Positions 1 through 64,000 of a stretch of DNA of 64,000 bases are shown one piece after another. The stretch comes from a bacterium. GTDB taxonomy: Bacteria; Verrucomicrobiota; Verrucomicrobiia; Limisphaerales; UBA11358. The position numbers were made by a program, and so were the translations under genes. Where the stretch lies: assembly GCA_021817945.1 (NCBI GenBank), contig JAKAFL010000010.1, positions 25,363 to 89,362 of the forward strand, written 5' to 3'. Below the pieces are notes generated by a model that did not search any database, was not told where the DNA came from, and saw nothing but the letters and a program-made list of their open reading frames with translations. The stretch's first letter is position 1, and each line of letters starts with the position of its first letter.

Positions 1-256
1 ATTTTCGGAGGCTTGGTTTGAAGGCTTGCAACCCCACTTCCTGGGCGATTTCCGAAAACTCCTCCTTGCTGACCGTTTCCAGGAGCTTGCCACGGTTTTT
101 TAATTTTTCTTTGATTTTGATGGCCTTCTCAGTCATCTCTTCGTGAGTTTGCTCGGTGCCGCCCACCAGGGTGAATTGCTCACCCTGGGTGATTCGCTTG
201 TGGCCGTCGGAATCCAATCCCACACCCCACAAATGTGCCTTGCCTTTTGTTTTCAA
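1..256 (-). CDS. hypothetical protein, partial (C-terminal part runs off the window)
   Basis: Minus-strand open frame from TTG at 256-254 to the window edge. There is an in-frame stop at 304-302 upstream and no ATG. Translates (M)KTKGKAHLWGVGLDSDGHKRITQGEQFTLVGGTEQTHEEMTEKAIKIKEKLKNRGKLLETVSKEEFSEIAQEVG... Absent from the ORF track because it is truncated. No family recognised. Confidence 0.3.
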   Translation of the reverse strand, partial: MKTKGKAHLWGVGLDSDGHKRITQGEQFTLVGGTEQTHEEMTEKAIKIKEKLKNRGKLLETVSKEEFSEIAQEVGLQAFKPSLRK

Positions 257-382
257 TGGAAACTTAAAGTTGATTAAATCTAAGCCGGGCTTTGCTTTAG
301 GTCAAGAAAGGCCTGTTCCGGGAGGTAAATCATGACTTTGCCGGGGGTTGGGCCGGGCGGGGACAAAATGGAAACGGAATGA

Positions 383-1327
383 TTAATCACGGGGATTAAA
401 ATTGGATTCAGATGCCAACTGGGTCCATAACTGACGCTGGGCATCGGTCATTTTAGCGGGAAGGACAAGGCGGGTGACGACGAAAAGGTCGCCACGGCCG
501 CCATCGCGCTGGGGCAAGCCACGGGCGCGAACACGTAATTTTTGGCCGCTGGATGTGCCGGGGGGTATCTTGATGTTCACCTTGCCATCCAAGGTGGGAA
601 CGGCAATTTCCTTGCCGAGGGCGGCTTCCCAGGGCGCGAGATCCAGCTCATGAATCAGGTCGCTTCCGGAGACCTCGAAATCAGGATTTCGGGCGAAGCG
701 AACGTTCAGGTAAAGATCGCCGCTGGGGCCGCCGGCCACGCCGTGCTCACCGCGTCCGGCCAGCCTCAGTTTCTGGCCTTCTGCCACTCCGGGTGGAATG
801 CGCACTTGATGGCTTTCTGTGCGGTCCTCGTGGCGGACTGTCACGGTGCGCACCGATCCTTTCAAGGCTTCTTCCAGCGAGACCATGATGTCTCCCTCCA
901 TGTCCTGTCCCCTTTCAGCGGCGCTGGCGGATGAAAATCTGCCGGAGCGGTCCCGCATGCGCGCGCCGAACAACTGCTCGAAAAAACTACTGTAGCCGGT
1001 GCCGCCAAATTCAAAATCAGCGCTGGATGGGCCGCTGGGGAAACCGCCTTGATGGCCGGCGCTGCGGCGGCCCTGCGGTGAACGAAAATCAGCCCCGGAT
1101 TTCCAATCCGGACCCAGTTCATCATATTTTTTCCGTTTGCCCGCATCGCCAAGGACTTCGTAGGCTTCATTGATTTCCTTGAATTTTTCTTCAGCCATTT
1201 TTTTATCACGGGCCACATCGGGATGAAATTCACGGGCCAGTTTGCGAAAGGCCTTCTTAATATCGGTGTCCGAGGCGGTCCGCGGGACGCCAAGAATCTT
1301 GTAGTAATCTTTGAATTGAACTGCCAT
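383..1327 (-). CDS. cbpA: DnaJ-class co-chaperone without zinc finger (CbpA-like curved-DNA-binding protein)
   Basis: 314 aa. N-terminal J domain (DYYKILGV...FRKLAREFHPDV with HPD), a G/F-rich linker, then DnaJ C-terminal substrate-binding repeats. No CxxCxGxG zinc-finger block, so CbpA-type rather than DnaJ. Confidence 0.88.
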   Translation of the reverse strand: MAVQFKDYYKILGVPRTASDTDIKKAFRKLAREFHPDVARDKKMAEEKFKEINEAYEVLGDAGKRKKYDELGPDWKSGADFRSPQGRRSAGHQGGFPSGPSSADFEFGGTGYSSFFEQLFGARMRDRSGRFSSASAAERGQDMEGDIMVSLEEALKGSVRTVTVRHEDRTESHQVRIPPGVAEGQKLRLAGRGEHGVAGGPSGDLYLNVRFARNPDFEVSGSDLIHELDLAPWEAALGKEIAVPTLDGKVNIKIPPGTSSGQKLRVRARGLPQRDGGRGDLFVVTRLVLPAKMTDAQRQLWTQLASESNFNPRD

Positions 1328-1484
1328 GGACTAGCAATTTGCCTGAGGCGATGGGTTTGTCAAAGCTCGTGATTGCCATGGGTCCGCCTTGATAGGCGTC
1401 TGGCATGGAAAGGGGTCGCAAGGTTTTTTAAGCCTTGCCCTGGCCTCTCCGGGCTGCTGGGGAGATTTAGAGGGTTCGGCGCGT

Positions 1485-3050
1485 CTAGTGCGGGGTTTTG
1501 GTGTTGTCCACGCTCAAAAACAGGGTCCCGCCCTGGGCACCGAACCTTCTCCAGATTTTAAGCAGGATTTGATCACCTTTCGCAGAACGGCCATAATGAA
1601 CGGCGTCATCTGCACTGCTGATATTCTGACGGTTGATCTGGACGATCACGTCATTGGGCTCCAAACCAGCAGCGGCAGCGTTGGAATCGCCGTCCACCGT
1701 GGTGACCAGGGCGCCCTGCACAGAATCCGGCAGGTTCAACTGATTGCGGATGTCTTCATCCAAGTCGGCCACTTGCACACCATCCATGGCGTCCGTTCTT
1801 GGCTGTTCATTGGGGGCAGAGTTAACAGATTCAGGTCCGCTGCCAGACTCGGAAACGGTTCCCAGCATGACATTGATTGTCCTTGGAGAACCATTGCGAA
1901 TCAAACGTACTTGCACCTGGGAACCCGGCTCTAGTTGGGAAACCACGGCCTTGAGATTATCCGCCCCGGTCACAGGTTTGCCAGCCACGGAAAGAATGAC
2001 GTCCCCGGATTTCAGCCCGGCTTTGTTTGCAGGTGAATCAGGAAGGACATCGCCGATAAGGGCACCGTTTTGATCGGGCACGTCAAATTGCTGGGCCAAA
2101 CCTGAGTCCAAGTCTTGCGGAACCACGCCGAGATAGCCGCGGGTGACTTTTCCACCGGTCAATAGCCGTTCCAAAACCGTTCGCGCCATATTGGATGGCA
2201 CGGCAAAGCCGATTCCATTATTACCCCCGCTGGGACTTATGATGGCGGTATTGATACCAACCAGCCGGCCCTCGGAATCCACCAGTGCTCCGCCGGAATT
2301 GCCCGGGTTGATGGCGGCATCGGTTTGAATAAAATTTTGAATTTGGGCGCGGTTGTCACCATCAAAATCGAATCCACTCCTTCCCAAGGCGCTCACGATG
2401 CCCATGGTCACCGTCTGGCCCACGCCGAAAGGATCGCCAATAGCCAGAACCACGTCTCCCACCTCCAGTTGATCGCTGTCGGCAAGCGTGATGGCGGGCA
2501 GGTTATTGGCGGCAATTTTCAGCACGGCCACATCTGTGGAAGGATCCCGCCCGATGATTTTGGCAGGGTATTCCTTTTTACTTTGCCCCACTGAAACCTT
2601 CACTTCGTCGGCGTCTGCCACAACATGGTTGGCTGTGAGAATATAGCCATCAGACGAGACAATCACACCAGATCCTAAACCTTCCTCCCGTCGGAAATGC
2701 GTCTGATTGTTCTGATCCGGGGCGAATTGGTCGCCAAAAAACTGGCGAAAAAAAGGATCTTCCAAGAATGGATTGCGCTGGGGCCTCTCCTTGATAAAGC
2801 GTGTGGAAAAAATGTTCACCACGCTTGGGGCCGCTTTTTCAATGACCGGGGCAAAACTATTACCCAATCGCGGGTCCCTGTTGAGCGGACTTTTTTCCAG
2901 GTTGAAAACAGGAACCCCTGCCCGGACGGTAGGCGGAAACCGCAGGCTGGACAGCAGAACCACGAGCGCCATGGCGGCCAGGACCGATACCAAATAGCCC
3001 TTGGTCAACCGCATAAAATCCAAAGCACTGGGTTCATCTTGTTGTTCCAC
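1485..3050 (-). CDS. htrA: periplasmic serine endoprotease HtrA/DegP/DegQ family with two PDZ domains
   Basis: 521 aa. N-terminal hydrophobic anchor/signal. Trypsin-fold catalytic motifs TANHVV (His), DVAVLK (Asp) and GNSGGAL (Ser). Two PDZ-like C-terminal modules. Confidence 0.92.
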   Translation of the reverse strand: MEQQDEPSALDFMRLTKGYLVSVLAAMALVVLLSSLRFPPTVRAGVPVFNLEKSPLNRDPRLGNSFAPVIEKAAPSVVNIFSTRFIKERPQRNPFLEDPFFRQFFGDQFAPDQNNQTHFRREEGLGSGVIVSSDGYILTANHVVADADEVKVSVGQSKKEYPAKIIGRDPSTDVAVLKIAANNLPAITLADSDQLEVGDVVLAIGDPFGVGQTVTMGIVSALGRSGFDFDGDNRAQIQNFIQTDAAINPGNSGGALVDSEGRLVGINTAIISPSGGNNGIGFAVPSNMARTVLERLLTGGKVTRGYLGVVPQDLDSGLAQQFDVPDQNGALIGDVLPDSPANKAGLKSGDVILSVAGKPVTGADNLKAVVSQLEPGSQVQVRLIRNGSPRTINVMLGTVSESGSGPESVNSAPNEQPRTDAMDGVQVADLDEDIRNQLNLPDSVQGALVTTVDGDSNAAAAGLEPNDVIVQINRQNISSADDAVHYGRSAKGDQILLKIWRRFGAQGGTLFLSVDNTKTPH

Positions 3051-3065
3051 CAGCCATCATTGGTG

Positions 3066-3896
3066 TCAATGGGCACTCGCCTGACTGGCTTCCGCAGCGG
3101 CGGTCTTGGCATTGATCACTTCAATTTTTTCACCCCGCTTCATTCCCTCGGCTGAAGGGACCTTGATGATATCACTGGTCTGGGGTTCGGGTTGGGGCTG
3201 GGATTTGATGGACAAAAGTTCCACTTCAAAAATCAGCACAGAATTCGGTGGAATCCCAGGACGTGGCATTTCGCCATAAGCGAGTTCAGAGGGTATGAAA
3301 AGTTTCCACTTGGATCCAACCGGCATTTTTTCCAAAGCTTCCGTCCATCCATGGATAACGCCGTTGACAGGGAACTGAGCGGGTTGGCCCCTGCGATAGG
3401 AACTGTCAAACTCCTGGCCATTGATCAAAGTGCCACGGTAATTCACTGAGACCTGGTCGTTTGGACCTGGAACAGCTCCGGTGCCATTGGTGATGACCTG
3501 GTACTGCAAGCCGTCAGGCAAGGTGATCACCCCCGGATTATTTTTGTTGGCGGAGAGAAACGCCAATCCATCTGCCTTGTCCTTGGTGGCTTCCTGAGCC
3601 AGAACGGCCTTCTGTTTGGCCATCATTTTTTGTTGAAAATCCTTGATGGTAGTCTGCATCTCCAAAGCCGTCATCAAGGGTGTGCCATCCGTTTGAATGG
3701 TTTTCATGGCTTGGGCCACCACATCCATGTCAACGGAATTTGTGTCCAAGTTGTTGCGTTTGAAAAAATTCTGGCCCAACATCATGCCAATGGCATAGCT
3801 GATGCGTGATTTATCATCAGTCAACTGCGGAGTATTGTCCGCATGCAGAGAGAGCGCTGTGGCGAGGAATAAGGCTGGAACAAGGATTAATTTCAT
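3066..3896 (-). CDS. FKBP-type peptidyl-prolyl cis-trans isomerase, FkpA/Mip-like, secreted
   Basis: 276 aa. Signal peptide MKLILVPALFLATALSLHA. N-terminal helical domain, then a C-terminal FKBP domain (VNYRGTLINGQEFDSSY...VIHGWTEAL..MPVGSKWKLFIPSELAYG). Confidence 0.9.
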   Translation of the reverse strand: MKLILVPALFLATALSLHADNTPQLTDDKSRISYAIGMMLGQNFFKRNNLDTNSVDMDVVAQAMKTIQTDGTPLMTALEMQTTIKDFQQKMMAKQKAVLAQEATKDKADGLAFLSANKNNPGVITLPDGLQYQVITNGTGAVPGPNDQVSVNYRGTLINGQEFDSSYRRGQPAQFPVNGVIHGWTEALEKMPVGSKWKLFIPSELAYGEMPRPGIPPNSVLIFEVELLSIKSQPQPEPQTSDIIKVPSAEGMKRGEKIEVINAKTAAAEASQASAH

Positions 3897-4059
3897 GATG
3901 GCAGAATGAATGAGTGGACTAGCTTGGCTTGCTTGTTGGATTCAGGGTTTCAAGGATTTTATCTTCTTGGTGGAAAAACATTAACACATTGGCTGGAATG
4001 CATGATGTCTATCTCTAAAATATAGTTTAAAAATAAGGTTTAAAATTCGTTTAAACAAA

Positions 4060-4090
4060 CAAAAAACGCCGAAGTTTAGACTTCGGCGTT
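4060..4090 (-). terminator. rho-independent terminator downstream of rpsG
   Basis: Minus strand reads ACGCCGAAG-tctaaa-CTTCGGCGT followed by TTTTTTGTTTG. The perfect 9-bp stem lies at 4066-4089, 20 nt after the rpsG stop. Confidence 0.65.
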
Positions 4091-4108
4091 GAGAAAATGC
4101 TCAAAAAA

Positions 4109-4582
4109 TCACCAACGAAAATGAGCAAAGGCCTTGTTGGCTTGGGCCATTTTATGGACTTCGTCCCGTTTACGAATGGCATTGCCCTGACCTTGGTAAG
4201 CCTCCATGATTTCGGCGGCAAGGGCTGATTTCATGGGTGTCCCCTTGCGCGCATCGGCAAAATCCACAATCCAGCGCAAGGCCAATGCATTTTGGCGGTC
4301 GCCGGGAATTTCCAAAGGCACCTGATAGGTGGCGCCACCCACCCTACGGGCCTTGGTTTCGATCCTGGGTTTGGCGTTGTCCACTGCCCTCTGGAGAATC
4401 TCAATGGGATTGCTGGCCGGATTCTTCTCGGAAATGGTCTCAAAAGCCCCGTAAACAATCCTTTGCGCGGTGCTTTTTTTGCCGGACACCATCACGGTGT
4501 TGACCAAGCGGGTGACCAAGACGCTTTGAAATTTGCCATCCTTCACCATGGGCCGTTTGTCTGCTTGACGTCTGCGGGACAT
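4109..4582 (-). CDS. rpsG: 30S ribosomal protein S7
   Basis: 157 aa, MSRRRQADKR...VEVRSRRVGGATYQVP-type core (here KARRVGGATYQVPLEI), ending ...AFAHFRW. Sits immediately downstream of rpsL. Confidence 0.97.
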   Translation of the reverse strand: MSRRRQADKRPMVKDGKFQSVLVTRLVNTVMVSGKKSTAQRIVYGAFETISEKNPASNPIEILQRAVDNAKPRIETKARRVGGATYQVPLEIPGDRQNALALRWIVDFADARKGTPMKSALAAEIMEAYQGQGNAIRKRDEVHKMAQANKAFAHFRW

Positions 4583-4625
4583 AAATAATGATTCTATTTA
4601 GGATTTTGAATTTTCAAAGGCTGGC

Positions 4626-5021
4626 TCATTTTGCCGGAGCGGCCGCCTTTTCCTTGGGCCGCTTCACGCCGTATTTGGAACGGCTCACGCGGCGTTTTTC
4701 CACCCCGGCAGCGTCCAATGTCCCACGAACAATGTGATAGCGCACACCGGGAAGATCTTTTACGCGGCCTCCGCGGATCAAGACGATGGAGTGCTCCTGC
4801 AAATTGTGGCCTTCATCTGGTATATAGGCAATAACCTCGTACCCATTTGTCAACCGAACTTTGGCCACCTTGCGCATGGCTGAGTTGGGCTTCTTGGGCG
4901 TACGGGTCATGACCTGAATGCATACTCCGCGCCGAAATGGCGAGTTCTCCAAGGCCGGAGACTTGGACTTGTACTTAACTTTCGTGCGGCCCTTACGGAC
5001 CAGTTGATTAATTGTCGGCAT
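4626..5021 (-). CDS. rpsL: 30S ribosomal protein S12
   Basis: 131 aa, [12 protein letters not shown]...[20 protein letters not shown]...[16 protein letters not shown], the canonical S12 sequence. Confidence 0.97.
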
Positions 5022-5532
5022 TTTATCTTGGGCTATGAATTTCCCGCCCCAATTCCTGAAACACTGCTGTTCCAGTCGAATGGAGCGTTTAAACTAGCCA
5101 AGTCGTTGAAATGTGGCAAGTCTTTTTTGAAGTATTTTGGTTTTCCATTTTCTCGCCTGCGATCCTGGCTGAGGCGCAGTTCGGCCCAGGCTTAAACCTT
5201 CATGCAAACATCGGTATGAGAATCGCTTTTAACCATGATCACAGAAGGATCCCGGCTGATTGACCATAACCCCCCGGCCCAAAGCCAGACATGGAATGAC
5301 TGGTATCCGGGCTAACTGTTCAGGCCCTTTCAAACCGATAAAAATAGAAACCCAGGAATTTTGGGACCATTTGGCTTGAGCCACCCAATACCCCTTGGAG
5401 TCATCAGATCAAAATAGTCGTTACCTGTTTTTGACCAATTAGATATGTGATTTATCAAAGAGGAATTTTCACACTCAGAAAGATGCCGGGAACCCCTGAA
5501 TGCGCAACCCGGTTTCCAAGATGACTCCGGAA

Positions 5533-8322
5533 TCAGGCTTGGGAATCTATCTGAGTAATGGCTTCCATCAATTTTTCCCTGATTTGCTTTTGGCGTTCGA
5601 GGGATGTGATCTTTCCGCCGGTTCGTTCCCTGACGTAAAAGGCGTCTATGGCAGCGCCACGCTCTGTCAGGATTCGAGCACTTTCGATATCTATGGCCAG
5701 TTCAGTGAAGGTTTGTGAAATGACATAAAGGAGGCCCAAGCGGTCCTCGGTTTCGATTTCCACAACCGTGCGATTTTCGGAAGCCTCGTTGTCAAAATGA
5801 ATTTCCGTGGGCATTCGTTCACCCAAATAGGCCTGGTAGGTGGGACGGGTGAGCCGCTGGCGTTCGATCAAGGAACGCAATTGGACTGCTTCTCCATTTA
5901 GTATCCTTTCAAAGAGCCGGGTGAATTTTTCATACTGTTCACGCGTGCCAAGGAGGCCCGTCCGGGAATCGTTCACAAAGAGTGTGTCCAGAACAATCCC
6001 ATCATCGCGTGTAAAAATTTGTGCGCCCAGGATGTTCAGCCCGGTGGCGCTCAACGAACCTGCAATCTTGAGAAAAAGTCCTGCTTGATCCCATGTGCAG
6101 AGTTTGAGCAGGTTGTAACCGCGGTCCGGTTCGTCCTTCCACAAAGTGGCAAGGGAAAAGGTCTGGGCATCCGATGCCTGGAGATTCTTGAAAAAATCAT
6201 GGGTCAGAGTCAGATCCTCACAGATATCCATTGCTGAGCGGGTCTCGTAGTAGCGGGGAGGAAGTTTCTCGAAATGAGCTTCAAGTTCATCATTAGTAAT
6301 GGTGGAGGGGCTGGATCCGCGCACTTCTTTTTGCAGTTGTTCCCGTTGTTCCCGGCCGGCACGAATGAATTCAGATCCCCCGGTCAGGAGGGTCATAGTT
6401 CGGGAGTGGAGCTGCCACAGGAGCGAGTCCTTAAACCCATTCCATAATTTGTCGCTGGTGCCTTGGGAATCGGCAAATGTGAGCAAAGCCAGGAGATCAA
6501 GGTTTTCGGGGGTTCCCATTTGGCGCGCAAAATTGCGGATCACGAGAGGGTCATCCAGATCGCGGCGCTGGGAGATATTGGCCAGAAGCAGGTGGTTCTC
6601 CACCAGAAAGCCAAGGACCCCTTGCGAGGGCGGGTCCAGATGGAGGCGCCGGGCCGCTCGCAACGCCATCACGGCGCTGGCCTCAGCATGGCGGCCCTGA
6701 ATGTGGGGGGCGGATTTTCCGACATCGTGCAGCAACAGGGCCAGGTAAAGCAAACCCGGACGCTCAAGTCCCTTGAAGAGGGAAGCGTAACGCTGGAACG
6801 GGGGCGATTGGGCTTCCCAGATTTTGTCCAACTGCTCGATGCAAACCAGGGTGTGCTCATCAGCGGCGTATTGGTGGTAAAACTCATGCTGCACCAGACA
6901 GGTCAATTTTCCAAACTCGGGAATATATTTGCCCAACAGGTTCACCTCGTGCATGGCGCGGAGAGCGGGGGCCACTTCCCCCCGCCTCTCAAGGAGGGTC
7001 AGGAACGTCTCACGCACATGTTCATCCGTGAGAAAGGATCGGTTGACCAGGGAGAGTTGGTTTCGGATGAGTTGCGACAAGTCTGGATGGAGGCGCAGTT
7101 GGCGTTGTTGGGCATGAAGAAACACCCGCATAAGGCGGCGTGGCGAATCCCGAAAGATACGGTTTGAAGCGGCGCGAATTTCGCCATCCACGAACACAAA
7201 GCCATCCACGGGTTCGGGTGGCAGGCGGCGGCGGCGCGGCAAAAGGCGGCGGAGGCGGGCCAGGCGACTTTGGGCGTCTGGTGGCAGGAGAGCCATGCGT
7301 TGTTCCAAGGTCCGGGTAATAAGATAAATATTGCGCGTGTGGGTATAGAGGTCGCGCATGAATTTTTCGATCCGCCGACTGGGTGAGCGGTCGGAGTAGC
7401 CCAGGTTGCCGGCCACGGCTGGCTGGATGTTCTTGCCCAACACATCTCCGGCACGGTTGATTTGGTAGTGAAGCTCGTTCCTGGTGCGCAGCAGGAAATC
7501 ATAGGCCGCCTCGAGTTGTTTTCGTTCCCCGGCGGATACAAATTCACGTGCTTGAAGTTCTTCCAGGGAACGGGTGCGGTACTTGAAAAAGCTCATCCAG
7601 AGCAGGTTTTGGAAGTCTCTCAAGCCTCCGCAGCCATTTTTTAGGTTCGGTTCCTGCATGCAGGCGCTGTTGCCATATTTTGAGCGCCGGGTGGACTGGT
7701 CTTCCAGGCGCGAGGCTATGTATTTCTCTTCGAAGCCCATCACGCAACGGCTCACCACGGCTTTTTCAAATTTCTTGAATAGAACTTCATCTCCGGTGAT
7801 GCATCGGGCCTCAATCAGTGCTGTCTTGGACTGCATGTCTCCATTAGCCACGTTGACGCATTCCTCCACTGTGCGAACGGCGTAGCCCACCTTCAGGCCT
7901 ATGTCCCAGAGCGGGTAAAGGACGCCGTCAATCATTTGGGCCAGATGTGGCAGTGGTTTTCCCACGGCCACCTGCCCCTCATGAAGAAACATCACGTCAA
8001 TATCACTGTGCGGGTTCAATTCCGCCCGTCCATAGCCGCCGGTGGCCACAAGGGCCAGCCTGGGAAATTCCCTCTGGGCCTGGGCGGAAAGCCCCTGCCG
8101 GGCGAGGAGCCACAGATGCCGGAGCAGGCCATCCAATATGGCTGACCTGGCAGCACAAATGCGGCGACCCTCCGCTCCCGCCCTGTGTTCAATTCGCAGG
8201 CGGTGAGTCTGGATTTTCAGGAAGCTTTTACAGGCTGCCAGACGTTCGGCCTGGGTGCTGTCCGGGGGTAGGCTCAGCCTCGCCCCGGCTGCGGCCTCGA
8301 TTTTTTTGATGAGATCCTGCAC
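5533..8322 (-). CDS. glnD: [protein-PII] uridylyltransferase/uridylyl-removing enzyme
   Basis: 929 aa. Nucleotidyltransferase motif GGYGRAELNPHSDIDV, an HD domain (LLLHDVGK) and two C-terminal ACT-like repeats. Length and domain order are typical of GlnD. Confidence 0.88.
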   Translation of the reverse strand: MQDLIKKIEAAAGARLSLPPDSTQAERLAACKSFLKIQTHRLRIEHRAGAEGRRICAARSAILDGLLRHLWLLARQGLSAQAQREFPRLALVATGGYGRAELNPHSDIDVMFLHEGQVAVGKPLPHLAQMIDGVLYPLWDIGLKVGYAVRTVEECVNVANGDMQSKTALIEARCITGDEVLFKKFEKAVVSRCVMGFEEKYIASRLEDQSTRRSKYGNSACMQEPNLKNGCGGLRDFQNLLWMSFFKYRTRSLEELQAREFVSAGERKQLEAAYDFLLRTRNELHYQINRAGDVLGKNIQPAVAGNLGYSDRSPSRRIEKFMRDLYTHTRNIYLITRTLEQRMALLPPDAQSRLARLRRLLPRRRRLPPEPVDGFVFVDGEIRAASNRIFRDSPRRLMRVFLHAQQRQLRLHPDLSQLIRNQLSLVNRSFLTDEHVRETFLTLLERRGEVAPALRAMHEVNLLGKYIPEFGKLTCLVQHEFYHQYAADEHTLVCIEQLDKIWEAQSPPFQRYASLFKGLERPGLLYLALLLHDVGKSAPHIQGRHAEASAVMALRAARRLHLDPPSQGVLGFLVENHLLLANISQRRDLDDPLVIRNFARQMGTPENLDLLALLTFADSQGTSDKLWNGFKDSLLWQLHSRTMTLLTGGSEFIRAGREQREQLQKEVRGSSPSTITNDELEAHFEKLPPRYYETRSAMDICEDLTLTHDFFKNLQASDAQTFSLATLWKDEPDRGYNLLKLCTWDQAGLFLKIAGSLSATGLNILGAQIFTRDDGIVLDTLFVNDSRTGLLGTREQYEKFTRLFERILNGEAVQLRSLIERQRLTRPTYQAYLGERMPTEIHFDNEASENRTVVEIETEDRLGLLYVISQTFTELAIDIESARILTERGAAIDAFYVRERTGGKITSLERQKQIREKLMEAITQIDSQA

Positions 8323-8490
8323 GGCGCACTAAATTGCGTGCAAATCTCCCACATGGCAAGCCGCCTTGCATGAGGTTTCCCTGAAAATTACAGCCAACCC
8401 CGGGCGGCATCCCGGCGCTTCCGGCCCACCCCCGGCTCCGATGCATCGAAACCTTGTCCAAAGTTCGGCGTTCAATAGACTTTTACAACA

Positions 8491-9105
8491 ATGGCTGACA
8501 ATCCCGACCTGGATGCCGTCCTCATGCTGCGTGTCAAGCACGGCGACCGTGAGGCGTTTGAGGCATTGGTCGAAAAATACAAGCAGCCTGTCATGAATTT
8601 TGTGAGAAGGTCCCTCCATGACGAGCATGAGGCGGAAGATCTGGCCCAGAATGTTTTCCTGCAAGTTTACAAATCCCGCGACCGCTACAAACCAAGCGCG
8701 CGGTTTTCCACCTGGCTTTTCACCATTGCTCGAAACCTTTGCCTGAACGAAATCCGGAGGCGTTCACGACATCCAGCCGATTCCCTGGAGGAGACCCACC
8801 CCTCCGGAGAGGATGTGCCATCCCGCCAATACGAGGACAAATCGGCCACACTACCACCGCAAAACCTTTTGCAACGAGAATTGGAGTCAAAAATAGAGGA
8901 AGCTCTGGCTCAGCTGCCTGAAAACCAGCGGTCAGCCATACTCCTCTGCCGACAGGATGAATTGTCCTACGAGGAAATAGCCAAGGTGCTTGGGTGTTCT
9001 CTTTCAGCCACCAAGTCGTTGATTCATCGCGGGCGTGAAACCCTCAAGGAAAAACTGGCGGTTTACCTGAGGCCGACACGGCCTCAAGGCCAGCGCCCCT
9101 CATAA
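8491..9105 (+). CDS. RNA polymerase sigma-70 family, ECF subfamily
   Basis: 204 aa. Region 2 (FEALVEKYKQPVMNFV...DLAQNVFLQVY...FSTWLFTIARN) and region 4 HTH (LSYEEIAKVLGCSLSATKSLIHRGRETL). Confidence 0.9.
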   Translation: MADNPDLDAVLMLRVKHGDREAFEALVEKYKQPVMNFVRRSLHDEHEAEDLAQNVFLQVYKSRDRYKPSARFSTWLFTIARNLCLNEIRRRSRHPADSLEETHPSGEDVPSRQYEDKSATLPPQNLLQRELESKIEEALAQLPENQRSAILLCRQDELSYEEIAKVLGCSLSATKSLIHRGRETLKEKLAVYLRPTRPQGQRPS

Positions 9106-9144
9106 CCGACAATACACAGTGGAACCCCGCGACTGGATGATTTT

Positions 9145-10560
9145 TCAAGCCAAAGTCCAGGGAGTCCGATAATCCCGGCCCAACATTTTGGATGCTTTGG
9201 CGTTTTTCAAAATTTGTTCCGTGGCCACATCCCAGTGGATGGTGTCTCCAGTAACCATGCTGATATATCCCAAATGTCCTGGAATGGTGGAATGATGCCC
9301 CACCTCGACCGGGGTAATGGTGGGTTGCCGGGATTTGACGCAATCCAAAAAATTAGCCTGGTGGTTGTTGGAGACATAAAGCTTGATCTTGCGCAAATCC
9401 TCAGGCAGCGACTTTCCATGTTTCCAATCCGGGTTTGAAGCATCAAATCCACCCCGATCCACCCACACCCAGCCCGATGAGCCAATCCATTTCACTCCAC
9501 TGCGAATCTCCTTATGCCCGCCAGCAATGACGAAATCCACATCGCGGTCGTAACCCGTGATTTCTTTCTTGTACAAGGCCTCGACCCGGTACTTTGGACT
9601 GGTGTTATAAACGGCATTTGACGGGGGCATTTCACCATGGGCCTTTACTGTTGAAGGTCCAGAAAGGTCAAATCCCAACCCCCAGTGGGCAATATCACAA
9701 TGATGCCCAATCCAATCCATCAACTGGCCTCCGCCTGTATTGTAGTTCCAGCGCCAATTCTTGTTGATTCGAGCGTCAATGTAGGGCTCCATCCGGGAAG
9801 GGCCTATCCAGGTATTGTAATCCAAGGTGGACGGGGGATCGCTTACCAGAAGGTTCCATGCGTCTGTGCCTGGGACCACTTGGGAAAGGTCCTGGATTTT
9901 TTGCGGCAGGCTGGCAATTTTAGCCAGCGCCACCTTGCCTTGGCCTGAAAAATCCGTGTGGCCGGAGGGCAGCCCCACTTCCACCCGGCGGACGGTTCCA
10001 ATCAACCCATTTCGGACTATTTCCGCCGCCTTGTGAAAAATGGGCGTGGAGCGTTGCCATGAACCCATTTGCCAGATGATTTGGTTTTGCTCAACAGCGC
10101 GGACGATTGCCTGTTGTTCCGCAATGGTTTTGGCCAGCGGTTTTTCGCCATAAACATCTTTTTTTCGACGGGCGGCCTCGGTGCCCACCAGCGCATGCCA
10201 GTGATCCGGCACGGCAATCATTACCGCATCTATATCATCGCAGGCCAGCAACTCGCGATAATCATGGTAGCCTCGGCAGTCCTTGGCTTGGTTGGAATCA
10301 TTGATCATGTCAATGGCATCCTGCAAATGCCCTGAATCCACATCGCAAGCCGCCATCACACGGCATTGGGGAAGAGATAAAAACGAGCGCGTATTTCCCG
10401 GGCCCTGCCAACCCATTCCAATCACTCCCAGATTGATCCGGTTTGACGGCCGATTCTGCCCAAAAATGGACGAGGGCAGGATCATGGGCAAAGCCATGGC
10501 GGCTCCAGTCCGCAGTAAAAATTTTCTCCGGTTCAGGCGGGTGGAAGTGATTGATTTCAT
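9145..10560 (-). CDS. Gfo/Idh/MocA family oxidoreductase with twin-arginine signal
   Basis: 471 aa. Tat-type leader TRLNRRKFLLRTGAAMALP. Rossmann start INLGVIGMGWQG. EKP motif (YGEKPLAKT). Confidence 0.85.
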   Translation of the reverse strand: MKSITSTRLNRRKFLLRTGAAMALPMILPSSIFGQNRPSNRINLGVIGMGWQGPGNTRSFLSLPQCRVMAACDVDSGHLQDAIDMINDSNQAKDCRGYHDYRELLACDDIDAVMIAVPDHWHALVGTEAARRKKDVYGEKPLAKTIAEQQAIVRAVEQNQIIWQMGSWQRSTPIFHKAAEIVRNGLIGTVRRVEVGLPSGHTDFSGQGKVALAKIASLPQKIQDLSQVVPGTDAWNLLVSDPPSTLDYNTWIGPSRMEPYIDARINKNWRWNYNTGGGQLMDWIGHHCDIAHWGLGFDLSGPSTVKAHGEMPPSNAVYNTSPKYRVEALYKKEITGYDRDVDFVIAGGHKEIRSGVKWIGSSGWVWVDRGGFDASNPDWKHGKSLPEDLRKIKLYVSNNHQANFLDCVKSRQPTITPVEVGHHSTIPGHLGYISMVTGDTIHWDVATEQILKNAKASKMLGRDYRTPWTLA

Positions 10561-10983
10561 GTTGTTTTGGTGCTTGTTACCACAAAGACTAAACCATGAG
10601 CAGGAGTCGTGACCACAAGTTTTTTTGAAAAAACCGTGCTCCCAGGAGGATGCCAGATCGGAGGGGACTATTTTCTGAAACGCTCAGGCGGCATGTTGCA
10701 GAATTATCATTTTAGATTATATTTTTTCAGGAAACCCAGAAACATGGCTGCGAATAGATTTTTTGAAGTTGGAGGCCCTGTTTGGATGGCAAGAGGAGGG
10801 CTTTTTGGTTCCCGCCGTCATGCCCGACACGAAGCCAATAAGCGCCTCATGGCGCCGCGAGAACCTGGCAGTCCGGTCCCAATGCCCGTTTTCATTACTG
10901 GCAGGTGGAAAGCAAATGGGAGGGAATTTCCGCCTTCGAAGCCGGCGTTTGGCTTGAGTTTTTTCTTTTATTCAAGGCGGTCA

Positions 10984-11478
10984 ATGTTTGGACATGGCCT
11001 TTGGCTTGCAACTGTTTTGGCGCTTTCATCAATGCTCACTTCCTTTGGGCAGGATGTCATTGAGTTGGGGAATCAGTCCGTATCTTTCACAAACTTGCTG
11101 GGACGGGCCTACGAGAAGGTTCAGTTGGAACGGGCGACGATGGATGGGCTTATTTATTCCCAGACAAACACGTTTAAGGTGGGCTTGGTGCGTTATTCCG
11201 ACCTGGCCACCAATTTTCTTGCCGGGTTGAAAATTCCTGAAACATTTCTGGCAAAGGCGGCGCGTCACCAACAGGAACTAGACCAGCAAAAAAAGGAGTT
11301 CGACGTGGCAGCGTACTTTAGGTCACTGCAAAACCTTGCAAACATCGTACCCAACACGAATAACATCTCCACCAATAATCCCTCCAAGAAGGGTTCGAAC
11401 GGCCGACAAAACGCATCGGCGCCTGGGAACCCATTGGATACCCCGCATTATTACCGGATCAGAATCATTCGCCGATAG
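10984..11478 (+). CDS. secreted hypothetical protein
   Basis: The track ORF opens at 10609, but only from the ATG at 10984 does it look protein-like. It has a signal peptide MFGHGLWLATVLALSSMLTSFGQ and a low-complexity N/S-rich tail. No family recognised. Confidence 0.45.
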   Translation: MFGHGLWLATVLALSSMLTSFGQDVIELGNQSVSFTNLLGRAYEKVQLERATMDGLIYSQTNTFKVGLVRYSDLATNFLAGLKIPETFLAKAARHQQELDQQKKEFDVAAYFRSLQNLANIVPNTNNISTNNPSKKGSNGRQNASAPGNPLDTPHYYRIRIIRR

Positions 11479-11588
11479 CGGCGATTGGGCTTACATCCGT
11501 TTGTCGGCAGGGGACTGCGTCTTGCCATCGGTTTAGGCCTGCTGTGAGACAGACGGTTTGTGATTGCCCGGGAATAAGCGGGTTATGG

Positions 11589-12491
11589 TCATTTGTCTCG
11601 TTTGAGCAGGTGCTGCGCCAAAGCCTCCAATGCAGCGGCGCGACCCCGGAACGGTTTCAAGGCAGAGAAAGCCTTCCGGGTGAGGTCGGCAGCAACGCGG
11701 CGGGATTTTTCCAGCCCCACCAAAGAGGGATAGGTGGCTTTTTGCGCAGCGATATCCTTGCCTGCAGTTTTACCAAGCTGCTCGCTGCTTTGCGTCACGT
11801 CCAAAATGTCATCTATGACTTGAAAGGCCAGTCCCACGTTGTAGCCAAATTCGGTCAGGGCTTTCAACTGGCTTGGAGTGCAATTCGCGCTCATTCCACC
11901 AAGGCGTACCGAGCAGCAAAGCAAGGCCGATGTTTTTCTCTCATGAATGTAACGCAGGTCGGCCAGCTTTAATTTTTTACCTTCCCCCTCCAGGTCGGCA
12001 ACCTGTCCGGCCACTAATTGCAGGGACCCGGAGGCCCGGGCCAGTTCCAGGATCAAATCGCGGTGGCCATACCTGGGCCACCCCCTGGAGGCGGAAGCGA
12101 TTTCAAATGCCTGGGTCAGGAGGGCGTCCCCGGCAAGGATGGCAATACCTTCTCCAAACACTTTGTGGTTGGTGGGTTTTCCGCGCCGGAAATCGTCATT
12201 ATCCATGGCCGGCAAATCATCGTGGACGAGGGAGTAAGTGTGAATGCATTCCACCGCGCATGCCAGTGGCATGGCATCGCCTTGCTTTCCGCCGCAGGCT
12301 TCCGCCGCCGCCAACAGTATGGCGGGACGCATGCGCTTGCCACCCGCAAAGAGGGAATACCTCATGGCTTCATGCAGGGTGGATGGACGCATTTTCCCCG
12401 GTGGCAGAAAATGATCCAGAGCCTGGTTCACCGCCTCGGTTTTTTGGTTCAAAAACGCGTTCAGATCAAATGCTTTTCCCTTGGTGGTCAT
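11589..12491 (-). CDS. polyprenyl diphosphate synthase (FPP/GGPP synthase family)
   Basis: First aspartate-rich motif DDLPAMDNDDFRRG and second motif DDILD. Start moved to the ATG at 12491 (MTTKGKAFD...) because the track start at 12659 would overlap rpoZ. Confidence 0.9.
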   Translation of the reverse strand: MTTKGKAFDLNAFLNQKTEAVNQALDHFLPPGKMRPSTLHEAMRYSLFAGGKRMRPAILLAAAEACGGKQGDAMPLACAVECIHTYSLVHDDLPAMDNDDFRRGKPTNHKVFGEGIAILAGDALLTQAFEIASASRGWPRYGHRDLILELARASGSLQLVAGQVADLEGEGKKLKLADLRYIHERKTSALLCCSVRLGGMSANCTPSQLKALTEFGYNVGLAFQVIDDILDVTQSSEQLGKTAGKDIAAQKATYPSLVGLEKSRRVAADLTRKAFSALKPFRGRAAALEALAQHLLKRDK

Positions 12492-12597
12492 AATATTGGC
12501 CCCCCAAAATGCCGGAAATCGGTTGGCGTTTGAAGGCATTTTTTGACGTTGCGCCAGCGCCTTTGTTCCGCTATGATGTGGGGCTATTGTTAATTGA

Positions 12598-12852
12598 ATG
12601 AACGCTGAACTTTGCAAAAAAGCCCTGGAAAAAGTTGGAAACCCCAATGTGCTGGTCAATCTCGTCTCCCGCCGAGTGCGCCAGTTGAATTCAGGGGGCG
12701 GTGGTTTGGGTCAGCCATTGATCATGGATGCGGGCACGCTGGGTCTCTCGGATATCGCCTTGCGTGAGATTATTGAGGAAAAAATCGGCTGGAATTTGCC
12801 GGAGCAGCAGGCGGCCGTGCGGCCTGTCGCTAAAAAGCGCAAAAAGCACTGA
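12598..12852 (+). CDS. rpoZ: DNA-directed RNA polymerase subunit omega
   Basis: 84 aa. The N-terminal segment ...KVGNPNVLVNLVSRRVRQL... matches the omega consensus (NRF/Y.LV..A.RRARQL). Confidence 0.75.
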   Translation: MNAELCKKALEKVGNPNVLVNLVSRRVRQLNSGGGGLGQPLIMDAGTLGLSDIALREIIEEKIGWNLPEQQAAVRPVAKKRKKH

Positions 12853-13023
12853 TTCCAAGCCCCGCACCGGCCGCTCGACACCATCGGCCCAATTATTTCG
12901 TTCGCCCGGAATGGACATCCGGGCAGGCAATTTTCGGGAAAATTTGCGAAATTTTTTTGTTTCCCAGATTTTTTCTTTCGCTTTTCTAATGTGTTAAGGC
13001 CCTAACCCGGCTAAATTTCTATC

Positions 13024-13479
13024 ATGGCTGATATCGTGAGCAATCCCAAAGCCCGCCGTGATTACCATATCCTCGAGGTTTTCGAGGCTGGAATAGTCCT
13101 GCAGGGAACAGAGGTAAAGGCCTTGCGCGCAGGCAAGGGCCAAATGGGTGATGCTTTTGCCCGGGTCGAGAAAAATGAGGTCTGGCTGTACAACGCTCAC
13201 ATAGACGAATATAGCCACGGCAACCTTGGAAACCATGTTCCCAAGTCCCCCCGCAAACTTTTGCTGCATCGCGCCGAGATTCGCAAAATATTTGGCCTGG
13301 CTTCGGTCCAAGGCCATGCCTTGGTGCCCCTGGCTTTTTACTGGAAAAACGGCAAAGTGAAGGTCTCCCTGGGAGTTGGAAAGGGGAAACTGGCTTATGA
13401 CAAACGGGAGGACCTCAAGAAACGCGATTCGGACAGGGAGCTTAAGCGGGCCGGAATGAAATGGTCCAAGGGAAAATAA
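13024..13479 (+). CDS. smpB: SsrA-binding protein
   Basis: 151 aa. NPKARRDYHILEVFEAGIVLQGTEVKALR...HIDEY...NH.P.R.RKLLLH..EI, canonical SmpB. Confidence 0.95.
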   Translation: MADIVSNPKARRDYHILEVFEAGIVLQGTEVKALRAGKGQMGDAFARVEKNEVWLYNAHIDEYSHGNLGNHVPKSPRKLLLHRAEIRKIFGLASVQGHALVPLAFYWKNGKVKVSLGVGKGKLAYDKREDLKKRDSDRELKRAGMKWSKGK

Positions 13480-13819
13480 AAATCGAGTATAGAGTGGAGT
13501 GGTTTAGGAAAATCTCCGGGGAGGGAGCAAGGCTTTTCGGTTATTGGCGATGGAACACCCATTTGTGACCGGGTTTTGACCCGGCCGGATCACAGGGAAA
13601 AACCATGACTTTTCGCCCCTGCCAACCAACCAAAATACACGCTGCAAACAAACTACAGGGCTGAAAGTCTTTTCAAAACGACCCGTTTCAACTTCCACTC
13701 CCCCATTCCAAACACTTCGCCAGCAGAGTCAGGCAGTGGGTTGGTCTGCCGACAATTCATGCCTCGGGGATACTTCAGGGCAAGCCCTGTTTCCTCTGGT
13801 TCCTGAGCGGTTCGCTGAA

Positions 13820-14089
13820 TCAGGCTTTGCCTGCCGATTCTTTCTTCCAAGTGCGGCGCGGGGCCTTGGTGACCAAGCCCTTTTTGAGGGCGCTGGCAGC
13901 CACGCGCACATAGCGCACCTCGCCATTGGGAAGAATGGCCTTCACACGCTGGAGATTCACCATGAAACGACGTTTGGTGATCGCCGTGACGTGGGTACCA
14001 ATACCTCCGGACTTTTTAGATTTACCACTGCGCCAGATAATGCTGCCCTTCATCGGGCGTTTGCCGGTCATTTCACAAATGCGTGCCAT
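13820..14089 (-). CDS. rpmB: 50S ribosomal protein L28
   Basis: From the ATG at 14089: MARICEMTGKRPMKG...THVTAITKRRFMVNLQRV, the L28 N-terminal signature (M.+.C..tGK+p..Gn...). Confidence 0.88.
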   Translation of the reverse strand: MARICEMTGKRPMKGSIIWRSGKSKKSGGIGTHVTAITKRRFMVNLQRVKAILPNGEVRYVRVAASALKKGLVTKAPRRTWKKESAGKA

Positions 14090-14681
14090 AAATTTCCTGT
14101 ATAAATAGTCTGGAATCATAGCAATTAAATGGATTATGGCAAGGGATATTTAATTTTTGAATTTTCAATGTTTTCGCGCCGATTTTGTTTATTCATAGAT
14201 CGGGTCAATTTTTATGTGAAAATTTGAGCGTATATGCCAAACGCGAGGTTTGATTTTCCAATATTCAAGGATGGAGCCGGCAAGACCCAGATGAGTGGCT
14301 TCTCTGGGGAAGATGCCGGCAAAACGAATTCTGCCATGAGCTGTGTTTTTGTTTTGAGCTTCATGTTGCGCAAGAATAGCCAGGCGCCAAATCTTCCAAT
14401 TCAACGACACCGACAGGCTGGAGAGGGGTGAAGCCATCAGGTTTTTATCGTGTCCAAGAACTATATCTTTTCCTGCAAAAGTAGCTTAAATTAAGGAATT
14501 TGACACGAACTTAAATCGATTGGCCAGTTGCCCGACCCAAGCCATGACAGGTCGGATTTTTCAGCGGAAATGCCCTACACAAACCAGGTGGCATGTCATA
14601 ATTCAGAGTCTTTATATCATAAAACGAATGATTATTCCTTAACCCACAATCCCCGGTCGCGGTCTATCCTCGCACTTAAAT

Positions 14682-15641
14682 ATGAAATTAATAAATTCTA
14701 TTCAAAAGATGTCCATCCTTTCATTTGGCGCGGGATTAACATTGGCGTTGGTTTTTTTCACCACAATCCCTTTTTTGCAAGCTCAGGAGCCATCCGCAGT
14801 GGCGCCGTCCAAACTGTCCCGCACGGTCGGGTTGGACATCGTCCAGCATGTCGTCAACCCGGATAACACCATCAGCCTGACGTTTCATTGGAGCGAAAAA
14901 GGGCACGACTTCCAGCGCACAGTGGTGGCAACTGACCAGACGATAGTGGTTTACAATGGACATATCATGACCATGAAAGATTTGACGGACGATCAATATA
15001 AAGCCAAAGCGGTGGCAACGGTGAAATCGGATGGGACCACGGTAGTTTTGTTAAGGTTTGGCAAGAAACCGCTGCCCAAGAATCAGTTAACCCCGGCCCA
15101 GCGGGCATTATTGGCCAGTCTGGCGCCTGCTCCTACGGCGGCCTCGGACACTGCGCTCGACCACCGGGTGGAATCCATTATTCAATCCTTGAATCTGTCC
15201 GATGCAGAGCAATCCCGACGGGTCTCTGCAGTTCTTGAGGCTGATTTGCGCGCCGTCCGGGATGCGCATAACTCCGGTCTGGAACTGGACCCTTCAGTTC
15301 ACCAACAATTCATCGAAGGCTTGGCGGCCAACCTCACTCCAGATCAGGTGGAGATGGTCAAGGACAAGCTCACCTTGAACAAAATGCCCATCACTTTCAA
15401 AGTCTATCAACAAATCATTCCCAACCTGAAGCCATCCGACAAGGCGCGCATTTTATCGCTGCTCGGAGAAGCGCGAGAAAAGAGCCTTGACCAAAAGAAC
15501 GTGGATGAAATGACTCCTATTTTCAAAAAATACAAACTTGAAATTCAGAAGTATCTGGAGAGCCAGGGATATGACTGGAATGGGTCGTACAAGGCTTTCG
15601 TGCAAGGTCAAAAAGCAAAGCCTTCCCCGGGGAATAACTAG
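14682..15641 (+). CDS. secreted protein, C-terminal half DUF3826-like
   Basis: 319 aa. Signal/anchor SILSFGAGLTLALVFFTTIPFLQAQ. The helical C-terminal region (LNLSDAEQSRRVSAVL...LTPDQVEMVKDKLT...) recalls DUF3826, but this assignment is from memory only. Confidence 0.55.
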   Translation: MKLINSIQKMSILSFGAGLTLALVFFTTIPFLQAQEPSAVAPSKLSRTVGLDIVQHVVNPDNTISLTFHWSEKGHDFQRTVVATDQTIVVYNGHIMTMKDLTDDQYKAKAVATVKSDGTTVVLLRFGKKPLPKNQLTPAQRALLASLAPAPTAASDTALDHRVESIIQSLNLSDAEQSRRVSAVLEADLRAVRDAHNSGLELDPSVHQQFIEGLAANLTPDQVEMVKDKLTLNKMPITFKVYQQIIPNLKPSDKARILSLLGEAREKSLDQKNVDEMTPIFKKYKLEIQKYLESQGYDWNGSYKAFVQGQKAKPSPGNN

Positions 15642-15823
15642 AGCCTTGCAAGCGAAATCCCAGCGCCTTTTCAACGGATTTCACGGTTTCCTTCTCAGTA
15701 AAAAAAGGTTTTGCAGCGTTGCGGTTCTTTGGGGACCAAAAACGAAGGCAAAGGTGGAGTATGCTTGCAAAGTGCGGAAGGAAAGCCCACACAGGCAGCA
15801 GAAATTCCACCCAACAGCTTAAA

Positions 15824-15986
15824 CCCGAAAAGCGACATTGAAAGGGTCAAGATGCGGCAAGATGCGGGAGCGGAAACGCTTTTGAGAGATCGAAACCATA
15901 CCCGAAGCGGTCTGGTGAGATTTTTCCAAAGAGTTTGCGCCCAGCAGATTAGGGCAGATTGGCCTTTTGAATTTCGTTTTTGAGGG
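15824..15986 (+). repeat. palindromic intergenic repeat (MITE/ERIC-like), full-length copy 1, orientation A
   Basis: Starts CCCGAAAAGCGACATTGAAAGG and ends CCTTTTGAATTTCGTTTTTGAGGG, which are terminal inverted repeats. About 90% identical by eye to 31696-31857 and to the reverse complement of 36407-36568. Confidence 0.9.
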
Positions 15987-15997
15987 TTAAAACCACG

Positions 15998-16008
15998 CCC
16001 CCCCCCCC
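15998..16008. repeat. homopolymeric C11 tract
   Basis: Eleven consecutive C residues, counted directly (cacgCCCCCCCCCCCag). Intergenic, 12 nt after repeat copy 1. Confidence 0.95.
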
Positions 16009-16238
16009 AGCCAATTTTAAAACAGTCTCAATCCACTCTGGAATCGAGGCGTGGTAACGGCCTGAGAATGAGGAACGATTATATTGCAAGCGCTAGGCAG
16101 CCAGTTGATTTCAGGCACCGGCTCAAGGCTCAATGTTTGACGTGGCAAGGGTGCTAAGAGAACGGCAGCTTTTCCAAAATATCTTGCACAAAAATCGTCG
16201 GCAGGTGCCATTTCGATGGCAGAAATGATTTAAAAGGA

Positions 16239-16314
16239 TGGGGTGGCCGACGGGATTCGAACCCGCAACAACAAGCTCCACAAGCTTGGACTCTACCATT
16301 GAGCTACGACCACC
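16239..16314 (-). tRNA. tRNA-His (anticodon GTG)
   Basis: Reverse complement folds as a cloverleaf: G(-1)-GTGGTCG-TA-GCTC-AATGGTA-GAGT-C-CAAGC-TTGTGGA-GCTTG-TTGTT-GCGGG-TTCGAAT-CCCGT-CGGCCAC-C-CCA. The G-1 is encoded and pairs with C73, which is the His identity element. The CCA is encoded. Confidence 0.92.
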
Positions 16315-16476
16315 AATCTGAATATCAGCCTTAAGTCGGCACCGATTAGGACCATGGTTCGTGAACTCATTCCCAAAACGGCTGATTTCCAGGACACTGA
16401 AGTCCTGAAGTGGTTTTCAAGGCTTCAACCCCGAGCCGACAAACACTATGGCTTTAGAATAAGAAGCGGCGCCGGA

Positions 16477-17436
16477 TTAGTCAAGTTTCGCTGCAATGGC
16501 TTGTGCCAGCTTGCCAGCATCCGCGTTAAAAAGACGCACGCCCTCGGCGGTTTTTTCTGTAGCCATGGCATTTTCGTTCAGCAGCCAGCGAAAACGTGCC
16601 TCGTTGATCTGGATTTTTTCAATCTTGGACTGGCACGCTAGTTCTGGCGAGAGTTTACGGGCAAGCGGGCTGGTGTTTTTCTGGAGTTCGGCGAGGAGAT
16701 TGGGGCTGATGGTCAGCAAATCGCAGCCGGCCAATTCTTGAATCTCGCCCACGTTTCTGAAGCTGGCGCCCATTACCTCAGTGGCATAGCCAAATTTTTT
16801 GTAATAGGAGTAGATTTCCCTAACGGAAAGAACCCCGGGGTCCTCGGCGGGGCCAAACTCCCGTTTGTCCCGGGCCTTGTACCAATCCATGATGCGTCCC
16901 ACGAACGGAGAAATCAGTTTGGCTCCGGCTTCGGCGCAGGCAACGGCTTGGGGAAGAGAGAAAAGCAGTGTCAGATTGCAATTGATGCCATCGCGTTGAA
17001 GGATTTCTGCGGCGCGAATGCCCTCCCAGGTGGAGGCGATTTTAATGAGAATTCGCTCCTTGGGGATGTTGTGGGCCTTGTAAAGCTCAATGAAACGCCG
17101 CCCCTTGGCAACCAAGGCGGCGGTGTCAAAGGACATGTTTGCATCCGTTTCGGTGGAGACCCGTCCGGGCACAATTTTGAGAATTTCCACCCCGAAAAGA
17201 ATCAAGAGGTCATCCATGATCCGGCCAAGGCGCTGGGATGGCGCGGACGAACGGTTGTCGGTGATGGCCTTCTCCACCAAAAACTGATACTCGGGCATTT
17301 GGGCGGCCTTGAAAATCAGGGAGGGGTTTGTGGTGGCATCCCTGGGGGCAAACTGGCGGAGGCTGGCAAAATCGCCGGTGTCGGCCACCACCGTGGTGAA
17401 CTGCTTGAGTTGATCGAGTTGTGAAGGAGCATTCAT
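16477..17436 (-). CDS. tal: transaldolase (TalB type)
   Basis: From the ATG at 17436: [23 protein letters not shown]...ATTNPSL...[13 protein letters not shown], the classical transaldolase motifs. Confidence 0.93.
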
Positions 17437-17565
17437 GGGCGGTTCAGTTAAATTTTCAAGATCATCCATTCATATGGATTTAAAACCTAAAATACCCCCT
17501 CAGCAGCCTTTGGCAAACTTTTTGACAGTCACCGCGCATGGTTTAAGATGGACGCTCACTGAATT

Positions 17566-19026
17566 ATGGCGACGCATTACCTGGCATACGACCTTGGAGC
17601 AGACAGCGGGCGATTGATTTTGGGTACGCTGGATGAAGGCCGGCTCACTTTGGAAGAGATACACCGCTTTCAAAACGGACCGGTTAAAAATACCGGCGCG
17701 CTCTATTGGAACCTTGATGGGATTTTCACCGAGCTTAAGGCTGGGCTGAAGAAAGCCAGCGCCTGCGGCAAGCCCATTGCCAGCCTGAGCACTGATTCCT
17801 GGGGGGTGGATTATGCCTTGTATGACGAGCGAGGAATCATCATGCCACCGGTTTGGTGCTATCGGGATGGGCGGACCGCCTTGGGAATCGAGAATGCCCA
17901 GGCGAAGGTGGACTGGCCCACCACGTATGCCATCACGGGGATTCAGTTCATGGGCTTTAACACCCTATACCAGATTGCCAGTGAGCCTGCCGATCGCCTG
18001 GCCCGGGCCCGCCAGATTTTGCTGATCGGCGACGCGGTGAATCATTTTAGCAGTGGAGTGGCACGGAACGAAGTTTCACTTGCCAGCACCACCCAGTTAT
18101 ACGACCCGCGCCAACGCCGCTGGTCGGATCGCCTGTTCGCAGCGGTGGGATTGCGCGAAAACCAATTCGCCCCAATTTGCGCTTCGGGAACCCGTCTGGG
18201 CCCCTTGAAAAGGAGCTTGTCTGCCGAGTGCGGCCTGCCCTCCATTGAAGTTATTGCCTCCTGTTCCCATGATACAGGCGCCGCCGTGGCCGCCATTCCT
18301 GCTGCCTCTAAAAATTGGGCCTACCTCAGTTCGGGCACCTGGTCTCTGATGGGGGTGGAACTTCCAGAACCGGTCATTAGTGAGCAATCCAGAACACTGG
18401 GGTTCACCAACGAAATTGGATACGGCCATAGCGTGCGGTTGCTCAAAAACATCATTGGCCTGTGGCTGGTTCAGGAATGCCGCCGGCATTGGGCGCGGGA
18501 AGGCCATAAGTTTGATTTCACGGAACTGGAGCGGATGGCTGCCTCCTCAGCGCCTTTTGTTTCCCTCATTAACCCGGATGACGCCCGTTTTATGGGTCCC
18601 GAAAACATGCCTGGCAAAATTGCGGACTTTTGCCGCGAAACCGGCCAACCGGTCCCTTCCACCCCAGGAGCCACCATGCGCTGCATCTATGAAAGTCTGG
18701 CCCTGTTTTACAGGGTCACCCTCCGGCGACTGGAAAAACTCACCGGGCGCAAAATCGAGGTCATGCACATCGTGGGCGGCGGGAGCAAGGATGCCACGCT
18801 CAACCAATTTGCAGCCAACGCCATGAAAATCCCCGTGCTGGCTGGCCCGACTGAATGCGCCGCCCTGGGCAATATCCTCATACAGGCTTTGGCCTTGAGC
18901 CACATTCCCACGCTTGATGCCGCCCGCAATATCGTCCGGGATTCCTGCCCAGTTCAAACCTTCAACCCCACGGATGCCGACCTGTGGGATTCCACAGCCC
19001 AGCGCTTTAACTCTCTTCTCGGCTAA
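17566..19026 (+). CDS. rhaB: rhamnulokinase (FGGY kinase family)
   Basis: 486 aa, collinear with E. coli RhaB blocks: DLGADSGR, IHRFQNGPV, DSWGVDY, YRDGRT, GIQFMGFNTLYQ, SHDTGAAV, YLSSGTWSLMG, LKNIIGLWL, INPDDARF, IVGGGSKDATLNQ. Confidence 0.88.
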   Translation: MATHYLAYDLGADSGRLILGTLDEGRLTLEEIHRFQNGPVKNTGALYWNLDGIFTELKAGLKKASACGKPIASLSTDSWGVDYALYDERGIIMPPVWCYRDGRTALGIENAQAKVDWPTTYAITGIQFMGFNTLYQIASEPADRLARARQILLIGDAVNHFSSGVARNEVSLASTTQLYDPRQRRWSDRLFAAVGLRENQFAPICASGTRLGPLKRSLSAECGLPSIEVIASCSHDTGAAVAAIPAASKNWAYLSSGTWSLMGVELPEPVISEQSRTLGFTNEIGYGHSVRLLKNIIGLWLVQECRRHWAREGHKFDFTELERMAASSAPFVSLINPDDARFMGPENMPGKIADFCRETGQPVPSTPGATMRCIYESLALFYRVTLRRLEKLTGRKIEVMHIVGGGSKDATLNQFAANAMKIPVLAGPTECAALGNILIQALALSHIPTLDAARNIVRDSCPVQTFNPTDADLWDSTAQRFNSLLG

Positions 19027-19046
19027 ACCTCATCCGAAGCGCAACC

Positions 19047-20309
19047 ATGATGGAACCATTGGATTCAATACCCGGATTCAGGAGCGTGCCTCGCACCGGG
19101 GTGATTTATGTCACGCACGAGGCCACGAGGCATGGGTTTGCGTATGGCAAGGATGACTGGGCCAACCTTGGCCAGGGATCCCCTGAAACCGGCAGCCTGC
19201 CCGGCGCACCACAACGGGTGGAAAGCCTCGCTGTATCAGCTTCCAGTCTCCAATATGCTCCCGTGGCTGGAAGCCGCGCATTATGCCAGGCCGTTGCGGA
19301 CCTTTACAACGCCCGATACCGGCGCGGAAAAAAATCCCAATACACCGCCGATAATGTCAGCATCGCCAGCGGCGGGCGACTGGCCCTGACCCGCCTGGCT
19401 AGCGCCTTGGGAAACATCAACATGGGTCATTTCATCCCCGATTACACTGCCTATGAAGAATTACTGGGTGTGTTTAAGGCTTTTTCCGCAATCCCCATCC
19501 TTTTACGGCCAGAAAAGGGATATAAAATAGCCCCTGCGGACCTTCGTGAGGAAATATTGGGTCGCGGATTAAGCGCCTTGCTCGCCAGCAATCCGTGTAA
19601 TCCGACCGGCCAATTCATGGAAGGACCGGAACTGGCAGCTTGGTGCGCGTTGGGCCGGGAGTGCCAATGTTCCATGATTTTTGACGAGTTTTATTCGCAT
19701 TACATTTACCCAAAACATCCGGATTCCAAACCCAGGATGATCTCGGCGGCGGAATTCGTGGAGGATGTCAACAAGGATCCCATCGTGGTGGTGGATGGGT
19801 TGACCAAGAATTGGCGGTATCCCGGCTGGCGCATTAGTTGGACGCTGGGACCCAAGCCAGTCATTGAAGCCATTGCCAGCGCGGGGTCGTTTCTGGATGG
19901 CGGGGCCAACCATCCATTTCAGAACGCCGCACTTCCACTTTTGGATCCTGCCCATGTGGAGCAGGAATCCATGGCCATCCAGAGCCATTTCGGAAGTAAA
20001 CGGGCCAAGCTTTTGGAGCGGCTCGAGGCCATGAATATCACCCCGGATGCCAAACCGGATGGAGCTTTCTATGTCTGGGCCAATCTCTCAAAACTGCCCC
20101 CTCCCCTTAACGACGGCATGCAATTTTTTCGAGAAGGCCTCAAAGAAAAGGTCATCGTGGTGCCTGGCGTGTTTTTTGACGTGAACCCGGGACATCGCCG
20201 TGCCCAAAGCCGATACAATAATTATTGCCGAATTAGTTTTGGCCCGGAAATGGGCAAGTTGGAACTGGGACTGGACGCCTTGGAGCGGGTCATCGCCAAA
20301 TATCGTTAA
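19047..20309 (+). CDS. PLP-dependent aminotransferase, class I/II fold
   Basis: 420 aa. Contains NPCNPTG, the PLP-lysine block GLTKNWRYPGWRISW, and a C-terminal RISF. Substrate cannot be inferred. Confidence 0.85.
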   Translation: MMEPLDSIPGFRSVPRTGVIYVTHEATRHGFAYGKDDWANLGQGSPETGSLPGAPQRVESLAVSASSLQYAPVAGSRALCQAVADLYNARYRRGKKSQYTADNVSIASGGRLALTRLASALGNINMGHFIPDYTAYEELLGVFKAFSAIPILLRPEKGYKIAPADLREEILGRGLSALLASNPCNPTGQFMEGPELAAWCALGRECQCSMIFDEFYSHYIYPKHPDSKPRMISAAEFVEDVNKDPIVVVDGLTKNWRYPGWRISWTLGPKPVIEAIASAGSFLDGGANHPFQNAALPLLDPAHVEQESMAIQSHFGSKRAKLLERLEAMNITPDAKPDGAFYVWANLSKLPPPLNDGMQFFREGLKEKVIVVPGVFFDVNPGHRRAQSRYNNYCRISFGPEMGKLELGLDALERVIAKYR

Positions 20310-20481
20310 CTCCGAAGCTCGGTAACGCGGCCGGGATGAAATGATTTTCAACATCATCCCGCTAAGCCTGATCTTGGTGCAATGAAAAGTCAGGCCGGTC
20401 CCCGTTTTCCATCAAGGGTTTGGATTTAACTTTTCAGTCGGATTTTGGCGCAAAAATCGCTGTGGAGTAAAAGGTTGTGAC

Positions 20482-21843
20482 ATGATTTTGTGGTGGACAT
20501 ACCAGCAGCTTCGGGCCAGCAACCCACAAACACGGCTGCAGACGATTGCCAAGCTTGCCGAAACCCATGAGCGGGATTCGGTTGAGCCACTTCTTTTTGC
20601 CTTGAAAGACAAGGAACCCGAGGTGCGTTTGGCCGCAACCCAAGCCCTCGCCAAACTGGAAGACCCACGCATTTTACCCGCCTTGATTCAACAATTGCTT
20701 GATCCTGCACCCGTGGTGCGGTCGGGATTGGCCGATCTTCTGGGCCGGATGGGAGGTTTTCAAGCGATTGCGCCCCTCACTTCGCTGCTTCAGGATCAGG
20801 ATGAATCCGTCCGGGCTGCTGTTTCCCGAAATCTAATGCGATTGGGATGGAAACCCGGGGACGAAACAGAGCGAATGCAACAGGTTCTCGCCTCAGGCAA
20901 TCCCCGGCAGTGGGTGGCCATGGGACCTAAAATCATACCGCATTTGGTCGAAATGGTGCGGCATGGCACTCCAGAAAAGCAGATGGCTGCCATCCAGGCC
21001 TTGGGTGAAATGAATGATTCCCAGGTATTGCCGGCCATGGTCGAGGTTTTGCGACATAGCGACCCTGCCCAAAAAATTGCCGCGCTTGGCGTGTTGGAGA
21101 AAACGGGAAATCCGGCAGCCTATGAGCCGGTGGAACGTCTTTTTCGGGATGGCCATGCATCTGTGCGCAGCGCTGCCCTGGAAACCGCCGCTCATTGCGG
21201 CGGGCAACGTGCCGTAGGCGCCCTGATAAAGGCATTGAAGGATCCCTCTTGGGAGGTTCGCTTGGTAGCCGTTAAAATTCTGGGCCGGCTGCGGGATGCG
21301 GCGGCAGTGGATGGGCTTTGCGGCACGCTTTTTGACGCGGATAGGGATGTGCGCGAAAGTGCCATTGCAAGCCTTGGAAAAATCGGGGACACGAGGGCCT
21401 TGACCGTTTTGGTGCCATTGTTGTACGACCCTGAGAGCGTTTTGCGCACTGCGGCCACAGCCGCCTTGCGGATGATTGACAGAAAGTGGGAGAAAAATCC
21501 CGCCATTTTGCCCCTGCTGCCCCAGGTTCGCGAGGCGCTTGATCACCATGATTACTGGGTGAAACACAGCGCGTTGAAATTATTCGAGCAACTGGGCGTG
21601 GACCCTGCCACGTTGGGTGGAACTTCACCCGAACCAAAGCCGATCCAGGTTGCAGAGCATCCTGCATTTGCCATTTTGGCGGATTTGTTGTTTGATTCCG
21701 ACCGTGATTTAAGGCTGGCTGCAGCCGAGGCTTTTGGCCGGTTGCGCGAGAAAGACGCGCAACCCATCTTGGCGGCGGCTGTTCATGACGAGGATTCCCA
21801 AGTGCAGCGCGCCGCGCTGGACGCACTGGCCGCACTGGGCTGA
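20482..21843 (+). CDS. HEAT (PBS-lyase type) repeat protein
   Basis: 453 aa made of about 30-aa repeats of the form D..VR..AA.ALG..GD..A...L...L.D. Confidence 0.85.
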   Translation: MILWWTYQQLRASNPQTRLQTIAKLAETHERDSVEPLLFALKDKEPEVRLAATQALAKLEDPRILPALIQQLLDPAPVVRSGLADLLGRMGGFQAIAPLTSLLQDQDESVRAAVSRNLMRLGWKPGDETERMQQVLASGNPRQWVAMGPKIIPHLVEMVRHGTPEKQMAAIQALGEMNDSQVLPAMVEVLRHSDPAQKIAALGVLEKTGNPAAYEPVERLFRDGHASVRSAALETAAHCGGQRAVGALIKALKDPSWEVRLVAVKILGRLRDAAAVDGLCGTLFDADRDVRESAIASLGKIGDTRALTVLVPLLYDPESVLRTAATAALRMIDRKWEKNPAILPLLPQVREALDHHDYWVKHSALKLFEQLGVDPATLGGTSPEPKPIQVAEHPAFAILADLLFDSDRDLRLAAAEAFGRLREKDAQPILAAAVHDEDSQVQRAALDALAALG

Positions 21844-21877
21844 CCGGGCCTCAACAGCATTGACCCAGCACGTTTAA

Positions 21878-22894
21878 ATGAACCATTCAGAACATAAGAG
21901 ACAACGCATCCTTTTCGTGGATGATGACCCGGTGTTTCTGGGCACCATAGCGGATTTATTTGCGGCTTGGAGTGGTGATCAGTGGCACATTCAACAGGCC
22001 CAATCAGCCGATCAGGCGCTGGAAATCCTCAAAGTGAGCGCCGTTGACGTGGCCGTTCTGGATGCCGGAATGCCGGTTCTGGACGGGGTTCAGTTCCTGA
22101 AGATTCTCGGACGACGTCATCCTGAGGTTAAGAAAGTGATGCTAACCGGCCTGGCCACCGAGGAAAAACGGTCTGAGTGCCTGTCCAACGGAGCGGAACT
22201 ATTTATTGAAAAACCCCGTTCCCCAGATGGTCTCAAAGCTGTCTTTGCCATGCTGGATGAATTGATGACCTGGAAACCCCGGGAAGGTTTTCAGGGAATG
22301 CTTCGAAAAGTGGGCCTTCAGGACGTCATTCAAATGGAATGCTTGGGAAGAAATTCCTGCATTCTGGAGATCAGCAACCCACAGGCTGCGGGCCGCCTCT
22401 ATATCGAGGAAGGCAGCCTCATCCATGCCGTTCTCGGTCCTGTATCCGGCGAGAAAGCCCTCCAAAAACTTCTCGCCATGTCCGGGGGATCTTTCCAGTT
22501 GCTTCCCTTCGAGGCCCCATCGCAAAAAACCTTGAATGGTCCCTGGGAATTTTTGTTGATGGAGGCGGCGCGCGTGCGCGATGAGGCTGCGCAATCCCGG
22601 ACGGAAGGTCCCGAACCTGCGTTGGCGCCTGCAAGACGAAATACCCGCGTGGCAGAACTGATCATCGCCTCGGTCCATGGCGACGTTTTCCACGATTGGC
22701 AATGCCCCGACCTTCCCATCCGGCTGTCGTGGCTGCAAACCCTGGCTTCCGAGGTTTCTGAAATAGCCGCCGAGGATTTTTTAGGGGCATTTGATCGCTT
22801 GGAAATCGCCTCGGATGCAGGCCGTGTCGTTGCTCAGGCCAAGTCAGACCGCCTGGTTTGGACACGGCTGGCCTACCCTCCACAGCACTCATGA
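21878..22894 (+). CDS. response regulator receiver domain fused to a DUF4388-like domain
   Basis: REC domain: ILFVDDDP...VLDAGMPVLDG...LTG...KP. It is followed by GMLRKVGLQDVIQMECLGRNSCILEI...GRLYIEEGSLIHA, which matches the DUF4388 pattern. Confidence 0.8.
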   Translation: MNHSEHKRQRILFVDDDPVFLGTIADLFAAWSGDQWHIQQAQSADQALEILKVSAVDVAVLDAGMPVLDGVQFLKILGRRHPEVKKVMLTGLATEEKRSECLSNGAELFIEKPRSPDGLKAVFAMLDELMTWKPREGFQGMLRKVGLQDVIQMECLGRNSCILEISNPQAAGRLYIEEGSLIHAVLGPVSGEKALQKLLAMSGGSFQLLPFEAPSQKTLNGPWEFLLMEAARVRDEAAQSRTEGPEPALAPARRNTRVAELIIASVHGDVFHDWQCPDLPIRLSWLQTLASEVSEIAAEDFLGAFDRLEIASDAGRVVAQAKSDRLVWTRLAYPPQHS

Positions 22895-23244
22895 GCGACC
22901 AAGCCGCAGATCCCTTTCACAACTGGATCAGCCAGTGCACCCAAATCCCGGGTGTTTTAGGCAGCGGCATTCATTTGCCGGATGGTTCCATCCGCTGCCA
23001 GAGCACCTCTGAATTCCTGTCCGATGACAAATTGGAAAGCCTTATCCGCCGGTTGGCTGCCTGGGAACCCCGGCTCACGGAAGCCTTGAAGGGATATAAG
23101 ACCGCTTTCTGGCGTTTTGAAAAAGCGAGCATTCGTTGTGACTGGCGGCCTGATGGAGCCATGGCCTTCGTGATGCTGCGGCAGGATTGCCAGGAGGCAT
23201 CCCACCTTGAAAGCAAAATGTGCGCTTTCATGACCCTTTCGTGA
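22891..23244 (+). CDS. small hypothetical protein, possibly Roadblock/LC7-like
   Basis: The ATG at 22891 overlaps the upstream TGA (ATGA), suggesting translational coupling. 117 aa. The segment IPGVLGSGIHLPDGSI weakly recalls the Roadblock/LC7 N-terminal strand. Confidence 0.5.
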   Translation: MSDQAADPFHNWISQCTQIPGVLGSGIHLPDGSIRCQSTSEFLSDDKLESLIRRLAAWEPRLTEALKGYKTAFWRFEKASIRCDWRPDGAMAFVMLRQDCQEASHLESKMCAFMTLS

Positions 23245-23287
23245 TTTTCAACAAGCTTCCCGTGGAATACGTCTTGCCTGTGGGGTT

Positions 23288-24217
23288 GTGCCGCCATTGG
23301 CGCGCAGGAAGGGTATCTTTTTCCTTTTATCCCTTGCAAAGACGGCCCATTCTGCGCAGGTGAAATTGTCCAGCGCAGAAATTCGCCGGGTTGTTGCCGC
23401 CGCCTTGCGGGAAGACGTGGGAAGCGGCGACGCCACCACTTTAGCCACCGTGCCACGCGGGACTAAAGCTGAAGCGCAAATGAATGCGCGTGAAAACTTG
23501 GTGGTCTGCGGCCTGGCTTTTGCCGAGACCGCTTTCATGCTTTTATCCCGGTCCGTAAAAATGCGGCGGTTCCACCGGGATGGAAATCATGTCCGTGCCG
23601 GGCAACCACTTCTCCATGTGGAAGGACCTGCGCGGGCGCTGCTCACGGCGGAACGGGTGGCTTTAAATTTCGTGCAGCGGTTATCCGGCATTGCCACGGC
23701 CAGTGCTGCTTATGTGAATGCAGTGGCTGGCACCGGCGCACGCATTTTGGACACCCGCAAAACCACACCGGGCTGGCGAAGGTTTGAGAAATACGCCGTT
23801 CAATGCGGGGGCGCCCAAAACCACCGACATGGCTTATACGACCGCATCCTGATCAAGGACAACCACCTTGCCGCGCTGAAAAACACCCATCCGGATCCGG
23901 TGGCGGCCGCTGTGGCGCGGGCGCGGCGCCGCTTTCCCAGGTTGCTGGTGGAAGTGGAGGCAGACACTCTGGCCCAGGTTGACCAGGCCCTGAGTGCCGG
24001 GGCGGATTTCATTCTTCTGGATAACATGACCCCGGCGCAATTGCGCAAGGCGGTGAAGCTGGTACGGGGCCGCGTTCCCCTGGAAGCCAGTGGCGGTGTT
24101 CATTTGAAAAACGTTCGCGCCATTGCCCGCACAGGCGTGAATTGCATTTCCGTGGGTTCCATCACCCACTCCGCAGGCGCGGTGGACGTGGCCCTGGATT
24201 TTTTCCCGGCATCATGA
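23288..24217 (+). CDS. nadC: nicotinate-nucleotide pyrophosphorylase (quinolinate phosphoribosyltransferase)
   Basis: ALREDVG.GD.TT, ILDTRKTTPG.R, KYAV..GG..NHR.GL.D..LIKDNH, LLDNM and ASGG blocks. The true start may be the GTG at 23360. Confidence 0.9.
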   Translation: MPPLARRKGIFFLLSLAKTAHSAQVKLSSAEIRRVVAAALREDVGSGDATTLATVPRGTKAEAQMNARENLVVCGLAFAETAFMLLSRSVKMRRFHRDGNHVRAGQPLLHVEGPARALLTAERVALNFVQRLSGIATASAAYVNAVAGTGARILDTRKTTPGWRRFEKYAVQCGGAQNHRHGLYDRILIKDNHLAALKNTHPDPVAAAVARARRRFPRLLVEVEADTLAQVDQALSAGADFILLDNMTPAQLRKAVKLVRGRVPLEASGGVHLKNVRAIARTGVNCISVGSITHSAGAVDVALDFFPAS

Positions 24218-25212
24218 CTCCTGATGCCAAAATCCTGGCCGCCTTGCGAGATCATCCCGAGGGTGTTTCAGGCGAACAGCTCGCCACTTCACTGGCCATC
24301 AGCAGGGCCGCTGTCTGGGCCCGGATGGAGTCGTTACGCCAGGCAGGCTACGATATCACAGCCGGACCTCACAATGGGTATCGCCTGGTGGGAACTCCCG
24401 ATCTTTTGCATGCCGATGACCTGCTCTCCAGAGTCAGCGGACGCGTGAGAGTCATTGGCCGGGATATCCAGGTTTTCAAGGAAACAACATCCACAAACGA
24501 TATCATTGAGAAAATGGCCCGGGACGGCCTCAGGGAGGGATTTGTGGTCTTTGCAGAATCCCAGACCAAAGGGCGCGGACGGCTGGGAAGAAAATGGATT
24601 TCACCCCCAGGTAAAGGACTTTGGCTGTCCGTGCTATTGCGGCCTGCATTGAGACCTCAGGAGACAACCCAATTGACAATCGCCTCTGCCACGGCACTGC
24701 TGCGGTCCATCATTCAAGTCACCGGGCTTCAGCCACAAATCAAATGGCCGAACGATCTGCTGATTGGCGACCGCAAAGTGGCCGGCATTCTCACCGAATT
24801 GAGCGCGGAACCGGACCGGGTGCATCATGTCACCCTTGGCATTGGAGTGGATGTAAACATGAAAGAATCTGAATGGCCATTGGAGTTGCGGTCTGTGGCC
24901 ACTTCGTTACGCATGGTTGCCGGCTTCGAAATCTCCAGGGTGGAACTTGCGGCCACATTGCTTGAAAACCTGGACCGGGATTATGCCAGAATTTGCCGCG
25001 GCGGGTTTGGCGAGGTGGCGGATGAATGGGAGGAACATTGCACCACTCTGGGCCGGGAAGTGACCGTCCAAATGGGGCATCGAACCATTCAAGGCCGCGC
25101 GGAATCCCTGGATGACGACGGCGCGTTGCTTGTCCGGACCGAGCACGGACTTTTGGAGCGGGTGATGGGCGGAGACCTGACATTAAAAAAGAGGCCAGCG
25201 GACGCATCCTAA
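24214..25212 (+). CDS. birA: bifunctional biotin-[acetyl-CoA-carboxylase] ligase / biotin operon repressor
   Basis: The ATG at 24214 overlaps the nadC stop (ATGA). N-terminal winged HTH (GEQLATSLAISRAAVWARMESLRQAGYDI) plus the ligase motif GRGRLGRKW. Confidence 0.9.
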   Translation: MTPDAKILAALRDHPEGVSGEQLATSLAISRAAVWARMESLRQAGYDITAGPHNGYRLVGTPDLLHADDLLSRVSGRVRVIGRDIQVFKETTSTNDIIEKMARDGLREGFVVFAESQTKGRGRLGRKWISPPGKGLWLSVLLRPALRPQETTQLTIASATALLRSIIQVTGLQPQIKWPNDLLIGDRKVAGILTELSAEPDRVHHVTLGIGVDVNMKESEWPLELRSVATSLRMVAGFEISRVELAATLLENLDRDYARICRGGFGEVADEWEEHCTTLGREVTVQMGHRTIQGRAESLDDDGALLVRTEHGLLERVMGGDLTLKKRPADAS

Positions 25213-25215
25213 ACC

Positions 25216-25968
25216 ATGATTCTGTTATGTGACATTGGAAACACCCATACACATGTGGGCTTGGGCAGCAGGGAAGGAATCCTCCGAAAACGAGACATGC
25301 CCACGGAATGGTTTGCTGGCACGGCAGGAAAGACGGCCTTGAAAAAATTCATCGGTCGTTCCCGCATCGAGGGATCCGCCTTTTGCAGCGTGGTGCCCTC
25401 CATCACACCGTTGATACACAGGGTCATTCAGGACCTCACCGGCTTGCGGCCGCTGGAATTATCGGCCCGAACCGTCCGGGGGGTGGGCATTGATTACCCA
25501 CGACCGAAGACAATCGGAACTGACCGCCTGGCTAATGCCGTGGCTGCCCGCGCCCTCCATGGATCGCCAGTGGTGGTGGTGGACTTTGGCACGGCCGTGA
25601 CTTTCGACGTGGTCAACCGCCTCGGGAACTATGTCGGGGGGATCATCGCCCCCGGCTTGGCTGCGATGACGGATTACCTTCATGAAAAGACGGCTTTGCT
25701 GCCGCGAATTGTCATTCGTGAGCCAACCCGGGTGGTAGGCCGCAGCACCAAGGAAGCCATGCTGGCAGGAGCAGTGCATGGGTACCGGGGTTTAGTGAGG
25801 GAACTGATTGAGTCCTTGAAGAATGAATTGGGGGAAGATTCCCTTCCTGTGGTGGCCACCGGCGGTTACGCCAATCTCATGGCAGCCCGGCTGCCCCAAA
25901 TCCAAAAGGTTGATCAAAACCTGACTCTCCAGGGTGTGCGCCTCACCTGGCTTGCCCACAATCACTGA
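25216..25968 (+). CDS. coaX: type III pantothenate kinase
   Basis: 250 aa. MILLCDIGNTHTHVG, GTDRLAN, VVVDFGTA.TFD. Confidence 0.92.
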   Translation: MILLCDIGNTHTHVGLGSREGILRKRDMPTEWFAGTAGKTALKKFIGRSRIEGSAFCSVVPSITPLIHRVIQDLTGLRPLELSARTVRGVGIDYPRPKTIGTDRLANAVAARALHGSPVVVVDFGTAVTFDVVNRLGNYVGGIIAPGLAAMTDYLHEKTALLPRIVIREPTRVVGRSTKEAMLAGAVHGYRGLVRELIESLKNELGEDSLPVVATGGYANLMAARLPQIQKVDQNLTLQGVRLTWLAHNH

Positions 25969-27155
25969 TTACCCCGTTGGAGCCGGATGCGGACGACTGC
26001 AACCAAGCCCAGGCCCAGGAGCAAAGTGACCCCGGCAGCGCCACTCCAGGGGTTTTCACCAGCCATCTGCATGGACAAAGCTCCGACTGCCGGCCCGGCA
26101 CAGTTTCCCAATCCAATCGCCGCCTCGTGAATACCTCCGTGTTCGCTTTTTGCTCCTCCTGTTTCCATTGAATAGTATAGGGACGAGTAATAAATCAACC
26201 CGGTAGCATATCCGAACGCCAATTGGGCGGGCAGCACCACGGCCAGCCAAGGCATGGTGAGGATGGCGGCAAAGGAGACAATAAGCAAAACCAAGGCAGC
26301 CACCAGCCACCCAAAACGGTAATGCCAGCCGGTCCAACGCCATAAAACCAAGAAGGCAGCCAGCCGCGCAAAGCACCATAGGGAACATAAAACCCCTGCT
26401 GCGCCGGTGTCCAAGCGCAACCGATGCGCCACCCCGGGCAGCACCGCAATGAGCGTATTGATGGCGATATAGGAAAAAGGGTTGGCAATCCAAGCCATCT
26501 TTAAAAAAGAACCATTGACCGATTTGACAGAGCCAGCCTCCCCTTCTGAATCGCCCAAGGTTGGGGTCGTTTCCACAAAATTTCCAGGCTGGCATTTCAT
26601 CCAGATCGCCAAGAGAAACGCCACCACCAGCAGAATCAGCGGAAGACGGAAGATGATGGCAAATCCAAATTGATCAATGAGTGCGCCGCCGCAAAAAAAG
26701 GCTGTGGCATAGGCTGCCGCCCAGACGATATTGTAAATGCCCACCTCCCGGGAAACCTGACCGGCTTTGGCGCCTTCACTGACCATCGCCTCCAGAGTGG
26801 GCCAGACCGCGCTCATGCCCAGACAAACCAGCACGGCAGCGGAAATAAAAAATAGGGGCGCAGCATGCGACATGCCCTCGAAAAAGATGCTAAACAATAA
26901 ACCGGATAGAATCAGGCCAAATGCCCAAACCAAGGTATTCAGATAGCCAAACCGGTGAGCCACCCGCCCTGCCAACCATGAGGCTCCTGCACAGATGAGG
27001 CCCAAACCCGCCGCCAAAGCCAGGTTCTCGCGGTCACTCCACCCATCCCTGGCCTGCATGAAAAAATAGAGGTAGTTCAGGTATAAAACCGTGCCGAAAG
27101 ATGTGCAGGCCTCCATCACAAACCGCGCAAGGCGATTGAAATTCCCATCCTTCAT
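25962..27155 (-). CDS. MFS transporter
   Basis: About 12 predicted hydrophobic helices. Start placed at the ATG at 27155, which overlaps the upstream NUDIX stop (ATGA). The 3' end overlaps the coaX 3' end by 7 nt (convergent). Confidence 0.82.
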   Translation of the reverse strand: MKDGNFNRLARFVMEACTSFGTVLYLNYLYFFMQARDGWSDRENLALAAGLGLICAGASWLAGRVAHRFGYLNTLVWAFGLILSGLLFSIFFEGMSHAAPLFFISAAVLVCLGMSAVWPTLEAMVSEGAKAGQVSREVGIYNIVWAAAYATAFFCGGALIDQFGFAIIFRLPLILLVVAFLLAIWMKCQPGNFVETTPTLGDSEGEAGSVKSVNGSFLKMAWIANPFSYIAINTLIAVLPGVAHRLRLDTGAAGVLCSLWCFARLAAFLVLWRWTGWHYRFGWLVAALVLLIVSFAAILTMPWLAVVLPAQLAFGYATGLIYYSSLYYSMETGGAKSEHGGIHEAAIGLGNCAGPAVGALSMQMAGENPWSGAAGVTLLLGLGLVAVVRIRLQRGNQ

Positions 27156-27613
27156 TGGCCCGCCATTTCCTTCAGCGCCGCATGGCAATACCATTTCACC
27201 GCGTCGGATAGCGGGGGGGATAATTGGTCCAGGTCCCTGATGCTGCACCATTGGATGGCAAAATGTTCCGTGGCCGCCAAGGTGACCTGACCCGCCTTGG
27301 GCCGCGCCCAGTAAATCATTCCGATATGTTCGTGCGTGGCGGATATGCGGTGGATATCCAAAAACCTCGGGGCGATCAAAGCGCGCGTTCCCTCCGAGGT
27401 GGTGGGGGGTCTTTCCCCGATCAATTCCACTTCCAACCCGCTTTCCTCCAGAGCCTCGCGCAAAGCCGCCCGCTCAGGGTCCTCTTCCAACTCTATGTGC
27501 CCGCCCAACGGCAGCCAGCGGCCCAGTTTACGATGATGAACCAGCAACACCCGGTCTTCCTGCACAATAAACAGGGCCACGGTGAAATCTATCGCTGCAT
27601 GAATGTGAGGCAT
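27152..27613 (-). CDS. NUDIX hydrolase
   Basis: From the ATG at 27613. The Nudix box GGHIELEEDPERAALREALEESGL fits GX5EX7REUXEEXGU. Confidence 0.85.
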   Translation of the reverse strand: MPHIHAAIDFTVALFIVQEDRVLLVHHRKLGRWLPLGGHIELEEDPERAALREALEESGLEVELIGERPPTTSEGTRALIAPRFLDIHRISATHEHIGMIYWARPKAGQVTLAATEHFAIQWCSIRDLDQLSPPLSDAVKWYCHAALKEMAGQ

Positions 27614-27686
27614 CGTAAAAATCGCCAGCCGGTCCTGCGCAAAAAAACGCCCCGGCTTCGGGCCGGGGCGTTTGGGCAAAGTCCGA

Positions 27687-28631
27687 TTATTTAAGCCGGT
27701 CAAATGACTTTTGCAAAATCTGCCAGTCCTTCAGCCCAGCCACCTTGGCTTGGTGCGTCTTGTTGATTTCCGCTTCCTTGGCATTCTTGGTGGGCTTGGT
27801 GTTCTTATAAAAAATTCCAAAATATCCGGGGAAAGGCTCACCGGCCAGCTTGTAAGCGGCCATTTCATCCGTCACGTCATGGTTCTTGGGCACCTCGTTG
27901 AAAACCCCTCCTTTGCGCGGATTGCTGGCATCGAAGGCGCCCTCGTAAAATTCCACGCATTCGCTCAGGCATTCAATGAAACTAAAACCATCGTGATCCA
28001 TGGCCGCTTCCATAATTTGCAGCACATGGTTGGGATTGGTATGGGTGGTCCGCGCCACAAAAGTGGCACCGGCGGCAATGGCCTGCTTCATCGGGTTGAT
28101 CGGGTAATCAATCGCCCCCCATTGGTCCGTCTTGCTCTTGAACCCAAGAGGTGACGTGGGCGAGGTCTGCTTCTTGGTCAACCCATAAACCCAATTATCC
28201 ATCACACAATAGGTCATCTTGACGTTTTTGCGCGCGGTATGGTTGAAATGGTTGCCCCCAATCGAAAAAGCATCACCATCCCCGCCGAACACAAATACAT
28301 GCAGATCCGGCCTGGAAAGCGAAATCCCGCTGGCGAAAGGCAGCGCGCGTCCGTGAATGAAATGCACCCCGTGCGCCTGCACAAAGTAGGGAAATCGGCT
28401 GGAACAGCCTATCCCCGCCACCGTTGTGATCTTTTCATGCCACATGCGGCGTTTTTCAATTAATTTGAAGTAAAGGGCCAGCACAGAAAAATCCCCGCAT
28501 CCCGGACACCATGTGGGATGGTCAGCGGCGATTTCTTTCTTGGTCAATCCCTTGCGCTCTTCGGTGGGCGCGGCTGCGGACACAGGTGAATTTCCCGTGC
28601 GTTTTTCCATTTCTGTCAAAGTCTGGCTCAT
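27687..28631 (-). CDS. korB: 2-oxoacid:ferredoxin oxidoreductase, beta (TPP-binding) subunit
   Basis: WCPGCGDF, GIGCSSR, and GGDGD...IGGNH (the TPP-binding GDG). Start at the ATG at 28631, 26 nt after the korA stop. Confidence 0.9.
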   Translation of the reverse strand: MSQTLTEMEKRTGNSPVSAAAPTEERKGLTKKEIAADHPTWCPGCGDFSVLALYFKLIEKRRMWHEKITTVAGIGCSSRFPYFVQAHGVHFIHGRALPFASGISLSRPDLHVFVFGGDGDAFSIGGNHFNHTARKNVKMTYCVMDNWVYGLTKKQTSPTSPLGFKSKTDQWGAIDYPINPMKQAIAAGATFVARTTHTNPNHVLQIMEAAMDHDGFSFIECLSECVEFYEGAFDASNPRKGGVFNEVPKNHDVTDEMAAYKLAGEPFPGYFGIFYKNTKPTKNAKEAEINKTHQAKVAGLKDWQILQKSFDRLK

Positions 28632-28656
28632 ATCTCGTTTTCTTGTTTCAATTTCA

Positions 28657-30477
28657 TCACAGTTTTCGCAGCCCGGTGGCCACATGGCCCTTGGCCCGCT
28701 CCAGAATCTCCCGCACCTTCCAAGTCAGACCATCGGTCTTGTTTATTCCCTGAATGCGGGCATCGCAATACCGCGCGCGCAAGATCGCCCCCAATTGGCC
28801 GAATCCATAAAGCCCTTCATCGTTCATCTCCACCACAAAAATGTTGTTGAACCCGGCAAAAATATTCTCCAATCCGTTGGGCAAAGGATTGATATGCCTC
28901 AAATGCAACGAGGAAACACTGTCTCCCGCCCCGCGCGCCCTGTCCACCGCCTCGCGAATGGGCCCTTCTGTGGATCCCCAGCCCACCAGCAAAACGTTCC
29001 CTTCCGGCGGGCCATAAACCTTGGGTACCGGCAGTTCAGCCGCCATGGCCTGCAGCTTCTTGCGACGCTTGGCCGTCATTTGAATATGAAGCTTGGGTGA
29101 TCCCGTAGGATGCCCCAGTTCATCGTGCTCCAAACCAGTTACAATGGGGTACTTGCCGCTCAATATCTTCGTTCCAGGGGCCAAGTGCCGGGTCACCCCA
29201 TTTGGCGCGGCCAAATCATAGGGCTTGTGGTCCGCCACAGGCTCAAAACTGGGCGCCAGGTCCTGGCAAACCTTTTCCAAGTCAGGCTCGCGAAACGCCT
29301 CAATGCGCGTGGCAATCCCTTGGTCGGTCAGCAACACCACTGGCACGCTGTATTTGCGGGCAAGATTCACTGCTTCGATCGCCATGTAAAAACAATCCTC
29401 CACATTCGCAGGGGCGATAACCACTCTGGGTGAATCACCATGTCCCCCGTTGACGGCAATATTCAGGTCGGACTGCTCAATGTTGGTGGGCATGCCGGTG
29501 GATGGCCCGCCACGTTGAACATCAACGATCACCAATGGCATCTCGGCCATCACCGCCCAACCCAAAGCCTCCGTCTTCAAGGATATGCCCGGGCCGCTCG
29601 ATCCGGTCACGGCCACCCTGCCGCCGTAACTGGCGCCAATCGCCATGGACACCGCTGCAATCTCATCCTCCGTTTGCACAAAGGTTCCCCCGTACTTCGG
29701 CAGTTCCCGTCGCAGCAATTCCATGATGTCTGACCATGGGGTGATGGGATATCCCGCCCCAAAACGAACCCCCGCCGCAATCAAGCCATACCCGAGGGCC
29801 TCGTTTCCGTTCATCACCACTTGATGCCCTCCCTTGTCCTGGCTGGCGGCAAACCGAAAGGTCTCCACAACGTTGCCCAGGGAGTTCGCATACCCCGCAT
29901 GAAACGCCGCCAAGGCATTGTTCAAAATGCTGGGGTCCTTGCCCGTAAAACGTTCCCCGATCAGTTTCTCCAGTTTGGGAGTGTTCAAATCAAACATCTT
30001 GGCAATCAATCCCAGGGCAAAAATATTCTTCCCCTTGTCCTTGGCCGTGCCGCCAATGGCCTCCACCGTCAGGCCAGAGATGGGAATGCCAAGATGGTGG
30101 TAATCCTTCTTCCACTCGTCGCGGGGAACCACGTGGTCCGAATCGTAAAGCACAATGCCCCCTTTTTTCAGGGAGTTGATGTGACCCTCGTAGCTGTGCT
30201 GGTAAAAGGCCAGCAATACATCCGATTCGTCACCAGAACTCAACACCTCGCCGGACCCCATGCGGACCTGAAAAATGGAGGGCCCGCCTGATATGGTGGC
30301 TGGAATGGTCATGAAGGTCATGACTTCCTGTTCACTGCGCCCGGCCAGTCGCGCCAGGAAACCGCCGATTGCCTGAATGCCGTCTTGAGAATTGCCCGCT
30401 ATGCGGATCACCACCTCTTGAATGGAAGAGACCTTGGGAGCGCCTCCGGTGGAAAGTGCTGTAGATGTATCGCTCAT
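28657..30477 (-). CDS. korA: 2-oxoacid (2-oxoglutarate-type):ferredoxin oxidoreductase, alpha subunit
   Basis: 606 aa. GNEALGYGLIAAGVRFGAGYPITP and the QTEDEIAA.....GAS.GG block typical of KorA/OorA. Confidence 0.9.
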   Translation of the reverse strand: MSDTSTALSTGGAPKVSSIQEVVIRIAGNSQDGIQAIGGFLARLAGRSEQEVMTFMTIPATISGGPSIFQVRMGSGEVLSSGDESDVLLAFYQHSYEGHINSLKKGGIVLYDSDHVVPRDEWKKDYHHLGIPISGLTVEAIGGTAKDKGKNIFALGLIAKMFDLNTPKLEKLIGERFTGKDPSILNNALAAFHAGYANSLGNVVETFRFAASQDKGGHQVVMNGNEALGYGLIAAGVRFGAGYPITPWSDIMELLRRELPKYGGTFVQTEDEIAAVSMAIGASYGGRVAVTGSSGPGISLKTEALGWAVMAEMPLVIVDVQRGGPSTGMPTNIEQSDLNIAVNGGHGDSPRVVIAPANVEDCFYMAIEAVNLARKYSVPVVLLTDQGIATRIEAFREPDLEKVCQDLAPSFEPVADHKPYDLAAPNGVTRHLAPGTKILSGKYPIVTGLEHDELGHPTGSPKLHIQMTAKRRKKLQAMAAELPVPKVYGPPEGNVLLVGWGSTEGPIREAVDRARGAGDSVSSLHLRHINPLPNGLENIFAGFNNIFVVEMNDEGLYGFGQLGAILRARYCDARIQGINKTDGLTWKVREILERAKGHVATGLRKL

Positions 30478-30771
30478 GGAACCGTTTTAAAACTGTTTTA
30501 TTGGTTTACCGAACGCAAAGTGAAGTGTGGCTACTGTCAGTCAACGCGGCACTATTGCCTCTTAACACTAAGCAACGAGGTTGAAAGTGTCAAATTCTAA
30601 TGACTCATCAAATATCATTAAAAAAATTAATCTTGCGCGCACCTCAATGAACTAAAATGAATACTCCCCCTCCGCTGATTACCCGTATCCCCAGTCAGAC
30701 TGACGTTGGCCAACCTGCATCTGGAGTGATGTTCTCCTGAATGATTGCATTTATGCCTTTCCCTGATTGAA

Positions 30772-30850
30772 CCCGAAAAACGAAATTCAAAAGGCCAATC
30801 TGCCCCAATCTACTGGGCGCATCTTGACCTTTTCAATTTCGCTTTTCGGG
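30772..30850 (-). repeat. palindromic intergenic repeat, internally deleted copy 2 (orientation B)
   Basis: 79 bp. The first 50 nt and last 29 nt match the two ends of copy 4 (36407-36568), and the central 83 nt is missing. Confidence 0.85.
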
Positions 30851-31097
30851 TTAAAGACGGATGCCTTCAAGGCCGGTCCCTTGTGGCTCCGATTTTCCAT
30901 TCATGTCAAAAGTTTTTTGCTGAGACTGCCCAATGTTTTATCAGGGTTGGAAAACATTTTGCCAACACGCGCCATCCTTGGGCGAAAAAACGCGGGAAAT
31001 TCCGCTAAATATTGGCAAAGCCATGCATGCTGCCCGCTGGCACGGTGGTCGCTATCACGGAGTCATGCTAAAATTCTTTAACCGCTCCATGATTATT

Positions 31098-31652
31098 ATG
31101 AAACACAAACTGATCCGTTTTATCCTAGGCAGTTGTGTGAGTGTGATTGGCATGCAGGCAAGCGCTGACGAAGCTCCTGTCGCCACACCTGCGGCGCCGC
31201 CAGCCTCCATGCCGGAACATCTCACCTCCAGCCCTCCGCTTTCTTCCTATGACAACACTGGCCGCTTCGGGGCGGGGATTATTTTGGGTGAACCGACGGG
31301 TCTTTCGGTGAAATATTGGCTTAACGACAAGCTGGCCATTGATGGCGCTGCTGGATTTTCCTCTGCTGACCACACGGAATTCTATCTGCACAGCGATGTG
31401 TTGTGGCACAACTTTGATTTGATTCCAGTGCCTCAGGGACGCATGCCGGTTTATTTTGGAATCGGCGCCCTGGGTCGTTTGCGAGATGATCATCAAGACA
31501 ATCAGGTTGGCGTCCGTTTCCCGGTGGGAGTGTCTTACATGTTCGAGAACGCGCCGGTGGATGTTTTTGTGGAAGTTGCTCCTGCTATTGATGTTGCGCC
31601 GTCGGTGCAGGGCGAAATCACTGGTGGCGTTGGCATACGTTATTGGTTTTGA
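31098..31652 (+). CDS. small outer-membrane beta-barrel protein
   Basis: From the ATG at 31098. Signal peptide MKHKLIRFILGSCVSVIGMQASA. Alternating amphipathic strands (GLSVKYWL, AIDGAAGF, VYFGIGALG, VGVSYMF, VDVFVEVAP). C-terminal GVGIRYWF with a terminal aromatic residue. Confidence 0.7.
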   Translation: MKHKLIRFILGSCVSVIGMQASADEAPVATPAAPPASMPEHLTSSPPLSSYDNTGRFGAGIILGEPTGLSVKYWLNDKLAIDGAAGFSSADHTEFYLHSDVLWHNFDLIPVPQGRMPVYFGIGALGRLRDDHQDNQVGVRFPVGVSYMFENAPVDVFVEVAPAIDVAPSVQGEITGGVGIRYWF

Positions 31653-31695
31653 TGCGGCAACCGGTCCAGCCTCCCTCTGCCGCATGTGGCAATAT

Positions 31696-31857
31696 CCCGA
31701 AAAGCGAAATTGAAAGGGTCAAGATGCGGCAAGATGCTGGAGCGGAAACTGTTTGGAAAGATCGAAACCATACCCGAAGCGGTCTGGTGAGGTTTTTCCA
31801 AAGAGTTTGCGCCCAGTAAATTGGGGCAGATTGGCCATTTGAATTTCGTTTTTCGGG
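31696..31857 (+). repeat. palindromic intergenic repeat, full-length copy 3 (orientation A)
   Basis: CCCGAAAAGCGAAATTGAAAGG...CCATTTGAATTTCGTTTTTCGGG. Begins 44 nt after the OMP stop codon. Confidence 0.9.
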
Positions 31858-32135
31858 ATTATCCCCGTCACGGTTCGTTCTTGGGCAATCAGCGATGCAT
31901 GCCCGGGGTGAAAATCCAGTTGAGAAACCAAAGGAGCAGCGCAACCAAGCCAATCAGGACAGCCCCAAAGAAGAAGGTGAAAAACTTGATCTGCCTTTGG
32001 TGCGGCGAGGGCTTGCGCTTGAATGGCATTTTTAAAGGTAGGCGTGAAACCAATGTTTTTCAAATGCCCCTTTTCAGGCTGGCCGCGATGTTTACAACAT
32101 GGTGAATGGCCGCCGTGAGGATGAAGTGCCTTGTT

Positions 32136-32861
32136 TTAATTAAAAGCCCAGGCCAACCACGGCGCACAGAGCAGGGCAGGCAGGAAATTAGCCAGAGCCA
32201 CGCGGCGAACCTGCAAAATGACCGGGGCCATCGCACAGGTGATGAGTCCAGCGGTGGCGTTTTCCAGGTCCAATGCCTGATGCGCCAACAGGCACGGCAG
32301 CACCACGCCATGTGTCACCAGCGTCAAGCCATCAAAAAATCCCAGAACTGGCAATGCAGCCAGGGCCACCGGCCACCGACAGCCTTGCACAAAACTCATC
32401 ATGGCCATCCCGTCCATCATGGCTTTGATCAGGAACAGCCAGAAATCGCCATTCAACCCATCCGCCACAGATCCCACAATCCCCAATGGGGAGCTGCAGT
32501 AGAGCAAGGCTGCCGAAATCCAGGCTCCAGATGCCGGGGTCTTATTATCAGACCGGGAGGCTGACCCCAGCTTTTGAGCGGCCCAATGTCCCATCCAGTT
32601 GGATAAATTCTGCATCCCGGCCGCGCGGCCCAAAAAATGCCCTGCCACGAGGGCCAGGACCGCCAGCATTCCTTCCTTTAAAACATGGCTCAAAGGCCCA
32701 TGGACTCCCAGCCAGAACAAGTTCAAACCTGCCAATACGGTGGCCGCCCCCAAAAAGGATTTCATTCCAATTTGTGTACGCAGAGTCAGGGGCTTTGGCC
32801 ATGTCACACCCCAAAGCGCCCCAGCAAGGATCCCCAATGCGTTTAGAAATGCTCCAATCAT
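32136..32861 (-). CDS. DUF554 family membrane protein
   Basis: 241 aa. MIGAFLNALGILAGALWG start and about 7 hydrophobic helices, the pattern of the YdfK/YqgA-like DUF554 family. Confidence 0.75.
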   Translation of the reverse strand: MIGAFLNALGILAGALWGVTWPKPLTLRTQIGMKSFLGAATVLAGLNLFWLGVHGPLSHVLKEGMLAVLALVAGHFLGRAAGMQNLSNWMGHWAAQKLGSASRSDNKTPASGAWISAALLYCSSPLGIVGSVADGLNGDFWLFLIKAMMDGMAMMSFVQGCRWPVALAALPVLGFFDGLTLVTHGVVLPCLLAHQALDLENATAGLITCAMAPVILQVRRVALANFLPALLCAPWLAWAFN

Positions 32862-32952
32862 TTGCTCCCATCCTGAACCTTGACTCCAAAGAAAACAATT
32901 TCCATTACCGCAACCCAGCCTTATGGTTTTCGCCTTGGGCCAATTTTCAACA

Positions 32953-34236
32953 ATGCGGAGCCCGGCACCTCAATCGCCGTGGCCGTGGGTGCCTTCGCTT
33001 TATTTTGCGGAAGGTTTGCCCTATGCCTTGGTCGCTTCAGTGTCCGTGGTGGCCTACAAAAACCTCGGGGTTTCCAATGATATCGTGACCCTGTCTGCCA
33101 ATCTCCTGTGCCTGCCTTGGATGTTCAAGCCTCTTTGGAGCCCGGTTGTGGACCTGATCCGCACCCGGCGCCAGTGGGTCTGGGCATGCCAGATGATCAT
33201 GGCTTTATCCCTGCTGTGCCTGGCCTTGGCAGTGGAGTCCTCCCATTTTTTAATACTTTCATTGGTGGGCATGGCCTTGTTGAGCCTGACCTCGGCCACC
33301 CACGACATGGCCGCAGATGGTTTTTACCTGGTCACCCTCCCGGAATGGCAACAGGCGGCATTCTCCGGGGTGCGAAACACCGCCTATCGAGCCGCAGGCA
33401 TGGCCGCCCAAGCGGGCCTTGTCATGATGGCTGGCGCCCTTTATCAGCATGGCGGGTCTTACCAAAGCGCCTGGGCCGTCGCTTTGGGCTCATGCGCCCT
33501 CATCATGTTTTTACTGGCCAGCTACCATCACTTTCAACTGCCTTATCCTTCGGGTGACAGGCCTGGAAGCCACGCCATTGGAATGCCCTGGCTCCCGGAC
33601 TTTCTCAACGTGTTGGGCTCCTTTTTCCGCAAACGCCGCATCCTGATAATGCTGGCATTTCTCCTTTTTTATCGTTTCGGCGAGGCCCAACTTGCACCCG
33701 TTTCACGCCTATTTCTGCTGGATGCGCCTGATAACGGAGGCTTGGGATTGACCGATCCCCAGTATTCCCGGATTTATGGCCTGTGGGGCCTTGCCGCTTT
33801 GCTGGGAGGCGGGCTGCTGGGGGGATGGTTGATTTCACGCCATGGCTTGAGACGCTGGCTTTGGCCCATGGTTCTGGCTTTGCACGTTCCTGACGGCTTG
33901 TTTCTATGGCTTGCCTGTGCCAAGCCATCCAGCCTGCTTTTGATCACCCTCGGCGTGAGTGTGGAACAATTCGGCTACGGATTCGGGTTTGCCGCGTACA
34001 TGATGTATATGCTCCACATGGCTCGGGGAAGGCATTCCACGGCTCATTACGCCCTCTGCACGGGTTTCATGGCCGCCGGCTTGTTGATCCCCGGCCTTTG
34101 GAGTGGATGGCTCCAACTGCGCCTGGGTTACCCGCTCTTTTTTGCCTGGGTCCTGCTCGCCACCATCCCGGGCTTCGTTGTGGCAGCATGCCTTTCCGTG
34201 CCCCGAAATCTCGGGCGCCGCTCACCAATCCGTTGA
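32953..34236 (+). CDS. MFS transporter, AmpG-like (muropeptide/lysophospholipid permease family)
   Basis: PWVPSLYFAEGLPYALV and FKPLWSPVVD blocks typical of the AmpG/LplT clade. About 12 TM helices. Start taken at the ATG at 32953 (the track ORF opens at 32923). Confidence 0.78.
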   Translation: MRSPAPQSPWPWVPSLYFAEGLPYALVASVSVVAYKNLGVSNDIVTLSANLLCLPWMFKPLWSPVVDLIRTRRQWVWACQMIMALSLLCLALAVESSHFLILSLVGMALLSLTSATHDMAADGFYLVTLPEWQQAAFSGVRNTAYRAAGMAAQAGLVMMAGALYQHGGSYQSAWAVALGSCALIMFLLASYHHFQLPYPSGDRPGSHAIGMPWLPDFLNVLGSFFRKRRILIMLAFLLFYRFGEAQLAPVSRLFLLDAPDNGGLGLTDPQYSRIYGLWGLAALLGGGLLGGWLISRHGLRRWLWPMVLALHVPDGLFLWLACAKPSSLLLITLGVSVEQFGYGFGFAAYMMYMLHMARGRHSTAHYALCTGFMAAGLLIPGLWSGWLQLRLGYPLFFAWVLLATIPGFVVAACLSVPRNLGRRSPIR

Positions 34237-34301
34237 CCGCATTCCAGCAAACTGAATTGCCTTTGCCACGCCAGCTTTCGTAGAATCGCCATTGTCGCCA
34301 T

Positions 34302-35534
34302 ATGATGCCATTTCACTCATACACCGCCCGGATCTTCCACAACACCCTGCAAACGAAAGGGTCCTTCATTTTATTCCCGGCCAGCCTGGTGTTCATACTG
34401 TCAGTTAGCCTGTTCCAAGTCCCTGGCCAAAATATGGACGCTCCACAGCCGGTCCACGGCCCCACTCCGGTGGTGCACAGGCCCAGTATTATTTTACTTC
34501 AATTCCACGGCCTGGCTTTTGGGGATTTAAGCTGCCTGGGCCAGACCCAGTTCCAAACTCCCAACTTCGACGAATTGGCCGGAGAGGGAATGACATTCAC
34601 CCATTTTACTCCCGGAACCACCAACCCTGCGGAGGCCCAAGCCCGGTTTTTAAACTGTGTTTCGTATTCTGACCAGACAATGCCCCTCGCGAGCATTCTC
34701 AAATCCGCCGGTTATCGTACGGGATTCATTGGCGAATGGCCCCTGCCAGGCCAGCCCTGGGATCAGGGTTTTGATGAATTTGCCGGATTTCTCAATCCCG
34801 ACCTTGGCACCAATTATTACGCCGACACCTTCTGGCGCCGCACGCCTAAAATGTTTTACAATAACATGACGCACAATTGGATGGAATGGAACCCTGCCGA
34901 CGGCCCCAACAACGGAGGTCAGGAGATGATTTACCAAAACATCCAGGGTCATCAAGGCCGGTACCTCCCCGATTTCATGTTCACCTGGGTACTTCATTTC
35001 ATGCAGGACAACATGCCCCAATGGTACACAGGCTACCGCCCTTTTTTCCTGGTCGTCAACCTCCCGGCGCCCCGCTCTGCCGCGCCCGGCAAGGATGTTT
35101 TCCCGGTTCCCACAGACGCTCCCTTTTCAGACGAACCCTGGCCACAGCCCGCCAAAAATCGGGCAGCCCTTCTCACCCGACTTGATGGCAGCATTGCCAC
35201 GCTGTTGCAAAAACTTCGGCAAAAGGGCCTGACCAATGAGGTGGCCGTCTTTCTCACCAGCAGCGAGCCGCCAGCTCCGTACTCGACACCGGGCATGGGT
35301 TTTCTTCAAGCGCCTGAAGACCGTGCCAACACAACCAATTCCGCGCCGCTTGCCCCCATGATCACCTATTGGCCCGGCGTGATCCCTGCGGGAAAAACCA
35401 ATAACGAACCCTGGCAAGCCTCCGATTTTCCCGCCACGGCATTGCAAATAGCCGGTTGCAAACCCGTCGGCAAAATTTCAGGAACCTCCATCATCCCCCT
35501 TTTGCAGGGACATGATAGGCCATCCCAACCCTGA
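34302..35534 (+). CDS. sulfatase-fold protein with degenerate active site (likely non-catalytic)
   Basis: 410 aa with an N-terminal anchor. Collinear with the type I sulfatase N-terminus but with substitutions: SIILLQFHGLAFGDLSCLG vs consensus NI.L...DDLG.GDLG.YG; TPNFDELAGEGMTFTHF conserved; TNPAE in place of C/S-x-P-x-R; GEWPLPG in place of GKWHLG. Confidence 0.7.
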   Translation: MMPFHSYTARIFHNTLQTKGSFILFPASLVFILSVSLFQVPGQNMDAPQPVHGPTPVVHRPSIILLQFHGLAFGDLSCLGQTQFQTPNFDELAGEGMTFTHFTPGTTNPAEAQARFLNCVSYSDQTMPLASILKSAGYRTGFIGEWPLPGQPWDQGFDEFAGFLNPDLGTNYYADTFWRRTPKMFYNNMTHNWMEWNPADGPNNGGQEMIYQNIQGHQGRYLPDFMFTWVLHFMQDNMPQWYTGYRPFFLVVNLPAPRSAAPGKDVFPVPTDAPFSDEPWPQPAKNRAALLTRLDGSIATLLQKLRQKGLTNEVAVFLTSSEPPAPYSTPGMGFLQAPEDRANTTNSAPLAPMITYWPGVIPAGKTNNEPWQASDFPATALQIAGCKPVGKISGTSIIPLLQGHDRPSQP

Positions 35535-35841
35535 TTTGGAAAAAGGGTCGTAAAGGGGCTGAATCTGCCGTTTTTTTGAACGTCACCATAAATGGGCACA
35601 AAGTCATATTTTAGCATTCTTTAGAGAGACGATGAAAAACTTGCTGAGTTTTTTATCCGACTTGGATTAGAACCCTTATAGAGCAGGACAGAAGGTGACG
35701 CTTATCAAAAGGAACATTTTCCAAATCGCCTGAAACGAACAATCCCGGCTTTCTGAGATTTGAAAATGACCCCACATTGCGAGCAAAGGCCTTGGAAACC
35801 GCCATTTTCCGCTCAAAACCACCAGACAATTCCGAGTGGAG

Positions 35842-36193
35842 TGGTGGAGGCGGCGGGAGTTGAACCCGCGTCCCAAGTCAACCAACCAGCCGCGACTACA
35901 TGCTTAGCCCGGGATTTTTTTTCTGCATCGCGATGGCGCCCGGGCACGAGTCGCTTTGCCTAGTCCGCATGAAATTTCTCGGCTGACTGCGCGCGGTCCC
36001 CGCATTCAACCATGCCTGCTGTTGCGTTCATCCACCTTAGCAGGCGTGGAGCAGTGAACGTCACGGCACTTAGGCCGCGAGGGCTAATTCTTCGTTAGCT
36101 TTTTTGTTTTGATGCGATGATTAACGAGGCCAACGCATCGTCCTCGGCATGCCGCCTCTGGCGTGTTCACATGGTCGAAACCAGTACGCCCCC
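35842..36193 (-). ncRNA. ssrA: tmRNA (SsrA)
   Basis: The reverse complement starts GGGGGCGTACTGGTTTCGAC and ends GGGACGCGGGTTCAACTCCCGCCGCCTCCACCA. The 7-bp acceptor stem has a G3:U70 pair, and there is a T-arm GCGGG-TTCAACT-CCCGC. The internal tag frame ...AAA AAA GCT AAC GAA GAA TTA GCC CTC GCG GCC TAA encodes ...ANEELALAA. Confidence 0.92.
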
Positions 36194-36209
36194 AGAACAG
36201 TCATAACCC

Positions 36210-36238
36210 ATAATCGCCTATTAAGCAGATTTCGTCAA
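36210..36238 (-). promoter_or_regulatory. candidate sigma-70 promoter for ssrA
   Basis: The minus strand reads TTGACG, a 17-nt spacer, then GATTAT, ending 16 nt upstream of the mature tmRNA 5' end. A leader is expected because RNase P processes the 5' end. Confidence 0.35.
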
Positions 36239-36406
36239 GGAAGGGTTCAACTAAAAATCCAGGCCTGTAACGATACAGTAATTAATGTTTATGGCGGAAA
36301 CTTTCGTTTGATGTTCAGACGGGCTTAATTCTGCCTACACAAATGGAGTGCTGCGGACCTTCAGTATCAATTTTTTCGAGGCCGGCTCCTGTTCTCTATC
36401 TTTGAA

Positions 36407-36568
36407 CCCGAAAAACGAAAATCAAAAGGCCAATCTGCGTCAATCTACTGGGCGCAAACTCGTTGGAAAAACCTCACCAGATCGCTTCGGGTATGGTTTC
36501 GATTTTTCCGAAGAGGTTCCACTCCAGCATTCTGCCGCATCTTGACCCTTTCAATTTTGCTTTTCGGG
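36407..36568 (-). repeat. palindromic intergenic repeat, full-length copy 4 (orientation B)
   Basis: CCCGAAAAACGAAAATCAAAAGG...CCCTTTCAATTTTGCTTTTCGGG(G). Its reverse complement aligns end to end with copies 1 and 3. It lies 41 nt downstream of the stop of the receiver gene at 36609. Confidence 0.9.
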
Positions 36569-36608
36569 GTGAAATACTTTTTTCAGCAAATGATGCAGGC
36601 TGAAGGAT

Positions 36609-37016
36609 TCACTTTGGACCTGGGGCAGCCTGACTGGAGCTTGGGTCAGCGGCTTGCGGAAGCAGAGAGCGGACGCGACTTTCCAACCGGTCCAGGTCGA
36701 GTGGCTTGGTGAAAAAATCCTCCACCTGCATGGCAGTTGTGCGTTTGGTTACCTGGCTGGAAAGGGCGCTCATGAAGATGACGGGGATTTTTCGCGTGGA
36801 TGGCTGGCGTTTAAGGATTTCACAGACGGACAACCCATCCAAGTCGGGCAGCAGGATGTCCAGCAGAATCAAATCAGGTTTGAATTGCCGGGCTTGGCTC
36901 AGGGCCTGGACACCATCATTTGCGACCAAAAAATCGCATTTCAAATCGGCAAGGCGGAACTTGACGAGTTCAATGAAGTCCACCTCGTCATCGACAATCA
37001 AAATCTGTCTTGTCAT
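36609..37016 (-). CDS. single-domain response regulator (CheY-like receiver)
   Basis: From the ATG at 37016: MTRQILIVDDE...LILLDILLPDLDG...IFMSA...KP. No output domain. Confidence 0.85.
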   Translation of the reverse strand: MTRQILIVDDEVDFIELVKFRLADLKCDFLVANDGVQALSQARQFKPDLILLDILLPDLDGLSVCEILKRQPSTRKIPVIFMSALSSQVTKRTTAMQVEDFFTKPLDLDRLESRVRSLLPQAADPSSSQAAPGPK

Positions 37017-37125
37017 AAACCACAAGTTAACCCTTCGATGAATGATGACAATAGCGAAGCGGTTAAAGTGCGGTTACGAAACGGAGACATCGGCAGCCAG
37101 GCGGCGGGAGGGTAGGCGACCGCCA

Positions 37126-37176
37126 AAAGAAAAATGCGGGCTTGGGGCGGGCATTCGTCCCGCGTCCAAGCCCGCA
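37126..37176 (-). terminator. rho-independent terminator downstream of the peroxiredoxin gene
   Basis: Long GC-rich hairpin with arms TGCGGGCTTGG (37135-37145) and CCAAGCCCGCA (37166-37176), plus an inner GCGGG/CCCGC pairing. On the minus strand it is followed by TTTTTCTTTT. Confidence 0.55.
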
Positions 37177-37191
37177 TTCAAAAGCGGACGC

Positions 37192-37671
37192 TTATTTTAA
37201 TTTTTCCAAGGTGGTCTTGATGGCTGCAAAATTGGGAAGATCCTTGGGGGTGGGGGTTTGTTCGCTGTATTGCACCGTGCCGTGTTTATCAATGACGAAG
37301 GCAGCGCGGGCGGCTGTGTCTCCCACTCCTGCCAGCATGGGGAAAAGCACATCGTATTTTTTCGTGACTTCCTTGTTGAGGTCGCTGGCAAGGGCTATTT
37401 TGATGTTGTTCTGCTTGGCCCAGGCCTCCTGGGCAAACGGGCTATCCACGCTGATGGCGATGACATGCGCGCCCAATTTTTCATACTCACCCAAACCGGC
37501 TGTTTGATCACACATCTCCGAGGTGCAAACACTGGTATAGGCAAGTGGAAAAAACAGAAGGACGGTGTTTTTCTTTCCAAAATTGTCACTGAGCTTGATG
37601 TCGCTCAGGCCGCTGGCATTTTTGGATTTGAGGGTAAAGTCCGGAGCTTTGGATCCTGTGGGAATAGGCAT
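37192..37671 (-). CDS. peroxiredoxin (AhpC/TSA family)
   Basis: 159 aa. KAPDFTL...LLFFPLAYTSVCTSE with the peroxidatic Cys in the P..T..C context. Confidence 0.88.
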   Translation of the reverse strand: MPIPTGSKAPDFTLKSKNASGLSDIKLSDNFGKKNTVLLFFPLAYTSVCTSEMCDQTAGLGEYEKLGAHVIAISVDSPFAQEAWAKQNNIKIALASDLNKEVTKKYDVLFPMLAGVGDTAARAAFVIDKHGTVQYSEQTPTPKDLPNFAAIKTTLEKLK

Positions 37672-37910
37672 AATAATGTTGGTCAGATTGTTAAATTTAA
37701 ACCTTGGCTTATTCTGGCTTCAATGCCATGGGGTGTCAACATAGTTTGGCGTAACATATGGTTTGGCACCGGCTTGGGAAGAGACTCAAAAGTCCTCTCT
37801 TAAAGACGATTCGTCCGCCGACCCGGCAGCGCGCGCAGGGGCCATTTACAGGGTCACCTCCAGTGAGGCGGCGGGGCTGCAGCCGCCAGCCGACCATGCC
37901 GGCCCAGGTG

Positions 37911-39317
37911 TCAGGCAGGTGAATTGTTTTTTCCATTCCACCCGAACAACTTTTTGGTGCGGATCATTTCAAAAATGGGTGCGGGTATGATTTCGGAGAG
38001 CTTTTCATCGCCTGCATGAATTTTGGCCAGAACATCGCTGGAATAAACTTTCAAAGCTTCCGGGTTATGGTTGGGGATGTTGGCGATGAAACCGTTTTCA
38101 AGAAGATGCGCGTAAAGGTGGCGAATATTTTGGGCCACCTCCAATGTCTCCACCGTGGTGAGTTTGCCCGTGACCTTGTCGAGCGAGGGGTAAACATAAA
38201 GCTTGGCCCCATTTTTAAAAAGCTGGCCCAGGGATTCCATCAGGCCGCCCGGAAGGTCTGTGTAAAATTTTTCATCAAACACATCCCGCAACCGCACCAG
38301 GCCGATGGGAAGGCCAATCGGACGGTCAGTCTGCCGGGAGAGGTAGGTGACCAGCCGGTGGTAGCGTAGGAAGTTGGAGATCATCACCGGCTTGCCCAGC
38401 GCTGCCAGGGTGTCAACCCGGTCCAGAAAATCTTGATGATCAATTTTATTGCCCACCTGCAACTGGCGCAGGGTCATTTCAAATAAAACCACGGGTTGTT
38501 CGCCGGGGGCGCATTTTTCACGGATAAAATGTTCCTGCCCGCGTTCCATCATATCCAACATTGGGTTGGTGAGGGGACGGAAACTGCCGCGCTCCACAAG
38601 GACAGGCTTTTTCCACAACAATTCGCCGGGGATGATGGTTTCGCCGTCTGCGGTGAACATGGCGGCTTCCGTGAGCCATTGCTCCACCAGTTGAAGGGCC
38701 ATGAGCCGGTTATCCACCTTGGTGAAGGCTGGCCCGGAAAACTTGATCATGTCCACTTCCACCCGGGCGCTGGAAAGGTCATCCAGCAATGAGCCGATAA
38801 GCTCGGCTGGGTTGGCGCTTTGATAGAAAGCTGCATGGAGCAGGTTCACCCCGATGATGCCCAGGGCTTCCTGCTGGCGGAGGCTTTCCTTGTCCAGGGT
38901 GCGGACGTGAATGATGATTTGGGAAGGCTCCTCGCGGATATGGGACTGGAATTTCACGCCCAACCAGCCTTGGCCTTCATCTCTTTTGGTGGCCACGGTG
39001 TCGGCAAAGACAAAAAACGCACACTTTTCCCCACGGGAGGCATCCAATCGCTTCAGTAAAAGATCATATTCCAAGTCCAGCATGGACTGGAGACGCTTGC
39101 GGCTGACGTAACGATCGGATTTCCCGTAAATGGCATCGCTTACGGACATGTCGTAGGCGGAAATGGTTTTGGCCACGGTCCCCGAGGCTTTGCCGACATG
39201 AAAGAAGCGGCGGGCAACCTCCTGGCCAGCGCCAATTTCTGCAAATGTGCCATATCGTTTGGCATCCAGGTTAATCTGGAGGGCCTTTTCATCAGTGTTC
39301 ATTTTTTCGCCGTTCAT
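37911..39317 (-). CDS. conserved protein of unknown function
   Basis: From the ATG at 39317, 468 aa. No TM helix or signal peptide. The strongly protein-like N-terminal block INLDAKRYGTFAEIGAGQEVARRFFHVGKASGTVAKTISAYDMSVSDAIYG is one I recall as conserved in uncharacterised proteins, but I cannot name a family. Confidence 0.75.
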   Translation of the reverse strand: MNGEKMNTDEKALQINLDAKRYGTFAEIGAGQEVARRFFHVGKASGTVAKTISAYDMSVSDAIYGKSDRYVSRKRLQSMLDLEYDLLLKRLDASRGEKCAFFVFADTVATKRDEGQGWLGVKFQSHIREEPSQIIIHVRTLDKESLRQQEALGIIGVNLLHAAFYQSANPAELIGSLLDDLSSARVEVDMIKFSGPAFTKVDNRLMALQLVEQWLTEAAMFTADGETIIPGELLWKKPVLVERGSFRPLTNPMLDMMERGQEHFIREKCAPGEQPVVLFEMTLRQLQVGNKIDHQDFLDRVDTLAALGKPVMISNFLRYHRLVTYLSRQTDRPIGLPIGLVRLRDVFDEKFYTDLPGGLMESLGQLFKNGAKLYVYPSLDKVTGKLTTVETLEVAQNIRHLYAHLLENGFIANIPNHNPEALKVYSSDVLAKIHAGDEKLSEIIPAPIFEMIRTKKLFGWNGKNNSPA

Positions 39318-39455
39318 ATTGCTTTCCTTTCTTCGCTGAACCGAGAGTAATCCAGTCAGCAACCATTGTTCAATACCGCAATCAAACCATGAATGGACCG
39401 GGTTGGGTGGAATTCTGGTCTTTCCGTCCCTTTTTGGGACGCTATAATCAGGGAC

Positions 39456-40535
39456 ATGTATCGTACGCAGGACCTCCACGTCAAAGAAATCGTGCCATTG
39501 CTTTCGCCAAGGGCGCTGCGAAATTTAATGCCCACGCCGGACACAGCCAATGCCACAGTGGCGCGCAGTCGTGAACGCGTCATTCGCATTCTGCGCCAGG
39601 AAGATCCCCGGCTGCTGGTGGTCATTGGCCCCTGCTCCATTCATGACCAATCCAGCGCCATCGAATATGCGCGCAAACTCAACGCGCTCCGCATAGAACT
39701 GGCAGACCGGATGGAAATTGTGATGCGCGTGTATTTCGAGAAACCGCGCACCACCATAGGCTGGAAGGGGCTCATCAATGATCCGCACCTCGATGGTTCC
39801 CAGGATATTGGCACGGGACTGCAGATTGCCCGGAAACTTTTATTGGAGATCACGGAAATGGGCATGCCTGCGGCGACGGAATTCTTGGATCCCATTGTGC
39901 CGCAATACATTGCGGATTTGGTGACATGGGCGGCCATTGGGGCCCGCACCACGGAATCCCAAACACACCGTGAAATGGCCAGTGGATTGTCCATGCCCGT
40001 GGGTTTGAAAAACAGCACGGATGGGAGTTTGCAGGTGGCGATTGATGCGATGAATGCCACGAGTCATCCGCATAGTTTTCTGGGGATCAATGAGGATGGT
40101 TTGACCAGCATAGTGCGCACGAACGGCAATCCCCATGCGCATGTCGTGCTAAGGGGCGGCAGGGCCATGACGAATTACGATGCGGCCAGCATCAAGGCGG
40201 CGGAGGAGAAATTGGAGCGTGAAAAACTGCCCCGGGTGCTGATGGTGGATTGCAGCCACGCCAATTCCTCGAAACAATTTGCGCGACAGGAGGACGTCTG
40301 GCACAGCGTGATTGAACAGCGGGTGCAAGGCTCCAAATCATTGATTGGGCTGATGGTGGAAAGCCACCTTCACGAGGGAAACCAACCCATCACCCAAGGG
40401 TCAGCCCAACTGAAATACGGGGTCAGCATTACCGATTCATGCATCGGCTGGGAAACCACCGAACGCATGCTTCGGTGGGGGCATGAAGCCTTGACCAGAT
40501 TATTTGACGAAAAAGCTTTGTCTCCAAAAGCTTAA
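39456..40535 (+). CDS. aroG: 3-deoxy-7-phosphoheptulonate (DAHP) synthase, class I
   Basis: From the ATG at 39456: MYRTQDLHVKEIVPLLSP...RLLVVIGPCSIHD...YFEKPRTT.GWKGLINDP...GARTTESQ.HRE. Collinear with E. coli AroG/F/H. Confidence 0.93.
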   Translation: MYRTQDLHVKEIVPLLSPRALRNLMPTPDTANATVARSRERVIRILRQEDPRLLVVIGPCSIHDQSSAIEYARKLNALRIELADRMEIVMRVYFEKPRTTIGWKGLINDPHLDGSQDIGTGLQIARKLLLEITEMGMPAATEFLDPIVPQYIADLVTWAAIGARTTESQTHREMASGLSMPVGLKNSTDGSLQVAIDAMNATSHPHSFLGINEDGLTSIVRTNGNPHAHVVLRGGRAMTNYDAASIKAAEEKLEREKLPRVLMVDCSHANSSKQFARQEDVWHSVIEQRVQGSKSLIGLMVESHLHEGNQPITQGSAQLKYGVSITDSCIGWETTERMLRWGHEALTRLFDEKALSPKA

Positions 40536-41806
40536 AAGTGGTAGCCAACAGATAGGGACAAGGTGGGAGAGAAAAGCCGAAATCTCGAATAGGCAGACTG
40601 GCCCGCTTGACCTGCTGCCGACATTCCGGTGAAGGGATTTGAATTTGCCGCAGAAGGCGTGATGGTGCGGGAAGACCCGGCAATAACCTGCGCAGCCGCC
40701 GCCCAATCCCAGTTTTTACCGTCTCTTCCCACGCCAACACTGCCCACACTCAATGCCGTGTCAGGAACCGCAGGGGTAAAATACGTGGAAGGTGAGGTTT
40801 CCGTGGAATAAAAATACCCGGCACTGACGAACCACCCGTTTTCTAGGTATCTGGTCACACCGAATTTGTACTGGAAACTGTCCCGCCAATGCAATGGAAG
40901 GGAAAGATCCTGTCCAAATATTTGCCTGGTGCCGGAGAGATTAACCACCCCCACCGTGTCCCAATTGATGTAGTCGAGATCAAATTCAATGTTCCAGTTG
41001 GAAGTCGGCCGGTAGGAGATGCCGACGGAGGCAGTTTGGGGGAAAGCCAAATCGGCACTGGTGCCTGCGGATGCAGATGGACCGGATCCATTATTGTAGG
41101 ACGAATTGCCCTGAAAATCCGTAGTGGTGGACAAACGATAATTTCCACCAATGGAAATTTGATCCAAAGGCTGCCACAGAATCCCGGCAGTCAGGCCATA
41201 GGAGAAACCATCGCCCGAAAACTGGAAAAAATCGTTGTTTGAGAAAAGACCACGATTGAATTTAATGTCTGCATAATTGATCGTGGGACCAATGGCAATC
41301 GACAGGGATTTCACAATTTTCCATGAAACCACGGGATTGACAGTGAGATAGGTGAGTTGTGAATCAATGGCAAGAGACCGCAAATCGGAACTGGCGGGCC
41401 AAGTGACACCCAAACCAAACGGAGAATAAACCCCTATTCCAAACGACAAAGGCGAATTTGTCCCAGAATAGGTCAAATAAATTTGAGGGACAGGGGTGAT
41501 TTTGAAATTAGATTCTGCACCTGGACCATTCTGGGGGGAATAAAAGGAATCAATTCCGATATAGTTCAGGACTCCAACTTCCACATCTAAACCCGAAATC
41601 TGTGATATGCCTGCAGGATTGTAGTACACTGCTGAGGGGTTGTCCGCAGTGGCAACGAAGGCGTTACCCCTACCAATGGCAAAAGCATCCTGGTTCGGTA
41701 ATAAAAATCCAATGGCTTGGGATTTATGCTGGATAAAGCACAAAAAGAGGGCCAATAAACCAGAAACAGTTGAAAATTTTTGCTTGTTCTTAAATTTTGG
41801 TTTCAT
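40532..41806 (-). CDS. outer-membrane hydrophobic-compound channel, OMPP1/FadL/TodX family
   Basis: 424 aa with a signal peptide. The N-terminal hatch motif GRGNAFVATADNPSAVYYNPAGIS is the FadL signature (NPAG). Contains beta-strand-rich Y/G/S repeats and ends ...SVGYHF. Confidence 0.85.
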   Translation of the reverse strand: MKPKFKNKQKFSTVSGLLALFLCFIQHKSQAIGFLLPNQDAFAIGRGNAFVATADNPSAVYYNPAGISQISGLDVEVGVLNYIGIDSFYSPQNGPGAESNFKITPVPQIYLTYSGTNSPLSFGIGVYSPFGLGVTWPASSDLRSLAIDSQLTYLTVNPVVSWKIVKSLSIAIGPTINYADIKFNRGLFSNNDFFQFSGDGFSYGLTAGILWQPLDQISIGGNYRLSTTTDFQGNSSYNNGSGPSASAGTSADLAFPQTASVGISYRPTSNWNIEFDLDYINWDTVGVVNLSGTRQIFGQDLSLPLHWRDSFQYKFGVTRYLENGWFVSAGYFYSTETSPSTYFTPAVPDTALSVGSVGVGRDGKNWDWAAAAQVIAGSSRTITPSAANSNPFTGMSAAGQAGQSAYSRFRLFSPTLSLSVGYHF

Positions 41807-41970
41807 TTAAAAAGAAAAAACTCTCTTGGTAATCGCAGACTTCGCCTGTCTCGTTTTTGGACAATAAGTTTTAATTTTTGTTAACATTTCACCGCACCTG
41901 AAGCAGCAGAAGTGCCATGCATGCTTTGCAAGCGAAATAAAGATTATTATTCCATAATCTTGCCTTTGGT

Positions 41971-43488
41971 GTGAAAAATGTTTCATTTGAAAGGGTGAGC
42001 ACTGCATTAAACACAAATGTTGATAAAAAGCATAGGAACGGATCCATTTCTCCGTCAAATGGCAATAAAGTGCAGAAGAAAGATAGTGGGTTGAACCAAG
42101 ATGCTATAATTTTGATCAACAAAGAAAACGGGTTTTCTTACAAGGCTTTTCCAATAAGCATTGATTTGCGGTCAATTGTTTTTGAATGTTTTAACCGCGG
42201 GTTGAAACCGAAACCGACTGAATCAATTGAGAATTTTAAATTAATATTTAATGACATCCTTGTTTACGAAGGGGAGGCGATCATTTGTAATGTGATTGAT
42301 TGCGGATCTAAATTTATATGCGAGGGAGTCCTTCAGAGGGCTGCATGGATAGATGAGTCGGTTGACGCATTAACAAATTTTAGTCGAAATTCGATTGAAA
42401 ACGGGACTTTTTTGGAAAAGATTAGAAAACCTTATTGCATTGAAAATGAATATAGACTGGCCGTATGTAAAATTGAGGACTTTTTGCGGAGTTTAAAAAA
42501 CCTCTGTGATTTAGTCTCATGCCGAATTTCATCAGGCCCCAAAAACAATTATCCAAGGTCTGAGAATGAAGCCGCCCTTGAAATGAGAGATTTTTCAACA
42601 CTTTCCTTGAAAACAATCTTTGAAGAATTTGAACTGGCCGCCCGAAAAATTCCATTAGATTTAAAGGAAGTTCACGCATTATACGCGCAAAGAGTTTTAC
42701 ATCCATGGCTGCTTTGCAGCCCATTAATAAATCGAACCTACGTGAAGCCTTTGGGGTACGCGGGGGATTACGAAATGATGAATATGCTCGTTAGAAACGG
42801 GCTTGAAGGGGCTAATCTATATGCAAAACTGGTGAACTCCTTTCTTTTGGATCAGCCTCCAGCGCATGCTGTTCGAAACAGGGTCAATTTCCTAAATAAA
42901 AGTATAATTAACGAATCATACAGAGTGGCTGCATCTGGTAAGCATGCCAATATTTACTGTATAGCCTGCGGTCCTGCATGGGAAGTGTCTAATTTTATAC
43001 AGGAAAACCCTCTTGCGAGGAATGCGAGATTCACCTTGTTGGATTTCAATCAAGAGACTCTGGACCATACCTCAACAAAAATCAGGAACATTTATAAAGA
43101 CAAAAAAATAAAATGTGAGCCTGTTTTTGTAAAAAATTCAGTTCAAAATATCATTAAAGCCGGAGCTTTGGGCAAATTAGCAAATAATAAATATGATCTT
43201 ATTTATTGCTCGGGTCTATATGATTACTTGACTGATTCGGTATGCAAGGCTTTAAACACCTGTCTTTTTGAAATGTTGAATCCAGGTGGCTTATTGGTTG
43301 TGGGGAATTTTGCAAAAACCACCCCAATAACAAATTTTATGGAGCATCTTTTGGAATGGAACCTCATATACAGAGACAAAGATGAAGTTTTGGCCCTTAA
43401 GCCCGAAACTGCTAGCACCTCGGAATGTGTGGTCAAAAGCGAACCATCAGGAACCAATTTTTTCCTTGAAGTTCGAAAACATGGCTGA
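41971..43488 (+). CDS. class I SAM-dependent methyltransferase with an N-terminal domain of unknown function (PhcB-like candidate)
   Basis: 505 aa, GTG start. Rossmann MTase motifs: I IYCIACGPAWE, post-I FTLLDFN, II YDLIYCSGLYDYL, III LNPGGLLVVGNF. Upstream block KPLGYAGDYEMMNML. The gene is very AT-rich compared with its neighbours. Confidence 0.8.
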   Translation: MKNVSFERVSTALNTNVDKKHRNGSISPSNGNKVQKKDSGLNQDAIILINKENGFSYKAFPISIDLRSIVFECFNRGLKPKPTESIENFKLIFNDILVYEGEAIICNVIDCGSKFICEGVLQRAAWIDESVDALTNFSRNSIENGTFLEKIRKPYCIENEYRLAVCKIEDFLRSLKNLCDLVSCRISSGPKNNYPRSENEAALEMRDFSTLSLKTIFEEFELAARKIPLDLKEVHALYAQRVLHPWLLCSPLINRTYVKPLGYAGDYEMMNMLVRNGLEGANLYAKLVNSFLLDQPPAHAVRNRVNFLNKSIINESYRVAASGKHANIYCIACGPAWEVSNFIQENPLARNARFTLLDFNQETLDHTSTKIRNIYKDKKIKCEPVFVKNSVQNIIKAGALGKLANNKYDLIYCSGLYDYLTDSVCKALNTCLFEMLNPGGLLVVGNFAKTTPITNFMEHLLEWNLIYRDKDEVLALKPETASTSECVVKSEPSGTNFFLEVRKHG

Positions 43489-46162
43489 AATGAATGCGGA
43501 TTTTCAAAAGGCATTTAAAGCCCAAAATCATAAGGATTTCATTTTTTATGCGAAAATTGGAATGGCAGCGTCCATTCCATTGAATCTTGTTTGCACTGCG
43601 ATGGATTTGGGGATGTATCCCAATAAAGCATCAAATTTATTTTATGCACGGCTTATTTGTGTTGCTTTCGTTTTTTTATCTTGGTTTTTCTTAAATAAAT
43701 CCAAAACTGTAATTAACCAAAGAATTTATGGGGTTGGTTGGTACGTATTTCCTCTGCTCATGATTCTTTGGATGATTTATTATATCAAAGACCCCATTTC
43801 GCCTTATTATGCAGGACTGAATATTGTGCTCTTGGCCGTCGGTCTTATGTCGCCTTGGACATATTTTCAAAATCTTCTTACTGCATTTTTGACGCTGCTT
43901 TTTTATTGTTTAATCGCATTTGATATCAATTCTAATGATCACATTAATTATATTATAAATAATTTGACATTTTTATTTTTGACGGCTGTGATTGTCGTTG
44001 TTGTCAGTTATGCCAATTTCAAACAGCGTCTTCGCGAGTTTTCACTTCGTTATGAGCTCGATGCGAATCGAAAAAGTATCGAGTCAGCAAACCAGAAACT
44101 CATCGAAATGGACCGGGTGAAGAGCCGGTTTTTTGCCAATGTCAGCCATGAAATGCGGACTCCATTGACCTTGTTGATCGGGCCGTTGGAAAACCTGGCC
44201 AGACGTTTGGGTCCTTCTGCAGACGCCGCGACCCGCGATATTCTCGCCTCCATGCAGAATAATGGCATGCGCCTTTTGAAGCTGATCAATGACCTTCTTG
44301 AGCTCATCCGCCTGGAATCCGGGCGTCTGGAGGTCAAACGCGAACCCCTGGAGGTTGTTGAATTCATCAATGGACTGGCCAGTGCCGTCCGGCAAATGGC
44401 GGCTGATAAAGGCATCACCCTGGAAACCACCGTTGAACCCGAATTGGATTCCATTTTGGGCGACCGTGACAAGCTTGAAAAAATCCTTTTAAACCTGCTC
44501 TTCAACGCCCTTAAATTCACCCCAACCAACGGGCACATCTGGTTAAAGGCCGGAGTGGTGGATTCGAATTATTACCTGGTTGTGCAGGACACAGGGATTG
44601 GCATTGCCGAAAAGAGCCTGCCATTTGTTTTTGATCGCTTTTGGCAGGAGGATGGATCTTCCAAGCGCAAATTCCAAGGTGTGGGCATAGGATTGGCATT
44701 GGTTAAGGAATTGGCCCAAAATATGGGTGGACAAGTATCCGTGGTCAGCGAATTGGGCAAGGGGACCACTTTCACCGTGCGACTTCCGCTTGAACGGCCG
44801 ACAAAATCTGACTTTGCCTCTCTTCCTGCTCCCGCCGTCGGCGTAGAGAATGGCCAGTCCCAAACCGAAGAATGGCTGGTAAACCTGTATCGCCGGGCGG
44901 AATTTTTCCCCACATCGGCAAACAAGCCGGCCTCGGCCCGCGAAAAAATCGCCGCGCAAAATGGCCGTCCCGTGGTGCTGGTGGCGGATGATGAGCCTGA
45001 CATGCGCCGGTTTTTGGTTTCGCAATTGGAGGGTTATTATGAAGTGGTGGAGGCCGCGGATGGCAATGAAGCTTCTGAAAAGGCGCAAAGCATCCTGCCC
45101 GACGTGATTTTGTTGGACTTGATGATGCCGCACAAGGATGGGATGCAGGTCTGCCAGGAACTCAGGGAATATGCACCCACCTCGACCATCCCAGTCATCA
45201 TGCTTACCGCCCGCGCCGATGAGGAAATCAAATTCAACGCCTTAAAAACGGGTGTTAACGATTTCCTGGCCAAACCCTTTTCCACGCACGAGCTTCAGGC
45301 ACGAATCCGGAACCTCATCGAGTCGCACCAGTTCCAGAGAAAATTAACCAGGCAAAACGCGGCATTGTCCAATGCGATTGAGCAGATCAAGGAAACGGAA
45401 ATGCAACTGGTTCAATCGGAAAAACTTTCTTCGCTGGGGCGCATGAGCGCCGGCATCATTCATGAAATCAACAACCCCCTGAACTTTTCGCTCACCGGTT
45501 TGTTTGCGCTGCGCGGAAAATCCAAAAAACTGCCCGCGGAGGAGCAGGAGGATTACAATGCGATAGTCAATGACGTGGAGGAGGGCTTGAAGCGGGTGCG
45601 CAACATTGTTTCGGACTTGCGCACCTTCACCCATCCTGGCGGCGGAACCGGTGAACCGGTGGAGGTCTTGGACGTGGTGGATGCCGCGCTGCGGTTTTTG
45701 GGCGGGGAGTGGCGGGACACGGTATTGATCCAGAAGGAAATTCCTGAAAAGACGGTCATGTGGGCCAATCGCAACAAGCTGATCCACGTCCTGGTGAACC
45801 TGGTGCAAAATGCCATTGATGCCATGCGTGAGAAAAGCTATTCACAGGGAGACCAGCCGCGCATTCACATCACCGCTGGCACGGAAAACGTCCGCACCTG
45901 GGTGAAGGTGCGGGACAACGGACCGGGCATAGACCCTGGAAACACCGGGAAAATATTCGACCCCTTTTTCACCACCAAAGAAGTGGGCAAAGGCATGGGC
46001 CTGGGATTGAGCATTTGTTACCGGATCGTGAAGGATTACGGCGGCAATATTTCGGTGGACAGCCGTCCGGGCCAGTTTTGTGAATTCACGCTGGATTTTC
46101 CAGCCAACGCGGAAGCCGCAACTGAAATGGAGATGGAACATGGAGAACTTGTACGATTATAA
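43481..46162 (+). CDS. hybrid sensor kinase: 6-TM sensor, HisKA/HATPase, receiver, second HisKA/HATPase
   Basis: The ATG at 43481 overlaps the methyltransferase stop (ATGGCTGA). About 6 hydrophobic helices in the first ~180 aa. First kinase: H-box FFANVSHEMRTPL, N/G boxes NLLFNALKF, DTGIGI, GVGIGLA. Receiver: VLVADDEPDM...LLDLMMPHKDG...KP. Second kinase: H-box SAGIIHEINNPL with NLVQNAIDA, DNGPGI, GMGLGLS. Confidence 0.9.
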   Translation: MAEMNADFQKAFKAQNHKDFIFYAKIGMAASIPLNLVCTAMDLGMYPNKASNLFYARLICVAFVFLSWFFLNKSKTVINQRIYGVGWYVFPLLMILWMIYYIKDPISPYYAGLNIVLLAVGLMSPWTYFQNLLTAFLTLLFYCLIAFDINSNDHINYIINNLTFLFLTAVIVVVVSYANFKQRLREFSLRYELDANRKSIESANQKLIEMDRVKSRFFANVSHEMRTPLTLLIGPLENLARRLGPSADAATRDILASMQNNGMRLLKLINDLLELIRLESGRLEVKREPLEVVEFINGLASAVRQMAADKGITLETTVEPELDSILGDRDKLEKILLNLLFNALKFTPTNGHIWLKAGVVDSNYYLVVQDTGIGIAEKSLPFVFDRFWQEDGSSKRKFQGVGIGLALVKELAQNMGGQVSVVSELGKGTTFTVRLPLERPTKSDFASLPAPAVGVENGQSQTEEWLVNLYRRAEFFPTSANKPASAREKIAAQNGRPVVLVADDEPDMRRFLVSQLEGYYEVVEAADGNEASEKAQSILPDVILLDLMMPHKDGMQVCQELREYAPTSTIPVIMLTARADEEIKFNALKTGVNDFLAKPFSTHELQARIRNLIESHQFQRKLTRQNAALSNAIEQIKETEMQLVQSEKLSSLGRMSAGIIHEINNPLNFSLTGLFALRGKSKKLPAEEQEDYNAIVNDVEEGLKRVRNIVSDLRTFTHPGGGTGEPVEVLDVVDAALRFLGGEWRDTVLIQKEIPEKTVMWANRNKLIHVLVNLVQNAIDAMREKSYSQGDQPRIHITAGTENVRTWVKVRDNGPGIDPGNTGKIFDPFFTTKEVGKGMGLGLSICYRIVKDYGGNISVDSRPGQFCEFTLDFPANAEAATEMEMEHGELVRL

Positions 46163-47396
46163 AAAATTTGCGGTGCTGTATGTGGATGATGAAGAGCGGT
46201 CGCTGACCAGCTTCACCCGTGCTTATGGTGAAACATTCCGGGTGTTCACCGCGAACAGCGCCCAGGCGGGCATCAAGATTTTTGAGGAACACGCGGACGA
46301 AATCGGCATTTTGATGACGGACCAGCGCATGCCCGGGGAGAAGGGCGTCTGGCTGTTGGAGCGGGCGCGGCAACTCCGTCCCCGCACCCTGCGAATCCTG
46401 GTCACCGCCTTTGCGGACATGGATGCCGCCATCGCCGCCGTGAATGAGGGCGCCATTTACAAATACCTCAATAAGCCCTGGGACCCGGTTCAATTGGAGA
46501 TGACCCTGCGGCAGGGCCTGGAATTTTTCATGGTGCAGGCGGAGCGCGACCAGTTGCTGGCGGAAAAAATGTCCGTGCTGCGAAACATGATGATAGCGGA
46601 CCGGGTGGTGAGCCTGGGGCTGCTGGCGGCAGGCCTCAGCCATCATATCCGCAACTCAATGGTGGCGGTGAAAACATTCCTGGAACTGGCTCCCATCAAG
46701 ATGGCTGAAGAACGGGACGGCGGGAACACGGGGCTGCGGGACCCGGATTTCTGGCGTGAATACCATCAGAATGTCCAAGGCCAGATTGAAAAAGTGAACG
46801 TCTTGCTGGCGGATTTGCGCACAGCGGCGGAAGGTTCCAAGTCAGCCGATCCTTTCCCCGATGAAATTCATCCCAAAGCCATTTTGGCGCAAAGGTTGGA
46901 AGGCATGGCCGAAGCTTTTGGTGCGCGGCGGATCACCGTGGAGAACCAAATTCCTGATTCCATTCCCCTCATGCGGGTGGATCAGCGCAAATTTGAGCGG
47001 CTGGTGGATCTTTTGCTGAAGGATGAACTGGCCATGTTGCCGGCGGGCAGCCGTATTACTTTGACGGCTGAGGTGCAGGAAGAACGCATGGTCCTCCGGC
47101 TGGTGGACAATGGGCCTGCCCTGCCTCCGGCGGCTTTGCAAGTGGTCTGTGATCCATTCAATGTCACAAGCGGCGTGCCCTCCGAGTACGGAATCAACCT
47201 TATGGCCTGCTTTTTTCTAGCCCATCATCATGGCGGCAAGGTGGAAGCCCACAGCCATCCTGGAGGCAACACATTCACTGTCCGAATGCCGCTCAAACCT
47301 GTCCGTCAGGCTGAGACCACAGAGGAAGACACCAGTTTCCTTAGGCGTTCTTTCATGAACAATGAAATGTGGACCAAGCTTATTTCCAAGGGGTAG
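46140..47396 (+). CDS. response-regulator receiver fused to a degenerate histidine-kinase-like domain (PhcR-like architecture)
   Basis: The ATG at 46140 overlaps the preceding gene by 23 nt. REC: VLYVDDEERSL...LMTDQRMPGEKG...KYLNKPW. C-terminal H-box-like AAGLSHHIRNS. The ATP-lid motifs are degenerate: LLLKDELAML for the N box, DNGPAL for G1, GINLMAC for G2. Confidence 0.85.
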   Translation: MENLYDYKKFAVLYVDDEERSLTSFTRAYGETFRVFTANSAQAGIKIFEEHADEIGILMTDQRMPGEKGVWLLERARQLRPRTLRILVTAFADMDAAIAAVNEGAIYKYLNKPWDPVQLEMTLRQGLEFFMVQAERDQLLAEKMSVLRNMMIADRVVSLGLLAAGLSHHIRNSMVAVKTFLELAPIKMAEERDGGNTGLRDPDFWREYHQNVQGQIEKVNVLLADLRTAAEGSKSADPFPDEIHPKAILAQRLEGMAEAFGARRITVENQIPDSIPLMRVDQRKFERLVDLLLKDELAMLPAGSRITLTAEVQEERMVLRLVDNGPALPPAALQVVCDPFNVTSGVPSEYGINLMACFFLAHHHGGKVEAHSHPGGNTFTVRMPLKPVRQAETTEEDTSFLRRSFMNNEMWTKLISKG

Positions 47397-47962
47397 AAGA
47401 ACGGCCCGGATCCCACGCCGCTCTGTGCCTGGATTTTAAAATGCATTGATGGCACCGCTGGCATTCCCGGATGGCTGCTGCGGTCTAAAAAAGTTCCGCA
47501 AACCTTTTTGGACGGATTTCGTCCCTTTGGGCAGGCAATGGAGTAAAACCCTTTCATGAAACAGGCAATGGGCGCGGATTGAAAAAATCCAACGCTGGCA
47601 AAAATCACTCAAAAAACGAAGGTTGTAAACGCCTGACCGAAAAGGACGTTGGATGTTGTTGGGAAGAGGCAAAGGATCAAATGGCGATGCGCAACAAACC
47701 AGAATAACCAATTGGAATCCTGGACTTGGGAGCAATGAAGCCAGGCGTCTATTGCGTGATAACCTTCCACTGGGCATGCACCTGGTCAGAGGTCCCGGAC
47801 ACAGACCCGTAACGGTCCCGTCATTTTCGTCGCCCAATTCTAACAATTGTCACGTTTACCCTTCCCGGAATCCGTGATCAGATGGTTCCACAGCCTCACA
47901 CCCGGGGCTGAATTAGGAAACGCAAACAAACCAAACGAACAATAAAAAGCAAGGATACACAC

Positions 47963-49513
47963 ATGAAAAAATCAGGAAATACCCAGGCGCTGCGCACTTT
48001 CAGAAATGCGCGGCTTGTTTCTGGCGCAGGGATGGCGGGAGTTTTGCTGGCCAGCCACCTGGCCTTGGCGGATGGGGATGATCGCCACTGGTCAAGCCAG
48101 GTGAACCAGGTGGGGGATGTTTTTATTATTGCCCTTGAAAACCATAATTTCACCCAACCCAATCCCACGGCCACGCCCCAACAGATTTTCGGCAACCCTG
48201 CCGCTCCTTATCTCAACAGTCTGGTGACGCCGGGCAACCCCAATTCGGCTCAAGTTTCCTATGCCTCGCATTATTTCAATGCCGGCACCGGGGTTCACCC
48301 CTCGGAACCCAACTACGTTTGGGCCGAGACAGGGACGGATTTTGGCTTCCATTCTGATGCCGACCCCAGCTACGCCAACGGAAATAAATTTTATGATAAT
48401 TCCAGCTCGTTGATCAGCTCCCTGAATGCCAGCGGCAACCAGGTTTTGACGTGGCATTTTAACAGAACGCCCCATCTGGTTGCGCAACTGGATGCAGTCG
48501 GCATTCCCTGGAAAAATTACCAGGAAGACGTTTCGCTATCCCAATCACCCACCAATAGCGCCTATGGCACCAACGGGCCTGTGAATCCTTTCAATGGCAC
48601 CACCCAGTACAACTACGCTCCCAAGCACAATCCCATGGCGTTCTTCACCGAAAGCGCCTTTGCCAACGTCTATGAATTGTCGCAATTGTTCACGGATTTG
48701 GCCAATAACACGGTTGGCCGCTACAACTGGATCACCCCAGACCAGTATAATGAGGCCCATAGCCCGCTGAATAATGGCTTCACTTACAACGGGGTGCATT
48801 ATACGGGCGACCAATCATCCGTGGCCTCTGCAGACAATTTCCTTTCCCATGTGATCCCGCAAATCATGGCATCCAAGGCCTATCAAGACAACGGTGTCAT
48901 CGTCCTTTGGTGGGATGAATCTGAAGGTGGCGACACGACGTCCCAATCCGTTCCCGAAATCATCATCTCCCCGCTGGCGAAGGGCAACGCCTATGCCAGT
49001 CCCGTTGCCATGAACCATTCCTCCGACATCAAAACCTGGGAGGAGGTTTTCGGCCTGCCCGCGCTTAACAATCCAATCCCCGCCACTGAGACAAACGTGG
49101 AGCAAGCTGGTGTCTTCAACAATGTTGCCACCGTGAACGATCTGAGCGACCTGTTTGTTCCGGGAGCCATTCCAACCAACGCCTTCTCCGTGACAAGCGA
49201 AGGTTTTGTGACGGATGGACGCAACGGCCACAAAAAGGAGACCCTCCGCATCACAAACACTGGCTCCACTGCAGTTTACAATTCTATCTGGATCGCCTTG
49301 GACAACCTCACTCCGGGTGTCACGCTGTTGAATGCTGATGCCAACACCGAAGTTCTGGCCCCCTTGGGCAGCCCTGCGGTCAAACTGAACGACGGCGACG
49401 ACAACATTTTGCGCCCATATCAAAGCCGCAAAGTAACCTTGGAATTCCTGGATCCCAACTCTGACCCAATCACCTACGACCCCCGTGTCCTCAACGTTGA
49501 ACCGGCTCCTTGA
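47963..49513 (+). CDS. secreted phosphoesterase-family protein (AcpA / phospholipase C-like)
   Basis: 516 aa with a signal peptide. The motifs ALENHNF and HPSEPNYVWAETG are typical of the phosphoesterase family. The last ~110 aa form an extra beta-rich domain. Confidence 0.75.
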   Translation: MKKSGNTQALRTFRNARLVSGAGMAGVLLASHLALADGDDRHWSSQVNQVGDVFIIALENHNFTQPNPTATPQQIFGNPAAPYLNSLVTPGNPNSAQVSYASHYFNAGTGVHPSEPNYVWAETGTDFGFHSDADPSYANGNKFYDNSSSLISSLNASGNQVLTWHFNRTPHLVAQLDAVGIPWKNYQEDVSLSQSPTNSAYGTNGPVNPFNGTTQYNYAPKHNPMAFFTESAFANVYELSQLFTDLANNTVGRYNWITPDQYNEAHSPLNNGFTYNGVHYTGDQSSVASADNFLSHVIPQIMASKAYQDNGVIVLWWDESEGGDTTSQSVPEIIISPLAKGNAYASPVAMNHSSDIKTWEEVFGLPALNNPIPATETNVEQAGVFNNVATVNDLSDLFVPGAIPTNAFSVTSEGFVTDGRNGHKKETLRITNTGSTAVYNSIWIALDNLTPGVTLLNADANTEVLAPLGSPAVKLNDGDDNILRPYQSRKVTLEFLDPNSDPITYDPRVLNVEPAP

Positions 49514-49563
49514 GGTGGCCTGTTTAGCGCAAATGGATTGACCCGCACATTTTAAATCACAAG

Positions 49564-49595
49564 GAGGCCGCCCTCTCGGCGGCCTCCGTTTTTAT
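49564..49595 (+). terminator. rho-independent terminator after the phosphoesterase gene
   Basis: GGAGGCCGCC-ctctc-GGCGGCCTCC, a perfect 10-bp stem, followed by GTTTTTAT. Lies 51 nt after the stop. Confidence 0.7.
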
Positions 49596-49701
49596 ACGGG
49601 TTTGCCCCGACGGATCCGCCTCGCCCAAGGCCAGAATCCGCGGCCGCAGCATCTTTCAAACTTTTCAGACAGGCGGCGCGCCAAGGCGGTTTGGGAGATG
49701 T

Positions 49702-51762
49702 TTATGCTTTGCCAGAAACCTGGCCAGCCTTGGAGTTATCCAATACCCTAATTGACTCGGGTTTTTCCTGCATGACAAGGTTCCTTGCTTGGTGGATCAG
49801 GTTCATGTCCGTTGCGAGGTTCCCAAAAATGAGTTCTGGCAGGCCGCTTTGCTGCTGGCCCAGCAATTCCCCGGGGCCCCGCATTTTGAGGTCTTCTTCG
49901 GCAATTTGGAAACCGTCAGTTGTTTTGGCCAGGATGTCCAATCTTGCCTTGGCGGAATCACTCAGGCTGTTGGAAATAAGAATGCAGTGGCTTTCATGTG
50001 ACCCACGGCCCACCCTGCCTCTCAGTTGGTGAAGCTGGGCCAGGCCGAATTGCTCCGCATTCTCCACAACCATGACCGTGGCATTGGGCACATCCACCCC
50101 CACCTCCACCAGGGATGTGGCAACCAGGGCTTGGACCCGGTTTTCCCGAAAAGCTGCCATCACTTCTTCTTTTTCACGGGTTGTCAGGCTGCCATGAAGC
50201 AAACCTGCCTTGAATGGGGCCATGGCTTCCTGAATCTTTTGAAATTCCCTTGTCACTGCCTTCACATCCCCGTCCTCCTCGGATGCCTGGACACGTGGAT
50301 AGATAATATATGCCTGTCTTCCCTCGGTCATCCGGCCCCGGACAAATTCAAAAACCCGGGCCAGCTTGTCCGAGCCGCGCACGTGGGTTTTAATGTTGCC
50401 ACGCCCTCCGGGGCCACGCTCCATAACCGATAAATCCAAGTCGCCATAAAGGGTCAACCCCAAAGTTCTGGGTATGGGAGTGGCGGTCATGACCAATAAA
50501 TGGGGGAAATGTCCTTTGCGGACCAGGGATTCCCTTTGGGCGACTCCAAACTTGTGTTGTTCATCAATGATGACGAGGCCCAGGTTCCTCAGCTCAATCC
50601 GTGCAGTCAACAAAGCATGGGTTCCCACAGTCACGCTGGGTGGAATCGGCGCGGATTGGGGCGGATGAGCAGGGGGTGATTCCACGTTTTTGCCCGAGGC
50701 GCTGCCCGTCTGGAGGCTTACTTCCATCCCCAAGGGTTTCAACCATTGGCTGAATTGGTGGTAATGCTGCACTGCCAATATTTCCGTGGGAGCCATGATG
50801 GCGACATTAAATCCGCTTTCCAAAGCCATCAATGCCGCGCAGGCCGCCACCACCGTTTTACCGCAACCCACATCGCCCTGCAAGAGACGGCGCATGGGGT
50901 AAGGCCCGCCCATGTCTGTTCGGATTTCGCGCAAAACCCGGGTCTGGCTGCTGGTGAGCGAGAATGGCAGCCCTGATAAAAAGGGGCGCATCAACTGGTT
51001 GTTCCCCGCACAAGGCAGGCCCCGTGCCTGTTCCTGAAAACGCCTGCGGCGACCTTGGATTTGGGATTGCAGTTTCACAAATTCATCCAGCGCCAACCGT
51101 TGTCGCGCCACCTCCACATCCGCAGGTTCATTGGGAAAATGAATCATGCGGATGGCGTTGGCGCGGCTGGGGTAAAGCTTCAGGTCAGGATGAATCGTGG
51201 GTTCAGCCACATCCTTCTCAAATTGTTCCAAGGCATTCCATACCAATGTGCGCAATACCCGCGATGAAAGCCCCTCGGTCAATGGGTGTATGGGAACTAT
51301 ACGGTTGGCATGGATAAATTCGTCGTCTCCCGGTTCACACCATTCGGTTTCGGGGTGATCCATGGTCCGGGGCTTGAGCCGGTTCAGGCGGCCAAACACC
51401 AGGAATTCCCGCCCCGGGACATACCAGGTTTCCATCCAGGATTGGGCCTGCCACCACCGGCAATGAAGCCTGCCTGAGCCATCGTCCAAAACCATTTCAA
51501 ACATTCGACGGGATCCGCGCTTGAAGGATTTTATACCCGCAGCCTGAATGCGGCCCCTGACTGTGGCAGGTTCTTCCAGGCGAAGATCGCAAATGGACAA
51601 AAAATGACGCCTGTCCTCATAACGGCGAGGAGGATGGAGCAGGAGATCCTGGACAGTGGTGATTTTGAGGCGTCCAAGCAGGGCGGCTCGTTCCTCACCC
51701 ACGCCATGGATCAGCGTTGGCGGCCCTGACAGGGCGGCTCCAAAATTGGGCGGGTGCGACAT
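49702..51762 (-). CDS. recG: ATP-dependent DNA helicase RecG
   Basis: From the ATG at 51762, 686 aa. N-terminal wedge region, Walker A GDVGCGKT, DEQHKFGV, and helicase C motifs QLHQLRGRVGRG. Confidence 0.92.
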   Translation of the reverse strand: MSHPPNFGAALSGPPTLIHGVGEERAALLGRLKITTVQDLLLHPPRRYEDRRHFLSICDLRLEEPATVRGRIQAAGIKSFKRGSRRMFEMVLDDGSGRLHCRWWQAQSWMETWYVPGREFLVFGRLNRLKPRTMDHPETEWCEPGDDEFIHANRIVPIHPLTEGLSSRVLRTLVWNALEQFEKDVAEPTIHPDLKLYPSRANAIRMIHFPNEPADVEVARQRLALDEFVKLQSQIQGRRRRFQEQARGLPCAGNNQLMRPFLSGLPFSLTSSQTRVLREIRTDMGGPYPMRRLLQGDVGCGKTVVAACAALMALESGFNVAIMAPTEILAVQHYHQFSQWLKPLGMEVSLQTGSASGKNVESPPAHPPQSAPIPPSVTVGTHALLTARIELRNLGLVIIDEQHKFGVAQRESLVRKGHFPHLLVMTATPIPRTLGLTLYGDLDLSVMERGPGGRGNIKTHVRGSDKLARVFEFVRGRMTEGRQAYIIYPRVQASEEDGDVKAVTREFQKIQEAMAPFKAGLLHGSLTTREKEEVMAAFRENRVQALVATSLVEVGVDVPNATVMVVENAEQFGLAQLHQLRGRVGRGSHESHCILISNSLSDSAKARLDILAKTTDGFQIAEEDLKMRGPGELLGQQQSGLPELIFGNLATDMNLIHQARNLVMQEKPESIRVLDNSKAGQVSGKA

Positions 51763-51972
51763 TTCCTGCAAAATACAAATCGCCATGAGGCGCTTCAACC
51801 GCAAACAATTCCGGATGGGTTTCCGATCGTAAAAATTTGGCGGAATAATGTCGGGTGGAGCTTTATTCCCAGCAGGTGGTTGCTTCCATTCCATTTTTTC
51901 AGGACAATCCCTCCCATGCGGAAAACTGCACCCCAAAAACCATTCCGGCGGGGATCAAGGCCCTTGAGCGTC

Positions 51973-53226
51973 ATGATCCTTGGCGTGGGGTCTCACGCTC
52001 ACAGCATGGGGAAGACGTTGGCGGATGCCGGCGCCAGCGTGGCCACGTATTTGACCCGTGATTATGGGCATTACGCCCCCGCACTTGTGGGGCCTGTCTT
52101 CTCGCGTTTGGCTCATCCCAGTCCGGTGCCGTTGGTTCGCAAGTTGAAAACGGATCTGGTTTTGACTCAATCCATAGATTGGGCCCAACAGCCTTGGGCG
52201 GAGGATTTGATATCCACCGGTGCGGCCATTTTTTGTCCCACAGGCGAAGCCATGCGCATTGAGAGGGAACGTGATTTTGCCCGGCAATTGTGCGCACGGT
52301 TCAAAATACCTTTTCCACGATCTTTTGTGGCTTCCAACCGGCTTGAGGCCGAGCAGATTCTGGCTGCCCATCCGCGCCCGTTTGTCATCAAAAATCCACT
52401 GTGTTCTCCCACCAGCCCCATTCACACGATTTTATGCGAGACGGTGGCAGACACCCGAGCCTGGCTGCGCCAGGTCAATTATGCTGAGGGGGTTTTTCTC
52501 CAGGAATACCTGGGCCGGGCGGAGATCGGCCATATCGCTTTGGTGAGCGGTGGGGAAATCCATCCTATTGTCACCAATCAGGAGTACAAATATGCTTTCA
52601 CCGGCAACCAAGGAATTGTCGCGGGGGCACCCCTGGGAGGGTTGGTCCAGCGCGACGATCAGGATCAATATGGCTTGGCTCGCTCTCTCTTGTTCCCGCT
52701 CCTTCCCTGGTTCCGGGAAGTGGGATTCCACGGCCCCATTCAAGTCACAGCCATTAAACCACCCGGCTCCCGCGGACCTACCGGGTGGCAGGTGGTGGAA
52801 TACAATATTCGCGTGGGAGTCACCTCCGGCCCCATGATTCTCCGCATGTTGAAAAACCCCGGAGAGGTTCTTCTGCGCGTCGCCCGCAACGAAAAACTGG
52901 ATATTCAGTTTCGTAAACACCTCCGTTATGGTTGTTCTCTGACCTTGGCTGGTTATGGCTATCCATTCACACAGGTCCGAGGGCCGCAACTGCCTTTGGA
53001 CCTTTCAGGCCCGCCAGATTGCGACGTTTGGTGGAATGAAGTGGCAAAAAATCCGGCTGGGGGGCTCATGACTACGGGTCATCGCATTGCGGATGTGATC
53101 GCGCTGGGCGCCACTTTGGCGGCAGCCCTAACCAGAGCCTATTCCAACATTCGTAAAATCAGGGTGGCTGGGAGTTATTACCGCACCGATGTGGGCCGGT
53201 GTCTTTGGCCGCCTGGCAGGGTATGA
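51973..53226 (+). CDS. divergent PurD-like ATP-grasp ligase (specificity unknown)
   Basis: Collinear with glycinamide ribonucleotide synthetase, but the signature blocks are altered: MILGVGSHAHS vs VIG.GGREHA; FVIKNPLCSPTSPI vs VIKADGLAAGKGV; NQEYKYAFTGNQGIVAGAPLGGL vs QDHKR..D.D.GPNTGGMG; VVEYNIRVGVTSG vs IEFN.RFGDPE. An alternative upstream ATG is at 51916. Confidence 0.68.
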   Translation: MILGVGSHAHSMGKTLADAGASVATYLTRDYGHYAPALVGPVFSRLAHPSPVPLVRKLKTDLVLTQSIDWAQQPWAEDLISTGAAIFCPTGEAMRIERERDFARQLCARFKIPFPRSFVASNRLEAEQILAAHPRPFVIKNPLCSPTSPIHTILCETVADTRAWLRQVNYAEGVFLQEYLGRAEIGHIALVSGGEIHPIVTNQEYKYAFTGNQGIVAGAPLGGLVQRDDQDQYGLARSLLFPLLPWFREVGFHGPIQVTAIKPPGSRGPTGWQVVEYNIRVGVTSGPMILRMLKNPGEVLLRVARNEKLDIQFRKHLRYGCSLTLAGYGYPFTQVRGPQLPLDLSGPPDCDVWWNEVAKNPAGGLMTTGHRIADVIALGATLAAALTRAYSNIRKIRVAGSYYRTDVGRCLWPPGRV

Positions 53227-53279
53227 AAATCCGGCAGGCAGCATGTTGCTGACAACAACCCATTGATCTCATTTTTGAT

Positions 53280-54455
53280 ATGACATTGGAAAGCAAACCA
53301 TTTCCCTTGCGTCCTGCCTGGCTGGAAATTGACCTGGCCCGGTTGCGTCGCAACCTCCAGTTGATGCGCCGCGATCTGCCTCCCGGAACCCGGCTTCTGG
53401 CGGTGGTCAAGGACGAGGCCTACGGGCATGGGGCTTTGGATGTGGCTCGGGTTGCCGTGGAGGAGGGAGCCTGGGGGTTGGGCCTGAGCACCTTGGAGGA
53501 AGCCATGGCGTTGCGGGATGGTGGTATTACCGCCCCCCTGTTGCTTCTTGGGGAACGTCAGGAATCTGAATTGGAGTGGTGCGTGGACCATCATCTCACC
53601 GTGTGTCTGAACCACCCGGAAACAGCATTGGCGCTGGCCCGCATCGCCGCTGCCCGAGGCAAAAAGGTGCCTGTGCATGTGAAAATTCACACCGGCATGA
53701 CCCGTTATGGAGTCCGCTGGGATGAGGCCCTGCCGCTGCTTAAAGTGGTGGCAGACTGCAAATCCCTGGAATTGGAGGGCGTCATGACCCACTTTTCCCA
53801 GTCGGATGAAACCGATAAAAGTTTTGCCCACCTGCAATTTGCGCGTTTTCAAGAGGTGCTCAAATCCATGCAGGCCTGTGGCATTTCCACCCGCATGCGC
53901 CATGTTTGCAACAGCGGCGGTTTCCTGGACCTGCCTTCCATGCACCTGGACATGGTCCGCACTGGGATTCTCATGTACGGCATCTTCCCCTCCCAGGTTT
54001 GCCGAAGGATTGAGGGCATTGAGCCCGTCATGTCGGTAAAAGCCCGTGTGGCAGCCCTGCAAATTTTGAAGCCTGGCGAGGTCGTGGGCTACGGCATGCG
54101 CTATACCGCATCATCCCTTCGCAAGGTGGCGGTCATTCCGATTGGATATGGAGATGGGTTTCCGCGCGTGCGCAATGAGGGAGCGGTGCTCCTGCATGGG
54201 CACCGCGCCCCTATTATAGGGGGCATCGCCATGGATGCTCTCATGGTGGATGTCACAGACATCCCCAATGTGGCGATGTGGGACGAAGTGGTGGTCATGG
54301 GCCGCCAGGGCGGCCTGGAAATAAGCGCCCGCGATATTGCTGGCTTGAAAAGATCCGTCACTTATGACGTGTTGACCAGTTGGCGGCTTCGTTTGCGGCA
54401 CCGTCACGTGGGCAAGGTCCCACCCGCCTTCCAGTCTCGCCTCGGCCCAATTTGA
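53280..54455 (+). CDS. alr: alanine racemase
   Basis: 391 aa. PAWLEIDL, the PLP-lysine block AVVKDEAYGHG, and YG.R.. and GYGDG blocks. Confidence 0.9.
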   Translation: MTLESKPFPLRPAWLEIDLARLRRNLQLMRRDLPPGTRLLAVVKDEAYGHGALDVARVAVEEGAWGLGLSTLEEAMALRDGGITAPLLLLGERQESELEWCVDHHLTVCLNHPETALALARIAAARGKKVPVHVKIHTGMTRYGVRWDEALPLLKVVADCKSLELEGVMTHFSQSDETDKSFAHLQFARFQEVLKSMQACGISTRMRHVCNSGGFLDLPSMHLDMVRTGILMYGIFPSQVCRRIEGIEPVMSVKARVAALQILKPGEVVGYGMRYTASSLRKVAVIPIGYGDGFPRVRNEGAVLLHGHRAPIIGGIAMDALMVDVTDIPNVAMWDEVVVMGRQGGLEISARDIAGLKRSVTYDVLTSWRLRLRHRHVGKVPPAFQSRLGPI

Positions 54456-54518
54456 AAATGGGGAGGCTTGTGCCTCAGGGGCTTTGACTTTTTTACCGCA
54501 AAACCGGCCTGGACGGGG

Positions 54519-55919
54519 TCAAGGTTTAAAAAGACGGAAAAAGACCGGCGGTCCTGATTGGTTTAAATCCACTGTAAAAGGGGTGGTCGCGCCGCCGGCC
54601 ATGTTTGACCAGGCAGACCCAATTCCAGCGCTATTGGTCTGGGCCTGGATTTGAAAGCCCGGATACGTGGCGGAATCCCAGGACAAAGTTAATTTTCCAC
54701 CGACTGCGGCAAGGCTGAGGCGAGGCTGAGAGTTGCCGCCCAGCGCTTTAATGGATCCGCTGGAATCCAAGTTGTCCGCCCACGACATTCCCGCAGGCAA
54801 AGCTGGCAGTAGCACCGAGCTGAAGGCTCCCGCGTAGCTTTGGGCTTGAAACAGGGAGAAGACAGAGCCTGGGGCAGGTGGCGGTCCGGAATTGATGATG
54901 CTTAAATTTCCAGAATAATAAAAAGTGGGCCCGCTTCCCGCATTCGCCGCCAGCGAGATCGCCCCGGGGTTGGCCAGGTCAAATACCAGGGTTCCGTTCA
55001 AACCCGGTGTGTTCGTGTTGAGGTTGATCACGGCTTCGTTGGTATAAATCCCGTTCACGACCAGGGTGGGCAGCGTAAAAGGGCTGCCGGTTATCATGCC
55101 CGAGCCATTGAAATTAATGCTGGCATAGGCTATGCCCTTCAATGTCCCGCCATTATTGGCAAAGTTTCCAAGAACATACCAGTTTGTGGAATCAAGAATG
55201 TTCAATGTTCCATTGGTGTCAATGGTCAGATCGTTGAAGGAATCATTCCCAGCCGCCCCGTCATTGTCAGTGAGCGTGGCCCCGCCGCCGATGATGGTGT
55301 TGCCAAGGACCGTAAGATTGGCCAACGAACAATCCCAGTTCACATTCGTGCTGCCTGTGCCGCCAAGGATCAGGCTGCCATTGATCGTGAAATCATCCGC
55401 CTCCTGAACGCTGGCCTTGCCGGATACGGTCATGTTTCCGGAAATGATCATGGGCGTCAAACCATCCCCGTAGGTGTCCTGGCCTATTTCCCCATTATAC
55501 AAGGTGCCGCCCCCGCTCAGCACAAGGTTGTAATAGTTCTGGTGTTTGGCCCAAAACGCGTTGCCGGAATAGATGACCGTGTTGCCTGCGGCGCTGGCAT
55601 CCAGCAACCCCAGTTGTTGCGTGCCATTGGCCTGCGCGGAATCACCCACCACCGTCAAGGTGGCATTCGCACCCATGGTCACCGTCCCTCCATCGTAAAT
55701 AAATTGCACGCTGGCATTCGTGGAAACAGTCACGTCTATTCCTGCCGGGATGTCGGCATCGTCATTGGTGCCCGGCACAGTGGCGCTGTTCCAGATGGTG
55801 GGGTCCCCCCAGGTTCCGCTGTTGGTTGCGGTAATGTCCATGGATTGCAGCAGGTATTGCGATGCGATCAATGTGGCCAGCACGATGGAGGTGGCATGAA
55901 GATTTTGTTTGGCATTCAT
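54519..55919 (-). CDS. secreted beta-helix repeat protein (autotransporter-associated beta-strand repeat type)
   Basis: 466 aa with a signal peptide. A long run of G/N/T/S-rich ~25-aa beta-strand repeats, then a C-terminal beta-sandwich-like tail ...LTLSWDSATYPGFQIQAQTN...FFRLFKP. Confidence 0.72.
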   Translation of the reverse strand: MNAKQNLHATSIVLATLIASQYLLQSMDITATNSGTWGDPTIWNSATVPGTNDDADIPAGIDVTVSTNASVQFIYDGGTVTMGANATLTVVGDSAQANGTQQLGLLDASAAGNTVIYSGNAFWAKHQNYYNLVLSGGGTLYNGEIGQDTYGDGLTPMIISGNMTVSGKASVQEADDFTINGSLILGGTGSTNVNWDCSLANLTVLGNTIIGGGATLTDNDGAAGNDSFNDLTIDTNGTLNILDSTNWYVLGNFANNGGTLKGIAYASINFNGSGMITGSPFTLPTLVVNGIYTNEAVINLNTNTPGLNGTLVFDLANPGAISLAANAGSGPTFYYSGNLSIINSGPPPAPGSVFSLFQAQSYAGAFSSVLLPALPAGMSWADNLDSSGSIKALGGNSQPRLSLAAVGGKLTLSWDSATYPGFQIQAQTNSAGIGSAWSNMAGGATTPFTVDLNQSGPPVFFRLFKP

Positions 55920-56032
55920 GATTGGGATGGATTACGAAACTGTATTGGTTTGATTGGGATTAAAAAGGAGTTTGAAATAGTCTTGGGCTTGTGATTTCCG
56001 ATGGCGCGTCCGCCAGCATGAGTGAGCGCCAA

Positions 56033-56060
56033 TAAAAAAAGCCGCCCCCGATGGGCGGCT
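56033..56060 (-). terminator. rho-independent terminator after the PEP-CTERM gene
   Basis: The minus strand reads GCCGCCC-atcgg-GGGCGGC followed by TTTTTTTATT, 18 nt after the stop. Confidence 0.7.
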
Positions 56061-56077
56061 GGCATGCCTCCCCGGTC

Positions 56078-56710
56078 TTACTTGCGCCGACGCAAAAGCC
56101 ATATGGCTGCGCTGCCAAATGCGGCAAAGGCGAAAGTGGAAGGTTCGGGCACGGCTGCGGTCTGCAAGGTGATGCTATTGAAGGTGATGTCGTAGTTGCC
56201 GGAGACATTGGCCGGGTCCAATTGCAGGTTCAATCCATTGATCACCGCGCCATTGGCCACATTTGCCTGGTTGGCGCTTTGCAATGCAAACGTCTTGCTG
56301 TAGGAACCGTCGCCATTAATGGTATAGCCGGTGCCATAATAGTCCACCCCGCCAAGACTGTCATCCAAGGCAAACAACACATTCACGGGTCCTGCAAACG
56401 TGCCTGAATTGAAGGTGAAATTAAAAACAACCTGCGTATCCGCCGGGTTATTGGCCGTGACATTGTTGGCTGGGATGGCGTAGTAGAGGGTGCTGAAACT
56501 GCCGCTGCCCCCCGGGGCATTGATTTCAAATCCAGTCGAAGTGGAACTGCTCTCGGAAGCATTCCAATCGCCAGTGTAACTGGCATTGGCAGGCACAATG
56601 TTCAAGTATTGGCCTCCGGTGATCCCCTGCGCCGAAACGCGGGAGATATTCATGGCCAACAAGCCACACGCGGTTGCTGCCAGGATCTGTTTTTTAGTTT
56701 TGGTTTTCAT
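56078..56710 (-). CDS. PEP-CTERM sorting-domain protein
   Basis: 210 aa with a signal peptide. The C-terminus VPEPSTFAFAAFGSAAIWLLRRRK has the PEP motif, a TM helix and a basic tail. Confidence 0.88.
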   Translation of the reverse strand: MKTKTKKQILAATACGLLAMNISRVSAQGITGGQYLNIVPANASYTGDWNASESSSTSTGFEINAPGGSGSFSTLYYAIPANNVTANNPADTQVVFNFTFNSGTFAGPVNVLFALDDSLGGVDYYGTGYTINGDGSYSKTFALQSANQANVANGAVINGLNLQLDPANVSGNYDITFNSITLQTAAVPEPSTFAFAAFGSAAIWLLRRRK

Positions 56711-56935
56711 GGTTGTTTGTTTTAAACGGGTTGACGGGTTACGTTAACACCCTACGATGAGACTGGTTTTCTCGGTAGTCGCATGAAGTGGTGACAACCC
56801 GGGGAGTGGCTGGTTTGCAGGCAAAAACAACTTTTACAAAATCATCAGGCCGGTTTGACGGGTTGCGACGCAGCCGGATTTTCCGGCTTTGAAGGGATTG
56901 GGCGCCCGGGAGGGGGATTTTCATTTATTTGCAAT

Positions 56936-56964
56936 TTGACCGCAGGCTGGAGGAATTGTAGGAT
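56936..56964 (+). promoter_or_regulatory. candidate sigma-70 promoter for ilvN-ilvC
   Basis: TTGACC (56936-56941), a 17-nt spacer, then TAGGAT (56959-56964), 27 nt upstream of the ilvN ATG. Confidence 0.3.
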
Positions 56965-56991
56965 GAATCTCCGTTTTGGAACGGTATCCAT

Positions 56992-57465
56992 ATGCGACAC
57001 ACCATATCAGTCCTGGTTGAAAACCGCTTCGGAGTGCTGACCCGCGTGGCCGGCCTCTTTAGTGGGCGCGGTTACAATATTGACACTCTTAACGTGGGGC
57101 CTACGCAAGACCCCAAGCTCTCCCGGATGACTTTGGTCACCCACGGGGATGAAGCCACCATTGAACAAATTGTCAAACAGTTGAACAAATTGCCTGACGT
57201 CATCAAGGTGCAGGATTTTCATGCTGGCGAGGCGGTGGACCGCGAATTGGTACTGGTGAAAGTGGGCGTGGACTCCAAAAGCCGGGCCGAAGTGATGCAA
57301 ATCACCGACATATTCCGCGCCAAAATCGTGGATGTCCAGCCCAAGTCGCTGACCATTGAAATCACGGGAAATGGCAGCAAGGTGGAAAAGTTTTTGGATC
57401 TCATGGTGGTCTTTGGAGTTCAGGAAATAAGCCGCACCGGTCAGGTGGCGTTACCACGGAATTAA
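56992..57465 (+). CDS. ilvN: acetolactate synthase small (regulatory) subunit
   Basis: 157 aa. MRHTISVLVENRFGVLTRVAGLFSGRGYNIDTL.VGPT, an ACT domain with the canonical IlvH/IlvN start. Confidence 0.93.
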   Translation: MRHTISVLVENRFGVLTRVAGLFSGRGYNIDTLNVGPTQDPKLSRMTLVTHGDEATIEQIVKQLNKLPDVIKVQDFHAGEAVDRELVLVKVGVDSKSRAEVMQITDIFRAKIVDVQPKSLTIEITGNGSKVEKFLDLMVVFGVQEISRTGQVALPRN

Positions 57466-57514
57466 TTAAAAGCGCAGAGTGACGGTTCCGGTTCAAATCT
57501 GCAAAAATCAATTT

Positions 57515-58537
57515 ATGGCAAAAGTCTATACTGATAAAGATGCCGATCTCGGCGTATTAAAAAACAAAACCCTGGCGGTTTTGGGATTCGGTTCCCAAGG
57601 CCACGCTCATGCCCTTAACCTCAAGGACAGCGGGTTGAAGGTTGTCATCGGCCTTTATGAAGGCAGCAAATCCATTCCTGTCGCCAGGGAAAAGGGTTTT
57701 GAAGTGTTGTCCACCGCCGAGGCGGTTCGTCGGGCCGACGTCATCATGGTGGCTTTGCCGGACACTAAACAAGCCGCAGCGTATGAAAAAGATATCCTGC
57801 CCAATCTGGCCAAGGGCAAAACCCTGGTTTTTTCCCATGGCTTTTCCATCCATTTCAAAACCATCGTGCCACCAAAAGATGTGAATATCATCATGGTGGC
57901 CCCCAAGGGCCCCGGACACACTGTGCGCCGCCAGTATGTGGAAGGCAAAGGAGTGCCATCTCTGATTGCGGTGTACCAAAACCCGGGCAAGGATGCCAAA
58001 AAAATAGCCCTGGCCTGGGCCAAGGGTATCGGCGGCACGCGTGCTGGCGTGATCGAAACCAACTTCCGCGAAGAAACAGAAACGGATTTGTTCGGTGAAC
58101 AAACCGTGCTTTGCGGCGGCGCCAGCGCCTTGGTGCAGGCTGGTTTTGAGGTCCTGGTGGAAGCCGGTTACTCACCCGAAATGGCTTATTTTGAATGCCT
58201 GCACGAGCTCAAGCTCATTGCAGACCTGATGAACGAGGCAGGCATCAGCGGCATGCGCTTTTCCATTTCTGAAACTGCCAAGTGGGGTGACATCACTGTG
58301 GGGCCCAAAATCATTGATGCCAGCGTGAAGAAACGCATGAAGGCCGCATTGAAGGACATTCAAAGTGGCAAATTTGCCAAGAATTGGGTCAACGAATACA
58401 AGGGAGGCTACAAGAAATACAATTCCCTCCTCAAAAAGGGTGAGAAACATCCCATTGAAAAGACTGGCGCCAAACTGCGCGCGCTCATGCCCTGGATGGG
58501 GCGCAAAAACATCAAGGGCGCCCAAGCCGCTTACTGA
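57515..58537 (+). CDS. ilvC: ketol-acid reductoisomerase (class I)
   Basis: From the ATG at 57515: [12 protein letters not shown]...[14 protein letters not shown]+DSG...GFSIHF...APKGPGH.VR. Confidence 0.95.
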
Positions 58538-58555
58538 TCAATTCCCGATCCCCGC

Positions 58556-58584
58556 GAAGGCCGCCGGCACCCCCGGCGGCCTTC
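58556..58584 (+). terminator. GC-rich hairpin after ilvC (possible terminator)
   Basis: GAAGGCCGCCGG-caccc-CCGGCGGCCTTC, a perfect 12-bp stem 19 nt after the stop. The downstream T-tract is weak (CCATTTCATGATTTT). Confidence 0.4.
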
Positions 58585-58717
58585 CCATTTCATGATTTTG
58601 GAAGGTGCCTGCGATCCACCCCTGGCCAATGTGCCCTCCGCTTTTTGGCTGGTGCAAAGACAGCCCACCGGTTCTTCATTTCTCCTCGCCGGTCGGCCAT
58701 TCTCACCGGAGGAATCC

Positions 58718-58921
58718 TTAAACCAGCTTGGCATGGCGGGAAGCCAGATATCTGTAGAGAGTGTGAACGTCCCCGGTCAAAACCCTCTCTGAAGTGCTGT
58801 CCGGGGCGTCCATGAGTTTGAATCGCACGCACAGGCTCTCCAGCGCCACAACAAGCACGTAACGCTTCTTTAACCTCCACAACTGGCCCTCACTTAATTC
58901 TTTCATTTTTCTTGTCTTCAT
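58718..58921 (-). CDS. small hypothetical protein
   Basis: 67 aa from the ATG at 58921: MKTRKMKELSEGQLWRLKKRYVLVVALESLCVRFKLMD... The G-Q-x-W...Y-hydrophobic-run pattern recalls small multi-copy proteins of PVC genomes. That recollection is unverified. Confidence 0.35.
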   Translation of the reverse strand: MKTRKMKELSEGQLWRLKKRYVLVVALESLCVRFKLMDAPDSTSERVLTGDVHTLYRYLASRHAKLV

Positions 58922-59515
58922 ATTGTCCGTCCCTTGGTCCATTCCCAATTTGGACCGTCATTTTATCCAGTTTGTTCATGGTCTTGCCGTGACAATCAGG
59001 TGACGATTCAAATCATCAACCCCTATACCATTCGACGGTTTGAAGATTAACCGGGCATGAATGCAAAATTAAATCGCACAGGGCGGAATGAAAGCGCGTG
59101 AACCTGTGAATGGAGGCGAATTCCTTGCAAGCCAGGGGAAGGTTCGGCCAGGTTCATTTTCCTGACGAAATTTTCGCATCGCCGAGCAGGAGCTTCCGGA
59201 CTCAGGTCCTAACCAGGCATCGCACAGGACCATTTCGTTGCCAAATGACTCACTTGCATGATCCTGATAAATGATTTTTGCGGCTGACCGCGCGGCTAGG
59301 CTTGCAGACCCAAACTTCATCCCATGGCGATCGCCCTGACGGTCCCCATGGCCTGCATCGAGCGACTTGGCGTCGTATTCAACCATTATAAAACAAATCG
59401 ATATCCAAGAAATTCATATGGTTTGTCAGGGACAACAAGGCGTGGTCGCGGGGCATAATGCATTTTTACGTTTGGTGCCATTGAAATGATGGTCTGGAAT
59501 TGATAAACATCAGGC

Positions 59516-62383
59516 ATGTGCCCCGCTCAAAGCCATAGAAGAGTTATGGCCACCTGTTTTATTTCAGCCGCCTTTCTGGTTTTCAGTTTGTCCGGTCTGG
59601 CTATGACCGTGAAGAATTTGAAATGTGAGTATTACGTCAATCCTTTGGGGGTTGACGTGATGCAGCCGGAAATGAGTTGGACGCTGCAATCGGTGAAACG
59701 CGGAGACCGGCAAACGGCATATCAGGTTCTTGTGGCTTCCAGCGAAGCACAGTTAAAGGCCAACCAAGGCAACCTTTGGGATAGTGGCAAAGTGGATTCG
59801 GATGAATCCATCCAAATCATGTATGCCGGACATGGTCTCATTTCCTCGAAACAGGTCTTTTGGAAGGTGCGTGCGTGGGATATGGACGGGAGGGTTTCGC
59901 CATGGAGCGATGAAGCGACGTGGACGATGGGAATCCTTCATCCGTCCGAATGGAATGCCCAATGGATTTCCGCAGCAGGCGCGGAAAAATACGGTCGCTC
60001 TTATCCGGGCTATGAGCGTACCGATTTCAGCCGGAGGGATGACTTTGCGCATCAATATCCCGACGCTGGAAAAACGGGCGAGCCTGACTATTCATCGCTT
60101 CTGGCGCGTCGTGAATTCATAGTGAAACCCGGACTTGAGAGGGCCGTCATCCATGTGGCTGGGCTTGGCCAATACGAACTCTCCGTCAACGGCAAAAAAG
60201 TGGGGGATGCCCTTTTTTCGCCTGGGTGGACGGATTATCACAAAACGGTCCTTTATGACACGTACGACATCACTGCGATGGTTCGAAAGGGAGGCAATGC
60301 GCTTGGTTTGTTCCTGGGCAACGGCATGTATAATATCCAGCCGGACCCGGTGCGCTATGTAAAATTTCTCAATTCATTCGGGCCCTTGAAAACCATCGCC
60401 GAATTGCAGCTTCAGTATGCCAACGGTTCTGTGGACACGATAGGAACGGATGCATCGTGGCGGGTGGCTCCCGGGCCTGTCACGTTCAACAACATTTTTG
60501 GCGGGGAGGATTTTGATGGGCGCCTCGTGGAGGCGGGTTGGGACCAGAAGGATTTCAGGTTGGATTCCCAATGGGTGCCGGCGGTTGAAACATCCGGGCC
60601 GGGGGGGATTTTACGGGGGATTACGTGTGCCGCGCCTCCGATTCGAGCAATGCAAACTCTCGAACCCGCCACGATAAGAAAAATGAGCACCGACATCCTG
60701 GTCTTCGACCTCGGGCAGAATTGTTCCATGATGCCGCGCCTCTCCGTGTCCGGTCCACGCGGTTCCTGCGTGCGGATTATACCTTCGGAATTGCTCAAGC
60801 CGGACGGCATGGTGGACCGCCGCAGTTGCACCCAGGACGGCGTTCGACCCGCCTGGTGGCAATACACCCTTGCCGGCGGCGGTACAGAAAACTATTTTCC
60901 TCGATTTTTCTACCAAGGCTGCCGTTATTTTCAGGTGGAGCTTTTTCCCGCGAAAACCTGCGGGGAACTGCCAAAAATCAAAAAACTGGAGGGGGTTGTG
61001 ATCCATTCCTCCTCTGTGCCCATCGGGACATTTGAAACCTCAAATCCCTTGTTTAATCACATCTATTGGCTGGTTCGCTGGGCGCAGGTGAACAACATGA
61101 TGAGCATCATGACTGACTGTCCCCACCGCGAGAAACTTGGCTGGCTGGAGCAGACACACTTGAATGGTCCATCGCTGCGCTACAACTTCGACATGGCTCC
61201 TCTGTTGCGGAAAGTGATGCATGACATGGACGACGCCCAATTAAAAAATGGCCTGGTGCCAAACATCGCCCCTGAATATTTCATTGCTGGCTCTCCTGAC
61301 ATGAACAACGGTTTTAGAAACTCTCCCGAGTGGGGCGGGGCATTTATCATGGATGCATGGCAGCAGTATCAATTCGACGGCGATACTTCTCTTATGCGCC
61401 TTTATTATGGCGATATGAAACGCTACGTTGCATTTCTGGGCAGCTCAGCCAGGAATCAAATCGTCACCACCGGCCTTGGCGATTGGTATGATTTGGGTCC
61501 AAAGCCGCCATGGGGTTCGCAGCTTACCCCTGTCGGGCTTACGGCAACCGCATTTTATGAGCGCTTAAGCTGGATTCTCGCGCGCACTGCCGCGCTCCTG
61601 GGCAAGCCCGATGAGGAAAAGCAATATGACCAGCTCGCAACCAAAATCCGCATGGCCTTTAACAAAGCATATTACCATCCGGAAACACATCAGTACGCTT
61701 CCGGCTCGCAGTGCGCTGATTCGCTGGCTCTCGTCATGGATTTGGTTGAAAACACCAATCGGTCCGGTGTGGTCAGCAACCTTGTGGCTGATGTGCGTGC
61801 CAGGGGGTTGACCGCCGGAGACGTCGGCTACCGTTATCTTTTGCGCGCCCTTGCAGACAGCGGTCATTCGGCCCTGATTTATGCCATGAATAACCAGTCC
61901 CAAAAACCAGGCTATGGTTACCAATTGAAAATGGGGGCAACAAGCCTGACGGAAAAGTGGGATGGAGGGGTGGGGAGTTTTGGCTCCCAGGATCACTTTA
62001 TGCTCGGCCAGATCAATGAATGGTTTTATCACGACCTTGCCGGAATCCAATGCGATCCGTCAGGACCTGGTTTTAAAAAAATCATCATTAAACCAGCCGT
62101 TGTGAGGGGGTTGACTTCGGTCCATGCCAGTTACAATTCCATCCATGGCATGATTGAAAGCCGCTGGCAGATTGTTGGGTCCCGGTTCTTGGAATCCGTT
62201 TCCATTCCTGCCAACACCACGGCAACCCTCTATTTGCCCGCCTCAGGGTTGCAATCCGTGACGGAAAGTGGCAGCCCTGCCACCCAAGCCAGCGGGGTCA
62301 AATTCCTTCGAATGGATGGCAAATGGGCAGTGTTTCAGCTTGGTTCTGGCAACTATAAATTTGTTTCCAACGCTGGAGATTGA
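59516..62383 (+). CDS. alpha-L-rhamnosidase (glycoside hydrolase family 78)
   Basis: 955 aa with a signal peptide. The N-terminal LKCEYYVNPLGVDVMQPEMSW is the GH78 opening, and the catalytic (alpha/alpha)6 region has TDCPHREKLGW. The start may be the ATG at 59546. Confidence 0.88.
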   Translation: MCPAQSHRRVMATCFISAAFLVFSLSGLAMTVKNLKCEYYVNPLGVDVMQPEMSWTLQSVKRGDRQTAYQVLVASSEAQLKANQGNLWDSGKVDSDESIQIMYAGHGLISSKQVFWKVRAWDMDGRVSPWSDEATWTMGILHPSEWNAQWISAAGAEKYGRSYPGYERTDFSRRDDFAHQYPDAGKTGEPDYSSLLARREFIVKPGLERAVIHVAGLGQYELSVNGKKVGDALFSPGWTDYHKTVLYDTYDITAMVRKGGNALGLFLGNGMYNIQPDPVRYVKFLNSFGPLKTIAELQLQYANGSVDTIGTDASWRVAPGPVTFNNIFGGEDFDGRLVEAGWDQKDFRLDSQWVPAVETSGPGGILRGITCAAPPIRAMQTLEPATIRKMSTDILVFDLGQNCSMMPRLSVSGPRGSCVRIIPSELLKPDGMVDRRSCTQDGVRPAWWQYTLAGGGTENYFPRFFYQGCRYFQVELFPAKTCGELPKIKKLEGVVIHSSSVPIGTFETSNPLFNHIYWLVRWAQVNNMMSIMTDCPHREKLGWLEQTHLNGPSLRYNFDMAPLLRKVMHDMDDAQLKNGLVPNIAPEYFIAGSPDMNNGFRNSPEWGGAFIMDAWQQYQFDGDTSLMRLYYGDMKRYVAFLGSSARNQIVTTGLGDWYDLGPKPPWGSQLTPVGLTATAFYERLSWILARTAALLGKPDEEKQYDQLATKIRMAFNKAYYHPETHQYASGSQCADSLALVMDLVENTNRSGVVSNLVADVRARGLTAGDVGYRYLLRALADSGHSALIYAMNNQSQKPGYGYQLKMGATSLTEKWDGGVGSFGSQDHFMLGQINEWFYHDLAGIQCDPSGPGFKKIIIKPAVVRGLTSVHASYNSIHGMIESRWQIVGSRFLESVSIPANTTATLYLPASGLQSVTESGSPATQASGVKFLRMDGKWAVFQLGSGNYKFVSNAGD

Positions 62384-62734
62384 GGGTCTGACGAACTCAA
62401 AACAAGCGATAGATAATGGGTGCCAATTCCTTGCCTGCCCTTGCAGGAGCCAGCCCATTGCGAAACCCGATATGCGCAGGTTGTTTCAAAGCTATGAGGA
62501 CCCATGCGCATCAGATTCTGGTCCGCCTTGGAATCATTCTCCAGAAATGGGAAAGGCCACTCATCTCCCAAGTCCTGCTGGACTCGCCGGGTTCAAACAG
62601 CCCGGGGCTGGGCAGGGCGGGTTTTTCGCTCCCCTGCAAACGAGAAACTGGACCAAACCGATGGAACTGCGTGATGGGGCAAAAATGAACGTGGCGTGGG
62701 AATTGAACAGTATCCAGCCTTTGGTAAAATGGCT

Positions 62735-63601
62735 TCAGGGTGCCAGATCAAGCAAGCTTTGAACACGCTCTAAATTGCATTTGATTTCTGCAACAAGCGG
62801 CTCAACTTCATTTGGCGACAACTGCATCAACATGACCGAATCCGGGTGGCACGTTTGCAGGTTCGGGGTGCGGCTTGCCTGGTCAACTATCTGGTACGCC
62901 AAATTATTTGCCAGACTGACCATTGCAGCCAAACTTTCATGTTCCCCTGCCATTTTCGGTGAATCGTGATGGTGGGTTGTCGCTGCTGCCACCGCGTCGG
63001 GCAAGCCCCAGCGTGAAAGAAGCATGCCACCAATTTCAGCGTGGTTTACACCAAAAGCCGCCTTTTCTACTTCGGCCAATTGCCCACCGTTGTGTTCGGT
63101 CCGCCGTAGCAGGTCAGAGTAAGCCGGGCCTTCGACCGAATGAAATACCTGTTTGCCAATATCGTGTAAAAGCCCGGAGGTAAAAGCAACTGCCTCAGGT
63201 TCCTCTAGCCGTTTCGCCAGGGTCGCGGCAGATACTGCTGTCACCACTGAATGCCGCCACAACTTGACCGTATCCGCGCCACCGCTGGTTTTGCCGCACG
63301 ACATGGCGCGTGCGCCTACCAGCGCGGCCACCACGCAATAAACCTCGTAAAAACCCAGGCGGGTGATTGCGTCAAACATGTCCAAAGCCGGCTCCGCGCC
63401 GCGGAAAGAAGCGCTATTACACCGCCGCAGAACCTCGACCGTCAACGATTGGTCATGGCCAATCAAGTCCACAATCCGATCCATGTCATGGTTCGGGTCG
63501 CCAAAAAGCCCCAACAACTCGGCGGCTACAGTGGGTGCCGGAGGCAAATCCTTTACCCGGTCTATGTATTGGTCTGATTTTAACATTCGGTTTAATTCCA
63601 A
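62735..63601 (-). CDS. HDOD domain signalling protein
   Basis: 288 aa. LPPAPTVAAELLGLFGDPNHDMDRIVDLIGHDQSLTVEVLRRCNSASF and GLLHDIGK, ...NHAEIGG, the HDOD pattern. Confidence 0.88.
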   Translation of the reverse strand: MELNRMLKSDQYIDRVKDLPPAPTVAAELLGLFGDPNHDMDRIVDLIGHDQSLTVEVLRRCNSASFRGAEPALDMFDAITRLGFYEVYCVVAALVGARAMSCGKTSGGADTVKLWRHSVVTAVSAATLAKRLEEPEAVAFTSGLLHDIGKQVFHSVEGPAYSDLLRRTEHNGGQLAEVEKAAFGVNHAEIGGMLLSRWGLPDAVAAATTHHHDSPKMAGEHESLAAMVSLANNLAYQIVDQASRTPNLQTCHPDSVMLMQLSPNEVEPLVAEIKCNLERVQSLLDLAP

Positions 63602-64000
63602 TCCTGCAAATCATGTGGCAAGGAAACCTGCCCTGCTTTAAGGGTGGTCACTCCGTGCCACTGCATATTTTTCAATTTCCAAACTTCACTAAGTTTGTGA
63701 AATTGAGCATGAAGCACGATTTGGGCCATGATAATCTTGTCCCGCCCAAAAACACTTTTAGTTGTCATTTTCCTCGTATTTGACGCTGCGTCCAACAAAT
63801 CGGGGGAACCTCACACAGGAGGTTTCAATGTCCTTTGGTTTGACTGAATGTCCATTTTGACATCTGAAAACTGTGCAGTTCATGAAGATTCCGATCAAAC
63901 TCCCTTATTAAAACCTCAAAATGGAAAACCGGCTTAAATCAGGAAAACCTTGTTACCTAAAATTGAAACAAATGCATTTTGCATCCACATGGTACGCTCG

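Follow-up and report, generated by a model that had tools for sequence, protein, structure and literature searches.

A probable new family of miniature inverted-repeat transposable elements with a 5-bp TTNAA target in Limisphaerales

The imperfect palindrome of about 162 nt that recurs in the window (the whole 64,000-nt stretch of DNA analysed here) very probably represents a previously undescribed family of miniature inverted-repeat transposable elements (MITEs) in Limisphaerales, comprising a full-length form of about 162 nt and a short subfamily of 79 nt. The element is short (under ~400 bp), carries no transposase gene, ends in terminal inverted repeats, is flanked by a target-site duplication and is precisely missing from empty sites, all of them defining traits of a MITE. 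A preliminary description of the window had already put it forward as a new MITE-like family, and this assignment stands, with no Rfam match and no paper found that describes it. As bacterial repeats go, the element is genuine but of a common kind.

Four copies had been described in the window, and a 29-nt terminal probe allowing up to 3 mismatches matched exactly these four sites, with no match in 100 shuffles. No further copy was detected in the window by an nhmmer search using a profile built from nine full copies. Copy 1 (15824-15986, plus strand, 163 nt) and copy 2 (31696-31857, plus strand, 162 nt) are full-length and in orientation A, copy 3 (36407-36568, 162 nt) is full-length with orientation A on the minus strand, and copy 4 (30772-30850, minus strand) is a short form of 79 nt. 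A repeat finder paired 15824-15989 with 31696-31861 as a direct repeat (92%), paired copies 1 and 2 each with 36407-36568 as inverted repeats (85-91%), and matched 30767-30855 to both arms of the element. Pairwise identity between full copies, judged by eye at about 90%, is 85-92% ungapped and 87-93% by BLAST, and identity to the family consensus reaches 93.8%, 96.9% and 92.6% for copies 1, 2 and 3 respectively. An identical duplicate of copy 1 is found in a Logan contig (L034) that ends within the element.

The window is ordinary chromosome, encoding DnaJ, HtrA, ribosomal proteins S7 and S12, GlnD, SmpB, transaldolase, biosynthetic enzymes and two-component proteins. Copy 1 lies 182 nt past the stop codon of a DUF3826 gene and is convergent with tRNA-His, copy 2 is located 43 nt downstream of an OMP-like gene, and copy 3 is located 40 nt downstream of a receiver-domain gene and 213 nt upstream of the tmRNA. 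Copy 4 occupies the divergent region between a pyruvate:ferredoxin oxidoreductase gene and the OMP-like gene. All four copies are outside long ORFs, as the preliminary description had it, while only ~32% of the 391 TTNAA sites in the window (the target sequence, see below) are intergenic by this definition; a restriction of this kind is what selection against insertions in genes usually leaves behind. Directly after copy 1 and before a terminator-like hairpin downstream of tRNA-His, we also noted a run of 11 C (15998-16008), which could be slippage-prone or a weakness of the assembly.

The consensus is 162 nt long, starts with CCCG and ends with CGGG, and its terminal inverted repeats are CCCGAAAAGCGAAATTGAAAGG and CCCGAAAAACGAAATTCAAAAGG. 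Comparison of its left half with the reverse complement of its right half (~78 aligned positions) gave 62 Watson-Crick pairs, with 4 G-T, 1 A-C and 12 further mismatched positions. The unit as a whole thus forms a single imperfect palindrome, and both the terminal repeats and the long hairpin claimed for it are present. Complementarity between the arms extends over ~75 nt, which is longer than typical terminal repeats of insertion sequences and counts as a point against the MITE reading. The left arm carries a subterminal motif of 8-10 nt, CAAGATGC, twice (as CAAGATGCGG, then CAAGATGCTGG), and as three units in one copy (L030); the right arm carries its own subterminal motif, CAGATTGG, likewise twice repeated. 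Copy 4 had been called truncated, but it retains both termini and has an internal deletion that removes the apical part of the hairpin. Its deletion junction, GATGCG joined to CCCAGTAG, was seen again in an unrelated contig (L036:10050-10126), and because the same junction recurs there we treat the short form as a subfamily rather than a truncation.

Evidence for transposition comes from the flanks of the element. Copy 1 is bounded by TTAAA on both sides (15819-15823 and 15987-15991), which had been taken as a hint of target-site duplication. The corresponding 5-mers are AATAT (31691-31695) and ATTAT (31858-31862) for copy 2, TTGAA (36402-36406) and GTGAA (36569-36573) on the plus strand for copy 3, and TTGAA (30767-30771) and TTAAA (30851-30855) for copy 4. 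Over the 16 copies from different loci for which both flanks were available, left and right 5-mers share 71 of 80 bases; random re-pairing of left and right flanks gave 52.6 of 80 on average, and a value of 71 was reached in none of 20,000 shuffles. The pairs are perfect in 7 of the 16 copies, including TTTGA and TTAAG, which are not palindromic, so that an extended inverted repeat does not account for them. The target consensus of these copies is T-T-N-A-A, with the central variable base identical left and right in 13 of 16.

The preliminary description had proposed a search of relatives for more copies and for empty sites, and this search yielded both: further copies in other genomes, and two empty sites in a single sister locus, L011 (contig DAIDJC010000189 of the MAG GCA_027451565.1). 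L011 was reached through a protein homologous to the OMP-like one. It runs colinear to window positions 30567-35626 at 92-95% nucleotide identity, as measured over 4.8 kb, which places the window in a close relative of this MAG within Limisphaerales. At the site of copy 4, TGA-TTGAA-[79 nt]-TTAAA-GACG in the window corresponds to TGA-TTAAA-GACG in L011, leaving a gap of exactly 84 nt (79 + 5). At the site of copy 2, GGC-AATAT-[162 nt]-ATTAT-CCCC in the window corresponds to GGC-ATTAG-CCCC in L011; this second site was read from the sequences themselves and is unambiguous, the aligner having put the gap elsewhere. Since one 5-mer is left at each empty site, the element proper is CCCG...CGGG and its insertion duplicates 5 bp, so that the suspected target-site duplication is upheld. 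We discarded a 3-bp TNA duplication with element ends A...T, as copy 2 has T...A at these positions, which is what a 5-bp direct repeat predicts. The high identity of copy 2 to the consensus (96.9%) fits an insertion after the split of the two genomes. For copy 1 no empty site was found: the sole close relative of the DUF3826 gene is on the Logan contig, which is 100% identical but breaks off within the element and is therefore uninformative. We also observed that synteny with the sister locus stops just past a sulfatase gene (window 35626-36200 versus L011:4827-6368); beyond this point the window has the tmRNA (35842-36193, minus strand) and copy 3, and the sister MAG has an RtcB gene. This break beside the tmRNA is a rearrangement or an island boundary.

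The alternative that survives best, although we consider it unlikely, is that the element is mobile DNA kept for its transcript. In this reading the orientation A hairpin at the 3' end of an mRNA would stabilise the message, provide a site for its processing or aid termination, as has been shown for ERIC and Correia-type repeats. Folding of copy 1 as RNA gave -72.3 kcal/mol (z = -6.8) for strand A and -41.3 kcal/mol (z = -1.9) for strand B, and strand A folded better by 10-31 kcal/mol in all 11 copies tested. This difference arises because the consensus positions that do not form Watson-Crick pairs are almost all G-U or purine-purine, in part tandem, when read on strand A, which has 4 G-U pairs and 11 mismatches between purines, compared with one of each on strand B. 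A bias towards the sense orientation was also seen, with 10 copies sense and 3 antisense in co-directional gene contexts and 4 of 5 copies sense to the nearer gene in convergent contexts. Strand asymmetry and sense bias together are not predicted by a purely selfish element. However, the strand asymmetry counts as one observation because all copies inherited it from one master sequence, the co-directional bias has a two-sided p of ~0.09 with loci that are not fully independent, and copy 4 lies in a promoter region and not in a 3' UTR.

The substitution pattern also argues against this alternative. Among 57 predicted pairs we found no compensatory change, and the 14 full copies carry 132 substitutions in 132 paired positions and 36 in 30 unpaired positions, so that change at paired positions keeps pace with that at unpaired ones. 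Changes that preserve pairing through wobble are not favoured either, with 31 single changes keeping the pairing for strand A and 39 for strand B. Selection for an RNA gene or structure was thus rejected on the grounds of no Rfam match, no covariation and a neutral substitution pattern, and a promoter or terminator function was rejected because consensus scans gave matches to either kind of site only at the rate expected by chance. The earlier suggestion that the hairpin affects termination or mRNA stability was accordingly not confirmed, and an RNA-level role of the element is not supported.

It is very improbable that the element is a palindrome of REP/BIME type or derived from IS200/IS605 and mobilised in single-stranded form by a tyrosine HUH transposase (RAYT or TnpA-Y1). 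The copies are palindromic, intergenic and often between convergent genes, and no DDE transposase was found, all of which would suit such an origin, but these elements insert without target duplication, while the present unit has a verified 5-bp duplication, a length of 162 nt and CCCG ends. Just as improbable is that the copies are left over from segmental duplication, or from one conserved regulatory module, rather than being products of transposition: the element does alternate with a ~250-nt repeat in tandem units of ~412 nt in L036, and some copies have therefore multiplied by local duplication, but the copies of the window resemble each other precisely as far as CCCG and CGGG, their flanking DNA has nothing in common beyond the 5-mer, and presence and absence are precise at two sites.

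For the MITE family, we propose that a transposase encoded elsewhere would act in trans by binding the terminal repeats, and that the same enzyme may also bind the subterminal motifs CAAGATGC of the left arm and CAGATTGG of the right arm. This enzyme, probably of the DDE type, would make a 5-bp staggered cut at TTNAA and insert the element. Insertions in genes would be purged by selection, leaving the intergenic copies, and inserted copies would then decay neutrally. An effect on neighbouring transcripts through a hairpin in the 3' UTR, if any, would be a by-product and not a conserved function.

To look for this enzyme, we searched 49 ORFs of the window against Pfam, and five that stayed unannotated also against NCBIfam. 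No transposase or integrase family was detected among them, in agreement with the claim that no transposase lies nearby. The five long ORFs (10609-11478, 37911-39479, 41971-43488, 47963-49513 and 54519-55919; 289-522 aa) have no Pfam match (E <= 1e-4) and no NCBIfam match (E <= 0.01), and none is flanked by element ends. A cognate transposase with matching terminal repeats, which the preliminary description had proposed to search for, was not found: exact-pattern searches of the window, the fetched loci and the genome, metagenome, viral and plasmid collections returned no autonomous partner with matching ends. An exact-pattern scan of genome contigs with the right arm retrieved only element copies in one MAG and a chance match in Flavobacteriales. 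This match (L009:2826-2867 in a Flavobacteriales MAG), the sole one outside Limisphaerales, was discarded as a 24-nt identity within an ordinary terminator-like hairpin, AAAAGGCCAATC...GATTGGCCTTTTT. Families with similar target duplications offer leads only. IS1380/ISEcp1 is an IS family with 5-bp A/T-rich duplications. IS1634 makes duplications of 5-6 bp in A/T-rich tracts and ISH3 makes duplications of 5 bp (PMC2266710). By duplication length and A/T-rich target, these three are candidate sources of the transposase; no member of any of them with matching ends was found.

We then considered whether the repeat is coding. On strand B the consensus has two open frames, which accounts for spurious gene calls across copies, and indels shift the frames between copies. 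As noted in the preliminary description, copies do not share a consistent ORF, and since the proteins called across them belong to no Pfam family, a coding role was rejected. Ten 'hypothetical proteins' of public collections (P0121-P0130; loci L014-L023, L024-L028 and L035-L036), with lengths of 158-279 aa, are read-throughs of the element and hence annotation artefacts. A further case, P0131 (L030:10001-10834), is a 277-aa ORF with an alpha-L-fucosidase domain whose last ~55 residues come from an element in orientation B; either the element truncated or re-terminated a glycosidase gene, or the ORF is over-extended.

To assess the distribution of the family, we scanned one genome per species with a pattern of the repeat, which identified nine contigs of the Limisphaerales MAG GCA_027451565.1, together carrying ~13 copies or fragments. 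Six-frame translation searched against a collection of 5.8 billion proteins retrieved 11 spurious proteins across copies, and the contigs encoding them extended the family to at least six other MAG assemblies at NCBI as well as to many ENA assemblies. In one of these loci (L036), six copies or fragments are found within a single 13-kb stretch. No family match was obtained in JGI metagenome contigs (right-arm pattern and both-arm pattern), in viral contigs (shortened both-arm pattern) or in plasmid records. Nothing in the window reached the gathering score of an Rfam family, nor did the interval 15750-16050 yield a match with the limit set at E <= 1. Our search of the literature found no description of the family or of a TTNAA-targeting bacterial element, and no paper on a MITE in Limisphaerales (Verrucomicrobiota).

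Two other small repeats were encountered in related genomes. Repeat Y (~330 nt) has its own terminal repeats, ATGGAGCCTGTCTTAAAATT...AATTTTAAGACAGGCTCAT, and, at L035:1287-1617, is nested in a copy of the element; in L001, L002 and L006, its right end adjoins the right arm of the element at the same internal position, around 105. Copies of Y are many in the related loci, and one fragment is present in the window between convergent genes (49596-49674; 79 nt, 81% identical). What appeared to be the start of a lipoprotein gene beside partial copies is really a terminal repeat of Y. Repeat X (~250 nt) was found at L036:10128-10352, 12394-12640 and 12803-13049 and at L006:5701-5916, and it is X that alternates with the element in the ~412-nt tandem units of L036, downstream of an S8 peptidase gene. 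Two more far-reaching readings can be drawn from these data, namely an undescribed transposase lineage with a strict 5-bp TTNAA target, with Y at one fixed position (same junction in four copies), or a domesticated 3'-UTR hairpin module selected for orientation, whose purine-rich strand is the functional RNA; even taken jointly, we regard them as unlikely.

In practical terms, the family serves as a marker of recent change in the genomes of an uncultured lineage of Verrucomicrobiota and separates genomes that are ~94% identical. It also breaks short-read assemblies, several contigs ending inside copies. With its ends and TTNAA target known, copies can be masked cleanly, strains can be typed and the transposase can be sought in a directed way. 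Concepts of how such elements work are unchanged by this family.

Among known repeats, Correia/NEMIS elements of Neisseria and ERIC/YPAL elements of enterobacteria resemble the present family as imperfect palindromes of 100-170 nt. Both groups are co-transcribed with flanking genes, and orientation-dependent effects on mRNA are documented for them. Correia elements have a TA duplication, terminal repeats of ~26 bp and an IHF site; the present element differs by its 5-bp duplication instead of TA. TIMEs derived from Tn3 and IMU share with the element a 5-bp target duplication at A/T-rich sites. Ends of the Tn3 family start with GGGG and span ~38 bp, while those of the element start with CCCG, and the element had no plasmid match. 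For IMU, the 5-bp duplication is reported in PMC3184786. REPs, as described in PMC3733652, are G+C-rich palindromes 20-40 nt long with GTAG or CGTC heads and no target duplication, from which the element departs in size, ends and duplication alike. The definition of bacterial MITEs has been reviewed (PMC3184786; Delihas, 2011), and the element shares with them a length below 200 nt, terminal inverted repeats, flanking direct repeats, the absence of a transposase, a long RNA stem-loop, intergenic locations and positions that vary between related strains. It differs from them in having no sequence similarity to any record searched, no parent insertion sequence found, and Limisphaerales as its host lineage. 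A close counterpart is bcr1 of the Bacillus cereus group (~155 bp; PMC3184786, PMC6542083), which is alike in size, in its 5-bp A/T-rich direct repeats and in positions that differ between close strains, and which is likely transcribed together with neighbouring genes. It belongs to another phylum with no homology detected, and it has a fixed TTTAT motif, a two-hairpin cruciform and compensatory changes (PMC3184786, PMC6542083), whereas the element of Limisphaerales has a TTNAA target, one long hairpin and no compensatory changes.

Follow-up and report, generated by a model that had tools for sequence, protein, structure and literature searches.

Does a four-gene locus in a Verrucomicrobiota bacterium of the Limisphaerales encode a signalling circuit of the kind known from Ralstonia, in which PhcB makes methyl 3-hydroxymyristate or methyl 3-hydroxypalmitate and PhcQ binds and stabilises the LysR regulator PhcA? 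The organism names carried by the closest homologues likewise point to Verrucomicrobiota as the host. The locus lies in a stretch of 64,000 nucleotides of contig JAKAFL010000010.1, which we call the window, and an initial annotation had read it as an analogue of the Ralstonia phc genes with an added FadL channel. Our reading, which we consider probable, is that it is a Phc-family operon for Phc-like hydrophobic-ester signalling, with a pherotype-style specificity cassette.

The layout is as first described: the ORF list and the sequence bear out every gene, the two overlaps of start and stop codons and the divergent gap of 164 bp (Table 1), and NCBI annotation of this contig has products of 505, 893 and 418 aa for the methyltransferase, hybrid kinase and third gene. 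The end of the methyltransferase gene and the start of the kinase gene share ATGGCTGA at 43481-43488, and the kinase stop codon (46160-46162) is overlapped by the third gene, whose ATG is at 46140, an overlap of 23 nt. From these overlapping codons, the three plus-strand genes are predicted to form one transcript. The region between the divergent genes presumably holds the promoters of both transcription units; a promoter-consensus scan showed no enrichment over shuffles, and we therefore claim no promoter. A terminator scan was no more informative. The arrangement recurs on 16 contigs drawn from several independent assemblies, which rules out an artefact of assembly. In the closest relatives the operon is followed by a fourth gene, for a REC-GAF-PAS-kinase protein, which is absent from the window, and no PhcA homologue adjoins the operon in the ORF list.

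Table 1. Features of the Phc-type locus, in window coordinates.
Feature	Position	Strand	Basis
Specificity cassette: FadL, intergenic region, methyltransferase, kinase sensor domain	40494-44089		blastn, protein identity, GC
FadL/OMPP1/TodX-family outer-membrane channel gene, divergent from methyltransferase	40532-41806	-	ORF; 424 aa, signal peptide; Pfam PF03349, E = 1.8e-42
AT-rich divergent intergenic region, 164 bp	41807-41970		sequence; GC 0.35
PhcB-family SAM-dependent methyltransferase gene, 505 aa	41971-43488	+	ORF; homology to PhcB; AlphaFold model
Hybrid kinase gene	43481-46162	+	893 aa from ATG; ORF opens 43382
Kinase: sensor domain, aa 1-205, six TM helices, PhcS-type	43481-44095	+	TM prediction, homology
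Kinase: first core, aa 206-470, classical HisKA (SHEMRTPL) + HATPase_c	44096-44890	+	Pfam, box alignment
Kinase: internal receiver, aa 489-615	44945-45325	+	Pfam Response_reg, E = 4e-28
Kinase: second core, aa 616-893, NtrB/AtoS-like H box (IHEINNPL)	45326-46162	+	40% identity to PhcS
Third gene, PhcQ/PhcR-family receiver + DHp + degenerate ATPase domain, 418 aa	46140-47396	+	ORF opens 46080; homology, Pfam

We compared the proteins with those of the genuine R. pseudosolanacearum phcBSRQ locus (L171), whose residues R22, L161 and R154 agree with PMC6989110. The proposed resemblance turned out to be homology for the methyltransferase, the sensor domain, the second kinase core and the third protein, with the E-values given below. 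The methyltransferase aligns end to end with PhcB (P0467), at 28% identity over 460 aa (E = 2e-64), in an alignment that takes in the non-catalytic N-terminal domains, and a profile-profile comparison (hhalign) extends over 452 columns with E = 5e-111. As had been anticipated, unrelated class I methyltransferases are far more distant from it than PhcB is: Pfam returns only weak generic class I matches (best E ~1e-4), and a PDB sequence search found none better than E = 0.33. The AlphaFold model (pLDDT 78.9) consists of a disordered N-terminus, a six-strand beta-barrel (residues 46-121), a helical domain (139-321) and a Rossmann methyltransferase domain (326-502). Like PhcB-type proteins, which are about 465 aa long, it has N-terminal domains without catalytic function ahead of a class I SAM methyltransferase domain at the C-terminus. 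An alignment that includes a Paraburkholderia orthologue has 66 invariant columns, among them KPLGYAGDY, CGPA.E and LDF, and homologues are named 'EF 3-hydroxypalmitic acid methyl ester biosynthesis protein' by JGI. These alignments identify the methyltransferase as a PhcB homologue; since identity is only 28%, its substrate could differ from that of PhcB.

Pfam domains in the kinase come in the order HisKA and HATPase_c, Response_reg, and a second HisKA and HATPase_c. The sensor was rightly described as six membrane helices almost without external loops: the helices are predicted at residues 20-38, 53-71, 82-100, 106-124, 131-149 and 158-176, with loops of 5-14 aa. It matches residues 20-203 of PhcS with 29% identity (E = 4e-18), and hhalign against Burkholderiales PhcS sensors gives a probability of 100% (E = 2e-40 over 196 columns). 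The MASE8 domain (PF20968) appears in precomputed annotations of both the window kinase and Ralstonia PhcS. In direct scans the matches of the window kinase (10-14 bits) and of its L166 and Paraburkholderia counterparts (17.6 bits) lie below the gathering score of 26.2 and span essentially the whole 154-position profile, and Ralstonia PhcS has no match at E <= 1. Box alignment finds canonical N, G1 and G2 boxes in the first core, and the translation of the internal receiver has the acidic pocket, the phospho-acceptor Asp, the Thr and the Lys. The second core is the most PhcS-like of the kinase parts, with 40% identity to PhcS residues 186-439 (E = 5e-58), and receiver plus second core match PhcR residues 9-374 (27%, E = 1e-25). 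The earlier description of a PhcS-like kinase stands for the sensor and this core and fails for the protein as a whole, which is not the simple, non-hybrid PhcS form of about 442 aa: a classical kinase core and a receiver are inserted between the two PhcS-like parts. Among 46 complete metagenome relatives, 32 have a simple 450-aa kinase. Homology thus assigns to the window kinase an intramembrane sensor of the PhcS type, with six helices, and a core resembling that of PhcS.

The third protein (Response_reg, HisKA and HATPase_c in Pfam) has the layout of PhcR, a receiver fused to a histidine-kinase-like domain and no DNA-binding domain. That part of its earlier designation as PhcR-like is upheld, and its sequence is nearer to PhcQ: identity is 33% over 347 aa to PhcQ residues 11-330, nearly the whole of PhcQ (E = 2e-43), and 33% to PhcR residues 11-163 (E = 4e-24). 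Its hhalign match to the PhcR group covers 346 columns (E = 1e-48), and 'probable response regulator PhcQ' is the JGI name for its homologues. We conclude from these matches that it is a PhcQ/PhcR homologue. It is the only receiver gene after the kinase, with PhcQ as its best match, and may take the place of PhcR and PhcQ together. The DHp histidine is retained (SHHIRNS). The ATP boxes have Asp for the N-box Asn (LLLKDELA), DNGPA as G1, and EYGINL in place of GxGxGL as G2. Five aligned relatives have the same changes, except that G1 is DxGPG in some of them, and the claim of degenerate ATP boxes therefore holds. The Cupriavidus PhcR orthologue has canonical boxes, in an alignment made without Ralstonia PhcR.

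As predicted, the neighbourhood is conserved in relatives. All 141 related loci (80/80 genome, 61/61 metagenome) have the methyltransferase followed by a PhcS-type sensor kinase, the REC-kinase-like third gene is present at 40 of 41 metagenome loci, and a FadL gene lies at most 2 kb upstream of the methyltransferase in 43 of 45. The core operon occurs in 498 GTDB species representatives, and the methyltransferase family (E <= 1e-30) comprises 559 clusters at 50% identity. The channel scores 145.8 bits against PF03349 (Toluene_X/FadL; cut-off 29.7) over profile positions 4-383 of 421. It reaches 39.2 bits against the E. coli FadL equivalog model NF007988, whose cut-off is 585, so it is a member of the family and not a FadL orthologue. 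Its proposed place in the module needs correction. FadL regularly accompanies the operon in one clade alone, the source of the 80 metagenome loci, in which the closest named homologues are from Verrucomicrobiota and one Acidoferrales, and it is missing at the one Ralstonia locus read and at nearly all other Burkholderiales and Planctomycetota loci.

Divergence of the methyltransferase and of the sensor is strongly correlated among loci (Mantel r = 0.83). In tests that correct for phylogeny only in part, the correlation given the kinase core is 0.70 at 47 loci and 0.86 at 22 FadL-linked loci (partial Mantel, P = 2e-4), FadL correlates with methyltransferase plus sensor given the core (r = 0.39, P = 2e-4), and methyltransferase and third protein given the sensor do not correlate significantly (r = 0.04). 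Synthase and sensor thus appear to co-vary independently of the kinase core. This bears on an alternative in which there is no self-made signal and the module processes an exogenous hydrophobic compound: FadL would import an environmental or host lipid or aromatic, the sensor would detect it, and the methyltransferase would modify or detoxify it, for instance turning a free fatty acid that is toxic into an ester. FadL/TodX channels are classical uptake routes for fatty acids and hydrocarbons, the linkage of FadL to the operon is tight (the 43 of 45 loci above), and in structure the methyltransferase is closest to generic small-molecule and PKS methyltransferases, which do not fix a biosynthetic role. 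We nevertheless think this explanation unlikely. PhcB, to which the methyltransferase is homologous, synthesises a signal, and mutation of phcB abolishes the autoinducer (PMC8578825, PMC6989110). Furthermore, methyltransferase and sensor co-diverge tightly at 30-50% identity where housekeeping flanks are 85-94% identical, a pattern typical of private signal/receptor pairs and hard to explain by a shared environmental substrate.

Comparison with close relatives shows that the variable genes are replaced as a block. In blastn searches against the orthologous loci L166 and L167, the window has 73-78% identity at 37928-40493 and 44090-47299, with no match to L166 in between and nothing there beyond a 73-nt match to L167 (42710-42781). 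Nucleotide homology ends at 40493 and restarts at 44090, which is the sensor/DHp junction. Protein identity to these two loci is 26-42%, 33-34% and 30-32% within the cassette and 66-89% outside it; GC content is 0.38 and 0.35 within and 0.53-0.56 outside; and GC3 is 0.37 and 0.34 within and 0.64 and 0.68 outside. Six genomes whose third proteins are 81-95% identical have at least five types of methyltransferase/sensor and at least three types of FadL. Where the third protein is 73-81% identical to that of the window the methyltransferase is 48-54% identical, and its identity drops to 33-35% at the loci whose third proteins most resemble that of the window (81-83%). FadL, methyltransferase and sensor have therefore been swapped among lineages as one unit, independently of the kinase core, and the window genome holds a recently imported, GC-poor version. 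Such exchange is expected if synthase, channel and receptor must fit one signal and the signals of different lineages differ (pherotypes), and it speaks, on evolutionary grounds, for the product of the methyltransferase as the ligand of the adjoining sensor.

The low identity and low GC could instead have arisen by fast, relaxed evolution in place combined with amino-acid bias, as membrane domains are T-rich (AT skew is -0.17 to -0.31 over the sensor) and sensor domains often outpace kinase cores in evolution. We regard this as very improbable. The soluble methyltransferase is equally GC-poor (GC3 of 0.37 as against 0.64-0.68), the difference in GC3 between methyltransferase and kinase has a median of -0.005 in 119 other loci, and nucleotide homology is lost abruptly at both edges. 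The trees are also incongruent: similarity ranks of methyltransferase and third protein disagree across loci, and the third proteins of L127 and L123 are 92% identical, yet the L127 sensor is nearest to that of L114. We give next to no credence to a CheR-like protein methyltransferase that tunes the adjacent kinases in an adaptation system, for which there is a weak Pfam CheR match (E = 0.005, 60 residues of the SAM-binding region) and a depositor's name, 'MCP methyltransferase, CheR-type', on one Paraburkholderia homologue, because that match is under the cut-off and confined to the shared Rossmann core, the full-length homology goes to PhcB, the fold search gives small-molecule O-, C- and N-methyltransferases, and neither MCP-like methyl-accepting helices nor a CheB partner were found at the locus (ORF list, Pfam).

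If the locus does signal by a hydrophobic ester, the methyltransferase would esterify a fatty-acid-derived carboxylate and the neutral product would exit the cell, with the FadL-family channel as its way through the outer-membrane lipopolysaccharide leaflet. The ester would then partition into the inner membrane and bind the loop-less sensor. The first kinase core may autophosphorylate and pass the phosphoryl group to the internal receiver, which would gate the second, PhcS-like core, and this core would signal to the receiver of the third protein. With its DHp histidine kept and its ATP site crippled, the third protein probably provides a phosphotransfer or protein-binding output and does not act as a kinase. 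The order of this relay is conjecture because the double-kinase hybrid has no characterised counterpart in Ralstonia.

The Ralstonia system has the same order of methyltransferase, six-TM sensor kinase and receiver/kinase-like protein genes. Homology runs full length for PhcB, for sensor and kinase core of PhcS, and for PhcQ and PhcR, and the Ralstonia receiver proteins likewise have no DNA-binding domain. Another likeness is that synthase and sensor have a phylogeny separate from that of the downstream components: within the Ralstonia complex, the trees of PhcB and PhcS track signal type and those of PhcR and PhcQ track phylotype (PMC8578825). The window locus differs in its host phylum, in identities of only 26-40%, in the extra classical core and receiver between sensor and PhcS-like core of its 893-aa kinase, in having one PhcQ/R-type gene instead of two, and in the attached channel gene. 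Phc has been called 'unique' to the Ralstonia solanacearum complex in a recent review (PMC11298618), and homologues are discussed only in Cupriavidus and Paraburkholderia (PMC6989110); the core operon reaches Verrucomicrobiota, well past that complex, and our literature search found no quorum-sensing system described for this phylum. FadL homologues mediate uptake and perception of long-chain acyl-homoserine lactones in rhizobia (PMC9938287, PMC5977203), and we propose a similar role here for a FadL-family channel as the outer-membrane route of a very hydrophobic quorum signal. The rhizobial fadL lies outside the synthase/receptor locus, whereas the channel gene here is physically linked to synthase and sensor and co-varies with them, which would be a new element of quorum-sensing architecture.

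The cassette itself resembles other specificity loci. Staphylococcus agr and Bacillus comQXP, which use peptide signals in Gram-positive hosts, show specificity ('pherotype') polymorphism, and in them too a hypervariable block comprises the signal-producing gene or genes and, from the receptor kinase, just the sensor part, with conserved flanks, a breakpoint at the junction of sensor and kinase core, and several types among close relatives. The proteins are unrelated, however, an outer-membrane channel is part of the block here, and its types have diverged much further, to about 33% protein identity. The alpha-hydroxyketone systems CqsA/CqsS of Vibrio and LqsA/LqsS of Legionella are alike by description only: a synthase gene adjoins the gene for a kinase with a six-membrane-helix sensor and no periplasmic domain, and the autoinducer is hydrophobic and fatty-acid-derived, as we propose here, but their synthase is a PLP-dependent acyl-CoA transferase and not a methyltransferase. 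A broader view, which we advance tentatively, is that Verrucomicrobiota, along with several hundred lineages from Acidobacteriota, Planctomycetota and Proteobacteria, signal through a large family of lipid-ester autoinducers made by PhcB, and that in Verrucomicrobiota channel, synthase and receptor sensor form a mobile cassette that makes mutually unintelligible 'dialects' among closely related, co-occurring populations. If so, this would be the first known pherotype system for a lipid signal, and the first for a locus with its own outer-membrane gate. The cassettes supply natural triples of synthase, sensor and channel whose products are directly comparable.

Ralstonia PhcQ has lost the C-terminal part of the ATPase domain, whereas that of the window third protein is full but degenerate. 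The comparison points to Ralstonia PhcQ as a receiver-kinase that has decayed, and such an origin may help to explain its mechanism.

The FadL-family channel gene and the three plus-strand genes lie where the initial annotation had placed them, and ORF calls and the sequence bear out both gene overlaps and the 164-bp divergent gap between the FadL and methyltransferase genes. The window matches a contig of MAG GCA_027457565.1, several assemblies together have 16 contigs with the module proteins, and the closest named homologues are from Verrucomicrobiota and Verrucomicrobiae. Pfam assigns the channel to FadL/Toluene_X (E = 1.8e-42), finds HisKA and HATPase_c, then REC, then HisKA and HATPase_c again in the hybrid kinase, and REC, HisKA and HATPase_c in the third protein. 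The sensor of the kinase, described earlier as six nearly loop-free membrane helices, has six helices in a hydropathy scan, joined by loops 5-14 residues long; no MASE8 match above gathering score was reproduced in our own profile scans. The third protein does have degenerate ATP-binding boxes, as had been proposed: in a box alignment the DHp histidine is retained, but the N-box Asn is replaced by Asp, G1 reads DNGPA and G2 reads EYGINL. These changes are common to five aligned relatives, except that G1 is DxGPG in some, and the boxes are canonical in both hybrid-kinase cores and in aligned PhcS/PhcR orthologues from Cupriavidus and Paraburkholderia.

Features of the window, with base composition where calculated
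Feature	Position	Strand	Length (aa)	GC	GC3	Remarks
tRNA	16242-16313	-				Rfam
tmRNA	35842-36193	-				Rfam, 168.6 bits
Stand-alone receiver-domain protein	36609-37025	-				Response_reg, E 6.6e-23
Conserved protein	37911-39317	-	468			no Pfam match
DAHP synthase	39456-40535					stop codon overlaps FadL stop
FadL-family channel	40532-41806	-				ORF call
Methyltransferase	41971-43488	+	505	0.383	0.37	ORF call
Methyltransferase/kinase overlap	43481-43488					ATGGCTGA
Hybrid kinase	43481-46162	+	893			ORF call
Kinase, sensor domain				0.348	0.34	
Kinase, remainder				0.535	0.64	
Receiver/kinase-like third protein	46140-47396	+	418	0.562	0.68	ORF call; ATG at 46140
Kinase stop codon	46160-46162	+				lies after the third-gene ATG
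Signal-peptide protein	47963-49513		516			no Pfam match

Our first protein search returned 777 homologues of the methyltransferase (best non-self identity 51%), many of them carrying the KEGG name phcB in JGI labels. When GTDB was scanned with one genome for each species, 498 species had a relative, and the best 80 loci included no Ralstonia. By tblastn against plasmids, Paraburkholderia graminis has a full-length relative, with genes for a 445-aa kinase and two receiver proteins downstream of it, and a Cupriavidus locus has the layout 467/447/377/335 aa. The published RSSC sizes are 464-468 aa for PhcB, 368-374 for PhcR and 336-337 for PhcQ (PMC8578825), and PhcB homologues are 64-100% identical among Ralstonia, Cupriavidus and Paraburkholderia (PMC6989110). 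Orthologues from Cupriavidus and Paraburkholderia stood in for the Ralstonia proteins until a protein search matched 'methyltransferase PhcB [Ralstonia pseudosolanacearum]' and gave the genuine locus (L171; PhcB 467, PhcS 442, PhcR 374 and PhcQ 336 aa). R22, L161 and R154, the residues named in PMC6989110, are present at those positions in its proteins; we therefore attribute a residue-number mismatch for R154 and L161 on the Cupriavidus proxies to an offset of the proxies.

Alignments of the module proteins with Phc proteins of Ralstonia pseudosolanacearum
Window protein (residues)	Phc protein (residues)	Identity	E-value
Methyltransferase (460 aa aligned, N-terminal barrel to C-terminus)	PhcB	28%	2e-64
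Kinase (23-436)	PhcS (20-439)	26%	4e-34
Sensor alone	PhcS (20-203)	29%	4e-18
Second kinase core (617-874)	PhcS (186-439)	40%	5e-58
Receiver and second core (497-874)	PhcR (9-374)	27%	1e-25
Third protein (12-341)	PhcQ (11-330)	33%	2e-43
Third protein (12-180)	PhcR (11-163)	33%	4e-24

The likeness of the methyltransferase to PhcB holds over its full length, whereas its Pfam matches are weak and generic. When profiles of the Verrucomicrobiota-type group were compared with those of the Burkholderiales groups, E was 5e-111 for the methyltransferase and 2e-40 for the sensor, and for the third protein 8e-49 with PhcQ (172 columns) and 1e-48 with PhcR (346 columns). Because of the Ralstonia alignments and these scores, we regard all three plus-strand genes as almost certainly homologous to Phc genes, that is, to a system in which a methyltransferase makes methyl 3-hydroxy-fatty-acid esters and a six-helix kinase senses the ester. 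The third gene had been likened to phcR; it does have a PhcR-like architecture, but its sequence is nearest to PhcQ. Given the alignment of PhcQ (encoded at 12941-13951 of the Ralstonia locus) with the third protein, the C-terminal half of PhcQ looks like a decayed DHp/ATPase region. By eye, and via Cupriavidus PhcQ, Arg154 of PhcQ, a site of adaptive mutation (PMC6989110), apparently corresponds to a conserved Arg of the third protein (ADRVVS).

ORFs were predicted in 165 related loci and assigned to gene types by BLAST comparison with domain segments. Linkage is strict, and the proposed synteny is conserved in relatives: a PhcS-type sensor kinase directly follows the methyltransferase in 80/80 genome and 61/61 metagenome loci with room downstream, the third gene is REC-kinase-like in 40 of 41 metagenome loci, and a FadL gene lies within 2 kb upstream in 43 of 45 metagenome loci (34 on the same strand, 9 divergent as in the window). 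In the genome set (mostly Burkholderiales, other Proteobacteria and Planctomycetota) FadL is upstream in only 3 of 76. FadL stands directly upstream of a phcB-like gene in Paraburkholderia oxyphila, a Chromatiaceae MAG and a gammaproteobacterial MAG (L038, L074 and L082), so the association extends beyond a single phylum. Two forms of the kinase occur, a simple one (~450 aa) and a sensor-kinase-receiver-kinase hybrid (~880 aa), and since the core of the simple form resembles the window's second core, the first core and receiver of the hybrid look like an insertion.

KEGG-based pipelines had already attached the names PhcB and PhcQ to homologues of the module. In the literature, including papers that contain both 'phcB' and 'Verrucomicrobi', we found no description of a Phc-type system outside Burkholderiaceae, and in a 2024 review Phc is described as unique to the Ralstonia complex (PMC11298618). 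Nor did we find an earlier description of three features of the module: the hybrid double-kinase receptor, the linked FadL gate and, foremost, a pherotype-like cassette comprising FadL, methyltransferase and sensor.

Six genomes whose third proteins are 81-95% and DAHP synthases 85-94% identical contain between them no fewer than five methyltransferase/sensor and three FadL types. For example, between two close relatives (L168 and L170) the first core is 91% identical, the receiver 96%, the second core 91% and the third protein 94%, against 40% for the methyltransferase, 47% for the sensor and 27% for FadL. By Mantel and partial Mantel correlations, which are not fully phylogeny-corrected, methyltransferase and sensor co-diverge across 47 loci (r = 0.83, p = 2e-4), also given the kinase core (r = 0.70, p = 2e-4) and, given the core, in the FadL-linked subset of 22 loci (r = 0.86, p = 2e-4); methyltransferase against third protein given the sensor gives r = 0.04 (47 loci, p = 0.14). 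Across 16 loci, FadL co-varies with methyltransferase plus sensor given the core (r = 0.39, p = 2e-4), and against the core given methyltransferase plus sensor it has r = 0.19 (p = 0.11). Two related genomes that co-occur in sample ERZ26871208 (loci L166 and L167) have like methyltransferases (71%) and sensors (83%), yet the identity of their FadL proteins is just 26%; to judge from these sequences, the channel can be swapped on its own, without synthase and sensor. A small-scale version of this decoupling is reported for Ralstonia, where strains cluster by signal type on the basis of PhcB and PhcS but by phylotype on the basis of PhcR and PhcQ (PMC8578825).

We consider a full signalling model for the module probable. 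The methyltransferase would make a neutral lipid ester that would cross the outer membrane via FadL, for which rhizobial FadL and long-chain AHLs are a precedent (PMC9938287, PMC5977203). Phosphoryl groups would then flow from the first core to the internal receiver, the second core and the receiver of the third protein, which may act by binding or phosphotransfer, like PhcQ, which is reported to bind PhcA (PMC13320629). A module for sensing and detoxifying exogenous lipids is an unlikely alternative, as it leaves unexplained the private, co-diverging synthase/sensor pairs in near-identical backgrounds.

The boundaries of the cassette (40494-44089) are sharp. The third protein has its nearest homologues (83% identical) in loci that share the window's flanks (470-aa gene, DAHP synthase, FadL, methyltransferase, kinase, third gene). 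Outside the block, identity to two such orthologous loci, L166 and L167, is 89% for the 468-aa protein (L166 only), 86-87% for DAHP synthase, 81-83% for the third protein, 75-76% for the second core, 78-83% for the receiver and 66-67% for the first core; inside, it is 26-42% for FadL, 33-34% for the methyltransferase and 30-32% for the sensor. BLASTN gives 73-78% identity at 37928-39318, 39440-40493 and 44090-47299, and inside the block nothing against L166 and a sole 73-nt match (42710-42781) against L167. Along the kinase, the step in identity to L166, from 0.2-0.44 to ~0.76, falls at the TM6/DHp junction (residue 200). GC content falls from ~0.53-0.57 to 0.33-0.43 at about 41.55-44.1 kb, whereas among 119 other loci the median difference between methyltransferase and kinase is -0.005 and the largest real one ~ -0.08. 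We reject an assembly chimera as the source of this dip, since 16 contigs of independent assemblies encode the same proteins. That the block evolved fast in place rather than being exchanged is highly improbable, being contradicted by composition, sharp edges and incongruent similarities. In L168 (4913-6950) a dip is confined to methyltransferase and sensor (0.46 versus 0.53-0.56), so the window is not the sole genome with a compositionally foreign cassette.

The AlphaFold model of the methyltransferase (pLDDT 78.9) combines a Rossmann domain with a six-strand barrel and a helical domain. Against PDB, Foldseek returned only generic small-molecule, PKS C- and O-methyltransferases, neighbours that fit a small-molecule substrate without identifying it; that the enzyme is instead a CheR-like protein methyltransferase is very improbable. 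No PDB sequence matched it better than E = 0.33 and no NCBIfam model at E <= 0.01. Its N-terminal beta-barrel (aa 41-140), which in the model gives a PilZ-like impression, had no Pfam match even at E = 5.

Many relatives have a fourth gene, a REC-GAF-PAS-kinase, which the window lacks; the sole tblastn matches of a homologue to the window were generic kinase-domain ones within the hybrid kinase. In the closest relatives (L166-L170) a ~677-aa REC-GAF-PAS-HisKA-HATPase gene directly follows the PhcQ-like gene (10398-12431 in L166), and in its place (47397-49513) the window has the 516-aa signal-peptide protein. Nucleotide homology to the relatives stops at 47299. Promoter and terminator consensus scans gave counts within shuffle expectation and were uninformative. 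Upstream, the conserved 468-aa protein adjoins DAHP synthase. The stand-alone receiver gene, 3.5 kb upstream of the module, is on all contigs of this organism and is not beside the operon in L166-L170. Apart from the tmRNA and the tRNA, nothing in the 64 kb matches Rfam at gathering score.
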